DNA of 64,000 nt. Source: an uncultured bacterium (GTDB lineage Bacteria > Babelota > Babeliae > Babelales > Babelaceae). The notes under the pieces are model-generated. The model was not told where the DNA came from and ran no database searches. It worked only from the letters and a program-made list of their open reading frames with translations. This document shows positions 1 to 64,000 of this stretch, one piece after another (position 1 is the first letter of the stretch; each line of letters begins with the position of its first letter). The translations under genes were made by a program, and so were the position numbers. The stretch covers positions 1,440,001-1,504,000 of the forward strand of contig CAWFXL010000001.1 of the NCBI GenBank assembly GCA_963819815.1, read 5' to 3'.

Positions 1-2106
1 TGGGTGGCATTCGATCTCGATATCTCCCCCTCCACGTATGAGAAGCTCAAGACATTCAGCACGATCTTTTACTAGTGCACTGTGCATTGGGCTCTGCCTA
101 TCAGAGTTCTCCCTCACAATTTGAAGGTTTGGATCTGCGTTATGTTCAAGGAGCAAACCAATAAGTTCGACATTTCCGATTGCTGCAGCTGTTGCAAGTG
201 GTATTTCTTGGTTCTTACCAGTGAGATTTGTAGAAGCCTTCTTCTTAAGAAGAGCACGCGCACATCCGACATGCCCCCGACTAACGGCTTTATTTAATGC
301 GGTCAAATTATTCTTGTCAGGAGTGTTTACATGTGCTCCTGCAGTTAAAAGGATTTCCAGACATTCTTCAAAACCTTCAAATGCTGCCGCATGAAGTGCA
401 GTATAGCCTTCTTTGGTTACTTTAAGCTCAAGGTTTACGTTAGCCTCAACAAGCGCTTTAACACATTCGGGACGGTTTCCTTCCACTGCCTTTAAAAGAG
501 CTGATTTTTTTTCTTTATCAAGAGCATTTTTGTCTATACGAGTCTTGAGGAGCCGTCTTACGCAGTCTGCATGCCCAAAATAAGCAGCCTCATGAAGAGC
601 AGTATAGCCATCCACGCTGGTAATGGTTACATCGACATCATGAGAAAGAAGCTCTTCTATCACCAAGAGATGGCCTTCCATAGCAGCACATAAAAGTGGC
701 GTTCGTCCAACTGCGTTTCGAGCATTTTTTGGAGCTCCTTTTTTAAGTAAGAGACGAACGTTTTGAAGATGGCCTCCCATGGCAGCTTTATGTAAGGGAG
801 TATCATCGACACTATCCTTGATTGCGATATCTGCGCCAGCTTCTATAAGTGCATTTACACAGCTCGTATTTTCCCGTTCGGCGGCTCCAAGAAGTGCGCT
901 GTATCCCTCTAGATTTTTTTTATCTAGGTGAGCACGAGCATGCAGTAATATCTTGAGGCATTCTATGTTTCCTTCAAACGCTGCAGCTATGAGTGGGGTT
1001 GAGCCATTATTACACGCACAATTTTTATTTGCACCAGCTTTGAGAAGTAATTCTACATGTGATGCTTGCCCATAATATGCGGCATACATAAGCGGGGTAT
1101 CTTTATCATTACTTTTTTCATCAAGGTGTATCCCTGCGGCAATATGAGCTTCAAGTACTGCCTTAAAAACTGAGTCATCATCACAATAAGCTGCGCAGTG
1201 TAGGGGCATATTTCCAACATTGTTTCGTATTTGAAGTTTTGCACCTCTCCTGATGAGTTCCCTAACGCAGTCGGTATGGCCTTTCTTTATGGCAGCATGT
1301 AGGGCCGTTTCACCCTCATTATTTTGTGCGTTGATATGTGCGCCTTGTTCAAGTAATGCTATAAGGCTCATTGTTTTACCAACGGCTGCAGCTATAATAA
1401 GCGCTGTTGAGCCATCGGCACAGGGTATTTCTAATGTTGTTTTTAAAAATGGTATACACTCTACAAGATCACCCTCAACAACATAATGAAGTGCCGTATC
1501 CCCTTCGATATCTTTTAAGGTCGCGTCAACTAGGTTCTCGTTAAAAAACAGAGGCATTGCCGTCTTAAGTACTAGTGCAGCTCGATGTAATATAGTTCGT
1601 CCATAATGGTCTTGAACAGAAAACGACATTCTATAAGAGCTCAACGCAGTGGCAATGAGTCTGGTCGCGGCCTTCCTGACTTGCTCTGAGCGAAGTCCGA
1701 GAAAACGCTCAGCGAATTGAGCAACCTGCTGATTTACTGATTCAACTAATATATAAGCATCACGAAAATGAGGATTGCTGGTTGACTCATGTGAAGCATT
1801 TGTGTTCATGAGCAAGGAAAAGGCATTCTTAAAATCGTCGGTCTTAAGTATTTGCCTTATAGATTCAATCTCTTGAATGATTAATGTAAGATCTTTTTGA
1901 TCAGGCACATTTGAGGCTTGTGGATCTGTAGAGGGCGTGTATTGGCTCATTATAATGTTCTTGAATTCAACAAGCTGGTCATTAAGGTGCATAAGAAATA
2001 CGTTGCCGAGCTCGGGAACTTCAGTCTTAACTTGAATAGATTCGGATGCAAACATATAGGATGAACCTACGCACAATGCAAGTAATAAGACCTGGAACAT
2101 GGGCAT
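1..2106 (-). CDS. Secreted multi-ankyrin-repeat protein, 3' end runs off the window (missing from the ORF track)
   Basis: Manual translation from ATG 2106 (GGAGG upstream) stays open to position 1. MPMFQVLLLALCVGSSYMFAS signal peptide, then about 15 ankyrin repeats (e.g. GETALHAAIKKGHTDCVRELIRRGA, DTPLHKAAMGGHLQNVRLLLKKGA, GYTALHEAAYFGHADCVRRLL). Confidence 0.9.
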   Translation of the reverse strand, partial: MPMFQVLLLALCVGSSYMFASESIQVKTEVPELGNVFLMHLNDQLVEFKNIIMSQYTPSTDPQASNVPDQKDLTLIIQEIESIRQILKTDDFKNAFSLLMNTNASHESTSNPHFRDAYILVESVNQQVAQFAERFLGLRSEQVRKAATRLIATALSSYRMSFSVQDHYGRTILHRAALVLKTAMPLFFNENLVDATLKDIEGDTALHYVVEGDLVECIPFLKTTLEIPCADGSTALIIAAAVGKTMSLIALLEQGAHINAQNNEGETALHAAIKKGHTDCVRELIRRGAKLQIRNNVGNMPLHCAAYCDDDSVFKAVLEAHIAAGIHLDEKSNDKDTPLMYAAYYGQASHVELLLKAGANKNCACNNGSTPLIAAAFEGNIECLKILLHARAHLDKKNLEGYSALLGAAERENTSCVNALIEAGADIAIKDSVDDTPLHKAAMGGHLQNVRLLLKKGAPKNARNAVGRTPLLCAAMEGHLLVIEELLSHDVDVTITSVDGYTALHEAAYFGHADCVRRLLKTRIDKNALDKEKKSALLKAVEGNRPECVKALVEANVNLELKVTKEGYTALHAAAFEGFEECLEILLTAGAHVNTPDKNNLTALNKAVSRGHVGCARALLKKKASTNLTGKNQEIPLATAAAIGNVELIGLLLEHNADPNLQIVRENSDRQSPMHSALVKDRAECLELLIRGGGDIEIECHP

Positions 2107-2378
2107 AACCTCCAAGGAGTTTTCGACATTATCTTTCTTTGAATTTAATATATTAATTGTCATGTAAATTGTCTTTCCTGTCAAGCTTTTTCTCAATTTG
2201 GATCTTGACGTAAGTGCTTAATACCTTTAGGAAAGCTACAGTATCGGGTGAGTACGCTAAACCCCTTTTCCCTCTTCTTCTTTCCCCCAAAAAATCCGTG
2301 CAGCATACTGAAAAAGCTCTGTCGGGTGGGTTTTGTTACGTAGTCGTTTTGCGCTATGCTGAGAATAACCAGATACCG

Positions 2379-2708
2379 TCAATGAAGGCGAGCACCTTTA
2401 GGTACCGTTTTGTCGGGTCCTATGAGTACGATTGATCCATCATCATTTGTGAGCCCTAAGGTAAGAACCTCAGAGATGAAAGGTCCAATCTGCTTTGGAG
2501 CAAAGTTAACCACCGCAAGTACCTGTTTGCCCACTAATGCCTCTGGTACATAGTTTTTGGTAATTTGTGCAGAGCTCTTTTTAGTGCCGAGCTCCCCAAA
2601 GTCTATCACGAGCTTATAGGCTGGATTGCGTGCTTCCTTGAAGGTCTCTGCAGCAATAATGGTGCCGACGCGGATATCTACTTTTAGAAAGTCATCATAC
2701 GAAATCAT
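2379..2708 (-). CDS. csaA: tRNA-binding OB-fold protein / export chaperone CsaA
   Basis: DFLKVDIRVGTI, KKSSAQIT and VVNFAPKQIGPFISEVLTLG motifs; 109 aa. Confidence 0.9.
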   Translation of the reverse strand: MISYDDFLKVDIRVGTIIAAETFKEARNPAYKLVIDFGELGTKKSSAQITKNYVPEALVGKQVLAVVNFAPKQIGPFISEVLTLGLTNDDGSIVLIGPDKTVPKGARLH

Positions 2709-4111
2709 GCGACCTCCGGTTTAGTGAGACGTGAAATAATGAGGAGCACTGAAAGGCAGATGATAAATCCTGGTAGGAGCGGCATAAAGGTGAATCCAAG
2801 AGAACCCCATACCATGCCCATAATCCCACCGAGAAGCATTGCAACTTGCACGCCCGTTTTTCGAGCCCAGGGGATAAACAGTGCTGCAATAACGGTGGGT
2901 GCGAATGCAAGTCCAAGTCCTGACCAGGCATAGGCAATAAGATCATTAATTGGCTGAGTACTCGTATAGCTTACAAGATAAGACAGGATAGGGAGTCCGA
3001 TAATGCATCCGCGTACAATCAGGAGATAGTGTGCGGTGCTTAGCTTAGGGCCAATAATCGGCTTAAAGAAATCTTCCGTAATTATGGATGCCGTTGCCAA
3101 GATTTGTCCGGTCATGACCGACATGGTTGCGGCTAGAATAGCGCATAAAATTAGACCAGCAAAGAAAGGGTGAAAGAGATCTTTAACCATCTCTATAAAG
3201 ACCAGCTCTCTATTTGCAAGAGGTGCTGCAAAATAGAGAAGACCGACTAGTCCTGCAGCTGTTGCTGCTCCAAGAACAAGCGTCATCCAAGAGATGCCGA
3301 CGTATTTAGCTTTATGCATCTGGTGCACATCATGTATCGACATAAAGTTAATCAGAATATGGGGAGACCCAAAATAGCCAAGGCCCCATCCCATCGAGAG
3401 CAGTAAAATTTGAGAAAATGTTTGCCAAGAGTAGTCTGGAACGAGAGCATGGAAAAAACCGGCAAAACTTACGTACTCAAGTGGATTAACAGGAACGGCT
3501 GATAGTGCTACAATAGGGACAATGCAGATCATGGCGGCTAAGAAGATTCCTCGAATAGCATCACTCCATGCAGCTGCAATAAAGCCACCGATAATTATGT
3601 TTACCACAACTAGAGTGCCACTAATGCTAATGCCGATAGTATAGGGTATTCCGAAGGTTGATTCAAAAAGACGGCCAAGACCAACAAGTTCAGCGCCTAT
3701 ATAATACACGAGAAAATAGGTGGTAAAAAAAACGCTCAGCAGTCTAATAAGCCCTGACGTATCGCGAAAATGTCGTTCAAAAAATGATGCTAACGTGAGA
3801 CTTTCATATTTTTCTGTAGCAGTGCGAAGTCGTGGAGCTATAAATTGCCAGTTTAAAAACATGAACAGGATAAGACCTATCGCAACCCAGAGATTAAAGA
3901 GCCCCAACCCATAGATGAGCCCGGGATAGGCCATGAAGAGCCAATCGCTCATATCACTTGCTTGAGTCCTGAGCGCTGTTACCCAGTAGTTCAACGATCT
4001 GTTGCCGAGCACGAATGAGCTTGTAGAAGTATTTCGCCGATAAAAAAAGATACTTAAGCAAAGAAAAAAAGCAAAGTATCCGACAAATGCACTCAAATAA
4101 TAGTTATCCAT
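2705..4111 (-). CDS. putP: Sodium/proline symporter (SSS family)
   Basis: ASDMSDWLFMAYPG, WGLGYFGSPHIL, AILAATMS and YAWSGLG motifs; about 12-13 TM helices. Confidence 0.85.
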   Translation of the reverse strand: MDNYYLSAFVGYFAFFLCLSIFFYRRNTSTSSFVLGNRSLNYWVTALRTQASDMSDWLFMAYPGLIYGLGLFNLWVAIGLILFMFLNWQFIAPRLRTATEKYESLTLASFFERHFRDTSGLIRLLSVFFTTYFLVYYIGAELVGLGRLFESTFGIPYTIGISISGTLVVVNIIIGGFIAAAWSDAIRGIFLAAMICIVPIVALSAVPVNPLEYVSFAGFFHALVPDYSWQTFSQILLLSMGWGLGYFGSPHILINFMSIHDVHQMHKAKYVGISWMTLVLGAATAAGLVGLLYFAAPLANRELVFIEMVKDLFHPFFAGLILCAILAATMSVMTGQILATASIITEDFFKPIIGPKLSTAHYLLIVRGCIIGLPILSYLVSYTSTQPINDLIAYAWSGLGLAFAPTVIAALFIPWARKTGVQVAMLLGGIMGMVWGSLGFTFMPLLPGFIICLSVLLIISRLTKPEVA

Positions 4112-4327
4112 GAAGCTCCCTAGGTAAGGGCTTTGCCCTATGCCCTTTTATTAATCACCAAAACAAAAAAGGGCACAGAGCAAAACCTGCATAGATTTTT
4201 ACCTAATATCGGGAATTTTGCAAGAGTTTTGAATGCTTTAGTTGGTCTATTCTAGATTGGGTTTACAGATATGTTCCAGTTGCTAACGCTGGGATTTCTG
4301 TTGATTATGGTAAGTTTTAAAACGCGT

Positions 4328-5290
4328 TTAACTTGCGAGTGGCGTGAGAACAAGCCAGATGGAAATAATAAAGGCATAGATAGCAATGGTATCGATAAGC
4401 CCTTGAGCCATCATACTTGCCCGAGAGAGTATGGTGTAGGCTGCTGGATTGTAAGCAATTTGGTCGGCAGCTGCGGCAGCTGCACGTCCAGAACTTATCC
4501 CAGTACCAAATGTTCCGATTCCCATCGTTGCTCCAAAGGCAAGGTATGCAAGACCAATGAGTGGATTTTCATAGACGATTGATGCTTGGTTGATAAGCAT
4601 GAGCGAAATAATAATGGCAAAGACTACAGGTGTCTCAATCATTGCTTGGCTAATAAAGGTAAAAGTGAACAATTTTGAGAAAGCAGCTCTATTGCGGCCC
4701 GCGCTTTTACAGGCTATTTTGGTAAATAGGCAACTACCAAGCACCGGTCCAACAGAACCAAGACCGATAGCGATACCAGCTCCTATAAGTATGAGTGATT
4801 GAGCGACGGTGGTGATACCTGGTAGCATACCATGAATAACGAATGCCATAATAAGTCCAAAGATTAAAGGCGTTTGAAGAAGTGAAAGTACCAGAAGCAT
4901 AAAATTTCTCATGCGACGGGATACAAATGGTTGCCGCGCTATTGCACCAAGAGCGTTAGATGCAGGATCTGCAGAAGCCCATCCTATAACTAAGCCAGGT
5001 ATTCCCATGGAGAAAGCTATGCCAAGCTCTCCCAAAGCTGATGGAAATGTCGTTGGAGGCTTAAAGAATAAGAAAAAAGACATAAGGAATCCAAGGATTG
5101 CTGCGGTCTCAATAAGTGCTAAGGCTAAAATCGTTGCTCCCGTAATTTCTCCTTGCATAGCTGGCTGTCTTTCTATCGCCTCAAAGGAGGCTGCAGCAGT
5201 TTTTCCATGGCTACGGGAAACTCCATATGCAGTGGCAACGGTGCAAAAGACAATGGAAAAAAAATGTATGAGCTGAGCAAGTGCGACCAT
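4328..5290 (-). CDS. atpE: F0 ATP synthase subunit c, four c-hairpins fused in one polypeptide
   Basis: Four ~80-aa repeats with loops RQP/RQP/RNR/YNP and second-helix motifs LIET, LLQT, MIET, LIDT. Its ATG overlaps the atpB stop (TAATG). Confidence 0.9.
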   Translation of the reverse strand: MVALAQLIHFFSIVFCTVATAYGVSRSHGKTAAASFEAIERQPAMQGEITGATILALALIETAAILGFLMSFFLFFKPPTTFPSALGELGIAFSMGIPGLVIGWASADPASNALGAIARQPFVSRRMRNFMLLVLSLLQTPLIFGLIMAFVIHGMLPGITTVAQSLILIGAGIAIGLGSVGPVLGSCLFTKIACKSAGRNRAAFSKLFTFTFISQAMIETPVVFAIIISLMLINQASIVYENPLIGLAYLAFGATMGIGTFGTGISSGRAAAAAADQIAYNPAAYTILSRASMMAQGLIDTIAIYAFIISIWLVLTPLAS

Positions 5291-6105
5291 TAGTGCTTTC
5301 CTTCTTCAATTGCGGTTGCCATACTAATATTAGTAAGCGTAAGAATCGTAAATACAAAAGCCTGTAGCCCGCCCTCAAAGATGACGAAAAATGCCACCAA
5401 TCCCAAATGAACGCCAATAGTACTTATGAGCTGCCAAATAAAAGAACCTGCTATACCATTGTGCCAGATCTGCATAATAATTGCCCCTCCAAATATATTG
5501 CCAAAGAGCCTGAAGGAGAGGGAGATAACCGTTGCTAACTCGCCGAGTATTTTAAAGGGAGCGAAGAAAAGACCGATGATAAGGTTAAGAGGAAAGAAGG
5601 TGGAGACTGGTAGGAAATATTCTTTGAGATAGTGTCCAAAGCCATGGACCTTAATGATCTCTTTTTGTATATAGAGGAGTGCTATTGTTCCCAGGGCAAG
5701 GGTTGTATTAAGATTTTTAGTTGGCTCTTCTACATAGGGAATAAGCGCAACCCAGTTGCAGATGAGAATAAAGATAAAAAGTGCTGCAATAAAATTAAAA
5801 TAGCGATGCACAAAAGCTCCCGTAGACTGTTCAACAAGGGACATAAAACTTCTGATGACCGATGTTGCAACATATTTGCCATAGGTTAGAAATGTAAAGT
5901 CTGGAGGCAGAAGCAGCTTTTGATATTCATGATTTTCACTGTGAATGCGTAGGAGTATAGAACGTGCGAGTAAGCAGAGGGCTAGTATAATTGCTAAGGC
6001 GATCCAGGTACTGATAATGGTAGTTCCAGAAAGAGCAAAAAATTGATTATCTACCCCAAAACTTTTAAGGGGATGCCATATAATTTCATGTTCTACATTT
6101 TGCAT
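5290..6105 (-). CDS. atpB: F0 ATP synthase subunit a
   Basis: PTKNLNTTLAL, SLSFRLFGNIFGG (essential Arg) and EGGLQAFVFTILT motifs. Confidence 0.95.
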   Translation of the reverse strand: MQNVEHEIIWHPLKSFGVDNQFFALSGTTIISTWIALAIILALCLLARSILLRIHSENHEYQKLLLPPDFTFLTYGKYVATSVIRSFMSLVEQSTGAFVHRYFNFIAALFIFILICNWVALIPYVEEPTKNLNTTLALGTIALLYIQKEIIKVHGFGHYLKEYFLPVSTFFPLNLIIGLFFAPFKILGELATVISLSFRLFGNIFGGAIIMQIWHNGIAGSFIWQLISTIGVHLGLVAFFVIFEGGLQAFVFTILTLTNISMATAIEEGKH

Positions 6106-6111
6106 TTTTTA

Positions 6112-6372
6112 CTATTCGTTTAGGCAAAGGATAGCGACCCATTTGGCTATCATCATGCTGCCTCCAAAGAGTATAAAGGGAACGGGTCCCCAATGCAATA
6201 GATACCAGGCTATGAGGCCAAGACTTCCTAAACGAAGTAACGCTAAAATAGGGATATACCGCGATGAAGTTGAGCTATATGCAGATACTTGCCGTATCAG
6301 GTGATAGCCTGACAAAGAGCCTGCACATACCCCTATGGCGAGTGAAGCAATATAGGTGAAAATACTATTCAT
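6112..6372 (-). CDS. Small membrane protein, AtpI/AtpR-like c-ring assembly factor
   Basis: 86 aa with about 3 hydrophobic helices and an LLRL motif, 6 nt upstream of atpB, the position normally held by atpI/atpR. Confidence 0.55.
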   Translation of the reverse strand: MNSIFTYIASLAIGVCAGSLSGYHLIRQVSAYSSTSSRYIPILALLRLGSLGLIAWYLLHWGPVPFILFGGSMMIAKWVAILCLNE

Positions 6373-6382
6373 TGTTCATTAT

Positions 6383-7801
6383 TTAAAACTTGTTGATGCC
6401 TTTATAGCGCCAATAAGCTGCTACTGCAGAATGTGATCCCGTTACACATATCAAGCCTTGGCGTTCATTAACGCTTTGCTTCGCGGCTTCGAAAGCTTCT
6501 TTAAAGGTTGAAAAGGCGCGAGCCTTAACTTTCATGCTCTTGATATCGTTAGCAACTTTTTCAGGATTCCAAGATGTATCTTCATGAACCCCAGGAAGTG
6601 ATACTTCTATAGGGAAAATAAAGAGCTGGCCGGATGTCTTTTTAAAGAAATAGCGCACAAGTTTGAGGAACTCTTCATTGTGCATACTTTTCTCCGACGC
6701 TGCCATGACAAGTGCAAAGCCTTTATGAGGCTGGCTGTAGTGAAGGAGACGGATACCAAGAAGAAGATTTTTAAAGGCATCAAGATTTGAAGAAGTATCA
6801 AGAAGTACTCCCGGCTCTTCTTTAGCAACGAGCTCGAATCTGCCTGGCAGTTCATTTTTTTCAGTTTTCCAGAATTCTTCTAGAGACTTTTGAGGTTTAA
6901 GCTCTGCCTTACGTTTATCTTCCAAAGTAGGGCGGCCACGTTTGACCGGTTTGCGACTGAGTAAGCTATCTGCCGTAACAGTGGCATCTTTATTAAAGTA
7001 ATTTTCTATGAACATGTGGGCGATACGTTCAGCTAGTGCTGCACAACGACCATGAAGTTGCTCAAATGGATACGAAAGAGGAGCGAGCTTTCTGATAGGC
7101 ATTGCCCAATTGCCGCCCTGTTCAACCGTAAGTTTGTGCATCAATTCTAAGTTTGCTTTATTTTGGTCACCCGATACGATCCAGGTTCCCTTCTTAATGA
7201 TGCCCATAGTGTCTGCAACTATAGGAGCAAGATCGTCTTCGCTTACTGTTGTATCACGTGGGGTTACTCGGGTAACTGTAGCAACAAGAGCCTGACAAAT
7301 ATTAACGGGATTATAGCTACCACCTTCACTTACTTCAAGAAGCGCAACATCCACTTTGTTTTCCACAAAATACAGGAGCGCCATCATCGTGAGGAGTTCA
7401 TCGCTGTGGGCCTTAATTTCCAAAGTTTCTGCAATATTAATAACCTTGTTACCCACCTCGGTAAACTGGGTATTGCCAATAGTCTCTAAATTCGTGGAGA
7501 ACCGCTCATTATAGGTTAAGATATGCGGAGAGGTAAAGGTTCCTACCTTAAGTCCTTCTTCTCGTAACAGTTTAGCTGACAAGCCAATCGTAATACTCTT
7601 TCCATTAGTTCCTGCAACAAGGAGAGCAGCAACCTTTTTTGATGGGTTTTGCAGAGCCGCATCAAGCTCCTTAATCCGCGCAAGACTTTTAGTCTGCGGG
7701 GTATCCCAGTGCTCATTAAGGTATTGAACGATTTCTTGATAACTACGTATCTTTTTTGGGGGGACCGATACGTTCGATTGAATCTGTTTACGAATAGTCA
7801 T
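6383..7801 (-). CDS. FolC/Mur-ligase-family protein with divergent active site
   Basis: AGTNGKS P-loop, FTSPH..YNERF, LPGRFE and VTGS. Start taken at ATG 7801 (GGAG upstream). Confidence 0.75.
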   Translation of the reverse strand: MTIRKQIQSNVSVPPKKIRSYQEIVQYLNEHWDTPQTKSLARIKELDAALQNPSKKVAALLVAGTNGKSITIGLSAKLLREEGLKVGTFTSPHILTYNERFSTNLETIGNTQFTEVGNKVINIAETLEIKAHSDELLTMMALLYFVENKVDVALLEVSEGGSYNPVNICQALVATVTRVTPRDTTVSEDDLAPIVADTMGIIKKGTWIVSGDQNKANLELMHKLTVEQGGNWAMPIRKLAPLSYPFEQLHGRCAALAERIAHMFIENYFNKDATVTADSLLSRKPVKRGRPTLEDKRKAELKPQKSLEEFWKTEKNELPGRFELVAKEEPGVLLDTSSNLDAFKNLLLGIRLLHYSQPHKGFALVMAASEKSMHNEEFLKLVRYFFKKTSGQLFIFPIEVSLPGVHEDTSWNPEKVANDIKSMKVKARAFSTFKEAFEAAKQSVNERQGLICVTGSHSAVAAYWRYKGINKF

Positions 7802-8182
7802 AGTGCTCCGTAAGGTAAGATGTCGTAAAAGTTGTTTAATAAAGTATTTTTTCTTTATTTGTCTCAAGCTTACCCTATTTTTTTATTTATGTCAAAATAT
7901 ACAATCCTTGAATATTGGGGGGCTGATTAATTGACAAAAAATAAAAACATGCTGCCTGGCGTTCAATAAGCTCTTCATGCTGAATAAGATGCGCTGGGCT
8001 TCGAGGAAAAGAGCGAACCTTGACATTTTAAGGTAAATGTGATTATATAGGTTCACTTAAAAAGTCTTTCTAAAATATTCTAATAATATTAAAAGGTGCT
8101 GGAAGCGTTATTTTGACCACCTTTTTTCTTTTGTTAGACCTTTTCTTTCTGAAAACCTTTTTCTCACCCGTAGGATCGTGCT

Positions 8183-8638
8183 ATGGTACACTCTCGCAAT
8201 GGGTTTACCCTCATTGAGCTGATGATTGTTGTTGCACTTATAGCCTTTTTATCAATGCTTGCGGTACCTAACCTGATGAAAGTGCTTGCTAAAGCGAAGC
8301 GCTCCGAGGCCTATCTTTACTTGCGCACGATAGCTCAGGCTCAAAAGGTGCACTATGCTGAGTATGGTACCTATACTACCACCCTTAATGGTAAAGGTGG
8401 TCTTGGATGGAGGCCTGAAGGTGTTTTCAACTATACCTATGGGTTTCCTGGGACACCTGAGGGGGTAGGCCATTTTGTAGGAGCATTAAAAACCCCAGTA
8501 TCGGCCTTATCTGTCGGTAAGATTGGTGATTCAACCTTTGTTATAGCTGCTGCTGGTAGAATCTACGGAGAGCAGCTAGATATTCTTACTATAAATGAGC
8601 AGGGGGAGATTGCTCTGGTGAGCGATGCGTTGCAGTAG
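8183..8638 (+). CDS. Type IV pilin-like prepilin
   Basis: Class III signal RNG|FTLIELMIVVALIAFLSMLAVP followed by KAKRSEA. Confidence 0.9.
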   Translation: MVHSRNGFTLIELMIVVALIAFLSMLAVPNLMKVLAKAKRSEAYLYLRTIAQAQKVHYAEYGTYTTTLNGKGGLGWRPEGVFNYTYGFPGTPEGVGHFVGALKTPVSALSVGKIGDSTFVIAAAGRIYGEQLDILTINEQGEIALVSDALQ

Positions 8639-8639
8639 T

Positions 8640-9398
8640 CTAGAAAAAGGGCTCAATGAGTTCATGAATCTGCTGCTGTAAGAAAATATAGATAAAGGAT
8701 CCAAGTACAAGCCAAGGCCCAAAGGCTATTTTGGGGTGGGCGCGCTTACTAAGTGCCATCTGGACAATGCATGAAATAATGCCCAAAAAGGACCCGAGAA
8801 GTAAGGATGTCCAAGCACCGGTAATGCCCGTAAATGCGCCTATCATTGCTAATAGATCTATATCCCCTTCGCCCATTCCTTCGATATTGCGAATCGCATG
8901 GAAAATACGGGCAACGATCCAGAGAACCAGATAGCCAAAAAGAGCACCGCGGATGCTCTCAATGAGACTCAAGGGAAGAAGATGCATATAACTTAGGATA
9001 AAGGCGACAGGGATGAGTCCCCAGGTTACATAGCGAGAGATAAGCATTTTCTCAAAGTCAGTACGAATCGTTACGATCCCTGCTGAGATAAAGAGGAAGT
9101 AGCCAAACCAGTACTTTTGATCGATATATATGAGCATGAGGGTAAGCATAAGTGCAGTCAAAAACTCAATAGCGGGATACAATGGAGAAATGATATTTTG
9201 ACACGATCGGCATCTGCCTTTAAGGAGTATAAATGAAATCAACGGAATCGTATCATACCATGCTAACTGAGTTCGACAGTGAGGGCAATATGAGCGCCCA
9301 AAAAAAGAATATCCTCTAATGATTCGGTATCCCACCACATTTAAAAATGAGCCCCAGCAGAGAAAGAGTATAAATTCCAGAAGATAGGCAAAAATCAT
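8640..9398 (-). CDS. pilD: Prepilin peptidase / N-methyltransferase (A24)
   Basis: GSFLNVV..R, RSYCPHC, CRSC, GMGEGDIDLLAMIGAF and AFGPWL motifs. Confidence 0.92.
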   Translation of the reverse strand: MIFAYLLEFILFLCWGSFLNVVGYRIIRGYSFFGRSYCPHCRTQLAWYDTIPLISFILLKGRCRSCQNIISPLYPAIEFLTALMLTLMLIYIDQKYWFGYFLFISAGIVTIRTDFEKMLISRYVTWGLIPVAFILSYMHLLPLSLIESIRGALFGYLVLWIVARIFHAIRNIEGMGEGDIDLLAMIGAFTGITGAWTSLLLGSFLGIISCIVQMALSKRAHPKIAFGPWLVLGSFIYIFLQQQIHELIEPFF

Positions 9399-9766
9399 TC
9401 GGTATCCTCTGACTTAACCTCCTCGAGGAGCATCTCAAGACGCAGTTGCTTTTCTAACTGTATATCATAAGCAAAAACCAGGTCAGGTGTATAGCGTGAC
9501 TGAACACGAGATGCAAGAGCTCGTCGAAGCGAAACTTTATATTGAGTAATAATAGGTAGCAACTCTTTCTCAAAATATGCCTGCCCTTCAGGGGTATAGA
9601 AATAGACGGTGCATATGCTTTTATCGGGCGAAAGAGCAACTCGGTTGATCGTAATTGCTTGAAGTTTTGGATCATCAAGGCTGGCTTCAAGAAACAACTT
9701 GGAGACCTCTCTAAAGAGAAGTGATTCCTTTTGTGCACGCCGTACATGTCCCAACGATGAGTTCAT
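9395..9766 (-). CDS. rbfA: Ribosome-binding factor A
   Basis: DPKL..ITINRVALSPDKS and RYTPDLVFAYD motifs. Confidence 0.9.
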   Translation of the reverse strand: MNSSLGHVRRAQKESLLFREVSKLFLEASLDDPKLQAITINRVALSPDKSICTVYFYTPEGQAYFEKELLPIITQYKVSLRRALASRVQSRYTPDLVFAYDIQLEKQLRLEMLLEEVKSEDTE

Positions 9767-9772
9767 AGAATG

Positions 9773-9982
9773 TTACTGCGGACCTTGTGAGGAAAGCCGT
9801 ATCCAGTTTTGTTTGATTGCGCGAAGCAATTTCTTGCGGCGCTTTTGGGTAGGTGGTTCATAATAGACTATACGCTTCATATCGCGTACAACGCCTTCGC
9901 GTTCGATTTTTTTCTTGAGCTGTTTTAAGGCGCGTTCCACGTTATCGTGAACGCTTATTGAGATGTTTGTTTTTTTTGCCAT
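9773..9982 (-). CDS. rpsU: 30S ribosomal protein S21
   Basis: NVERALKQLKKKIEREGVVRDMKR..YYEPPT.KRR. Confidence 0.95.
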   Translation of the reverse strand: MAKKTNISISVHDNVERALKQLKKKIEREGVVRDMKRIVYYEPPTQKRRKKLLRAIKQNWIRLSSQGPQ

Positions 9983-10047
9983 AACAAATTTGATCCTTTC
10001 AAGTTCTTATTAGTATACGCGGATATTTCTTACTTGTCCACCGTTGC

Positions 10048-11652
10048 TCAATAGACGAAGGTTACTGTGCCCATGACCATCCCTGATCGATAGGCATTAC
10101 GTTGCTTAGCAGGAGCTTGCCAGAGTAACCCGATGGAGAGACAATCAAAGAGATCATAGTTGAACCCCACATTGACTAGATGCACTTCCCATTTGCTTGC
10201 ACATTCAGCACGTTCAATCTGAAAGCCACTCTCAAAATAGCGAGAATTTTGAGGAATAAATGAACGACATACTTTGATCTTATCAGGAGTATGAGAAACA
10301 ATCGCATATTCAATCCAGACAGAGAGATTGTCTAAAAAGTGATAGGCGTTCATACCGAAATTAAAGTTCCAGGTGGGACCTGGTCGAATAGTGACGTCAG
10401 CTGAGTAGGGGAATATACCACTTTCCTTTGAATTGGTTGGCAAACCGAGGTTACAATATTCGCGCTCAAAAAAGTATGAAAATCCTCCTACCGCGTAGAT
10501 ATCGATCGTATCAAGAAAATCAATGGTACAACCTGCACGGCCGCCTACAAAGGTATGGCGATTATTGCCATTGGGGAGCGCAAAGATCTCACGGTTATCA
10601 ATCTCTTTCATCATAGGGATACCGACCCCTACTTGGGCAAAAGGCATAAAGACGACTCGCGGATAGCGCTCATTATCTTCATTGATAACAAAAAGCTGGC
10701 GCCAATACATACTGAGTCGAAGGTCATCCATTCCAACCTTATGATAGTTACAGTCGTCAAGGCCAAGAACATGAAGCATCCTACTTCTTTGGCTCATGAT
10801 ATTGTTAATTACATATTGTTTACAGTCTGATGGAAATCCAAAATTAAGCGTTGTGTCGCACACAGGCTGGAAGGGCTGTAGGGGGATAACGCAGGCCGCT
10901 TGACCATCAGGATTGCAGGCAATTTGTGGGCAGGGCGGTACTTCAGATGGATCAACAAAAGGTGGCGCAATTGCAATAGGTTCTGCAGGATTTGGTTTTG
11001 GACAACTTGGCGGAGCTGCGGTTACACCTTGCGGAGTGGTTGCTGTTGGACAGGCCGTTCCTAATGCTTGACAGGTCATATCGTTAAAGTTTAGGACCGT
11101 TTGGCGAATATCATTTATGCCCCATTGGGCCATGATTCCTACGGCATAGAAGCAGCGATCGATTAAGAGAAGCTCGCTTTCAAATCGAACGCCATACTTT
11201 CTATACAAAAGAGGGATAGAAAAAAAGCCAAATTCTTGTCGTGGATCGGAATACCGAGGCTTCGTTAAGAATGGGACACAGTCTGCATTGGGCGTTGGCA
11301 ACTCAAGTGCCTGCGTAAGCACATTGTTCATTATAGGATCATAGAAGAAAGCCAGCATATTCCAGCGGCCGTTTATATCTCCCGGATAGATCGTTTGCCG
11401 CTCTTGGTCTTTAGCACGGTTAGCATACTGGCGGTAAGCACTCACGCTTACTCGAAATCGTGCAGGAGCATAGGTATAGTCATAGCGCATGAGATTTGCT
11501 TTTTGCCGAGTGGCAAGGAAGTCATTAGGAAAGACGGTGCTAAAGAGCGGCAATGGATCATTTTGGGTCAAATTTGGAAACATGCCACATAGGGAAGTCT
11601 CTGCGCTTACAAGCGCAAGAAGTAAGCCTAATAAACGTCCCTTGGGTGCCAT
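10048..11652 (-). CDS. Exported protein, probable outer-membrane beta-barrel with a Cys/Pro-rich loop
   Basis: Signal peptide, alternating amphipathic strands, and a C-terminal aromatic beta-signal (GTVTFVY). Confidence 0.55.
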   Translation of the reverse strand: MAPKGRLLGLLLALVSAETSLCGMFPNLTQNDPLPLFSTVFPNDFLATRQKANLMRYDYTYAPARFRVSVSAYRQYANRAKDQERQTIYPGDINGRWNMLAFFYDPIMNNVLTQALELPTPNADCVPFLTKPRYSDPRQEFGFFSIPLLYRKYGVRFESELLLIDRCFYAVGIMAQWGINDIRQTVLNFNDMTCQALGTACPTATTPQGVTAAPPSCPKPNPAEPIAIAPPFVDPSEVPPCPQIACNPDGQAACVIPLQPFQPVCDTTLNFGFPSDCKQYVINNIMSQRSRMLHVLGLDDCNYHKVGMDDLRLSMYWRQLFVINEDNERYPRVVFMPFAQVGVGIPMMKEIDNREIFALPNGNNRHTFVGGRAGCTIDFLDTIDIYAVGGFSYFFEREYCNLGLPTNSKESGIFPYSADVTIRPGPTWNFNFGMNAYHFLDNLSVWIEYAIVSHTPDKIKVCRSFIPQNSRYFESGFQIERAECASKWEVHLVNVGFNYDLFDCLSIGLLWQAPAKQRNAYRSGMVMGTVTFVY

Positions 11653-11943
11653 ATATGATCCTTTCTCTTCTTTGAGACAATCTCACGCGAGTGGATGGTA
11701 ATCTAGTTTTTTTACGAATAACAGCTACATATATAGCATGTGTAGCAATTTGCGTCAACTTTATGATGGTTGCGCAAGGTGCTGCATTAGGAAATATCAT
11801 GCTCTCTCTAAATGGGGTGGGCTGGGTGATATTTGGTTGAAAACGCACATACGTATCTTTCTGAGGGGAAATCTCAAAATCAAGACAAAAAAAGGTTAAA
11901 AAAAAAGTTGCTTATGATAGAATAATGATAGAGAAAGGAATCT

Positions 11944-12198
11944 ATGTCTTATTGTTCTTACTATCGAGCACGAGTTGTTGAGAAGGACTGTTGGTTCTTA
12001 GTTGCTATAATGCGCAGCTTTGAACATCTTGCCTTTGATCGCACCTTTGACAAAGGCACGAGTACCTTTGAATTCTTTGTACCACAGGATCTTGAGCAAA
12101 CATTCTTGGAGCTCATGGAATTCTTTAAGGCGGAAGGGATTGTACAAGAATTATGCTCACTCCCTAATAGATTACTCGATCCCCAGGCAGTTATTTAA
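11944..12198 (+). CDS. Small conserved protein, DUF4911-like
   Basis: AGGA RBS; RSFEHLAFDRTFD..FEFFVP motif resembles DUF4911 from memory. Confidence 0.55.
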   Translation: MSYCSYYRARVVEKDCWFLVAIMRSFEHLAFDRTFDKGTSTFEFFVPQDLEQTFLELMEFFKAEGIVQELCSLPNRLLDPQAVI

Positions 12199-13621
12199 CA
12201 AGATTCTCTAAGCGTACTTTTATTTCCTCGGGTGCGAGCATGCCAAGTAGGTCATGAATTGCAGGACCCTGTGCAGATCCGGTGAGCGCAATACGCACAA
12301 GAGAATAGATGTCTTTAACCGCAAATGAATGTTCTTTGCAGAGAGCTTTCAAAGCGAGGGCTCCGGTTTCTGGGCTGCCGGAGGCAATTTGAGGAATTAC
12401 CTTTTTCAATGCTTCCTTTGAATTGGAAAGCTTATAGGTTTCAAGAAGAGTTGTATCTAATGTTGGTCGCTCTGCAATAAACGTTAAAAGATCAGCACTT
12501 TGTTTGAGTGTTACCAGTTCTTCTTTGATCGGTAAAATTAAAGCTTTGATTTTTTCGTGGTCCCAGGAGCTGAGCATAGGAAGCTTTTTGTCAATGAAGG
12601 GACGACAGAGTTCAACGAGTTTATCAAGATCGTACCCCTTAATCCACTGGTGATTTACCCAACGAAGTTTTTCAACATCATATTTTATTTGACCCGTTGC
12701 AGACAGATGATCAAAATTATAACTATCGATCATCTCTTGTGCGCTCATAATTTCTTTTGGGACCGAATGTCCTATGATAGCAAGATAATTAGTGATAGCT
12801 TCCGGTAAGAAACCTGCCTCCTGAAGATCAGTTAGAGAAAATCCGAAGTCCCGTTTTGAGAGTTTCTTACCCTCGACATTACCAAGGATAGGTAGATGAC
12901 AAAATACGGGAACTTCTTCCTCAAAAACCTCATATAAGGCAACCTGAACCGCTGTGTTCGTTAAATGATCTTCACCGCGAAATACATGGGTGATCTTCAT
13001 AGCAACATCATCAACGAAGTTTGCAAATAAGAAGGTAAAGCTTCCATCTTGCCGAGTAAGAGGAACGTCAGAAAAATGCTTCAGTTCAAAGTGCATCGTC
13101 TTATGTGCTAAATCATAGAAGGTTACTGTTTTGGCATGGTCCAAGATGAAACGCCAAATAAAAGGCATGTCTCGTTCAAAACGAGCCTTGACCTCTTCTT
13201 TTGGTAGGGTAAGGCATGCACGGTCATACCGAGGCGGCTGCTTGAGGGCAAGCTGCCGTTGGCGCTTTTTCTCAAGCTCTTCGGTAGTGCAAAAGCACGG
13301 ATATATCGCATTTTTTTCTTTGAGTGTATTAAGCGCTTCAGTGTAGAGTGCCGTACGCTTCGATTGGAAATAGGGAGCATAGGGACCACTTTTTTCTGGA
13401 CCTTCATCAAAGGAGAGCTTCAACCACGCAAGGTCACTCAGGATACGAGTTGCATGTGGATCAACATTTCGTTCTGGGTCAGTATCTTCTATGCGAATAA
13501 TAAAAATGCCATCTTTTTGTCGTGCAAATAGGTAATTTATCAGAGCTGTGCGAACACTTCCTAAGTGCATAAAGCCAGTAGGTGAAGGGGCAAATCGTAC
13601 ACGAATGTTTGAGGTCTTCAT
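12191..13621 (-). CDS. gltX: Glutamate--tRNA ligase
   Basis: RVRFAPSPTGFMHLG (HIGH), RIEDTD, RGEDH and KLSKR (KMSKS) motifs. Confidence 0.96.
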   Translation of the reverse strand: MKTSNIRVRFAPSPTGFMHLGSVRTALINYLFARQKDGIFIIRIEDTDPERNVDPHATRILSDLAWLKLSFDEGPEKSGPYAPYFQSKRTALYTEALNTLKEKNAIYPCFCTTEELEKKRQRQLALKQPPRYDRACLTLPKEEVKARFERDMPFIWRFILDHAKTVTFYDLAHKTMHFELKHFSDVPLTRQDGSFTFLFANFVDDVAMKITHVFRGEDHLTNTAVQVALYEVFEEEVPVFCHLPILGNVEGKKLSKRDFGFSLTDLQEAGFLPEAITNYLAIIGHSVPKEIMSAQEMIDSYNFDHLSATGQIKYDVEKLRWVNHQWIKGYDLDKLVELCRPFIDKKLPMLSSWDHEKIKALILPIKEELVTLKQSADLLTFIAERPTLDTTLLETYKLSNSKEALKKVIPQIASGSPETGALALKALCKEHSFAVKDIYSLVRIALTGSAQGPAIHDLLGMLAPEEIKVRLENLVK

Positions 13622-13769
13622 AGGCGTAGTCTTGATATCTCGATGTGATTGTGGGACTTTTCATGAGTATACCATAAGCTTTTTTGAATGTTTACCTTTT
13701 GAAAGACTCTTTCAAAAGTCTTGTGTGGAATACTTAGTATGTGGTATCAACAGAGGTGAAGTTTGCCAT

Positions 13770-13798
13770 TTGACGAATATGAGGAGGTACACTATCAT
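13770..13798 (+). promoter_or_regulatory. Putative sigma70 promoter of array gene 1
   Basis: TTGACG-N17-TATCAT; the same arrangement recurs at 14556-14584. Confidence 0.5.
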
Positions 13799-13866
13799 GA
13801 GTGCGTGCTGCTAAACAATAGTAAGTGAGTACTTTTGAGAGTATCCCTTACAAGAAAGGATTATGC

Positions 13867-14502
13867 GTGAAACATTCATTTAATCTGATCGTTCTAGTAA
13901 GTATGATAAGCCTAACCCCTTTGGTTACTGCTAAGACTATACTTGAGCAGCTTGAAACTGCAGTCAGCGAAGGAAATCTTCTGGAGGTAAAGTCATGCCT
14001 TCGTAAGCTCGATAGACAACCGATGACCCCCCAGGAGAAAAAGAGCACTTTTTCCGATCTGCTTGGGGTGAGTGAAGATACTCTCGAATTAGAGAAGACT
14101 AGCGACGGATTTTTAGGTGACAAGTGTGATATTGCTCGCTGTATAGCGGGTGCTCTTGTCGGTGTGTATGGTTTGTCTCAAGTTGTGCATAACTGGCATA
14201 CAATTAAAACAGGTACGTGTACCTATTGTAAGCGCATTGAGTGCAATGAGAGATGTAAATGCAAATCTTGTCTTACAGCACGTGCTAGATGTGGATGCAT
14301 GCCAAAAAAATTTACTCAAGTCGCCGGTTCATCCTCTAGACTGATGTATGGCTTGAGTGGTCTTCCGTATATAGGATTAGCATTGGCCGGCTTTTATCAA
14401 GTATTTCAAGGTTTGAGGGGAGCAAGTCGTGAATCAAAAATCAAGTCAGCTCAAAGTATCCAAGAGTTATTGAAAGAAAGAGTAGGTCGGCAGCGGCCCT
14501 AA
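13867..14502 (+). CDS. Array paralog 1: signal peptide, helical domain, hydrophobic hairpin with a Cys-rich loop
   Basis: GTG start after GAAAGGA; EQLETAVSEGNLLEVKSCL family motif; loop CTYCKRIECNERCKCKSC..CGC. Confidence 0.8.
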   Translation: MKHSFNLIVLVSMISLTPLVTAKTILEQLETAVSEGNLLEVKSCLRKLDRQPMTPQEKKSTFSDLLGVSEDTLELEKTSDGFLGDKCDIARCIAGALVGVYGLSQVVHNWHTIKTGTCTYCKRIECNERCKCKSCLTARARCGCMPKKFTQVAGSSSRLMYGLSGLPYIGLALAGFYQVFQGLRGASRESKIKSAQSIQELLKERVGRQRP

Positions 14503-14555
14503 GTTAGTGTATTTCATGGGTTTGCCATGCTAATGAGTGTTGAGATGATGACCAT

Positions 14556-14584
14556 TTGACTGCAAAGTAAGGTCATCGTATCAT
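14556..14584 (+). promoter_or_regulatory. Putative sigma70 promoter of array gene 2
   Basis: TTGACT-N17-TATCAT with the same CCATTTGAC...TATCATGA context as 13770. Confidence 0.5.
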
Positions 14585-14619
14585 GAAAATGAGCATGATG
14601 GCTTGATGGAGAATAAAAA

Positions 14620-15183
14620 ATGATGAATTATGTACTAAAAGCAGTATCTCTTCTGTTGATCTCTGTTCCTCTGCTCGCTGTTGAGCATGATTACCAGGAA
14701 CAGCTTGAAGCTGCAATTGTGCAAACAAATGCGCCTAAAGTGGCCCGTTTACTTAAGCGCCGTACGAGAACCTCGGTGAAGAACTTTAATCATATGCTCG
14801 GTTGGGCGAATGATATTATTGAAGAGCGACGTATGCTAGAATCAACTTCAGGTGAAGCAACGTGGGCAGTGGTTGCATCCATACTAGGTTTAGCTGCTGG
14901 TAGTCTTGGACTGTATTACTATTTTGATGGACGAGGTTTTCGGACTGATGTAAGGGCTTCTATTCTGGGAGCAGAGAAAGGCTTTTTTACCATGCTAGGG
15001 ATTGCGGGCCTTGCCGGCGCGTATGGTCTCTATAAGTACTGGTCGGGACCTCGATATCGTCTAGCAAAAGCATATGATATTCTTTTTTCTCTTGAAGATG
15101 CTGTTGATGCACTTGAAAAGAAGAAAAAGCTTCGCTCTCAATTTGAGAAACTTCGCGGAAAGATGCTTAAGGAGGCTCAATGA
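14620..15183 (+). CDS. Array paralog 2
   Basis: Signal peptide, EQLEAAIVQTNAPKVARLL, two Gly-rich hydrophobic segments. Confidence 0.8.
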   Translation: MMNYVLKAVSLLLISVPLLAVEHDYQEQLEAAIVQTNAPKVARLLKRRTRTSVKNFNHMLGWANDIIEERRMLESTSGEATWAVVASILGLAAGSLGLYYYFDGRGFRTDVRASILGAEKGFFTMLGIAGLAGAYGLYKYWSGPRYRLAKAYDILFSLEDAVDALEKKKKLRSQFEKLRGKMLKEAQ

Positions 15184-15737
15184 AACTTCTATGGATTGCA
15201 ATCAGTATCAGTTTTCTAGTACCATTGTATGGGAAAAGTACTCTTGAAGAGCGCATGATTAATGCTATAGCTCAGACCGATTTTCCTCTACTGCGAAAGC
15301 TTATGAAAAGATTTGATCGAGAGTATTTGAGCAAAGAAGATAGAGTGAAATCATTACAGCTGATCAGAGCTGCCTGTATGGATGTGGTAAAAGCTACTAA
15401 AGATTCTTCTCTTGTAACAAGTAAGCATGATCTTATGAAGTCACTTGTAGGAGGCGTAGCGGGTGTTTGGGGCTTGTCGCATCTTATCTCTAATGGAGAA
15501 TTGATGCAGGATCCTTCGAAAGCTAACGACCAATCATGGTTATTTGCTAAAGCCATAGGATCGGGTGTGACCGTGCTATCAGGTGGTTATTGGTTGATCC
15601 AGGGCTTAGTAAAAGCTTCACAGCAGCAGCGGCATGAAACTGCTTGCAAAATAGATGAATATCTTGAAAGTTGCATTAAAGAGGTTGAGTTACCAAGTAA
15701 AGAGTTATTTGTAACAACCTGGAACAGGTACGCTTGA
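15180..15737 (+). CDS. Array paralog 3
   Basis: Signal peptide, ERMINAIAQTDFPLLRKLM, GYWLIQGL..SQQ..A.KIDEYL. Confidence 0.8.
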   Translation: MKLLWIAISISFLVPLYGKSTLEERMINAIAQTDFPLLRKLMKRFDREYLSKEDRVKSLQLIRAACMDVVKATKDSSLVTSKHDLMKSLVGGVAGVWGLSHLISNGELMQDPSKANDQSWLFAKAIGSGVTVLSGGYWLIQGLVKASQQQRHETACKIDEYLESCIKEVELPSKELFVTTWNRYA

Positions 15738-15765
15738 CCGGATGCACGTGTATTAGGGTAATTGT

Positions 15766-16329
15766 ATGAATAAGGTGTATGAAATAGTTTTAATGAGTCT
15801 CATATCTATGAGTACTTGTATGCAGGCGGATCAGGAGTATAAGCTTGATCAAATAACAGCTGCTATTAAAGATTCCGACCTTGCTCGTGTGAAAACACAA
15901 TGGAGAAGAATTGATAGCATCTTTGAATCTTCCGAAGAAAAGAAGGAGATCCTAAAAACTCTTGTAGATACTGCAGCTCAAGTAGCCGATGAATCAAAAG
16001 TGAGACCAGTGGCCGGTGGAAAAAATTATAAGAAAATAGCAGGTGGTGTGCTTACAATCGCTGGCGCCTCGGGCGTAGCTGCCTATTATATGCCTTTACA
16101 TAGGTTGTTTTATGGCGCGACGCACAATGAACAGATTAAAGGATGGGCCATTTTCGTTGGGTTGGCTGCGGTTTCAATCGCTGGAGGTAGGCTTAGCAGA
16201 AATGGAATGGGATGGGAAGCCCAAGATCCGATAGCCAATCGTGGCCGTTCAAAGGCTACAGTTATTTTGGCATATCTTGAAGATCAACTGCATGATATAT
16301 TGAATGAAAACATTAAGTTGCAAAAGTAG
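15766..16329 (+). CDS. Array paralog 4
   Basis: Signal peptide, DQITAAIKDSDLARVK; close pair of paralog 5. Confidence 0.82.
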   Translation: MNKVYEIVLMSLISMSTCMQADQEYKLDQITAAIKDSDLARVKTQWRRIDSIFESSEEKKEILKTLVDTAAQVADESKVRPVAGGKNYKKIAGGVLTIAGASGVAAYYMPLHRLFYGATHNEQIKGWAIFVGLAAVSIAGGRLSRNGMGWEAQDPIANRGRSKATVILAYLEDQLHDILNENIKLQK

Positions 16330-16337
16330 CGGATAGC

Positions 16338-16394
16338 ATGAAAAATCTTATATATGTAGCTACCCAATGTTATGCAGAGATAGATAGAGGTTAA
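16338..16394 (+). pseudogene. 5' remnant of an array paralog of the 6-9 subtype
   Basis: MKNLIYVATQCYAEIDRG* matches MKKLMYVATLALATQCYAEI minus 15 bp lost between TAGCTAC microhomologies. Confidence 0.75.
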
Positions 16395-16398
16395 TTTT

Positions 16399-16941
16399 AT
16401 GAATAAGGCATATGGAATAATTTTAACGAGCCTTACTGTTATTAGTATCAGCATGCAGGCAAAGCAAGAATATGAGCTTGATCCGATAACAGCTGCTATT
16501 AAATGGTCTAATATAGCTCTGGTAAAAACAGAATGGAGAAGACTTGATAGTTCTATTGAGTCTTCAGAAGATAAGAAAGCTGTACTAAATACTCTTATAG
16601 ATATAGCAGCTCAGATAGCTGATAAGGCGGAAATCCCCTCAGTGGCTCCTAGCTGCAAAAGAAACTATTGGGCAGCGGTAGGGGGTATCCTCTTGAGCTC
16701 TTTTGGTAGTGGTATTTTTTTTGTTGGATTAGGGTATCATGGGCGAAATGAACATGCTGAATTGGCCTATTACCTTGTTGGGGGGGTCCCTTGGCAGAAA
16801 GGACTTAGGCTCATAGAAATTGGAGCAGGATGTGATGAAAATATCCAAGCGCCGACGGCCAATTGTGGCCGTTCGAAGGCTACAGTTATTTTGGCATACC
16901 TTGAAGATCTATTGCGGGATGTATCGAATAAAAAATCGTGA
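16399..16941 (+). CDS. Array paralog 5
   Basis: Shares N-terminus and GRSKATVILAYLED with paralog 4; the central segment differs. Confidence 0.82.
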   Translation: MNKAYGIILTSLTVISISMQAKQEYELDPITAAIKWSNIALVKTEWRRLDSSIESSEDKKAVLNTLIDIAAQIADKAEIPSVAPSCKRNYWAAVGGILLSSFGSGIFFVGLGYHGRNEHAELAYYLVGGVPWQKGLRLIEIGAGCDENIQAPTANCGRSKATVILAYLEDLLRDVSNKKS

Positions 16942-16963
16942 ATAGAGAAAGTGAGCACTCAAT

Positions 16964-17452
16964 ATGAAAAAACTCATGTATGTAGCTACGTTAGCTCTAG
17001 CTACCCAATGTTATGCAGAGATACATACGGAAAAGATAGAAGAAGCCATTGAGCAATCTTCACTTCCCCGAGTTAAATCTCTTCTTGGTAAAGTAGAACG
17101 TGGGGAAATGACTGCTAAAGCACGTAAAAAATTGTATATGAATTTTTATGATTTAGCTGTTGAAACTACCGAGAACCGTACGCAAAATCTCTCAATGGTG
17201 GGAAACTGGCGTGACATGCTAAGGACTGGACTAGGGGTAACAGGCCTACTTCTTAGTGGGCTTACAATGAGTTTCGGGACAGATCAGGGTGATGATATGC
17301 CTCGGTGGTTAGGCTTTGGTGTGCTTGGCGTATATTTCTTGTATAGAGGCATTGCGTGTAGTGCTCAAAAGGCCGAAATAGCCTCAGCAAAAAGCGTTGA
17401 AAAATATATTAAAGGGAAGCTTACTAAACTAGATGTGAGCTCTGATCTCTGA
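16964..17452 (+). CDS. Array paralog 6
   Basis: MKKLMYVATLALATQCYA signal, EKIEEAIEQSSLPRVKSLL, GNWRD and CSAQK. Confidence 0.85.
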   Translation: MKKLMYVATLALATQCYAEIHTEKIEEAIEQSSLPRVKSLLGKVERGEMTAKARKKLYMNFYDLAVETTENRTQNLSMVGNWRDMLRTGLGVTGLLLSGLTMSFGTDQGDDMPRWLGFGVLGVYFLYRGIACSAQKAEIASAKSVEKYIKGKLTKLDVSSDL

Positions 17453-17477
17453 TAATCAACTAGAAAGGAATGCAATT

Positions 17478-18014
17478 ATGAAAAAACTCATGTATGTAGC
17501 TACGTTAGCTCTAGCTACCCAATGTTATGCAGAGATAAATACGGAAAAGATAGAAGAAGCCATTGAGCAATCTTCACTTCCCCGAGTTAAATCTCTTCTT
17601 GGCAGAGCAGATCTTGAGGAAATGACTGCCAAAGCACGTAAAAAATTGTATAGGGACTTCTATGATTTAGCGGTTGAAACTACCGAGAACCGTACGCAAA
17701 ATGTTTCAATCGTGGGAAACTGGCGCGACATACTTAAGACTGGTTCAGGGGTAGCAGCTCTTGTTCTAAGTGGGTTTGCAGGCTTAGGGAGTCTTGATAC
17801 AGATAATCAGGGTAGAATTACTGGTTTTAACAAGCTATGGCTCGGATCGTTAGGTCTTGGTGTGGCTAGCGTATATCTTTTGTATAAAGGTATCACGTGT
17901 AGTGCTCAGAAGGCTGAGGTAGCGGTAGCAAAAAGCATTGAAAAGTATATTAAGTCGAAGCTTAATAACTCCCATGCAAATGATGAGCTTGATGATAAAG
18001 AAGAAGGAAAATAA
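17478..18014 (+). CDS. Array paralog 7
   Basis: Near-identical to paralog 8 at DNA level. Confidence 0.85.
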   Translation: MKKLMYVATLALATQCYAEINTEKIEEAIEQSSLPRVKSLLGRADLEEMTAKARKKLYRDFYDLAVETTENRTQNVSIVGNWRDILKTGSGVAALVLSGFAGLGSLDTDNQGRITGFNKLWLGSLGLGVASVYLLYKGITCSAQKAEVAVAKSIEKYIKSKLNNSHANDELDDKEEGK

Positions 18015-18016
18015 GT

Positions 18017-18556
18017 ATGAAGAATCTTATGTATGTAGCGGCGTTAGCTCTAGTTACCCAATGTTATGCAGAGATAAATACAGAAAAGATAGAAGAAGCC
18101 ATTGAGCAATCTTCACTTTCCCGAGTTAAAGCTCTTCTTGGCAGGGCAGATCTTGAGGAAATGACCGTGAAGGCACGTAAGAAATTGTATAGAGACTTCT
18201 ATGATTTAGCTGTTGAAACTACGGAGAACCGTACGCAAAATGTTTCAATGGTGGGAAACTGGCGTGACATGCTCAAGACTGGCTCAGGGGTAGCAGCTCT
18301 TCTTCTAAGTGGGTTTGCAGGCTTATTCAGTCTTGATACAGATGATCAGGGTAGATTTACTGGTTTTGATAGGCGATGGCTATTCGGATCGGTAGGTCTT
18401 GGTGTAACTAGCGTATATCTTTTGTATAAAGGTATCACGTGTAGTGCTCAGAAGGCTGAGGTAGCGGTAGCAAAAAGCATTGAAAAGTATATTAAGTCGA
18501 AGCTGAATAATTCCCCTGCGAATGACGAGCTTGATGATAACGAAGAAGGAAAATAG
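18017..18556 (+). CDS. Array paralog 8
   Basis: Near-identical to paralog 7 (539-bp offset). Confidence 0.85.
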   Translation: MKNLMYVAALALVTQCYAEINTEKIEEAIEQSSLSRVKALLGRADLEEMTVKARKKLYRDFYDLAVETTENRTQNVSMVGNWRDMLKTGSGVAALLLSGFAGLFSLDTDDQGRFTGFDRRWLFGSVGLGVTSVYLLYKGITCSAQKAEVAVAKSIEKYIKSKLNNSPANDELDDNEEGK

Positions 18557-18558
18557 TT

Positions 18559-19074
18559 ATGAAAAATCTTATGTATGTAGCGGCGTTAGCTCTAGCTACC
18601 CAATGTTATGCAGAAACAAATTCGGAAAAGATAGAAGAAGCCATTGAGCAATCTTCACTTCCCCGAGTTAAATCTCTTATGCGGGAAGCAGACAGCAATG
18701 AAATGACTGTCCAAGCACGTAAAAAGATGTATAAGAATTTTTACGATATGGCTGTTGAAACTACCGAGAACCTTACGCAGAATCTCTCAATAACGGGAAA
18801 TTGGCGTGATATGACAAAGGTCGGCTTAGGTGCAGCATCACTTCTTCTTGGTGGACTTCTAGCCTTAAGGAGTAGACATAGGGATAATGCCCATAGGGTG
18901 CATTATAATAGGCCTTCTCTCCTAGGATCGGCCGGTTTTTTGGGGTTTGGCGCATATCTTCTGTATCAAGGTGTCAAGTGTAGCTCTCAGAAGGCTTCTA
19001 TAGCGGTAGCAAAAAGTATTGAAAAATTTATGAAAAAGAAACTCACTAATCTGGATGTTGCTTCCGATCTTTGA
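18559..19074 (+). CDS. Array paralog 9
   Basis: Same scaffold; basic loop RSRHRDNAHRVHYNR. Confidence 0.85.
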   Translation: MKNLMYVAALALATQCYAETNSEKIEEAIEQSSLPRVKSLMREADSNEMTVQARKKMYKNFYDMAVETTENLTQNLSITGNWRDMTKVGLGAASLLLGGLLALRSRHRDNAHRVHYNRPSLLGSAGFLGFGAYLLYQGVKCSSQKASIAVAKSIEKFMKKKLTNLDVASDL

Positions 19075-19104
19075 CAGCAAAGAAAGGAAAATAGAGGAAG
19101 AAAT

Positions 19105-19650
19105 ATGAAAAGACTTAGGGTTATAGGTGCTTTGGCTCTTACTACGCAAGGTTGCTTAGCAGTAGATATCGAAAGAATAGAAGATGCTATTAAGCAATCT
19201 TCACGTACCCAGGTTGAATCGCTTTTGAGTGAAATTGACCATGAAGAGATGACTCCAGAAGTACGTAAAGAGATGTATACGAATTTTTATGACTTAGCGA
19301 TAAAGACTACTGAGAGTCGCACTCAAAATCTCTCAATAGGGGGAAGTCGGTATGATCTGCTTAAGACTAGTTCGGGTATCGCCTTAGGTCTTCTTGCTGG
19401 GTTGAAGTTTTACGAGAGTTTTGGTAATCGCAATACCCGACTGCTGTACTCTGGTTTTCTAAGGGCCGGGTTCATCTTCAGGGTCGGAGATTGGGCACGT
19501 GTATTATCGTGCGGCTTTGGGATTCCAGCTCTCTATCTCTTATATAAGGGCATTACCTGCAGCACTCAGAAGGCAGAAATAGCCTCAGCAAAAACGATTG
19601 AAGAGCTTATTAAGGCGAAACTTAACGGGCTAGAGCCTGATCTTAAGTAG
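19105..19650 (+). CDS. Array paralog 10
   Basis: ERIEDAIKQSS, RTQNLSIGG and YLLYKGITCSTQK. Confidence 0.85.
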   Translation: MKRLRVIGALALTTQGCLAVDIERIEDAIKQSSRTQVESLLSEIDHEEMTPEVRKEMYTNFYDLAIKTTESRTQNLSIGGSRYDLLKTSSGIALGLLAGLKFYESFGNRNTRLLYSGFLRAGFIFRVGDWARVLSCGFGIPALYLLYKGITCSTQKAEIASAKTIEELIKAKLNGLEPDLK

Positions 19651-19661
19651 GGAAGATTGAT

Positions 19662-29015: not shown

Positions 29016-29972
29016 TCACTTGGTCGATTGGCCCGTTTTGTGATGGATTCTTTTGAACATATGCTTGAGCGCCATGCAGGCGAGTGAACCGAAGATTTCT
29101 CCGTTGGTCATTCCAAGAGAAAGCGATCTTATATCCTTTTCACTCAAAGATGCTCGGCACAGGGGACATGTAGGATGCTCAAAGGCGGAAGTGAATTGTG
29201 ATTTTGCATAATCGGCGAGACATTTTTTATGAAATTTATGCGTGCATTCAAGGAGAACTGCCCCGGCGGTATCTAAGGAGATCTGCAAGGCCTTCTTTAA
29301 ATGAGGTACAATTGATTCGTTATATATTCCGATCATTCCGTTTTCAGCAAGAAATGCTTTAAGCATCTGAGAGATGTTACTTTGTTGGGCGGTAGGATCT
29401 GAAAACAGTTGCAGGTGTTTTACTAAGGTAAGATACTGAGCTTCTTCTGCGGCAATTTGGCGAGCATGTGCTCTTTTTTCTTCATCGGTTAAGGTCTCAT
29501 CACTTCTCTTTTTAAGGTTGTTTAACCGCTCCTCAAGGGCCCTTTGTGCTAAAGAAAATACTTCGATCAAAGCTTTAACATCGCCTTTTTGCATCATTTC
29601 TTCGGCTACCTTTTCTTTTCGTACAGTCGCATGGTAAGACTCGGTCGTAGATACCAGCTCTTTACGTATTGCTTCTTGGTCCGCAGGAGCTGCCGCATTG
29701 CTAAGTAATTCGGTCAGTTGTTGTGTGCGAGCCTGGTACGTTTTCTCTAATGCTTCCACATCCAGTGTGATATCTTCAAAAACTTGAACCGTGAATGCCG
29801 ATGGTAAATTGGGAATATGATCGCGGCATATACTGCAGGTTGCGATCTGTTCTTCTGTCTGAGCACGAACTTCCTCAACCCGAACATGGGCATTTGATTG
29901 GGAGGCTCCCAGAGCCTCTAGTGGTAAAATGAGAATGAACAATAAAGTGAGAATTTTGCGTGAATGTAACAT
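29016..29972 (-). CDS. Secreted split RING-H2 protein, copy 2
   Basis: Signal peptide; CSIC ...~190 aa... CTHKFHKKC ... CPLC. Confidence 0.82.
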   Translation of the reverse strand: MLHSRKILTLLFILILPLEALGASQSNAHVRVEEVRAQTEEQIATCSICRDHIPNLPSAFTVQVFEDITLDVEALEKTYQARTQQLTELLSNAAAPADQEAIRKELVSTTESYHATVRKEKVAEEMMQKGDVKALIEVFSLAQRALEERLNNLKKRSDETLTDEEKRAHARQIAAEEAQYLTLVKHLQLFSDPTAQQSNISQMLKAFLAENGMIGIYNESIVPHLKKALQISLDTAGAVLLECTHKFHKKCLADYAKSQFTSAFEHPTCPLCRASLSEKDIRSLSLGMTNGEIFGSLACMALKHMFKRIHHKTGQSTK

Positions 29973-30147
29973 GATATTTCCTTTTCTCTAAAAGGGGATT
30001 GCAAATTACTATTAGCAATAGCTTACCATGGATAATGAACTTAGCAATCAGAATATAAGCCTGCAACACCAGTTGAGCTTTTGGCATTCTTGCGAAATTT
30101 AGGTATAGTTCATAGAAGATATACTACATGACTCAAAGGATTACTTC

Positions 30148-30873
30148 ATGGCACATCAGAATACGAATATACCAAGCCCAGCAGATGAACCAAATTTACA
30201 TCATCACCATCATGATGAAGGAAGCTTTTCAGCTGAGTTGATGCATCATTTACCGTATGCTATATTTTCAGTGGCCGTTGGTATGATTATTTTAAGTCTG
30301 CTTGACTATAGTTCCGGATGGGCGTCACTTGGGCAATTAGCCCGCAAGGAAGCCTGCTCTGGGTATCATATGCTGTTTCATAGCTTTCACTTTCTGCATA
30401 TTTTGTTTGCAGCTACGGGTACCATCATCACCTTTTCACGATTTTCACATAGCTTTATTAAAGCATTGATCATTGGCATTATTTCGCCAACAATATTTTG
30501 TATGCTATCAGACGTGCTCCTTCCCTATCTTGCCGGCAGATTGATGGGCATCGATATGGAGCTCCATATCTGCTTCCATCGTGAATTTCAGAATGTTATA
30601 CCCTTTTTAGGGATCGGGGTTCTTAATGGAATGATTCTTCGGCAACATCATTCGGCTATGCTTCCGGTCTTTTCCCTAGGATCCCATGTTGCCCATATCC
30701 TCATAAGCTCCCTTGCTGGATTGTTCTATATGGTATCTCACGGTTTTGATAACTGGTACCCACAGATGGGTGTCCTCTATTTATTTTTAGTTATTGCCGT
30801 GGTCGTTCCTTGTACTTTGTCAGACGTAGTTGTTCCCATGTACTGGGCAGGCGTTAAACCGAAAAAAGCTTAA
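30148..30873 (+). CDS. His-rich integral membrane protein, possible metal permease
   Basis: HHHHHDE at the N-terminus; His/Cys/Asp within TM segments (FHSFHFLH, CMLSD, HICFH, SHVAH, CTLSD). Confidence 0.65.
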   Translation: MAHQNTNIPSPADEPNLHHHHHDEGSFSAELMHHLPYAIFSVAVGMIILSLLDYSSGWASLGQLARKEACSGYHMLFHSFHFLHILFAATGTIITFSRFSHSFIKALIIGIISPTIFCMLSDVLLPYLAGRLMGIDMELHICFHREFQNVIPFLGIGVLNGMILRQHHSAMLPVFSLGSHVAHILISSLAGLFYMVSHGFDNWYPQMGVLYLFLVIAVVVPCTLSDVVVPMYWAGVKPKKA

Positions 30874-30893
30874 CCGTTCCTTCAAGGAGTTGT

Positions 30894-32798
30894 ATGCACC
30901 AGAAAAAATTTTATGTGACGACGCCCATTTACTATGTCACGGCAAAGCCCCATTTAGGTTCGCTCTACTCTACCTTATTAGCCGATGTTGCCGCGCGCTG
31001 GCATCGTCTTTCTGGAGAAAAGATTTTCTTTCTAACAGGTACCGATGAGCATGGCCAAAAGATTGCTCAAGCAGCAGATAAGGTGGGTAAGAAGCCTCAA
31101 GAGTTTGTTGATAGTTTTATTGATGCCTACAAAGATATATGGCATAAATACGATATCGCGTACACCTATTTTATGAGAACGACTGACCAGGCACATATCA
31201 AGGCGGTCCAAGAATGGATACGTGCGCTCATAAAAACAGGTGATATTTATAAATCGTACTATAGTGGCTTTTATTGCACTCCCTGTGAAACGTATGTTAC
31301 GAAGAGAGATGAAACCGTAGTGGTCTGTGAATCCTGTGGAAGAGAAACGATTGAAATAGCAGAAGAGTCGTACTTTTTTAGACTATCGGCGTACCAGGAC
31401 AGATTGCTAGCGTTCTATGCGGAACATCCTGATTTCATCGTGCCAAAAGAGCGGTCACATGAGGTAGTAAGTTTTGTACAAAGTGGTTTGAGAGATTTAA
31501 GTATTTCACGGACTACCGTGGCATGGGGTATTCCCTTTCCTGACGATGAGCAGCATGTTGTCTATGTCTGGGCAGATGCATTAAATAATTATATTACTGC
31601 CTTAGGTTATGCTCAAGAATCGAAAAAAGAGGAGTTTGCTTACTGGTGGCCTGCTGATTTGCAGGTGATGGGGAAAGATATTGTACGATTTCACGCAGTA
31701 TACTGGCCAGCATTTTTAATGGCTTCTCAACTACCCTTGCCTAAGCATTTATTGGTTCATGGCTGGCTTCAAGTAAATAAGCAAAAAATGTCGAAGTCTC
31801 TAGGCAACGCAGTTGATCCACAAGCGCTTTTAGATGCCTATGGTGCTGATGCCATACGCTATTATCTCATTCGATTCATGGCGATTACCCAAGATGCTGA
31901 GTTTAGTACTGATGATCTTGAGCAGCGAGTAAGCTCTGATCTAGCAAATGATCTGGGGAATTTATTACAGCGAGTAGTTACTCTTGCACAGCGTCGTGAA
32001 CTCTATGAAGTGGTCTCTCCGCAGAACTGGGGTGCTCATGAGATTGATCTTCGAGATGCCTTTTGGACCACGCTTGAAAAATATTCTCTTGATATGGATG
32101 AAGGTTATTCATATCGTGCTTTAGGTCATCTGTGGGGATATATTCATCAGGTTAATGCTTACTTTCATGCAGCTGAGCCTTGGAAGATTACTGATGAGGA
32201 GCGATTTAAAGAGGTTATCAGTGCATCATGTCATAGCCTGTATGCGATCGGTATTTTGCTGCATCCTGTGATGCCCCATGCTATGGAAAAGCTACTTGCT
32301 AGTCTTGGGATGAAGGTTACCTTTGGTGAACATAATTTTCTTGAGGAGCTTGATGACAATCCCTGGAATAAAACATTCATGTTGCACCCCTTAAAAGAGC
32401 CGCTCTTTAAAAAATATGAAAGCAAACCTGCGCAGGTAGAAGAAGCTTCAGAAGGAGCGCAAGCAGCATTTCCTGAAATAGCGATTGAGGACTTTGCTGA
32501 GGTTGTTTTGCTTGTAGGGACCATCGAGGAATCAGAAGAGGTACCTGGTTCTGATAAGTTGCTAAAACTGCAAGTAAACTTTGGACCATATGGGATGAGA
32601 CAGGTTCTGTCGGGAATTAAAAAATACTATTCAGCAGCTGCGGTGAGGGGTGTGCAAGCGGTCTTTGTGGTTAACTTGAAGCCACGCAAGATGATGGGCC
32701 TTGAATCTCAGGGGATGGTCCTCACGGTTACTGATGCCCAAGATGTCTTGAAGCTTGTTACCGTTGCGCAAGTACCTCCGGGAACACGATTGAAATAG
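30894..32798 (+). CDS. metG: Methionine--tRNA ligase with C-terminal tRNA-binding domain
   Basis: YVTTPIYY..PHLG, TGTDEHGQKI, GKDIVRFH, KMSKS and VVNLKPRKMMG. Confidence 0.97.
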   Translation: MHQKKFYVTTPIYYVTAKPHLGSLYSTLLADVAARWHRLSGEKIFFLTGTDEHGQKIAQAADKVGKKPQEFVDSFIDAYKDIWHKYDIAYTYFMRTTDQAHIKAVQEWIRALIKTGDIYKSYYSGFYCTPCETYVTKRDETVVVCESCGRETIEIAEESYFFRLSAYQDRLLAFYAEHPDFIVPKERSHEVVSFVQSGLRDLSISRTTVAWGIPFPDDEQHVVYVWADALNNYITALGYAQESKKEEFAYWWPADLQVMGKDIVRFHAVYWPAFLMASQLPLPKHLLVHGWLQVNKQKMSKSLGNAVDPQALLDAYGADAIRYYLIRFMAITQDAEFSTDDLEQRVSSDLANDLGNLLQRVVTLAQRRELYEVVSPQNWGAHEIDLRDAFWTTLEKYSLDMDEGYSYRALGHLWGYIHQVNAYFHAAEPWKITDEERFKEVISASCHSLYAIGILLHPVMPHAMEKLLASLGMKVTFGEHNFLEELDDNPWNKTFMLHPLKEPLFKKYESKPAQVEEASEGAQAAFPEIAIEDFAEVVLLVGTIEESEEVPGSDKLLKLQVNFGPYGMRQVLSGIKKYYSAAAVRGVQAVFVVNLKPRKMMGLESQGMVLTVTDAQDVLKLVTVAQVPPGTRLK

Positions 32799-32913
32799 GA
32801 AAGCTCATGGTCTGGTATCACAGCTCTTCACAATCTTTACACTTAGGTGTACGGTTATCGTATATGAGGTACTATTGTCATCAGAATAAAATCCTCTACC
32901 TTGTCGGAGCGGT

Positions 32914-34659
32914 ATGACCGTTTATTCTTTTATTCGCACATTACTCTACCATTTGCGGTATTACCTGCTCGGTCCTCTTGCATGGACCATATTTTATGCT
33001 CTCTATGGTACGACTAAACCATACTTACTCAAACAATTAATCGATACTGCAGCTCAGGGCGGGAGTATGCAAACACTTTCGACAATTGCCTGTTTCTTCA
33101 TTGCATTAATGCTTTCCTATGAAGTGTTTTACCAGCTCTATGATTTGTGCGATATGCGTTATAAGCCTCTCTTTAAAAATCTTATAGCTCATACGCTTGT
33201 TGATCATGTATTAGAACAGGATTACCGCTATTTTCAAAATCAGTTTGCGGGAAATATTGCTGCCAAGATTAGCGATGCAGTGAATTTTACTCCTGAGATT
33301 GTTAAGACGGTGATCGATTACTATATTACCAATATGGTGGCTGTGCTGATGGGCATGTTTATGCTAGCACAGGTGCATTCGTGGTTTGCTATTGCCTTAG
33401 GAGTGTGGGTATTCTTTTTTGTCATTATTTCAGCAACGACACTTTCACGATTTAGTTATCTTTCCAATAACTCAGCTGAAGCAGGAGCGCGGATTGTGGC
33501 AACGATAGTTGATATTTTAGGCAACGTGCTCAATATCAAGCTATTTGCATCAAAAGATTACGAATTAAAGCGCTTGGGCCATTTTATGCAGAACTATTAT
33601 ATTCTCTTTAAAAGACGTCGCTGGTTTCTGTTTCAGCTGTATTCTGCTCAAGCCCTGAGCTATCAGATTTACCAAGCGGTATGTCTCTTTCTTTTAATTT
33701 ATTTATATGGGGAAGGGCTGGTTACCCCCGGTGACTTTGCTCTGATCCTTACGCTTAATCTGTGGATTGTTGATTGTATGTGGGACATGTCAGATAGAAT
33801 GCGTACCCTCAGTGAAAACTGGGGTGCAGTAGATCAGGCGCTTAAACTTATTTATGTGCCGATCGAACTTAAGGATATCCCCGGTGCCCCAGCACTTGTG
33901 GTAACCCGCGGCGAAATCGTCTTTGAGAATGTTTCATTCCAATATGAAGGAGCATCTCCTCTTTTTACTAAAAAATCGGTTGTCATTAAGCCTCATGAAC
34001 GAGTGGGGCTTGTAGGATATTCAGGCAGCGGAAAATCAACCTTTGCTCGTCTTATTTTGCGTATTTATGATGTCAATTCTGGACGTATTCTGATTGATGG
34101 GCAAGATATTAGCAAAGTAACTCAAACATCCGTACGCCGTTCTGTAGGTATCTATCCGCAAGATCCGTCACTCTTTCATAGAAGTATTATGGCTAATATT
34201 CGGTACGGTAACCGAAAGGCTACCGATCAAGAAGTTATTGCAGTTGCCAAGCAGGTTCATGCTGACGAGTTTATTAAGGCTTCTGAACATGGGTACGATA
34301 CAGAGGTTGGTGAACGGGGCATGAAACTTTCGGGAGGTCAGCGGCAGCGTGTCGCTCTTGCCCGTGCGATTTTGAAGAACGCGCCTATTTTGATCATGGA
34401 CGAAGCGACATCTCAATTAGATTCAGAAACTGAGCGCATTATTCAGGAATCTCTTGATGAGATCATGCATAATAAAACAACGATTGTTATTGCGCATCGT
34501 CTGTCGACGTTACTGCATATGGACCGCATCTTAGTATTTGATAAGGGCAGTATCGTCCAAGAAGGTTCACATGAGGAGCTTATTAACCAGCCTGGATTGT
34601 ATCAAACTCTTTGGCAATCACAAATATGTGGGTTCCTTCCACAGACACGAAACTCGTGA
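32914..34659 (+). CDS. ABC exporter, fused permease and ATPase
   Basis: TM domain plus GYSGSGKST, LSGGQRQR, DEATS and IAHRLST. Confidence 0.93.
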   Translation: MTVYSFIRTLLYHLRYYLLGPLAWTIFYALYGTTKPYLLKQLIDTAAQGGSMQTLSTIACFFIALMLSYEVFYQLYDLCDMRYKPLFKNLIAHTLVDHVLEQDYRYFQNQFAGNIAAKISDAVNFTPEIVKTVIDYYITNMVAVLMGMFMLAQVHSWFAIALGVWVFFFVIISATTLSRFSYLSNNSAEAGARIVATIVDILGNVLNIKLFASKDYELKRLGHFMQNYYILFKRRRWFLFQLYSAQALSYQIYQAVCLFLLIYLYGEGLVTPGDFALILTLNLWIVDCMWDMSDRMRTLSENWGAVDQALKLIYVPIELKDIPGAPALVVTRGEIVFENVSFQYEGASPLFTKKSVVIKPHERVGLVGYSGSGKSTFARLILRIYDVNSGRILIDGQDISKVTQTSVRRSVGIYPQDPSLFHRSIMANIRYGNRKATDQEVIAVAKQVHADEFIKASEHGYDTEVGERGMKLSGGQRQRVALARAILKNAPILIMDEATSQLDSETERIIQESLDEIMHNKTTIVIAHRLSTLLHMDRILVFDKGSIVQEGSHEELINQPGLYQTLWQSQICGFLPQTRNS

Positions 34660-34826
34660 GAAGATCTAAAGGAAGAGTATTAAGTTTTTTTCTAATGCTC
34701 AAGAAATCCTGGATAGTTTTACTCTATGAAATCTTTCAATCATCTCTATTAGAGGGGCTATGATTCACCGTATACACAGGAAAGAGCAGCGATTTCTTTG
34801 CTAATCGTTCTCTGCGGCTCTATTTT

Positions 34827-34990
34827 TTGAAAAACAGTCCTCATGTGGTCCCCATCTTAGCTCAATGGTTGTATAATGAGTGGTATCCCTATGAAGCTTT
34901 GCTAACTCAGGAAACGCTTATCAATTTTTTCAAAAAATATTCTTGGTGCACAGGGACAGGTAATTGCCTTGGCTTTATGATTGCTATATG
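34827..34990 (+). pseudogene. Probable GNAT acetyltransferase remnant
   Basis: LKNSPHVVPILAQWLYNEW resembles a GNAT N-terminus; the frame degenerates and the acetyl-CoA motif is missing. Confidence 0.45.
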
Positions 34991-35028
34991 CTTACCTGCA
35001 CTGTTTAATTTACCAAAGAAGGGATCTT

Positions 35029-35445
35029 ATGAACATACAACGCCTCCTCAAAAACTTTCTGATATTGTACCCACCCTTTGTGATTCTAGATTTTGTTTGG
35101 TTTGGTTTTCTTGTGAGCCCCATCTACCAAAAACATCTGTCTCATCTCATGTTACCACCTGAGAGTTGCACTTTACTGACGTTTGTCGGCATGTTTGTAC
35201 CGCTAGCACTTATTGTGCTTGGGGCACTACTCTTTGTGGCACCTCGGGTTAGTGCTGCATCGTATGTCCAAAGTTTTATTTGGGGTGCGGTGTATGGTTT
35301 TATTACGTATGGAATCTATTCCATCTCAAACTTAATTCATTTAAATGGGTGGCCTATCCAGATAACTCTACTCGATATTTCCTGGGGAATGGCAGTATGC
35401 GGCCTTCTTGGGGTTTGTATCGCCTACCTGAGTAAGCAAAGATAA
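35029..35445 (+). CDS. DUF2177-family membrane protein
   Basis: LDFVWFG..Y, GAVYGFITYGIY..SNL and WP....LDISWG. Confidence 0.8.
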   Translation: MNIQRLLKNFLILYPPFVILDFVWFGFLVSPIYQKHLSHLMLPPESCTLLTFVGMFVPLALIVLGALLFVAPRVSAASYVQSFIWGAVYGFITYGIYSISNLIHLNGWPIQITLLDISWGMAVCGLLGVCIAYLSKQR

Positions 35446-35829
35446 AGCTACTATACTCAACAACATCTGCAGTATCTTTAGATGTCAGAAAATGACATTT
35501 AAGGGCATTGGAAATTTGGCCTTCTGATCGCACTATTGCCGTTTAGGTAAAAGGCGAGCTGTTTTATGGCTAAAGAATCGTATTATTTAGAAGAGATTTT
35601 GAAGAGATAGTGATGTTTCTTGTACTTTTTTTAAAATGAAAGGTCATGATACCCTAGGATGTCATTTTTCGACATTTAAGGGATTCGTGGAAGTTTAACT
35701 AAGATATACCATCTGGTTGTTATTGCTTGAGAGCTCATAAAAATTGCACCCCCTCTTGAAATTAAGTATGATAACAAATGATCTACCACAAGGAAGATCG
35801 GCTCTAAACCAATAAAATGTTCAAGAGAA

Positions 35830-36627
35830 ATGGAAAATTTTGGGGTTCATTTTTGGGTCACTGCAACCTCATTAGGTATGTCTTCTCAAGCTGTCTCAAT
35901 GGAGTCTTCATCTTCAACTATGATGTACAAAACATTTGCTACTTACTACGATCACTTTTATCGAACCAAAGACTATGAGAAAGAAACGTGCTTTTTGAAG
36001 CACCTTCTTTCGGAATATCATGTACATACCATACTCGACGTGGGATGCGGCACTGGCACGCATCTTTCAAAGTTGGAACAATCCGGCTATGCATGTGAAG
36101 GGATTGATTTAAATACCGAGATGGTTGAGATTGCCAAGACAAAACATAAAGGAACCATATTTCAAGCAGATATGAGAACCTTCCAGCTAAACCGGCGATA
36201 CGATGCAATTATTTCAATGTTCGCTGTCTTTAATCATAATCTGGATATGAATGATGCTCGTAGTACGTTAATTCAGATAAGGAATCACCTAAACCCAAAT
36301 GGTGTTGTGATTCTTGATCTTTACAATCCTCAATCATCTGGAAAAAAGGTAGATTCTTACGAAGGTATTACCAGAACAATGGAATGGCGCTTGAATACTG
36401 AAATTCAAGTTTGCGAATCTATTGTAAAATTCATTGAAGGCGATAAAGCTTGCGAAGAACAATTTCTCCTAAAGATTTATTCTATCCCGTTGCTGAAAAA
36501 ACTTTTTGAAGATGCCGGCTTTACGCACATTAAGCTCTACGACAACTATACCTTTAATGAGGGTTCGCCGCTTTCAAAAAATTTGATCGTGGTAGCAGAG
36601 TGCGGTCATCTAGAAGTTACTCGATAA
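35830..36627 (+). CDS. Class I SAM-dependent methyltransferase (true start may be ~35920)
   Basis: YYD.FY..KDY..E, ILDVGCGTG, ADMRTF and HLNPNGVVILD. Confidence 0.88.
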   Translation: MENFGVHFWVTATSLGMSSQAVSMESSSSTMMYKTFATYYDHFYRTKDYEKETCFLKHLLSEYHVHTILDVGCGTGTHLSKLEQSGYACEGIDLNTEMVEIAKTKHKGTIFQADMRTFQLNRRYDAIISMFAVFNHNLDMNDARSTLIQIRNHLNPNGVVILDLYNPQSSGKKVDSYEGITRTMEWRLNTEIQVCESIVKFIEGDKACEEQFLLKIYSIPLLKKLFEDAGFTHIKLYDNYTFNEGSPLSKNLIVVAECGHLEVTR

Positions 36628-37018
36628 TCTCTGGATACTTTTTTTTCTGCGCTAAGCAGTAGCTTTCTCCGAAGCTTCCCTCAGGATGCTCGGCTACGGT
36701 GACGTACTTGCGCTCAACAAAACCACCACGTTGTGATCGTTTTTTCTCTTGAGAAATAAGTACTTCATCTTTATCAATCTTATACAGCGCCATAAGTGAA
36801 TCAATGACTTCGTAAAGGTCTGCAAGTTCACTCATACGCTCTTCTGAAGACTGAGCTGCAGCAACTTCTTCCGCCTCTTCAAGTAATTTAAGCCCTAATA
36901 TGTGACTATATTCTTCATCCGAAAGCTCTTTAATATGAATTACTGAGCCCATATTCTCCATTAATTGTGGAGCCTTATCTCTCCAGAGCTTATTCTGCAA
37001 GAACTTGCGCATTTTCAT
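36617..37018 (-). CDS. All-alpha NTP pyrophosphohydrolase (MazG/HisE-like)
   Basis: KLWRDK.P, KLLEEAEE, ELADLYEVI and KRSQRGGF. Confidence 0.85.
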   Translation of the reverse strand: MKMRKFLQNKLWRDKAPQLMENMGSVIHIKELSDEEYSHILGLKLLEEAEEVAAAQSSEERMSELADLYEVIDSLMALYKIDKDEVLISQEKKRSQRGGFVERKYVTVAEHPEGSFGESYCLAQKKKYPEIIE

Positions 37019-37268
37019 GATTTCCCTTCCCCTGGTTGTCTTTTGCATCCTTATAAGGCTATTGAGGATAGAACTTTTAGGGGCCTCAAGCAAGAGAAAG
37101 ACCTAAGAAATTTTTGGCTTTTTGTTCATGAAAAAAGAATGCAAACTGAGCACGAAAGATTGTGTATCCCTGTTTACGACCTGAAGGTAAGAAAAAATCA
37201 AACCTTTGGGTCATGATACTCAATCTACAAGACCGATAGTAATGGTGTGCTCTAAGAACCGATTTTGT

Positions 37269-39530
37269 TTACGACTCTGTGCTTTCAACAGCTACAGCGT
37301 AACCGCATTCCTTATTTGAGCATTTGAGTGTAACTTCACCTGTTTTAGAAACACGCTTCAGGAGGTACGGCAGATGACATTGCGGACAAGGGGTCTGTGC
37401 AATATCACCGGAGATTGAGAACTTACATGCTGGGTAAGTACTGCATCCCCAAAATGTTTTACCTTTCCAGAACTTCTGAACTACGTCACCTTTGCCACAG
37501 GAAGGACATTTAAAGTTTGCCGTTGTCTGTTTAATATATCGGCAATCAGGATATCCTGTGCAGGCGATAAAGGGCCCAAATCGACCACTCATTTGCCGTA
37601 GTGATTTGCCACATTTAGGGCACTGTTCTTCAAGTACTTGAGGAGCTGCTGCTTTTACGAGCTTAATTGAATCATCAGGTAAACGTTCAAAATTACTTGT
37701 GAACTTACATTCAGGATACTGATCACAGCCTGCGAAGGGGCCAGCTTTTCCAAAACGGATGATGAGCTTACCTTTTTTGCATTCAGGACAGGTGACATTT
37801 GTTTCTTCAATAGCTTTCTTCGCTTCACCTTTAAAGATTTCAAGATCTTTTTCAAAATCATGATAAAAATCTATGATAAGCTTATCGCGCTCCAAAGTAC
37901 CAGCCGCGACCTTATCAAGGTTCTCTTCCATAGCCGCTGTAAATCCAAGATTCATGATCTTGGGAAGATTTGCGGTTAACATTTTGGTGACGACGGTACC
38001 AAGCTCAGTAGGCATAAATCGTTTATTATCATCTTTTTCAGTATACGAGCGCTCTTGAATAGTCTTTAAAATAGTAGCATAAGTACTCGGTCTACCAATC
38101 CCTTCTTTCTCAAGCTCTTTCACCAGCGTAGCCTCTGTAAATCTAGGTGGCGGCTGCGTAAAGTGCTGCTTAGGTGAAAGCTCTTCAAGAGAAAGGGCCT
38201 CTTTTTCAGCAAGTTTTGACGGTATGGTAATCTTTTCTTCTTTCTCTTCTTCAGCGGCATAGATTTTCAGATAGCCATCGAATAGTAGGGTAGAGCCGGT
38301 TACTCTGAATGTATAGGGTCCGCCAACGACCGTTACTTGCTTTTGTGCATATTCTGCCGACTTCATTTGACTTGCTACGAAACGACGCCATATGAGATCA
38401 TACAGCTTGGCAGCGTCAGCAGGTAAGAACGCTTTTACTTTGTCTGGAGTGAGCGCCACATCGATTGGCCTAATGGCTTCGTGAGCATCTTGAGCTTGTG
38501 TTTTACCTTTTGCTTTGGAATAAGCTTTTGCCGTTGCTGGAAGATATTCTTTGCCGACATGTTTTTCAATATAGCTACGCGCCTGTTTTGTCGCGATAGG
38601 CGAGATACGCAGCGAATCGGTACGCATGTAGGTAATTAAAGCAACCGGTGTTGAAGGATCTTTTAACGGAATCCCTTCATAGAGTTTCTGTGCCACGGAC
38701 ATCGTCTTACTTACCCCAAATTTCAGGGTATTATACGATGACTGCTGCAACGTACTCGTCATAAATGGGGGTAACGGGTTTTTAAGTCGCTTCGATTCTT
38801 TTATCGATTCAACTTCATAGGACTCTTTTTTGATCTTAGCTACGAGCGTTTGAGCCTCTTTCTCCGTGCCAATTTTTGGTTTCTTGTCATTGACTAGGGC
38901 AAGTGGTGCAGAGAAGCTGCCGCTTTTCCCTTTAAAGAGGGCATCTACTGACCAGTACTCTTCCTGCACAAATGCCTTAATCTCTGCTTCGCGGTCAACA
39001 ATAAGTTTTAAAGCAACCGATTGAACGCGTCCTGCAGATAGGCCTTTAGCTATTTTCTTCCAAAGAATTGGGGATACTTGGTACCCTACAAGGCGATCAA
39101 GGACCCTACGCGCCTGCTGAGCCGATACCTTATGTAAATCGACATCAGAAGGGTTGGCAAGAGCCTCCTCAATGGCCGGTTTCGTAATCTCATTATAGAC
39201 GATTCTCTTGATAATCGCTTTTTTCTTAACTACACGTCCGATTTCCTGCTCAACATGCCAGGCAATAATCTCTCCCTCACGATCAGGGTCAGTTGCCAAA
39301 TAGATATGATCGGCTGTTTGAGCTTCTTTGCAGATATCTGCTATGGTTTTCTCTTTGCCTTCAAGGGTTACATAGTGGATATCCACTTCTTTATTTATCT
39401 CGACCCCAAGCTTTTTAGAAGGGAGGTCCTTAATATGGCCTACAGTGGACAATATTTTAAAGTCTTTCCCTAAAAGTTTCGAGATCGTCTTAATCTTAGC
39501 GGGTGATTCTACAATTAATAAATTCTTCAT
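37269..39530 (-). CDS. topA: DNA topoisomerase I
   Basis: Start MKNLLIVESPAK at 39530; ATDPDREGE, SAGRVQS, ITYMRTD and C-terminal Zn ribbons. Confidence 0.97.
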   Translation of the reverse strand: MKNLLIVESPAKIKTISKLLGKDFKILSTVGHIKDLPSKKLGVEINKEVDIHYVTLEGKEKTIADICKEAQTADHIYLATDPDREGEIIAWHVEQEIGRVVKKKAIIKRIVYNEITKPAIEEALANPSDVDLHKVSAQQARRVLDRLVGYQVSPILWKKIAKGLSAGRVQSVALKLIVDREAEIKAFVQEEYWSVDALFKGKSGSFSAPLALVNDKKPKIGTEKEAQTLVAKIKKESYEVESIKESKRLKNPLPPFMTSTLQQSSYNTLKFGVSKTMSVAQKLYEGIPLKDPSTPVALITYMRTDSLRISPIATKQARSYIEKHVGKEYLPATAKAYSKAKGKTQAQDAHEAIRPIDVALTPDKVKAFLPADAAKLYDLIWRRFVASQMKSAEYAQKQVTVVGGPYTFRVTGSTLLFDGYLKIYAAEEEKEEKITIPSKLAEKEALSLEELSPKQHFTQPPPRFTEATLVKELEKEGIGRPSTYATILKTIQERSYTEKDDNKRFMPTELGTVVTKMLTANLPKIMNLGFTAAMEENLDKVAAGTLERDKLIIDFYHDFEKDLEIFKGEAKKAIEETNVTCPECKKGKLIIRFGKAGPFAGCDQYPECKFTSNFERLPDDSIKLVKAAAPQVLEEQCPKCGKSLRQMSGRFGPFIACTGYPDCRYIKQTTANFKCPSCGKGDVVQKFWKGKTFWGCSTYPACKFSISGDIAQTPCPQCHLPYLLKRVSKTGEVTLKCSNKECGYAVAVESTES

Positions 39531-39860
39531 AAGCCCTTTTTTCTTCTCAAGATGTGTGCTTATAATAGCACATTTCCGTGTTTTTAAAAACGGTGGTATC
39601 ACCTTACCAGTGTTTAGATAATTTTTAAAGGGTTTCACAAATTTTTTGTTAGGTGATGCTGCTGGTAAGAAGGACCACCATGGTGCAAAATAGGCTCTAC
39701 GTTGTACAATGCATGGGATCTTTGCTGTCTTTGTTTTAGTACTTGGACCCACATTGCCATGTATAATAATACAGAAGTATTTATATTTGTCAAATTGTAT
39801 TAAGGTGGGGCAGGTATCTTTGATTACGATTGATTAAAGCAAAATAGAGGGAGGCTCTAC

Positions 39861-39987
39861 TTATTGGTTATTTTTCTGGTATAATCTAGTGCCCTTTTTA
39901 ACCAATAATTGGAAAATGTCGATTATTGGTTAAAGTTTTAGTGCGAATTTCTTAACCAATAAAAGCAAAAATGCGATTATTGGATAA
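39861..39987. promoter_or_regulatory. Array of alternating TTAACCAATAA/TTATTGGTTAA operator-like half-sites
   Basis: Five half-sites at 39861, 39898, 39923, 39952 and 39977. Confidence 0.65.
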
Positions 39988-40080
39988 ATTGCGATACTTG
40001 AGATCGATTTATTCTCGGCAGCTTGAGCTGCTTAGACTCCACTGGGAGGCGTTTTGCGCTTAATCGTGGTGCGCAATGGG

Positions 40081-40704
40081 CTACTTTTCTAACAGTTGGC
40101 TAAAATAGGTGATTTCTTTAAGAGGATCTTCAGCATTGACCACGGCACTGCCTATAATTACCCCAGCTGGATTAAGGCCAAGGACCTCACTCACATTTTC
40201 ATGAGAAATTGGGGAGGCCATAAATATGGGGAGCTTGGTATTGCCTTGGATCATATGCCAGTTGTCTGTGAAGGGTGCACGCGAGTCTTCAACGCTTGGC
40301 TTATAAACTGAGAGGGCTTCTGCGCCAAGTCGGTCAGCCTCTAAAGCTGTTTGGCCGATAGAGCGTGAATCGGCGAGATCAAGAATAATCTTTGTATTCT
40401 TTTCTCGAGCTATCGTGGTAGCTGTATGAATGGTTTCTGCTCCTGCACCTGCAAGGACCGAGATCCAGTTAGCACCAGCTTTTGAAAAGAGTGCTACCGA
40501 TTCTGCGGGCCGTTCAAGGATTTGGGATTTTACCATAAGAAGCTTTTCGGGGAACATCGCTCGAAATTTTTTGACCGATTCTTCGCCATACTTATAAATC
40601 AGTAACTGGCCTATGACAAACATCGTCGCATGGGGTTCAATAATAGCAGCTACGGTGAGTGCTTTTTCAAGATCCAGTATATTAAAAGAAATAAGTAGTT
40701 TCAT
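40081..40704 (-). CDS. HUMPS/OMP-decarboxylase-fold (hexulose-6-phosphate synthase-like) protein, degenerate
   Basis: G.LLIYKYG..VKKFRAMFPEK, AGANWISVLAGA..TI and IIGSAV.NAEDP. Confidence 0.75.
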   Translation of the reverse strand: MKLLISFNILDLEKALTVAAIIEPHATMFVIGQLLIYKYGEESVKKFRAMFPEKLLMVKSQILERPAESVALFSKAGANWISVLAGAGAETIHTATTIAREKNTKIILDLADSRSIGQTALEADRLGAEALSVYKPSVEDSRAPFTDNWHMIQGNTKLPIFMASPISHENVSEVLGLNPAGVIIGSAVVNAEDPLKEITYFSQLLEK

Positions 40705-40731
40705 AGGCCTCTTAAGTTGTTGTCTTATTCT

Positions 40732-41469
40732 TTAACTGATCTTCTTCTGATATTGGTCTGGTAAAAAAGTATAGTTAAAGGTTACCGGAGCAAAATAGTG
40801 CCGGATTTTTAGAAAGCGAAGAGCATTCAGTGCAGAGTTATATCCTTCAGTTACATATAAGTCTGGTAACACAAAATTTTCATTATCGGTTGTAAGCGTT
40901 GATCCTAAAGGAACAATAATATTCCTCGGGTCAGCATATATGATGATCGTATCATAGGGAATGGTTGCATTTCTTGTTAGAGGGACTGAAGTGACATGCC
41001 ATTCATAGAGTTCCGTTTCAGGGTCTTGTAAGCGATTAAAAGAATACTGTTCAGCAGGACTTTTAGGATCGACCATAAATCCAAGAAGCGTCTTAGGCTT
41101 AAGAGGGTCAACCGGTATCGGTTTAAGGGTATCGGTTATGAGAACCATAAGTTTTGGTTCTGGGGATTTGCGTTCAAAGAGAACCTGGCCATCGGCATTT
41201 GAATGGGTAATTGTTCCTGCATAGGAAGCGTACAATCCAGCATGGAGGAATGGTAGATTGAGCACTTTACTCAGAACTGGTTGCAGTATTTCATCATGGT
41301 GGCTCGTTCGACGCTTACGCTCTTCAAGAGCTTTGGTAATTGCCTCAGTTGGTGAAGTAGGAAGCGGTCGCACAAAAAAAGTTATTATGTGAGGAGATAC
41401 CTGACTCTGTACAGTACCGAATAACTGGCTGAAGAGGCAGATCATTATCAGCTGTGTTCTCAGCTTCAT
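40732..41469 (-). CDS. Hypothetical exported protein
   Basis: Long ORF; a start at 41469 gives a signal-like N-terminus (alternative start 41496). Confidence 0.65.
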   Translation of the reverse strand: MKLRTQLIMICLFSQLFGTVQSQVSPHIITFFVRPLPTSPTEAITKALEERKRRTSHHDEILQPVLSKVLNLPFLHAGLYASYAGTITHSNADGQVLFERKSPEPKLMVLITDTLKPIPVDPLKPKTLLGFMVDPKSPAEQYSFNRLQDPETELYEWHVTSVPLTRNATIPYDTIIIYADPRNIIVPLGSTLTTDNENFVLPDLYVTEGYNSALNALRFLKIRHYFAPVTFNYTFLPDQYQKKIS

Positions 41470-41561
41470 ATTTTTAATCCTGTGGTATACACTCATGAGT
41501 GTTATAAGTAGCTTCGTGCTCCTAGACTACCAGAAAACATTACTAAAAGTCTATACTACCT

Positions 41562-42185
41562 ATGTCTCAAGAACGCCTATGGGATGAGTTTTTCTCCCGG
41601 CAACAGCTTACTCAGTCTCAGCAAGATCAGTTTAAAGACTATTATGAGCGTCTTGTGGCGGCTAATAAGCTCCACAACATTACCGGAATAACTGATCTTG
41701 CACAAGTGCTAACTGATCATTTTGAAGATTCTTTAGCATTGAGAAAATTTATACCATGTGAAGAGCTCAAAGGTCTCGGTGATGTAGGAACTGGTGCCGG
41801 ATTCCCTGCGCTTCCTCTTAAGATTATCTATCCCCATATTCCGCTTGTGCTCATTGAGGTCAATGCAAAAAAGCGTGCATTCCTGCAGGAACTTGTTCAG
41901 CACTTTCAGTTTTCTCAGGTTTCAATCGTAGAGCTTGATTGGCGTACTTTCTTGCGACAAACTCACTACGAGGTAGATCTTTTTTGTGCACGCGCATCAC
42001 TTCATCCTGAAGAGTTGATAAGAGTTTTCAAGCCATCATCTCCCTATAAAGATAGTCAGCTTGTCTACTGGGCTTCACGATCGTGGCAACCATCTTCAGA
42101 AGTGCTCCCCTTTATTGCTGATACTTATTCATACTCTGTTGGCGTAAAAGAGCGAAAGCTCGTGCTCTTTAAAGCTCAAGCATAA
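41562..42185 (+). CDS. rsmG: 16S rRNA m7G527 methyltransferase
   Basis: N..HNITGI, HFEDSL, DVGTGAGFP, KKRAFL and ARA. Confidence 0.92.
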   Translation: MSQERLWDEFFSRQQLTQSQQDQFKDYYERLVAANKLHNITGITDLAQVLTDHFEDSLALRKFIPCEELKGLGDVGTGAGFPALPLKIIYPHIPLVLIEVNAKKRAFLQELVQHFQFSQVSIVELDWRTFLRQTHYEVDLFCARASLHPEELIRVFKPSSPYKDSQLVYWASRSWQPSSEVLPFIADTYSYSVGVKERKLVLFKAQA

Positions 42186-42296
42186 AAAATTACTTTCCTT
42201 TTAAAAAAATGAATACTTGCGCAAGGGGCCTTTTTTTGGTAAATTTTGTACAATTCTCACCGGGTAGGTTTTTGATTGATACATTTAGTCATGCAT

Positions 42297-42584
42297 ATGG
42301 CAGTTAAATTCTACAGACAAACTTCGGGCAAGGAACCAGTTCGTCTTTGGCTTCGTAGCCTTGAGCCGGATGATCGAAAAGTTATTGGCAAGGATATAGC
42401 AAAGATTCAAATACATTGGCCAGTAGGGATGCCAATTGTAAGGTCCTTAGGAAGAGGCTTATGGGAGATAAGGAGCTCTTTGGACCATAGAATTGCAAGA
42501 ATAATTTTTGTGATCGAGGATGGTCATATGGTCTTGCTCCATGGATTTATCAAAAAGACTAAAACCCGAATAACAGCTAAATGA
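42297..42584 (+). CDS. RelE/ParE-family (Gp49/DUF891-type) toxin, C-terminus probably frameshifted
   Basis: FY.T.SG.EPVR.WL, WPVGMP, LWEIRS and LLHGFIKKT. Confidence 0.85.
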   Translation: MAVKFYRQTSGKEPVRLWLRSLEPDDRKVIGKDIAKIQIHWPVGMPIVRSLGRGLWEIRSSLDHRIARIIFVIEDGHMVLLHGFIKKTKTRITAK

Positions 42585-42632
42585 CTTCGGAAATAGCTAT
42601 TAGGCGTCACAATACTCATAAAGGATTACAAC

Positions 42633-42923
42633 ATGGACAAGAAACATATCGGATCTGATTTTGAAGATTTTCTCAAAGAAGAGGGTATTTACGAGGAAGT
42701 TACATTAGCGGCTCTTAAGGAAGTCATTGCCTACGAATTAGCGCAAGCCATGAAGTCTGCTAATGTAACACAAGAGGAAATGGCGGCACGAATTGGAACG
42801 AGCAGATCAGTTATAAGACGTCTATTGGATCCAGATAATTACTCTGTCACTCTGATTACTTTACATCGAGTTGCAAAAGCACTGGGTAAAGATCTCGAAA
42901 TAAAATTCTCATGGAAGATGTAG
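42633..42923 (+). CDS. XRE-family HTH antitoxin
   Basis: HIGSDFEDFLKEEG and MAARIGTSRS.IRRLLDP; directly downstream of the toxin. Confidence 0.88.
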   Translation: MDKKHIGSDFEDFLKEEGIYEEVTLAALKEVIAYELAQAMKSANVTQEEMAARIGTSRSVIRRLLDPDNYSVTLITLHRVAKALGKDLEIKFSWKM

Positions 42924-43038
42924 GGCTCTAACTGAATGGTCTTTCCCATCGTGTATTTTGCTGGAGTGCATTGCATTTTTTTGACCTGAGCTTATACTAA
43001 TTAGCGGCTCTCTTATCATCGGCTCAGTGAGGAATACA

Positions 43039-43317
43039 ATGATACATATTACCAAAGAAGAACTGCTTAAGCTTGCTCAGGCAGCAAATCTTAGCCTATC
43101 CGAGGAAGAAATACCTGGTATTCTACGTCGTCTTGAAGCAGTGCTTTCTTATGCTGCATATTTGCAAGAATTTCAAGATACGGGTGCATCGCTTCCCCAG
43201 ATAAGCAATATCGTTCGCGAAGATGTCGCCAAAGAAACTCCTGTAGAGCCGCTCCTTGCGTTAGCTCCTGAGATTGAAGAACAGTACTATATCGTTCCTG
43301 CTATCCTCAAACAATAA
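43039..43317 (+). CDS. gatC: Asp/Glu-tRNA amidotransferase subunit C
   Basis: ITKEEL.KLA..A.L, REDV and Y.VP.I; upstream of gatA. Confidence 0.88.
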   Translation: MIHITKEELLKLAQAANLSLSEEEIPGILRRLEAVLSYAAYLQEFQDTGASLPQISNIVREDVAKETPVEPLLALAPEIEEQYYIVPAILKQ

Positions 43318-43327
43318 GGCTTTTTTC

Positions 43328-44773
43328 ATGAATGAATTTGCTTTTGCCTCCATTAAAACTCTTCGTCAAGCCTTAGATGCGGGTACTATATCGATTGATG
43401 AACTCTTATCCTACTATCTTAAGCGTTTTGAGACCTATGATAAAAAGCTAGGATCGGCGCTTGAGGTTTTTGATAAGGATTCTATTTTACAGGCATCATC
43501 CTTAAAAGGTCCTCTTGCAGGGATTCCTGGCATAGTGAAAGATAATATTTGTCAAAAGGACAGGATAACCTCCTGCTCTTCAAAAATTCTTCAGAATTAT
43601 CGTGCACCATATAATGCAACAGTTGTTTCACGATTAGATGAGGCGGGAGCACTTCGTGTTGGCCGTGCTAACTGTGATGAGTTTGCTATGGGTAGCTCAA
43701 CCGAGACTTCTGCTTACCAGATCACGCGTAACCCCTGGGACCTCGATCGTGTTCCTGGTGGTTCAAGTGGTGGATCTATTGTTGCAGTTGCTGCAGGCCT
43801 TGTTCCCTGGTCCTTAGGATCTGAGACGGGTGGATCGGTACGTCAACCTGCTGCGCTCTGTGGTATTGTTGGGCTTAAACCTACCTATGGATTGCTTTCT
43901 CGCTACGGCTTAGTTGCCTATGCCTCTTCTCTTGATCAAATTGGTATCTCAACGCGGTACGTCTATGACAATGCATTGCTCCTGTCATTGGTAGTCGGTA
44001 AAGATCCTATGGATGCAACATCGGTATCGGTTGAAAACTCTGACTATATAAGCAATCTAACGGGAAAGCTTAAGGAAGGATTTACACTGGGGATTATAGA
44101 TAATGCCCTTACGACCGATGGTTTTGATCCTGAGGTGCTCAAAAAACTTGAAGATGCTATTAAGCACTTTGAGGGTCTTGGAGCTAAGATTAAACGTATC
44201 TCGTTACCTATTATGGATCATGCTGCTGCCGTGTATTTCATGGTAAGTCGTGCAGAAGCGGCATCTAATCTTGCACGCTTTGATGGAGTTCGGTATGGAT
44301 ACCGTTGTGATAATCCAACTTCATTGACCGATATGTATACCAGATCACGTACTGAAGGCTTCGGTGCAGAAGTGAAGGCGCGAATTTTAGTGGGCATGTA
44401 TGTGCTTTCGGCAGGACGTTCAAATGAATATTATAAGGCGGCAAAACGGGTACAAGCGTTGATGCGTGAGGCCTATTATGAAGCATTTAAAGAGGTGGAT
44501 CTTTTATTTGCGCCGGTATCTCCTACACATGCATTTAAGCTTGGTGAATTTAAGGACAATAGTCTTGCACTTGATTTACAAGATTACTTTACGGCATCGA
44601 ATAACTTGACCGGCACACCCGCGTTGGCAGTTCCTTGTGGATTTACTCAGGCAGGTCTTCCCATAGGGTTTCAGCTTATCGGGCCTGAATTTTCAGAGGC
44701 TGCAATTTATCAAGCAGCCTATGCCTATGAGCAATCAACCGAATGGCATACCAAACACCCAGACTTACCATAA
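43328..44773 (+). CDS. gatA: Asp/Glu-tRNA amidotransferase subunit A
   Basis: [32 protein letters not shown] and SNLARFDG. Confidence 0.96.
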
Positions 44774-44787
44774 CCTGGAGATTTGGG

Positions 44788-45630
44788 ATGATAAAAAAGG
44801 GTCTTATCGGCATTATGATCCTTGGTGCACTTTTTATTGTGATCAATCGGCTCCTAGGACTTTCAGAGAGACGTATTGAAACCGCGATGTCTTATGTGAC
44901 CTATCCTTTATTACAGTTCCAAAGGTTTGTAGTCCACTCATTTTCTCCCTCATATAAGCAGGGGATTGTGCATGTTCTTGCTGACCTTGAAAAGGTTACG
45001 CTTGAGCGTGATACTCTTTTGAACGAGCTTATTTCTTTAAAGGCGTTACTGCGAACGGTAGAGGATACCTCTGATTTGAGAGATTTTATGAAGCGGTATA
45101 ACGCCCAGTCGTTAGTAATTGCACCGGTACTTTTGCGGAACTTTTCGGGTGAAAATTTCTTTCTTGTCGATGCGGGAGAAAACTTTGGTATTGAGAAAGA
45201 TATGATCGCGCTGTACCACAATATGCTTGTGGGAAAAGTGACCCACGTATATCCGTCGTACAGTAAGATTTTGTTGATCACCGATCCGCACTGTTATGTA
45301 GCAGCAGTTTGTTCTTCAAATGGCGTGAAAGGGATGCATCATGGTCTTAAAAAAGGATTCACTACGCTTGCTTATGTAGATCATAGAGATCAAGTTACGG
45401 TAGGGGATACGGTACTTTCAAGTGGTGAAGGCGGTCTCTTTCCGCGAGGTTTTGGGTTAGGTAGGATTACCGATGTTGATCAGGGTGGTTATGGGCGTTC
45501 GATTACTATAGAGCCCTCACTTGACCTTAAGAAAATTTCTCAGGTAAGTATAGTGCCCCATACGTTTACGGATGAGGCTTCTGATTCTTCTGTTGCAGAA
45601 GAGTTACCGCTGAAACCAGCAGAATCATGA
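44788..45630 (+). CDS. mreC: Rod shape-determining protein MreC
   Basis: N-terminal TM and coiled coil; LVGKV, SKILLITD and GDTVLSSG.GG.FP.G. Confidence 0.88.
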   Translation: MIKKGLIGIMILGALFIVINRLLGLSERRIETAMSYVTYPLLQFQRFVVHSFSPSYKQGIVHVLADLEKVTLERDTLLNELISLKALLRTVEDTSDLRDFMKRYNAQSLVIAPVLLRNFSGENFFLVDAGENFGIEKDMIALYHNMLVGKVTHVYPSYSKILLITDPHCYVAAVCSSNGVKGMHHGLKKGFTTLAYVDHRDQVTVGDTVLSSGEGGLFPRGFGLGRITDVDQGGYGRSITIEPSLDLKKISQVSIVPHTFTDEASDSSVAEELPLKPAES

Positions 45631-46539
45631 GAGCATGCTTTGAGTTGCGTAACGGGATTCAACCGCCTGACAGATACTATCGACGGCTGCTGATAAATAC
45701 GTCGTGCTATCATCATCTTCATCTTGTGCAAACAGGTTTGCTAAGAAAGATCGTTTCTTAGCAGGTTTAATCCATTCAACTTTGCCTATTATTTGAGCTT
45801 TCTCTCTCAGGACTCTTTCTACCGTTGAAGGAGAGCCCGTTTCGTCAATAAGTTTAAGAGCGAGAGCCTGTTCACCCGTAAATATCTTACCTTCTGCCCA
45901 GACCTTTATATCAGGTGAGAGCTGAGGACGTTGTGCGCTGACATCTCTGATGAACTGTTTATAGGTATCATTGCTGAGCTCTTGAAAAATCGCTTTCTCT
46001 TCAGGTGTCATGGTAAGGAATGGGTTTCCAATACCTTTGTATTCACCTGTTTTTGTAATCGTGTAGGAAACATTGATCTTTTCAAGAAGCCCTTTAAAAG
46101 AAGGGTGCTGAATAATAACGCCTATACTTCCAATAGTTGAGCTTGGGGTGGCAATAATGTAATCACCAGCACAGGCAATATAATAGGCAGCGGAAGCAGC
46201 CAATCGCTCAACATAGCTCACAACAAATTTTTCTGGATGGAGTTTCTTGTAATGCAGAATCTCTTGGAAAATAGCTTGGCCAGCCGGTGATACTCCTCCT
46301 GGAGAGTCGATTTTTAATACGATCGCTTTTAAGTTTTTATCTTCAAAGAATTTTTTAACATCCTTGATCGTTGGGTTAGCATGTTCGATATCACCGGTAA
46401 TTGGTATAACACCTACGCGAGTTTTCTCTTCGAACATATCGCTATATTGAGTGCGAATGCCTTTAAAAAATAGCGGGGCAAATTGAAGGAGCAAGAGTAC
46501 CCAGAAAATGTTTTTAACGTAATCAGAAAATGTTGCCAT
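45625..46539 (-). CDS. sppA: Signal peptide peptidase SppA (S49)
   Basis: IDSPGG, AASAAYYIA, GSIGV and KTGEYK. Confidence 0.92.
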   Translation of the reverse strand: MATFSDYVKNIFWVLLLLQFAPLFFKGIRTQYSDMFEEKTRVGVIPITGDIEHANPTIKDVKKFFEDKNLKAIVLKIDSPGGVSPAGQAIFQEILHYKKLHPEKFVVSYVERLAASAAYYIACAGDYIIATPSSTIGSIGVIIQHPSFKGLLEKINVSYTITKTGEYKGIGNPFLTMTPEEKAIFQELSNDTYKQFIRDVSAQRPQLSPDIKVWAEGKIFTGEQALALKLIDETGSPSTVERVLREKAQIIGKVEWIKPAKKRSFLANLFAQDEDDDSTTYLSAAVDSICQAVESRYATQSMLS

Positions 46540-46647
46540 CGCTTCTCCAGACTTGTTGCATATGCTTTCGTGTGGACTAATCATACTTCATACTGGCACG
46601 CTCTACAAGCTTTTTTCTTTTAAAAGAAGCTTAGGTTGGGCAAAAGA

Positions 46648-47289
46648 TTACAGTGAGAGATGTGGATCCTCATCTACCGCACATCCATTTCGGAGTAGTT
46701 CGTCAAGAGTATGGGTGCATATCGAAAACATATCTTTTAAGAGCTCTTTGTTCCGCACTGCCCCAAAATAATCTACGTTGTGTATTTCAAAAGATATAAG
46801 GTCTACATTTTCGGGAAATTTTGAGAACAACCATCTTTCACGATCTATGATTTTAAATGAAAAAGAATATTTCCTATTCTTATCGAGCAGATGGCGTAGA
46901 GAATCATTTTTTAGGATTTCTTTGACCAGAGGTTCAGGACTACCTTTGATGATGAAATGTGCATTGAAATGGGGATCGTCTGTTGCTATAGTACTCTTTT
47001 GGCCAGGGAACCAGCCTGAAAAAATGTTCGTTGGATAGATGGTGAACTTTAAAGAGCACGTACTGATGAAGGGGACTCTTATTCGCGTAATAGTACGGAT
47101 ATGTGGGTGTTTCCCACCAGTCCTTACCGTATAAGTATCAAGTATTATTCGCCAGGCATGATAAGGCAATATAACCTTTGCATGATGGAGAAAGCTACCA
47201 GGTTCATACGTGGCGCCGATTTCTTGGCTTAGTTCAGTCCATACTTCCTGGACGCTCGGCCCAAAAATTTTCTGAAGAAACTTCTTCAA
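46648..47289 (-). CDS. Hypothetical protein (DUF3137-like)
   Basis: Likely TTG start at 47289 after AAAGGA; FGPS..EVW..LS.EIG, TRIR.PF and D..F...F.IK. Confidence 0.55.
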   Translation of the reverse strand: MKKFLQKIFGPSVQEVWTELSQEIGATYEPGSFLHHAKVILPYHAWRIILDTYTVRTGGKHPHIRTITRIRVPFISTCSLKFTIYPTNIFSGWFPGQKSTIATDDPHFNAHFIIKGSPEPLVKEILKNDSLRHLLDKNRKYSFSFKIIDRERWLFSKFPENVDLISFEIHNVDYFGAVRNKELLKDMFSICTHTLDELLRNGCAVDEDPHLSL

Positions 47290-47393
47290 TATCAATCCTT
47301 TTTTAAAACACCTACTAATCGAGGAGAACCTGCAGATTAGTGATTTTTGTCTCTGAGTGTGAAGTACAATTGATCTTTTCAACTGCGATGATA

Positions 47394-47606
47394 TTCAATC
47401 CCGCGCTATCTGTCAAAAGGGCAATTTATAGCGCGGGATTGGGAGAGGTTCAATCTCGCGCTATAAATTTTGATTTTCAAATAATCAATCCAATCGACGT
47501 TATTGAGGGCCTCGTGTGGCTCTTTATTAAAAAATTCAATCCCGCGCTATCTTTGAAAAATGCTAATTATCCCGCGGGATCAAAGTTGGATCAACTCCGC
47601 GGGATT
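47394..47606. repeat. Cluster of direct and inverted copies of TTCAATCCCGCGCTAT
   Basis: Forward copies at 47394, 47449 and 47535; inverted or partial copies at 47428, 47569 and 47597. Confidence 0.75.
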
Positions 47607-47696
47607 TTTGGGATACTTGAGGAGGCCTTACCAGAAAGTCTCGAGGTAGCCTGTAAGCTGCGATAGGTAAGGGCTTTAGTACATGGTTTTTGTGTT

Positions 47697-47725
47697 TTGA
47701 CATTTTACAGCACATTATTTACACT
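47697..47725 (+). promoter_or_regulatory. Sigma70 promoter of the tRNA operon
   Basis: TTGACA-N17-TACACT, ending 27 nt before tRNA-Val. Confidence 0.75.
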
Positions 47726-47752
47726 GAACAGTATCTAGTAATAAAACACTAG

Positions 47753-47828
47753 GGGCGGTTAGCTCAGTTGGTAGAGCATCAGTCTTACAAACTGGGGGTC
47801 ACAGGTTCGAGTCCTGTACCGCCCACCA
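47753..47828 (+). tRNA. tRNA-Val(TAC)
   Basis: Cloverleaf GGGCGGT/ACCGCCC, anticodon loop CTTACAA, TTCGA loop and encoded CCA. Confidence 0.97.
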
Positions 47829-47845
47829 GAGCCGCGAAAATATAA

Positions 47846-47920
47846 TCCTCGGTAGCTCAGTGGTAGAGCAAACGACTGTTAATCGTTAGGTCGCAGGTTC
47901 GAGTCCTGCCCGAGGAGCCA
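47846..47920 (+). tRNA. tRNA-Asn(GTT)
   Basis: TCCTCGG/CCGAGGA acceptor stem, loop CTGTTAA and encoded CCA. Confidence 0.97.
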
Positions 47921-47926
47921 TGATAA

Positions 47927-48004
47927 GGGGCTGTAGCTCAGTTTGGTTAGAGCGTCCGCCTGTCACGCGGAAGGTCGCGAGTTCGAGTCTCGTCAGCCCC
48001 GCCA
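47927..48004 (+). tRNA. tRNA-Asp(GTC)
   Basis: GGGGCTG/CAGCCCC acceptor stem, loop CTGTCAC and encoded CCA. Confidence 0.97.
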
Positions 48005-48024
48005 GCTTCCTCTCATAGCTTGTG

Positions 48025-48058
48025 AAGGGCCATCTTATTAAAGGTGGCTCTTTCTTTT
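48025..48058 (+). terminator. Terminator of the tRNA operon
   Basis: GGGCCATCTT-ATTA-AAGGTGGCTC followed by TTTCTTTT. Confidence 0.7.
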
Positions 48059-48296
48059 GGCTAAAAAATACCGATCTAGCTGATGAGGTCGAGGCCTGTA
48101 GCGCGAAAGGACCGCCTAATGGTTGCTTCTATGAAATCTATGCGCTGCCTGGTATTGCTGGCTGTTGATCGACTGTATGAATGCTGGGGTGCGCGATATG
48201 GACATAGAGAGCTTTTTTTGAGCGAGGTGGTGCTATTTGTATTTGACGCTCAGGCCCTGTAGGAGATTTTATGTGCGTTGAAGTTCTCGTGGCGGT

Positions 48297-48641
48297 TCAG
48301 CAGCTGCTGTGATTCGGGATTTTTTGCTTCTTAAGTGATGAAGCAATACATACGGGTATAACTTTACCATTAAGCTCAACCATAAGCTTCTTGCAACCAA
48401 GACCTTGCAAGATTTTGATAATATCATGCATGCTCAAATCTGATCCCATTGCTTGCACGATAGTTGGTGGTAACCCAGCTAGTACGGCCAATTCTCTTAC
48501 AGATTCCTCATCTTTTTGTACAGCAGCTATAAGTAGTTCAGATATAAGATGTTCCTTATATTCTTCGTTAAAGCGCTTTAGTTCTTTTGGATTGAGTGAT
48601 TCAACGAATGCCTCAATAGTTGATTTAGTTTCCTTGGTCAT
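48297..48641 (-). CDS. XRE/HTH antitoxin-like protein, orphan
   Basis: F.EEYKE.LISELL.A and SVRELA..AGL.PTIVQ; AAAGGAGG RBS. Confidence 0.65.
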   Translation of the reverse strand: MTKETKSTIEAFVESLNPKELKRFNEEYKEHLISELLIAAVQKDEESVRELAVLAGLPPTIVQAMGSDLSMHDIIKILQGLGCKKLMVELNGKVIPVCIASSLKKQKIPNHSSC

Positions 48642-48718
48642 AGTAATGTCCTCCTTTACATCATTTCGCGACTATTGTACCTCGATAGTTATACAATGGC
48701 AATTATTGACCTTAACAT

Positions 48719-48744
48719 AAAAAAAAGGAGCGCCGAAGCGCCCC
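48719..48744 (-). terminator. Rho-independent terminator of the GH1 gene
   Basis: Minus strand GGGGCGC-TTCG-GCGCTCC followed by T8. Confidence 0.85.
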
Positions 48745-48763
48745 TCCATTAGATTGTCACGTG

Positions 48764-50302
48764 TTACTGGGCATCAGCAGTTGCCAATCTATGCCCACCT
48801 GCACGATATGCTTGAATGATATCACCGTAGATTTTGCCGCCCTCTTTGAGCGTTCTTGTTTGTGTAGCAAGATCATTAGAATAGAGCCCAAAGGTGCTAT
48901 GGAAGCCTCTGTCCCACTCGAAGTTATCCATAAGAGTCCAGTAGAAGAACCCACGGACATCTACCCCATCTTCAAAGGCTAAACTGACCGCCTTGAGGTA
49001 TTCTTTGATCCAGCGCACTCTTCGTTCATCATTTACATTATTATGATCAGCGATACCATTTTCGGTAATATAGATTGGTAGGCCGATTGTGGACATATGG
49101 TGAAGGGCTTTATAGATGCCTTCGGGATAAATTGCATATTCCATATCAGTCATCGTTTCGCCAAGATTAGGTGCAGAATCCATGCACATATTTTTAAACC
49201 TGAGGGTAAGAAAGTGCGTGTACTTAAATTCGATAAGTACCCGTGAATAGTAATTGAGCCCTACAAAATCGCTTATCTGTTGCGCTGCAGGCTTATCTGA
49301 ATCTTTATCAAGTGGAGCTCGGTAGGTTTCTTCAAAGAAACACTTCCACTTATAGGTAAATGTTCCGGTCTTGAGAAAGTTAATTACTGCATCAACCATG
49401 AACTCATTCAGGAACCATGGCATAAAGCATTCTAACGGGTTAAATATCGACCAGGGATGGAAGGAAAGATATTGATGAACAAGACCAATCTGAGCGGTAG
49501 TGCCATGAGGCATAGCTTTTAAGGCCTGGTAGACTTCAGTATGTGCTTGTAGAAGGTTTTTAAGAACCTTCGCGGCTAAAGGAAAACTTCCCAATAGACC
49601 ATTTTCTTTCCCTGGAGGAAATACGCAATTAAAGGGGAGATACCCTTGGAATACGAAGATAGTCGGTTCATTAATCGTGCACCAAAAGGGTACTCGATCG
49701 CCCAGCTTTTCAAAGACTTTTTTGGCAAAACGCACAAAATAGGCGATATTTTCTTCTTTTTCAAAGCTGCCCTTATCTTCAAACCAGATAGGATGAGCAA
49801 AATGGTGTAGGGTAACCATGGGGGCAATTCCCGCCTCCAAGAGAGCATCAACTTCATCACTATAATGCTGAAGAGCTTCTTCTGAGAACTGGCCTTCTTG
49901 AGGCTCTATGCGATCCCAAGCAAGAGAGAACCGGAATGCATTTGCTTGGAAGTCCTCTTTCATGAGGGCTATATCTTTTTTATAGAGATTCCAATGGTCA
50001 CAAGCCTTACCTGATCGTTGATTATCTCGAATATGAGGTTTTCCATTGGGATGGTTGGTCGTTTCCCAGCGACTCCATTGACTATCGGGAAGATTCTCAG
50101 CGCCTGAATTTTGCTGCTCTGCTATGGCAAAACCAAAATAAAAATTCTCAGGAAAGCTGAGCTGGTCGACATGAAGCTTTGAAAAGTCTAGGCGTTTTCG
50201 CTCTTTGGGTCCTCGGGATCTGGCTTCTGCCGTTCCAAGGCTAATCGATAGGACGATAAGCGCAAGAGAAAGTATTTTTTTATGCGGGCAAGTATACGAC
50301 AT
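48764..50302 (-). CDS. Glycoside hydrolase family 1 (beta-glucosidase-like) with signal peptide
   Basis: FRFSLAW.RI, TINEP (acid/base), ITENG (nucleophile) and WTLMDNFEW. Confidence 0.93.
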   Translation of the reverse strand: MSYTCPHKKILSLALIVLSISLGTAEARSRGPKERKRLDFSKLHVDQLSFPENFYFGFAIAEQQNSGAENLPDSQWSRWETTNHPNGKPHIRDNQRSGKACDHWNLYKKDIALMKEDFQANAFRFSLAWDRIEPQEGQFSEEALQHYSDEVDALLEAGIAPMVTLHHFAHPIWFEDKGSFEKEENIAYFVRFAKKVFEKLGDRVPFWCTINEPTIFVFQGYLPFNCVFPPGKENGLLGSFPLAAKVLKNLLQAHTEVYQALKAMPHGTTAQIGLVHQYLSFHPWSIFNPLECFMPWFLNEFMVDAVINFLKTGTFTYKWKCFFEETYRAPLDKDSDKPAAQQISDFVGLNYYSRVLIEFKYTHFLTLRFKNMCMDSAPNLGETMTDMEYAIYPEGIYKALHHMSTIGLPIYITENGIADHNNVNDERRVRWIKEYLKAVSLAFEDGVDVRGFFYWTLMDNFEWDRGFHSTFGLYSNDLATQTRTLKEGGKIYGDIIQAYRAGGHRLATADAQ

Positions 50303-50533
50303 GGAGCTCCTTAGCAGGTAGGTTATGAGGCTGATTCTATCAGTATAGATTGTTTATCATTCAAGGCAAGTGGCCATGCTAGGGGGGACTTTATGATAGG
50401 CAGAATGGGTGGGGTTTTCTTGATGGCCAAGAAGAATTGTCAAAAGGGCAAAATTGAGGTATACTATCTGAAGTATGGAATGGCCTGGTGCCAACTAAGA
50501 TGAGATCCATACAAGTATAAAGGAGCATAACTT

Positions 50534-50734
50534 ATGAAAAATGGTGTACATCCAGAATCGTTTGATGTTGTAGCTCACTGCGCGTGCGGAACTGAGTTTA
50601 ATACTCGTTCAACCCGCCATGAGCTTCGTGCGACCCTCTGTTCAGGGTGCCATCCGTTCTTTACGGGTGAACAAAAGCACGTCGATACTGCTGGTCGTAT
50701 CGAGAAGTTCAACAAAAAATACCAAAAGAATTAA
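50534..50734 (+). CDS. rpmE: 50S ribosomal protein L31 (Zn-binding type)
   Basis: MK..VHP, CACG, CSGCHPFFTG and GRIEKF. Confidence 0.95.
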   Translation: MKNGVHPESFDVVAHCACGTEFNTRSTRHELRATLCSGCHPFFTGEQKHVDTAGRIEKFNKKYQKN

Positions 50735-50737
50735 CCG

Positions 50738-51820
50738 ATGGTCACGAGCGATACGCTCATCCCATGGGATACAATTCAGAAGCGATTTGATGAGCTCAAC
50801 GACCAGGCGAGCTCATCAACGCTTGAAACAAGCAAACGACATCTCGTTCAAAAAGAACTTTCCTACCTTTCTACTCTTCTTTCAAAGCACAAGGAAATTG
50901 TGCGTTTAGAAAAGGATCATGATGCTCTTAAAGCCCAACTCGAGGCAAATAAAGAGCCTGACATGGTTCCTTTATTTGAAGAAGAGCTGAGTGAGCTTTC
51001 GCAAACAATTACCTTGGCACATACCGATCTTGATCGAATTATGTTCCCGCCTGACCCGCTGGATTCAAGGGACGCTTTTTTAGAAATTCGAGCAGGTGCA
51101 GGTGGACAAGAGGCTTCATTATTTGCAAATGATCTTCTTCGCATGTATTCAAACTATGCCCTTAAAAAACATTGGCGCGTTGATATTGTGAGTGTCAGCG
51201 AAACAGATGTTGGCGGCATTCGTGAGATTGTCCTGCATATCCAGGGAAAGGATGTATTTGGACATTTGAAGTTTGAGTCTGGTGTGCATAGGGTTCAGCG
51301 AGTACCGGTCACTGAAGGTTCTGGACGGGTGCATACCTCGACAGCTACGATTGCAGTCCTGCCAGAGGCAAAAGAGGTTGATCTTACCATTAACCCTTCA
51401 GATCTGCGTATAGATGTATACCGTTCGGGTGGTGCTGGTGGGCAGCACGTCAATACGACCGATTCTGCAGTACGGATTACGCACATTCCAACGGGAGTGG
51501 TAGTGACCTGTCAGGATGAACGGTCACAGCATAAAAACAAAGCAAAAGCTCTTAAGATGCTCCAATCGAGGCTGCTAGCTGCCAAGCTGGAAAAAGAAGA
51601 TCAAGAGAAGGCTCTTATGAGAAAAGAGCTTGTAGGCGGGGGCATGCGGGCTGAGAAGGTACGAACGTATAATTTTCCTCAGAATCGTGTGACTGATCAT
51701 CAGGTTGAACTTACACTCAATAAGCTCGACATGGTACTTGAAGGTGCTCTTGATGAAATCGTTGATGCACTCATGGAAAAAGAGCGGCTTGATCGTCGTA
51801 AGCAGCCGGTTCTCGCCTAA
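50738..51820 (+). CDS. prfA: Peptide chain release factor 1
   Basis: RVPVTE (PxT motif), GGQ and RTYNFPQ. Confidence 0.96.
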   Translation: MVTSDTLIPWDTIQKRFDELNDQASSSTLETSKRHLVQKELSYLSTLLSKHKEIVRLEKDHDALKAQLEANKEPDMVPLFEEELSELSQTITLAHTDLDRIMFPPDPLDSRDAFLEIRAGAGGQEASLFANDLLRMYSNYALKKHWRVDIVSVSETDVGGIREIVLHIQGKDVFGHLKFESGVHRVQRVPVTEGSGRVHTSTATIAVLPEAKEVDLTINPSDLRIDVYRSGGAGGQHVNTTDSAVRITHIPTGVVVTCQDERSQHKNKAKALKMLQSRLLAAKLEKEDQEKALMRKELVGGGMRAEKVRTYNFPQNRVTDHQVELTLNKLDMVLEGALDEIVDALMEKERLDRRKQPVLA

Positions 51821-52136
51821 GATTTCCTAAAACTCTAGGTTGATGTGCGCTTACAAGTCACAGCCAGCTGCTAACAATGGTGATTCTCTCTATCAAAGAG
51901 TTGCTTACTCCATTGTCACTTTTGATTTCTGCAAAATTGGTTAGCAAAGCAAAAAAATAAGCACATACTTTTCTTTAAAATCGCGTGACACTTCCCAAGG
52001 TAGATGATACCCTGGCTACACGTGATATCGTTCTTGAATCGGCTTAGACGCAGTATACCTGAGTTTAGGTTGGAGGCGTTATTAATAGATTGTCGTGTAG
52101 TGTATAGGTGCTTATTAATTTGTTGGGGGTCTTGCC

Positions 52137-53393
52137 ATGAATCCACTCTCTTATTTTCTTGAGTATAATCGTTATCTGAGTTTTGTTGGCATTGCAGTGA
52201 TTATTGGGCTGGCTGTGCTGATGTCCAATAATCGACGAAATATTCCCTGGCGACTGGTGCTAACGGGTCTTCTTTTACATGCTTCGCTCGCCTTTTTAGT
52301 TCTTAAGACGACGATAGGATATCAAGTTATAGCTTATATAGCCGGATTATTTACGACCTTATATCAAGCTGCAGAACGTGGCATAAATTTTGTCTTTGGT
52401 AATCTTGCCAACCCTGCAGGTCCCTGGGGATTTGTTTTTGTTATTAAGGTATTGCCGGTCATCGTATTTTTTGGCGCATTCACCTCGCTTCTGTTCTATC
52501 TAGGAATCATTCAATTTATTGTGCAAGGGATCAACAGACTTATTCGACCTCTATTGGGTACTACAGGTCCTGAAACTCTCTGCGCTGTTGCCAATAGTTT
52601 CTTAGGGCAAACGGAGGCGCCACTTCTTATAAAGCACTATTTAAAACGGATGACAAAATCTGAGTTTCTCGTGATGATGATAAGTGGAATGGGAACTATT
52701 AGCGGGTCGATTCTTGCCGTATTTGCGGTGATGGGTGTGCCTGCAACTCACTTGATTGCGGCAAGTGTTATGGCAATTCCAGCTACCATACTTATCGCAA
52801 AAATTATCTACCCAGAGACTGAGCATCCTGATGCTATGTGTGATGCAACAGCTTCTATAGAATTACAGTCAGGTAACGCGCTTGATGCAATTTCTCAAGG
52901 AACTTCCGATGGTATGTACCTTGCGCTTAATGTTGGTGCTATGCTTATTGCATTTCTTGCGATACTTGAAGTCCTCAATGGCTTTCTTGGATTTGCATGT
53001 CTTACGTTAAATACCTATGTTGGTTTGCATCTTCCGATTATTACGCTCAATATGATTTTTTCATGGATATGCTTACCATTTGGTTGGTTACTCGGCTTTA
53101 CGGGCAATGAGGCCTTTCAAGCGGGCCAGTTGATAGGTACAAAAATTGCGGTGAATGAAGTGGTAGCCTACAGTGAAATGTTGCATATGGGACTCTCTGC
53201 AAGAAGTATAGCGATTATTACTTACGCTCTATGTGGCTTTTCAAATTTTTCATGTATTGGTATCCAGATAGGTGGTATCGGTTCTTTAGTTCCCGAAAAA
53301 CGTAAATGGCTCAGTGAGCTTGGCATGCGTGCCGTATTTGGTGGAGCATTAGCAAATCTATTATCAGCGATGATGGCAAACTTGCTTCTCTAA
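52137..53393 (+). CDS. nupC: Concentrative nucleoside transporter (CNT/NupC)
   Basis: GQTEAPL, NVGAMLIAF, K..NE.VAY and YALCGFSNFS. Confidence 0.9.
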   Translation: MNPLSYFLEYNRYLSFVGIAVIIGLAVLMSNNRRNIPWRLVLTGLLLHASLAFLVLKTTIGYQVIAYIAGLFTTLYQAAERGINFVFGNLANPAGPWGFVFVIKVLPVIVFFGAFTSLLFYLGIIQFIVQGINRLIRPLLGTTGPETLCAVANSFLGQTEAPLLIKHYLKRMTKSEFLVMMISGMGTISGSILAVFAVMGVPATHLIAASVMAIPATILIAKIIYPETEHPDAMCDATASIELQSGNALDAISQGTSDGMYLALNVGAMLIAFLAILEVLNGFLGFACLTLNTYVGLHLPIITLNMIFSWICLPFGWLLGFTGNEAFQAGQLIGTKIAVNEVVAYSEMLHMGLSARSIAIITYALCGFSNFSCIGIQIGGIGSLVPEKRKWLSELGMRAVFGGALANLLSAMMANLLL

Positions 53394-53413
53394 CTTCTAC
53401 AAGCTATGTGGGT

Positions 53414-53451
53414 GGGTGCTTTTAATCTAAGTGGTTAAAGCACCCATTTTT
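53414..53451. terminator. Hairpin terminator between convergent genes
   Basis: GGGTGCTTT...AAAGCACCC followed by ATTTTT. Confidence 0.65.
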
Positions 53452-53459
53452 AATCGTTC

Positions 53460-54164
53460 TTAGTTTTGAGAAGACGTAACCTCAATCGAAGTTTCTTGCT
53501 CTTTAAGTTGCTTATAGGCATGCGTAGATGCTAAATATACGATTGGCATGGCAAACATCAGCGTAAGGGAAATAAGCATCGAAAGTAGATAGATTATGAT
53601 GAGGAAACCGAGTAGTTGCCAGCGAACACCCTTGGTAAGGTTTCGTATAGAGGCACGGTCGTCAGCTATGGTGCTGCTTGTCTCATCGATGAGTGAGTAG
53701 CCTGCGAAATAATATTTACATGCCCAATACAGGGCAGGGACAACTAAGATACATCCAAGGCAGATCAATAGCCAGCGGATTAAACGAGCAATACAGAAGG
53801 AGAAGAATGACCTAGGGAAAACAAAAAACTCTCTCCACGGTAATGGGTTTCCTTCATAGATCGCTAGAGAAAAGCGAACCAATTGGTAATGATAAAAACC
53901 ATAAAAGAGTAAAACGGCAAAAGAAAGTACTCCGGAGCTGCATAGGAATCCAAAGGGTGTGGTAAACAGGGAAATAGTTAGTGGTAGTGCATTACTCAGG
54001 CCTAAGAAAAATGCATAAGGTATCCAGCAAAGAAGCCCCAGTAACAGGGCAACAGCAATGATGGCTAGTGAGCTGACCCAAAGCATGAAAAACGTAAATA
54101 TATGGTTAATGAATGAAGAGAAACCAAAATTGAATGCGGCTTCATAGGAGATCTGTTTTTTCAT
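53460..54164 (-). CDS. Hypothetical integral membrane protein
   Basis: About 5 TM segments; G.IL.VP..Y....Y.F and S..LTKG.RWQL patterns. Confidence 0.7.
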   Translation of the reverse strand: MKKQISYEAAFNFGFSSFINHIFTFFMLWVSSLAIIAVALLLGLLCWIPYAFFLGLSNALPLTISLFTTPFGFLCSSGVLSFAVLLFYGFYHYQLVRFSLAIYEGNPLPWREFFVFPRSFFSFCIARLIRWLLICLGCILVVPALYWACKYYFAGYSLIDETSSTIADDRASIRNLTKGVRWQLLGFLIIIYLLSMLISLTLMFAMPIVYLASTHAYKQLKEQETSIEVTSSQN

Positions 54165-54474
54165 AAGTCTTTTCCTTGTGTAAAGAGATAGTCTCTAGTG
54201 CTTATTATACCGCAATGAATGATACATGTACAGGGGGCATCCTTAAAAAGAGCTTCTAAGAGATGTGATAAGCATTAGAAGTGTCCTATGTTCTCTGCAG
54301 CGCCGTCATAAAAAGATACCTTCGGTTTTCTCAAGAGTCCCCCCTAAGGTATTTTGTACCATAGGGGGGAGATAGACTGTTCTTATTGATTTTCGAGTGT
54401 TTGAGAAGATTGGCCTAGCGCTCTGGGTTTCCTTCTCTTTCGTTTTCTTTCACATCTCTCTTCAGAGCAGGGGC

Positions 54475-56034
54475 TCATCTGTCAGATGAGTGGCAGGTCT
54501 TAGGACACTTGATAGAAACTGCGAGTGGATCACTTGCATCTAGGAACCCCATGAAAGGGTGTGTAGGCGGGTTGCCAAGAGTAGTTGTTGGTCCTAGACA
54601 AAAACCATTTTGACAGATTTGGGATGCAGGGCAAGTAGTACCTGTGCAGGGTTTTAAAGGGCCCCAGAAGTTTTTGCTTACCAGGTAGCTCACATTGCTT
54701 CCAGCATCTTTAATATCAGGATTGAACCCTGAAAATGAGTTGCAATGAGCATCAATGACTGCTGTACCAATATTGCCTGTAGCAGAGGTATGAAAAGCAT
54801 TACCAGTGCCTGTGAAACAGTTATGTTCAGCCGTTATATACAGTGGGGAGTAAGTGCTACCGTGGAAGAGGCCATTTATTTGTATTCCTGTAGTTCCATT
54901 AAAGATGTTTCCTCTGATATCAGTTATGACTGCAGATTTTCCAGCACCATTGATTTCAGTTTCATAAAAGATGCCCCCAGTCACCGTGTTTCCACAGAGT
55001 CTATTGTCTTGTCTGATAGCAGCTGATAAAAACTCGAAGAAAAATACCCCCTCATTCGTACTTACTGAGTTTTCTACCACTATTTCGCATGATGAATTAC
55101 TATTGTTAGAAGACACAACAAATACGTCGCTGCCAGATTCGGTTTCTTGGAATGAGCAGGAATCAACTTTCATTTTTAGATCTGAATTATTTTTGGTATT
55201 TACAAGAATTTCGTTGCCTTCGTCAACTCCAACATTATAAAAGGATGTATTCTTAACAAGAATAGTCTCTGTAGAGCTAGAGGTAGAACCTAAATTCACG
55301 TTGATGCCATTAGGTGATGATGTGCTAACAAAATCATGTAAATACGAATCTTTGATAACGACGTCAGAGGAGGCTCCTTTATCTGGTGCTGTTTCTATAC
55401 CATTGTTAGTGATCGTAGTAAGCTCACATCCGCATATTGTTAATTCTCTTGATACACCACTATTTGTGGGGCTATCATAGATACCGGCATTTGCGCCATT
55501 ATCGTTGCGGATAATTACGTTTTCAATAAGAGTATTTCCAGATTGTGGGCAGGTACCTGTGATTGCTGGTGCTCCTGTAGATGGTGTCTTTGTATTAAAA
55601 CCGTCAATACTGACATCTTTCACGATAAGATTTTCTGCCTTGTCATAATTGATGGCGGAACCTAACATATTAGTAAAGAAGATATTTTCAATGGCACCGT
55701 CACCGATAACAGTTACTTGATTGGTTGTAAGCCTAGGGAATACGGCTACATTAGAGTCACATATGTCACCAATGAGCTTTTGATTGGTAAGGGTGATACC
55801 ATCGGTTAACGCAACCGCTGAGGGAAGAACAATAAGAATGTCCCACGTACTCGCCGCCGCTTCTTTGAGTGTTGCAAAAGGGTGCTTTTTAGTACCAGTG
55901 CCACCTGCTGGAGCGCCACCTTGAACAAATTTTACGACTTCTTCGTTATGGCAATGCTTGTCCGATTTTGCTAACGCCGGTGCGAGCAAGGTAAGGGTTA
56001 GGAGTAACCCAAGAGATTTAGTTAAGAGCTTCAT
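54475..56034 (-). CDS. Secreted right-handed beta-helix (pectin-lyase-like) protein with a Cys-rich tail
   Basis: Signal peptide from ATG 56034; GTGTKKHPFATLKEA cap motif, Asn/Ser/Thr-rich IxN repeats and CTGTTCPASQICQNGFC. Confidence 0.65.
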   Translation of the reverse strand: MKLLTKSLGLLLTLTLLAPALAKSDKHCHNEEVVKFVQGGAPAGGTGTKKHPFATLKEAAASTWDILIVLPSAVALTDGITLTNQKLIGDICDSNVAVFPRLTTNQVTVIGDGAIENIFFTNMLGSAINYDKAENLIVKDVSIDGFNTKTPSTGAPAITGTCPQSGNTLIENVIIRNDNGANAGIYDSPTNSGVSRELTICGCELTTITNNGIETAPDKGASSDVVIKDSYLHDFVSTSSPNGINVNLGSTSSSTETILVKNTSFYNVGVDEGNEILVNTKNNSDLKMKVDSCSFQETESGSDVFVVSSNNSNSSCEIVVENSVSTNEGVFFFEFLSAAIRQDNRLCGNTVTGGIFYETEINGAGKSAVITDIRGNIFNGTTGIQINGLFHGSTYSPLYITAEHNCFTGTGNAFHTSATGNIGTAVIDAHCNSFSGFNPDIKDAGSNVSYLVSKNFWGPLKPCTGTTCPASQICQNGFCLGPTTTLGNPPTHPFMGFLDASDPLAVSIKCPKTCHSSDR

Positions 56035-56236
56035 AGTATTCCCCACTTTATTAGGATTCTGGTTTCTTGGGCTTAGTACCCATTTATATTGATACTAACA
56101 GAAGGGTGAGGTTGATTTCAAGAATTGCGCCTTGTTTCTATTTGGAACTTTTTGCGATGAGCAAATCTCTGCTTGTGGCTACATGCTTCTAGAATCTTAG
56201 TATCCTTCAGACAAGCTATGCTCACTGTGAATAAAA

Positions 56237-58930
56237 TCAGCAGTGCTCTATAATACCGACAACACTGCCTTGAGGGGTTTTCTGCACTTCAAAATGTACC
56301 GGGAATTGCTCTTTTAGCGAAGGTAAATGGGAGACAATAATGACCTTCTCAAAGTCCTTACGGATCGTATGAATTGCTTGCATAATATAACTAAGCCCAT
56401 CTTCATCTTGAGAACCAAATCCCTCATCGATGATAAGTGTCTCAAGAGCAGTTCCGGCTCGACGAGCAAGGAGCTTTGCTAAAGCGATACGTAAGGCAAA
56501 GTCGATCCTAAATGCTTCACCTCCTGAGAACATTTCGTACGGTCGCACACCGACAGCATCCGAAATCTTTATATCAAGAGTCTCCTTTGTTTTACCGCTT
56601 TTGGTATCTCTTAATGAATCTATGCTGATATGGGCTTGATTTTCAGTCAGGCTTGAAAGCAGAAGGTTCGCTTCTTCTTCAATTTCAGGAAGAGCCTCTT
56701 CGATGAGCAACGCTTGAATGCCGTCTTTGCTAAATGCTGAAGCAATGGCAGTGTATTCATCATGCAGTTGCGTGCTTTCTTGTATGATCTTTGCTTGCTG
56801 ATGAGCAGCTTGTTCTTTTTGCTCGAAGCCAAGGATCTGAGCTTCGAGGGATCCTTTTTTGTGAATGAGCTGCTCTTTTTCTTTGGTGAGTGTCTCCAAT
56901 GAGCTTCTCAGCAGTTTCTCTTGAGTAAGCAAGTGTGCATCAATAAGGAGGGTGCTTGCAGCCGGCAATGCTTGTTTGACCTCTTCAAGCTCCTTTTTTA
57001 ACACACGTGCCTGATGGCATTTTTCATGGATGGTTCGCTTACGTTCATCCTGCATTGCAAGCTCTTTAAAAAAAGTTTCGCGTTGTTTACTCTTTTCTGC
57101 AAGTGCTGAAACATGTAGAGCTAAGGCCCTTTCTTTTTCTTGATCGTAAGGCACTTTTGCTAATTCAGCTTCAAGTCTTTGAAGATCTGCCTGCAGTGTA
57201 GCACTCAGGGTATCGTGTGGAGCTTTTTCAAAAGCTTCTACGAGAGCTGTACGATGTGCGGTATGCACTTGAGCTTGCTCGGTATACTGAGTAATAAGAG
57301 TAGCTGCTGCAGCGAGCTCTTTGCCAAGAGCTTCTCCTTCACTAAGACTTTTTTGGGCCTGTCTCTCAAGTTCAAGAAGCTGTACATGAAGAATCTGCTG
57401 CAATTCACGATTCTTTTTGAGAGCTTCTAATTCACTATGTTCCTGCATGAGCAGTGCTTTAAGTGATATACACACTTGTGAAAGTCGATTTATTTGGTGG
57501 CTACGGAGCTTTTCTTCTTGAGAGAACTTTTGAGTAAGATGATCTTTATCGGTAATCTGTTCACACAGTGGGCATACTGCTTGCTCAGAAGACTCTACGA
57601 GCTGCTTCTTTTGAAGAATGCTGGCAATTGTAGCCTTTAAGGATTGAGCTCGAGAAGTGAATGCATGGTAGTAGCTCTTCTTTCGTTCAAGCTGTTTTTC
57701 TTGGCTTATAATAAGAGCTTCATTGGGAGGCTGCACTCTATTTTTGAGCGTCTGTAGCTGCACGGTCAGCTCTTCAAGCTCTTTTGTTTTAAGGGCACTT
57801 TTTTTTACGAGATCTGCATGGTGTACTTGAGTGGTTGCGAGTGCATGAGCTACACTCTGAAGGTCGCGGTCGACCTTCTCAAGCTCCTGCTTATGTGCAT
57901 CAATCAACTTTTGGGTATGAGCGCGAAGAGCTTCTCGCTTAAGAAGAACTTCTTCTTTGAGTTTAAGTTTTTGGGCACCGAGCCCCTGTAGGGTATGCAG
58001 TTCCTTTTGCAGCTGCTCTCGTTCTTGTTCAGGCGAAACTGCTTGTTCACTTCTTTGCTTTCTCAATACTTCGCGCCAGGTTCTTGCCTGTGTTCTAATG
58101 GTGGATATCTCTTCTTCAATTCTTTTTGCTAGGTGCTCTTGTTTAAAGAGCATTTTTTCCGCAGCAATCTTCTGAAGTTGCGCTTGAGCAACCTGCTTGG
58201 CATGACCTTCATAATCAGCGCGAAGAGCTTTTTCTTTTTCAAGGAATTGCAGCAGCGTTGCATTAATTAGGTTGAGCTGCTCCTGAATTGTTTGTTTTTC
58301 TTTAAGTGCATCTTCAAGGTTCTTAAGCGTAGCTGCAGCTTGCTCTTGTACATTATGGGCTTCTTTAGCAGTATCGAGGGCTAGTCTTCGTACACGCTCA
58401 AAATGTTCGAGTCCTAAAAGAGCTGCTAACACATCTTTGCGTTCTTTGGGAGATTTTTTTGAGAACTCATGAGATTGGCCTTGCCGAATAAATGCTGAGT
58501 TAACAAATCCTTCATAATCAAGGCCGATAGTATAGATAATCTTATCCTGTGTAGCACGAATCGTCTTGTCAGTAAGTGGTTTATAGGTACCGGTCTCCTT
58601 TTCAAGAATACCAAACTCAAGATTTGCGTGCCCTTTTTTAGCCGAAAGTGTGAATTCGCGTTTAACACGATAAAGAACTCCGTTGCACCGAAAATCAAGA
58701 ATAACCATCATATGGGTTTCGCCAAGATGTACAAGCCCTTCATCAGCTTTTACGACGCCAGAAGCTTTACGTGCATGACCCCAAAGAGCCCACGTAAGGG
58801 CATCGAGTAAAGAGGATTTACCATGCCCATTTTTCCCCGAGAGGCAGATAAGGGGATATGGCTCAAAATCAATATCTTGAGAAGCGCCATAGCTCAGGAA
58901 ATTTTTTATATGAATTTTGAGTGGAACCAT
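56237..58930 (-). CDS. sbcC: SbcC/Rad50-family SMC ATPase
   Basis: GKNGHGKS, long coiled coil with CPLC zinc hook, FSGGE and IIDEGFGSQD. Confidence 0.9.
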   Translation of the reverse strand: MVPLKIHIKNFLSYGASQDIDFEPYPLICLSGKNGHGKSSLLDALTWALWGHARKASGVVKADEGLVHLGETHMMVILDFRCNGVLYRVKREFTLSAKKGHANLEFGILEKETGTYKPLTDKTIRATQDKIIYTIGLDYEGFVNSAFIRQGQSHEFSKKSPKERKDVLAALLGLEHFERVRRLALDTAKEAHNVQEQAAATLKNLEDALKEKQTIQEQLNLINATLLQFLEKEKALRADYEGHAKQVAQAQLQKIAAEKMLFKQEHLAKRIEEEISTIRTQARTWREVLRKQRSEQAVSPEQEREQLQKELHTLQGLGAQKLKLKEEVLLKREALRAHTQKLIDAHKQELEKVDRDLQSVAHALATTQVHHADLVKKSALKTKELEELTVQLQTLKNRVQPPNEALIISQEKQLERKKSYYHAFTSRAQSLKATIASILQKKQLVESSEQAVCPLCEQITDKDHLTQKFSQEEKLRSHQINRLSQVCISLKALLMQEHSELEALKKNRELQQILHVQLLELERQAQKSLSEGEALGKELAAAATLITQYTEQAQVHTAHRTALVEAFEKAPHDTLSATLQADLQRLEAELAKVPYDQEKERALALHVSALAEKSKQRETFFKELAMQDERKRTIHEKCHQARVLKKELEEVKQALPAASTLLIDAHLLTQEKLLRSSLETLTKEKEQLIHKKGSLEAQILGFEQKEQAAHQQAKIIQESTQLHDEYTAIASAFSKDGIQALLIEEALPEIEEEANLLLSSLTENQAHISIDSLRDTKSGKTKETLDIKISDAVGVRPYEMFSGGEAFRIDFALRIALAKLLARRAGTALETLIIDEGFGSQDEDGLSYIMQAIHTIRKDFEKVIIVSHLPSLKEQFPVHFEVQKTPQGSVVGIIEHC

Positions 58931-59114
58931 GCTGAACCTCTGACCCGATTATTCTTTAGTGTACCAGTATGAAAGATTTTTGCGAGAATGGGACAGCACT
59001 CAATGTTAGAATCGTTGGCAAGAATAGATGACCATAGCTGAGGGTATGAAGAACATGGAGAAGGCGCTAGACCTCTATCGTTTTCTCAGTTAGAAGAAGT
59101 CTTTCAAGCAGGGA

Positions 59115-59978
59115 CTAGGGTTGCCTTAAAGGTTGGCTACAAGAAGTTGCACATAAAGCCTTTTCTTGCATGATTGCGTGAGTAGACCCGAATGCGATAA
59201 AAATATTTTTCCCTTGAGCAAGCAGTCTAAGGACGTAATTTACAACATACGTATCTCTGAAAATACTATTTCTTCTGCATACCAGATTAATTCGGGTATC
59301 TGTTTTAGCTGGATTGGTGATCATATAAAAGAAATGTTCATCAGTGATATCTAACGGGTGCTTAAAAAGCGATGAATGAATACACCTGAAGTTCTCAAGG
59401 GTGAGTGGAATGCTGAAATAGTCATTATACTGTAGGAGATGACTTTCGATATACTCTTCGAGAGAGAAGTTTTTTCGATAGGGGCGTGCTCTGTTTGCAT
59501 GCAATGCTCCTTGTGCACCGAATGTATAGAGGATCTCCTCTTGGGTAAACTCTTGCAAGAGCTCAGCGATTCTAGAGCGGCGAGAAGGTTCTGGGCATTC
59601 TACGGAAATAGAATGTTCTGATGCAAGAAAGGTAACAAGACCGCCTTCGGCACCATTGAGGCAAGCATCTTCAGAAGTATTTTGTAAGGGCTGCAGATTT
59701 CCTTCTACGAGAGCTACACAGTTTTTGCCTTCGGTTATGCGTATAAACTCTTGCCAGAAGTCTTTTAAAAGTGGGAACTGCCGATTCTTAGGGTCGACTG
59801 AATGGTTCGCGCCAAAATAGTAAAGATGCTGATTCCCATGGGTTATACTGAAAGAGTAGAGTTCCGGGCGGGCACTAGAGGCATACTCCTCATAGGACAT
59901 TATCCCATTTCCCATGAGAGTACCCAAGCTTAGTAGGAGCAAGCTGAAGATGCCGATAGAAGCTGATGCGCGTTGCAT
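59115..59978 (-). CDS. Hypothetical exported protein
   Basis: Signal-like N-terminus; YFGANH, LVEG and RD...FG..H motifs. Confidence 0.65.
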   Translation of the reverse strand: MQRASASIGIFSLLLLSLGTLMGNGIMSYEEYASSARPELYSFSITHGNQHLYYFGANHSVDPKNRQFPLLKDFWQEFIRITEGKNCVALVEGNLQPLQNTSEDACLNGAEGGLVTFLASEHSISVECPEPSRRSRIAELLQEFTQEEILYTFGAQGALHANRARPYRKNFSLEEYIESHLLQYNDYFSIPLTLENFRCIHSSLFKHPLDITDEHFFYMITNPAKTDTRINLVCRRNSIFRDTYVVNYVLRLLAQGKNIFIAFGSTHAIMQEKALCATSCSQPLRQP

Positions 59979-60076
59979 GGCTAATCTCTCTTTGGTAGAC
60001 TCAATAGCACGTTGATCTGTTGTTCTTTAACGTATCCAACTATTGAGGCGCTGTCAAAGCTCTCGAAGGAGAAAAT

Positions 60077-61375
60077 ATGCATATCGTGAGTGTTATTAGT
60101 ATAGTACTCAATCTGAGCGCTTGTATGCTGCATGGCATGGTGATGGCAAGTCAGTCGTCCGAGCATATAAAGAAGGTACATGCCCGTATACTCGATCTTA
60201 ATGAGAGAGGCCTTCTCGATGGGGAAGTGCTAATTACCCAAGGAGATAGTATTCTTATCCATGAGAAGAGCGGCTACGTGAGCGCTTACTCTGAACCCCA
60301 ATTCATGATAGCGTCTTGCTCTAAGCAGTTTACAGCGGCAGCCTTATTAAAAGTATTGTCCGACCAAAAACCAGGTGACGAACAGGTACAGTATGTGTAT
60401 GTGCTTAAGCAGCTTCACCGGCCTCTCATTGAATTTTTAACGCCGGAGGTGTTTGCTTGGGGCGATACGATCCCTCCATGGGCATATGAGATAACTCTCT
60501 ATCATTTGTTAACGCATACATCAGGCATGATACAGCACATACGGTTTCTTTTTGCTAGTGGTGGTTGGGCTGCGGTTACCGCATTTATCAATAAGGGCTA
60601 TGGAGCTGAATATGTTATACAGCGCTGGGGTCATGAGCCTGTAGAGTTTCCTGCTGGATCGGCATACTCCTATTCAAACTTGGGATATGAACTCCTTGCA
60701 AAGGTAGTATCTGTACTAGCTGGGATGCCCTTTGGGGAGTATCTTCGTATCAGCTTCTTTGAGCCTCTTTCAATGCATTCGACCTATCAGCCTACGTCGG
60801 GTACTTCGAAGGAGCTGGTTACATTGCCCCATTTTAAGAATTTAGTGAAGGAGCTGCTCTATGATGGGCAGGAGGTATATGATCCAAAGGAAGAAATGCT
60901 TTGGAGTATGGGATACGCCCAGGGATCGGGAGGAATTGTCTCAACTGCTAGAGATTTATTGCAGTGGAATAGCGCTTTGCATAAAGAAAAGCGTGTATTG
61001 CCGCATTTGCTCTATGATCTATATATAACTCCCCATAAAAACAATCATGGATTGGGCATATTACATAAATCGGGTGCATTGTACTATAATGGAAAGCTTG
61101 GCTCACACACATCTATTCTTATGTATCTTCCGCAACTTGATCTTTCCGTAATTGGGCTATGGAATATTGATCAGGATGAGGCCCGATGGATTCAGAGGGT
61201 GCAGATCATTGATTTGGAATTACTGCAAAGCATACCAGATGCAAAAATGCGCGATGCCGAAATTCTGAAGCTTATTGGTGAAAGGTTTCCTCAAATGGAA
61301 CGTGGTACCGGGGCCCTGATGAGATTTCTCATAGATGAGTTTGAGGAACTGGCGACTCAGAGTGCGACCCCTTGA
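60077..61375 (+). CDS. Serine hydrolase, beta-lactamase class C/AmpC-like family
   Basis: IASCSKQFTA (SxxK), LLTHTSG and YSYSN; signal peptide. Confidence 0.88.
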   Translation: MHIVSVISIVLNLSACMLHGMVMASQSSEHIKKVHARILDLNERGLLDGEVLITQGDSILIHEKSGYVSAYSEPQFMIASCSKQFTAAALLKVLSDQKPGDEQVQYVYVLKQLHRPLIEFLTPEVFAWGDTIPPWAYEITLYHLLTHTSGMIQHIRFLFASGGWAAVTAFINKGYGAEYVIQRWGHEPVEFPAGSAYSYSNLGYELLAKVVSVLAGMPFGEYLRISFFEPLSMHSTYQPTSGTSKELVTLPHFKNLVKELLYDGQEVYDPKEEMLWSMGYAQGSGGIVSTARDLLQWNSALHKEKRVLPHLLYDLYITPHKNNHGLGILHKSGALYYNGKLGSHTSILMYLPQLDLSVIGLWNIDQDEARWIQRVQIIDLELLQSIPDAKMRDAEILKLIGERFPQMERGTGALMRFLIDEFEELATQSATP

Positions 61376-61405
61376 GATTAAATTGAGAAATTAATATATA
61401 AACTA

Positions 61406-61435
61406 TTGACAATGTGAAAAGATTTTAGGTATGAT
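61406..61435 (+). promoter_or_regulatory. Putative sigma70 promoter of the small-protein operon
   Basis: TTGACA-N18-TATGAT in an AT-rich context. Confidence 0.55.
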
Positions 61436-61481
61436 CACATATGATAACTATATATTAATTTCAAACTAATGGAGGTTCGCC

Positions 61482-61640
61482 ATGGCGGATTACAAAAAAC
61501 AAGGATCAATGGATTGTACATGTGGTGATAAACCAATGCATAAACATGAAGCAAAACCTGAACAGCGTCGTGAGACAGAGCAATCTAAAGATAAAAAAGA
61601 AGTGAAGCCTCAAGGTAAACGTGGCGAAGAAAACCAGTAA
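61482..61640 (+). CDS. 52-aa hydrophilic protein (missing from the ORF track)
   Basis: GGAGG RBS; MADYKKQGSMDCTCGDKPMHKHEAKPEQRRETEQSKDKKEVKPQGKRGEENQ*. Confidence 0.7.
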   Translation: MADYKKQGSMDCTCGDKPMHKHEAKPEQRRETEQSKDKKEVKPQGKRGEENQ

Positions 61641-61671
61641 TCTTGATCTTCATAAAAAAAGGAGTTTCGTT

Positions 61672-61824
61672 ATGAATAAGAAAGACGAAAAAAAGAAAGT
61701 TCACGTAGTTGAACAGCATAAACCTTGGGAACTAGAAGTTGAAACTGAAGGTCTTGATGAGCTTCAGGGAGAACGTCTTGAGCCTAAACGAGGTTCGTCT
61801 AAGCGTAAACACGAAGAAGACTAA
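61672..61824 (+). CDS. 50-aa highly charged protein
   Basis: AAGGAG RBS; MNKKDEKKK...KRKHEED*. Confidence 0.65.
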   Translation: MNKKDEKKKVHVVEQHKPWELEVETEGLDELQGERLEPKRGSSKRKHEED

Positions 61825-61846
61825 GTGTCTAAACCGGAGATACGTA

Positions 61847-62029
61847 ATGGATGAAAAACGAACTCATCTTATCCCTCCTTCAGCAGAAGAGCCCACCAAC
61901 GGTGATAGTCTCGATGTTGAATGGGGAGAAAACCATCAAGAGCGCATCCTTGAAAATGCAGCTCGGAGTGAATCTGAGCGGCACGATTGTAAAGGACGAA
62001 AATGCGAAACCGCATTTGATAAGCTCTAA
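61847..62029 (+). CDS. 60-aa acidic hydrophilic protein
   Basis: GGAG RBS; MDEKRTHLIPP...CKGRKCETAFDKL*. Confidence 0.6.
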   Translation: MDEKRTHLIPPSAEEPTNGDSLDVEWGENHQERILENAARSESERHDCKGRKCETAFDKL

Positions 62030-62070
62030 AAATTGGTCTACCCTAGGCTCAAAGCTTAGGGTAGATTTTT

Positions 62071-62895
62071 TTGGGAGTTGGTGTGCGTGGAGTTGGCTTA
62101 CATCTCAGATCATCGGGTGAGTTTTCCTCAATAATCGATACGGCATCAGCTCTTTCTATACCCCTTTTCCAAGCATTCTTTAAAAATGAAACAGGTACTT
62201 CACTTGTTTTGACCCCTGAACTTATAGCTCACTATGAGCTCTCAAAATCTAAGTTTACCCATCGTATTGCACATGCTTCCTATTCTATTAATTTGGCTCA
62301 TCCCACAATTCATTATCATAGATCGTTTAAGAAAGAGCTCTATTATGCCCAAAAATTACATTTTAGCCATATGCTTTTCCACCCAGGAGCGGTGACCACT
62401 GGGCTTTCTCGTCAGCAAGCTCTTGATACTATAGTTACTCAGTTAAACTATCTTACCAAGCATGAGCGTGACCTTGAGTTCATTCTTGAGAATAGTGCTC
62501 ATGGTAAGCGCTCTCTTGGAGGCGATATTGAAGAGCTTGCTTATGTTCAAGCACGACTTGCCATTCCTGAGAAAGTAAGCTTTTGTATTGACACAGCACA
62601 TGCCTATGTGTTTGGCTATGATATCCATGAAGAGAGTGACTCATGGATTGAGATGGTAAGCAATCGACTAACTCCTGAAGCAATTTCGGTGCTTCATATA
62701 AATGATACTCAAGCTTCCCTTGGATCATTTGATGATAGGCACTGTGCTCCAGGAAGAGGAAATATTGGCATGGCCGCATTAAAAAATATTATGTGCCATC
62801 CTCATATGAAAGCAAAGCCGCTCATTATTGAGTTACCCGAGGTAACTAAGACGGTGCAAAAAGAAGTACTTCAGGAAGTGAGATCCTGGGAATAA
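62071..62895 (+). CDS. nfo: Endonuclease IV
   Basis: Metal ligands present: HASY.INL, FHPG, LEN, DTAH, LHIND, DRH and IIE. Confidence 0.9.
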   Translation: MGVGVRGVGLHLRSSGEFSSIIDTASALSIPLFQAFFKNETGTSLVLTPELIAHYELSKSKFTHRIAHASYSINLAHPTIHYHRSFKKELYYAQKLHFSHMLFHPGAVTTGLSRQQALDTIVTQLNYLTKHERDLEFILENSAHGKRSLGGDIEELAYVQARLAIPEKVSFCIDTAHAYVFGYDIHEESDSWIEMVSNRLTPEAISVLHINDTQASLGSFDDRHCAPGRGNIGMAALKNIMCHPHMKAKPLIIELPEVTKTVQKEVLQEVRSWE

Positions 62896-62904
62896 GGAGA
62901 GAAT

Positions 62905-63909
62905 ATGCGTATTGCAGTGAATGGCTTTGGGCGAATCGGTAAAACTTTTGTGCGTGCATTTCTAGCCGATTCTCAGGTAGGTCATGAGCTTGTTGCTATC
63001 AATGTGGGAAAAGCAGATAAAGAACTTGCAGCACTTGCTTTCAAATATGATACCCTACTTGGCACCTATCCGGGTACTGTCGAATATAAAGATAACACAC
63101 TTATTATTGATGGTTCAAAAAAGATAGCTCTTATGAGTGAACTTGAACCTGAAAAGGCTCCCTGGAAGGCACTGGCAATAGATTGGGTTGTGGAAGCAAC
63201 GGGCCATTTTACGACACGTGAGGGTGCTCAGAAGCATATTCTTGCAGGAGCAAAGCGGGTACTTATCTCCGCTCCAGCTCATGGTGATGATGTGACAATT
63301 ATCCTTGGAGTGAACCAAGAGATGTATCATCCTTCTCACACGATTGTTTCTTTAGGAAGTTGTACAACCAATGCTGTATATCCGATGCTCAAGGTATTAA
63401 AGGATTCTTTTGGCATCGAGTATGCCTTTATGTCTACCGTGCATGCCTATACTAACACGCAAGCGCTTCTTGATGTTGATCCACAAAAAAAAGATCCACG
63501 CAGAAGCAGAGCCGCAGCGCTTAACATAGTACCTTCATCTACCGGGGCGATGGAAGTAGTAAGCAAAGTAATGCCCGATTTAGTGGGTAAACTTTCAGGT
63601 TCTTCATTGCGTGTACCTGTGGGCAAAGTGTCGATCATTGACCTTACCTTGCACCTCAGTCGTCCAGCATCAGTGCAAGAAGTGAATCTTGCTTTTGAAC
63701 AAGCTGCTAAGGGAGATCTTTCACGTATTGTCGGATACTCTCAGGAGCCTCTTGTCTCATCAGATTATGCTGGAAATGGCCATTCAGTATCTATCGATAG
63801 TTTGCTGACCCAATCTATGGGATCAATGGTAAAAGTGTTTGGATGGTATGATAATGAATGGGGTTACAGCTGTCGCTTGAGAGATTTCTTGACTAACATT
63901 GCCTCATAA
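62905..63909 (+). CDS. gap: Glyceraldehyde-3-phosphate dehydrogenase, type I
   Basis: NGFGRIG, SCTTN, NIVPSSTGA and WYDNEWGY. Confidence 0.96.
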   Translation: MRIAVNGFGRIGKTFVRAFLADSQVGHELVAINVGKADKELAALAFKYDTLLGTYPGTVEYKDNTLIIDGSKKIALMSELEPEKAPWKALAIDWVVEATGHFTTREGAQKHILAGAKRVLISAPAHGDDVTIILGVNQEMYHPSHTIVSLGSCTTNAVYPMLKVLKDSFGIEYAFMSTVHAYTNTQALLDVDPQKKDPRRSRAAALNIVPSSTGAMEVVSKVMPDLVGKLSGSSLRVPVGKVSIIDLTLHLSRPASVQEVNLAFEQAAKGDLSRIVGYSQEPLVSSDYAGNGHSVSIDSLLTQSMGSMVKVFGWYDNEWGYSCRLRDFLTNIAS

Positions 63910-64000
63910 ACATACCCCAATTTACACCATGTTGTTCTCTATCTCTCTTAATTATTCAGGCGTATACTACCAAGTAGCATGGTAAGCGGCGACTCGAAAC

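Follow-up and report, generated by a model that had tools for sequence, protein, structure and literature searches.

The window, by which we mean the whole stretch of 64,000 nucleotides analysed here, belongs to a MAG of the Dependentiae (TM6/Babeliales), and its reverse strand encodes an F-type a subunit followed by a c subunit of four hairpins, hereafter c4 (Table 1). The atpB gene, the only a subunit gene detected in the genome, ends in a TAA stop codon overlapping the ATG of c4 (TAATG), with AAGGAA upstream, and this proximity recurs among relatives: atpB lay upstream of c4 in all 76 loci, at an estimated gap of -10 to +30 nt in 72 of these. The 86-aa ORF ahead of atpB matched no model in Pfam or NCBIfam, and its Atlas feature score of 0.86 to AtpR/AtpI clusters is a lead only. 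On the other side of c4, the Na+ symporter expected from an initial look at the DNA was recovered as a PutP-like carrier, scoring 379 bits against TIGR02121, i.e. under the cut-off of 515; it is genomic context and no component of the ATPase. Promoter and terminator scans around c4 performed no better than on shuffled sequences.

Table 1. Features discussed in the text, by window position; the canonical c gene is placed by its genome coordinates.
Feature	Position	Strand	Remarks
PutP-like Na+/solute symporter	2705..4111	-	Downstream of c4; PF00474, 204 bits
c4, 320-aa four-hairpin F-type c subunit	4328..5290	-	Stop codon 4328-4330
c4 hairpin 4	4331..4564	-	aa 243-320; loop Y280-N281-P282; D300-T301, Y305
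c4 hairpin 3	4580..4807	-	aa 162-237; loop G-R199-N200-R201; site E219-T-P-x-x-F
c4 hairpin 2, silent	4817..5041	-	aa 84-158; loop A-R119-Q120-P121-F; site Q139-T-P-x-x-F
c4 hairpin 1	5051..5290	-	aa 1-80; loop R41-Q42-P43; E61-T62
atpB, F-type a subunit	5290..6105	-	PF00119, 113 bits; directly upstream of c4
Small membrane protein, 86 aa, possibly AtpI/AtpR-like	6112..6372	-	Kept upstream of atpB in relatives
Canonical single-hairpin atpE, 80 aa	G000:C1:1353461-1353703		First gene of c-b'-b-delta-alpha; 91 kb from c4

The preliminary description had reported a protein with four c-domains, and this reading held: the ATP-synt_C model (PF00137) matched c4 in four stretches (108.5 bits in total against a cut-off of 24), and a genome search resolved the four domains separately, at 31.6-38.7 bits each (E 1.9e-9 to 3.1e-7), all within a single open frame free of internal stops. 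The best NCBIfam models for the protein were those of F0F1 c, and an AlphaFold2 model built with 93 homologues consisted of eight long helices (pLDDT 96.4, pTM 0.91). When aligned with the canonical c subunit of the same genome, the four hairpins showed E61, Q139, E219 and D300 at the carboxylate position, with Thr as the next residue in every case, and reproduced the loop series RQP, RQP, RNR and YNP that had also been proposed, which makes c4, encoded next to atpB, a genuine F-type c of four hairpins and three carboxylates. In hairpin 1, the helix-1 ligand position is occupied by H28 and the +5 position by Leu, without Tyr, while D300-T301 together with Y305 in hairpin 4 form a canonical-like outer face. 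Two other classifications were rejected, namely a V-type rotor, as no V-type K subunit was found in the genome and the partners are F-type (PF00119 a, delta/OSCP), and an N-type ATPase, as TIGR03322 (alternate F1F0 c; 77.7) and TIGR03306 (67) stayed under their cut-offs of 130.85 and 302, respectively.

This architecture is a phylum-wide trait. Full-length c4 frames of ~320 aa were identified in 38 of 41 related genomes, and the E/Q/E/D pattern, whose conservation across the phylum had been put forward as a check, was found in 92 of 116 homologues. Because of this recurrence and conservation, the sequences indicate that c4 is not a chance frame. Individual positions were more constant still, with E61 and E219 kept in all 116 homologues, D/E300 in 115, and Gln at position 139 in 109; T301 was likewise present in all 116 and Y305 in 114. 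Position 28 was Gln, Glu or His in 59, 42 and 13 of the 116, respectively. The xQP loop of hairpin 1 and the RQP loop of hairpin 2 were invariant, and the wider A-R119-Q120-P121-F motif was near-invariant. In profile comparisons, each hairpin was closer to canonical c, at scores of 121, 105, 93 and 50, than to any sister hairpin, where scores did not exceed 86. A tandem origin of the form (h1h2)(h3h4) was considered and rejected, the hhalign scores of h1-h3 (49) and h2-h4 (48) being lower than those of h3-h4 (86) and h1-h4 (76). Covariation within c4 between position 28 and positions 300, 302 or others gave no usable pattern, being confounded by relatedness.

c4 had initially been taken for the only c gene, and this did not hold. 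The only PF00137 matches in the genome are c4 and a canonical 80-aa atpE, and the latter is retained throughout the phylum: among 201 Dependentiae genomes of at least 85% completeness, five matches (4+1) were counted in 180, four in 19, three in one and two in one, and none exceeded five. The canonical c gene has a strong Shine-Dalgarno sequence of its own (AAGGAG) and forms a separate transcription unit, and its product carries a G-K-x-P-E loop in place of RQP. A canonical atpE forming the ring from elsewhere in the genome had been named as the observation that would overturn the original view; the gene does exist, while a ring built from it by itself is unlikely because c4 is conserved just as well. 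The associated arithmetic, i.e. homomeric rings of 8, 12 or 16 hairpins with a quarter of them silent, thereby loses its premise of c4 as the sole c gene. The search for F1 genes was also productive, with OSCP, alpha, gamma, beta and epsilon all detected: the genome holds one c-b'-b-delta-alpha set, gamma stands alone, and beta-epsilon lies at another site. Given a single a subunit and a single c-b'-b-delta-alpha set, the two forms of c must belong to one and the same enzyme. The epsilon subunit, in this genome and five relatives, measures 67-80 aa and consists of the beta-sandwich domain only, without the C-terminal domain. The beta gene reads broken in this assembly, where a 3.3-kb stretch over beta and a HerA-like neighbour shows 17 single-base indels relative to a 93%-identical relative in which beta is intact. 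A contig from one DNA run was 90-95% alike over the beta region with the same 17 gaps as the relative G001, and thus represents a relative rather than this strain. Were beta truly disrupted, this strain would have a dead F1.

The ion specificity of the two c types can be approached through their ligands. In Na+ rings, as described in PMC2359735, Gln32 and Glu65 are provided by one hairpin and Val63, Ser66, Thr67 and Tyr70 by its neighbour, which in E. hirae K is the preceding hairpin, and the Na+ ligand set of Mulkidjanian given in the same source comprises Gln/Glu32, Glu65, Ser/Thr66, a polar residue at 67 and Tyr70. Canonical c matched this set: all 21 sequences have Gln, Glu and Tyr as well as Ser/Thr at +1, and at +2 Ser/Thr occurs in 17 and Ala in the other four. 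The internal sites of c4 (hairpins 3 and 4) fail it, having L/G/S at the helix-1 position 186 and Ser at 267, and their partner faces read T-P-x-x-F, with Tyr absent; the assignment of these partner faces is a deduction from the ligand geometry of E. hirae K and Na+ rings. Overall, the inner faces are degenerate (hairpin 1, T-A-x-x-L/M; hairpins 2 and 3, T-P-x-x-F), and canonical-like residues are confined to the outer faces, i.e. Q/E/H28 and E61 in hairpin 1 and T301 and Y305 in hairpin 4. The partial Na+ signature noted in the preliminary description thus stands as regards the Thr after each site residue, while a full ligand set is a property of canonical c and of the c4 outer faces, not of the internal c4 sites.

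The assumption that the host is an energy parasite was supported by its lineage and gene content. The genome encodes three TLC ATP/ADP translocase frames and one membrane pyrophosphatase, and a search of this 88%-complete sequence for COX1, NuoH-type NADH dehydrogenase and Rnf/Nqr found none of them. The Dependentiae enzyme has been interpreted as working in reverse in genome papers (PMC4776705, PMC6561590). Since ATP is imported, no respiratory chain is detectable and epsilon lacks its C-terminal domain, the enzyme is most likely an ATP-driven ion pump. The pumped ion is probably Na+, and Na+ pumping would energise symporters such as the neighbouring PutP-like carrier.

Taken together, the best explanation is that the organism has one F-type ATPase and that c4 is a true c subunit in its rotor, of which it makes up only a part. 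Specifically, we lean towards a hybrid rotor in which c4 co-assembles with several canonical one-hairpin c subunits, on the principle of the A. woodii c1(c2/3)9 ring, in an ATP-driven, probably Na+, pump. Translational coupling would produce c4 in step with subunit a, and each ring therefore probably contains one or a few c4 chains, a copy number for which the gene overlap is our sole guide. Such a ring would obtain canonical Na+-type sites from canonical c and at the two c4 outer faces, a single silent position from Gln139, and two atypical carboxylates, Glu219 and Asp300, whose partner faces are devoid of the Gln and Tyr ligands. The genome contains both features of an A. woodii-type rotor, namely a hairpin without a carboxylate (Q139) and a canonical c for the same enzyme, and its gene order (AtpI-like, a, c4, a break, then c-b'-b-delta-alpha) matches that of hybrid-rotor operons. 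When c4 was modelled together with four canonical c subunits, the predicted complex had an ipSAE of 0.49 (runs of 0.15, 0.49 and 0.54) against 0.00 for the best control, with contact agreement between runs of at least 89% and partner pLDDT of at least 75. Of 157 solved complexes, 116 attained the mark applied to such predictions, compared with 2 of 215 mismatches; at scores up to 0.60, only 18 of the 157 passed, alongside both of the mismatches reaching the mark. The prediction thus lends weak support to a contact between c4 and canonical c, and its passing score may reflect memory of the similar solved complex 4BEM. Several observations count against a hybrid ring: the two genes lie 91 kb apart, making co-transcription impossible, His28 replaces Gln/Glu in hairpin 1 of this genome, and a Na+ ring in which the E219 and D300 sites are predicted not to bind Na+ would be mechanistically awkward. 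A more elaborate version of this rotor would be obligately asymmetric, with a single c4 keystone among canonical Na+-type c subunits fixing ring size, the xQP/RQP loops of hairpins 1 and 2 (as opposed to K-x-P in canonical c) acting as the preferred docking patch for the central stalk, and the silent tooth plus two non-Na+ (H+-type) carboxylates making a mixed-ion pump kept since the origin of the phylum; we regard this version as speculative and unlikely as a whole.

The main competing reading is a homo-oligomeric ring of two to four c4 chains, i.e. 8-16 hairpins with a quarter silent, working as a low-gear pump, for which canonical c would form an alternative ring on the same a subunit and F1 at another life stage or for another ion. 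That c4 is encoded with the genome's only a subunit, to which it is translationally coupled, is compatible with this arrangement, as are the AlphaFold2 model, a confident arc of four hairpins, and the outer faces, as T301 and Y305 of hairpin 4 could complete a mutual site with Q/E/H28 and E61 of hairpin 1; two rotors could conceivably suit parasites whose infective and replicative stages differ. Yet canonical c is universally kept in these reduced genomes, where it heads the stator/F1 operon, and relatives with multi-hairpin c always have a canonical c adjoining. Moreover, the five-hairpin form (c5, see below), with one carboxylate per five hairpins, would make a very poor homomeric ring, and in the sole precedent with a solved structure the ring is mixed (4BEM; PMC9171764). 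Hence, we consider a ring of c4 only to be unlikely.

The hybrid ring could alternatively contain several c4 chains, for instance two along with a few canonical c subunits, in which case the ion/ATP ratio would be lowered markedly and not by one site. This variant shares the evidence cited above for a hybrid, no measurement fixes the copy number, and the overlap of the a and c4 genes does not strictly impose a 1:1 protein ratio. Coupling to the single-copy a subunit and the 9:1 precedent described for A. woodii (PMC9171764) nevertheless favour one copy, and canonical c has its own ribosome-binding site and transcription unit; multiple copies therefore strike us as quite improbable. A last scenario assigns c4 no ion-carrying rotation at all, so that it would serve as an assembly template or stator-side partner of a, and the ring would be canonical c alone. 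The constant company of a and the AtpI/AtpR-like gene and the loss of Na+ ligands from the internal sites would agree with such a role, but strong selection on all three carboxylates, invariant F1-contact-type loops in hairpins 1 and 2, structural matches headed entirely by ring subunits, and outer faces retaining ligands that complete a neighbour's site make it very improbable.

In a rotary ATPase, the gear ratio is set by how many ion sites the rotor carries per turn, and the textbook view holds the F-type rings of bacteria to be homomeric, the hybrid of A. woodii being the sole exception. The Dependentiae, an entire phylum of parasites that steal ATP, retain a four-hairpin, three-carboxylate c together with a canonical Na+-type c, and a related five-hairpin, one-site form occurs in sulfate-reducer operons. 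If these rings are mixed, hybrid rotors would be a widespread design rather than a curiosity, and the Dependentiae enzyme would be a natural example of F-type machinery adapted to pumping, through its silent tooth and the lack of a C-terminal domain in epsilon. Our literature search, which covered few subscription journals, found no report describing F-type c subunits of four or five hairpins, and no paper linking Dependentiae, TM6 or Babeliales with a c subunit or c-ring.

Among known systems, the Na+ c ring of Ilyobacter tartaricus and Propionigenium modestum (PDB 1YCE) shares its ligands with the Dependentiae canonical c (helix-1 Gln; helix-2 Glu-Ser/Thr-x-x-x-Tyr), whereas those rings are homomeric, unlike the hybrid proposed here, and the Dependentiae loop is G-K-x-P-E, not RQP. 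V-type proteolipids, i.e. Enterococcus hirae NtpK (PDB 2BL2) and eukaryotic V-ATPase c/c'/c'', likewise combine fused hairpins and fewer sites in ATP-driven pumps, with mixed rings in eukaryotes; they form the second tier of structural matches to c4, the partners of which are F-type instead. Archaeal A-type c subunits also have several hairpins per chain, with examples of three and, in Methanopyrus kandleri, 13 (PMC9171764; 10.64898/2026.10.01.756066). The M. kandleri chain is thought to be a whole ring, whereas c4 is F-type with a single-hairpin c alongside.

The closest solved chain is A. woodii c1 (PDB 4BEM chain J; profile E 8.8e-20, Foldseek E 4.5e-4, TMt 0.77), although no solved chain spans over half of the c4 model (TMq at most 0.45). 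c1 belongs to a mixed 9:1 ring, c1(c2/3)9, described as an F/V-hybrid Na+ ring (PMC9171764). Like c4, it is a multi-hairpin protein of an F-type operon with fewer carboxylates than hairpins, and its face pattern, ETSGIF then QTTGIY, also combines a first hairpin with Glu and a Tyr-less +5 position with a last hairpin of the T..Y type. The two differ in hairpin number (four in c4, two in c1), in carboxylates (three, as E/Q/E/D, against one), in the last hairpin (Asp against Gln) and in their hosts, an ATP-importing parasite and an ATP-making acetogen. Both organisms encode a canonical Na+-type c, adjacent in A. woodii and 91 kb away here. A further counterpart is found in Thermodesulfobacteriota, where all eight loci examined read AtpZ-a-c5-c-b'-b-delta-alpha(-gamma-beta-epsilon), c5 with E-Q-Q-Q-Q being followed immediately by a canonical c. 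Like c4, c5 directly follows atpB, and by hhalign hairpin 1 of c4 resembles hairpin 1 of c5 (75), hairpins 2 and 3 its inner QTPxIF hairpins (70-84), and hairpin 4 its last (98). c5 shares one contiguous operon with canonical c, whereas in the Dependentiae carboxylates are kept in hairpins 3 and 4 and the operon is split.

The gene beside atpB encodes an F-type c subunit of four hairpins (hereafter c4, with hairpins h1 to h4 from the N- to the C-terminus), and the preliminary description of its four domains, E/Q/E/D sites and loops proved accurate to the residue, since all of these were recovered. The Pfam family ATP-synt_C matched in four stretches at 108.5 bits (cut-off 24), and a whole-genome scan recovered each of the four domains singly (E 1.9e-9 to 3.1e-7), all within a single frame uninterrupted by stops. 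When the hairpins were aligned with the single-hairpin c of this genome, the carboxylate column fell at E61, Q139, E219 and D300, each directly followed by Thr; the cytoplasmic loops are R41-Q42-P43, R119-Q120-P121, R199-N200-R201 and Y280-N281-P282. The neighbouring gene is indeed atpB, its stop codon overlapping the c4 start (CAC TAATG GTC), and AAGGAA lies upstream. Farther upstream on the same strand are an 86-aa membrane ORF, for which family searches returned no match to any family, and a FolC-like gene. Downstream, at the place of the predicted Na+/proline symporter, is a PutP-like Na+/solute symporter gene. By eye from the translations, the window also holds a type IV pilin-like gene and a multi-pass membrane ORF that may be a prepilin peptidase. 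It further contains a Cys- and Pro-rich ORF.

Coordinates and signatures of c4, its neighbours and related ATPase loci (C1, contig of this genome, G000; L numbers, loci)
Feature	Location	Strand	Remarks
c4 ORF	window 4328-5290	-	320 aa encoded
atpB	window 5290-6105	-	PF00119; adjoins c4
86-aa membrane ORF	window 6112-6372	-	nearest Atlas clusters AtpR/AtpI (0.86, a lead only)
PutP-like Na+/solute symporter	window 2705-4111	-	downstream of c4
Type IV pilin-like gene	window 8183-8638	+	prepilin-type N-terminus
Multi-pass membrane ORF	window 8640-9398	-	252 aa; beside pilin-like gene
Cys- and Pro-rich ORF	window 10048-11652	-	534 aa; signal-like N-terminus
ATPase locus 1	G000:C1 1444-1446k		AtpI-like/a/c4; arrangement conserved across phylum
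ATPase locus 2	G000:C1 1353-1356k		c, b' (123 aa), b (159 aa), delta (OSCP), alpha, in this order; arrangement conserved across phylum
Canonical c	G000:C1:1353461-1353703		80 aa, single hairpin
ATPase locus 3	G000:C1 779-780k		gamma alone, C1:779603-780400
ATPase locus 4	G000:C1 1215-1217k		beta/epsilon
Beta/HerA-like region	L014:5400-9300 = G000:C1:1213400-1217300		outside window
Epsilon	L014:7238-7480	-	80 aa here; 67-80 aa in relatives (L038-L042)
c5 operon	L140:5688-14324	+	contiguous; also L141-L147; c5 between atpB and canonical Na+-type c
h1 signature			loop xQP; site motif E-T-A (116-sequence alignment)
h2 signature			loop ARQPF; site motif Q-T-P-x-I-F (same alignment)
h3 signature			loop G-x-N-R; site motif E-T-P-x-I-F (same alignment)
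h4 signature			loop x-x-P; site motif D-T-x-A-I-Y (same alignment)

While the four-hairpin protein with three carboxylates stands, the accompanying premise that it is the only c gene does not: a canonical single-hairpin c lies 91 kb away. The genome's sole a subunit is the atpB beside c4, gamma stands alone, and beta and epsilon lie together elsewhere; the genes of a single F-type enzyme, including both c types, are therefore distributed over four loci. Both c genes occur phylum-wide. PF00137 matched in every one of the 201 Dependentiae genomes whose completeness was 85% or more; by our tally, exactly five matches (4+1) occur in 180, four in 19, three in one and two in one, and none of the 201 had more than five; the four-match genomes that were cross-checked (e.g. 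G013, G019, G020, G018, G025, G035) contained both genes. Alpha followed the short c on the same strand in 20/20 diverse genomes, among which delta was detectable in 14 and a dNK kinase preceded the short c in 15.

A search for F1 genes located alpha, delta, gamma, beta and epsilon, with both beta (five or more frames) and the adjoining HerA-like gene fragmented in this assembly. Compared with a relative whose 486-aa beta is intact (G001, 93% identical DNA), the region differs over 3.3 kb by 17 single-base indels, most of which are insertions away from homopolymers, and it is among the 5 of 801 4-kb windows with less than 25% long-ORF cover. The one public sequencing run found stems from a relative, not from this strain. 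We lean towards a local assembly fault in preference to recent decay of the region in this strain.

A full-length c4 frame of ~320 aa was present in 38 of 41 genomes (this one and 40 relatives); it was in two pieces with stops in G016, a contig-cut piece in G036, and not found in G007, which is 70% complete. In a collection of 5.8 billion proteins, 229 matched c4 at E <= 1e-5, and the best 120 of these (229-323 aa) carried no name more specific than 'F-type ATPase subunit c' or 'hypothetical'. Among 1.84 billion cluster representatives, 388 matched at E <= 0.001, of which 139 reached E <= 1e-30, the best 150 of the 388 being nearly all 300-330 aa long. The E/Q/E/D pattern is widely conserved: across 116 aligned sequences of 300-335 aa from the best 120 of the 229 (four shorter ones left out), sites read EQED in 92, EQEE in 16, EEED in 7 and EQES in 1, and Thr follows the h1, h2, h3 and h4 sites in 116, 114, 116 and 116, respectively. 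Each hairpin has a fixed signature peculiar to it. His occupies h1 position 28 in 13/116 homologues, this genome included, and Glu replaces Gln at the 'silent' h2 site 139 in 7/116, five of them within the His28 group.

An AlphaFold2 model of c4, built with 93 of the 120 homologues, consists of eight long helices (pLDDT 96.4, pTM 0.91). Its top Foldseek match in the PDB was 4BEM chain J (E 4.5e-4, TMt 0.77), ahead of E. hirae K and eukaryotic V-type c chains, and no PDB chain covered more than half of the model (TMq at most 0.45). The same chain led a sequence profile search (E 8.8e-20, over h3-h4). Canonical c scored 121, 105, 93 and 50 in hhalign against h4, h3, h1 and h2, and sister hairpins scored at most 86 against each other. 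Judged by these profiles, each hairpin is nearer to canonical c than to any sister, and nothing points to a simple duplication of the form (h1h2)(h3h4).

All 21 canonical c sequences share the Gln in helix 1, the Glu, a Tyr at +5 and Ser/Thr at +1; at +2, 17 have Ser/Thr and 4 have Ala, and the loop is G-K-x-P-E, not RQP. The available text of Mulkidjanian et al. (PMC2359735) lists as Na+ ligands Gln32 and Glu65 of one subunit with Val63, Ser66, Thr67 and Tyr70 of its neighbour, a set that canonical c carries complete. In E. hirae K, the same text has Glu139/Gln110 of hairpin 2 completed by Leu61, Thr64, Gln65 and Tyr68 of hairpin 1, and the partner face is therefore that of the preceding hairpin. 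By analogy, the h1 face of c4 (T62, A63, L/M66; Tyr lost) would serve the silent Q139, and the h2 and h3 faces (T-P-x-x-F) would serve E219 and D300, respectively. With L/G/S186 and S267 at the helix-1 positions and T-P-x-x-F faces, these two sites would lack both Gln and Tyr. The partial Na+ signature proposed earlier for c4 holds for the Thr after each site residue, whereas the full set is found in canonical c. Judged from canonical c, the coupling ion is probably Na+; the inner c4 sites argue against a ring purely of the Na+ type.

With moderate confidence, we read the rotor as a hybrid of c4 and canonical c, in place of the earlier proposal of a homo-ring with a quarter of its hairpins silent. 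Both c4 outer faces seem to remain canonical, that of h1 with E61 accompanied by Q, E or H28 (59, 42 and 13 of 116) and that of h4 with T301 in 116/116 and Y305 in 114/116; they would suit canonical c on either side and equally another c4, and the face argument therefore favours a mixed ring weakly. A complex prediction of c4 with four canonical c gave an ipSAE of 0.49 (runs 0.15, 0.49, 0.54; best of three controls 0.00), with at least 89% of contacts agreeing between runs and partner pLDDT at least 75. The mark it passed was reached by 116/157 solved complexes and 2/215 mismatches; among those passing, just 18/157 solved complexes, and both mismatches at the mark, scored 0.60 or lower. This lends weak support to the hybrid, and the pass may show likeness alone because a like complex (4BEM) is already solved. 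At the gene level, c4 is immediately preceded by atpB in 76/76 loci, and in 72 of them its start is estimated to lie -10 to +30 nt from the atpB stop (most -4 or -1, i.e. overlapping codons). A separate spacer of ~290 nt precedes canonical c; a terminator-like hairpin follows dNK, and AAGGAG serves as the Shine-Dalgarno sequence of canonical c. We infer that production of c4 would keep pace with that of the single-copy a subunit, and that canonical c would be produced independently.

As regards direction, the suggested search for ATP/ADP translocases found three TLC-type frames, alongside one membrane pyrophosphatase; COX1, NuoH-type NADH dehydrogenase and Rnf/Nqr had no match in this genome (88% completeness). 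In this genome and five relatives, epsilon is a beta-sandwich domain alone, and the C-terminal helical domain is missing. These C-terminal helices are the hydrolysis-inhibiting part of epsilon in bacterial F-ATPases. Dependentiae genome papers (PMC4776705, PMC6561590) read the enzyme as running in reverse, and their available text makes no mention of the c subunit.

The representative matches included a pair of five-hairpin proteins (406 and 411 aa), and the 406-aa form (c5, hairpins k1 to k5) was placed in Thermodesulfobacteriota MAGs. All eight c5 loci read AtpZ-(orf)-a-c5-c-b'-b-delta-alpha, continuing into gamma-beta-epsilon where the contig allows, and all eight have sites E-Q-Q-Q-Q, i.e. 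a single carboxylate, with QTPxIF in the inner hairpins and QSTAIY in the last. In hhalign, h1 matched k1 best (75), h2 and h3 the inner hairpins (64-84) and h4 k5 (98). Given this position-by-position correspondence, the Dependentiae arrangement looks like a c5-type operon that has been split, with the multi-hairpin c on one side of the break and canonical c on the other. A one-carboxylate c5 directly followed by a canonical c is hard to read as anything other than a mixed ring. Larger fusions were also seen among database matches: P0232 (968 aa) has 11 ATP-synt_C domains and P0257 (1139 aa), named from Asgard archaea (Promethearchaeota/Hodarchaeota) records, has 15; either may represent an entire ring in one chain, comparable to the Methanopyrus kandleri fusion.

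Literature searches found no description of a four- or five-hairpin F-type c, and no paper describing a Dependentiae c subunit. In a 2026 preprint about the evolution of rotary ATPases (10.64898/2026.10.01.756066), A. woodii is presented as the mixed-ring case, and the available text does not mention Dependentiae. In alignment, A. woodii c1 follows the same face logic as c4, with ETSGIF in hairpin 1 and QTTGIY in hairpin 2, and in the solved ring an adjacent single-hairpin c has its site completed by the last face of c1. The hybrid F-type rotor is already known as a kind, and what Dependentiae add is the four-hairpin E/Q/E/D form, the split operon and phylum-wide fixation in an ATP-driven setting.
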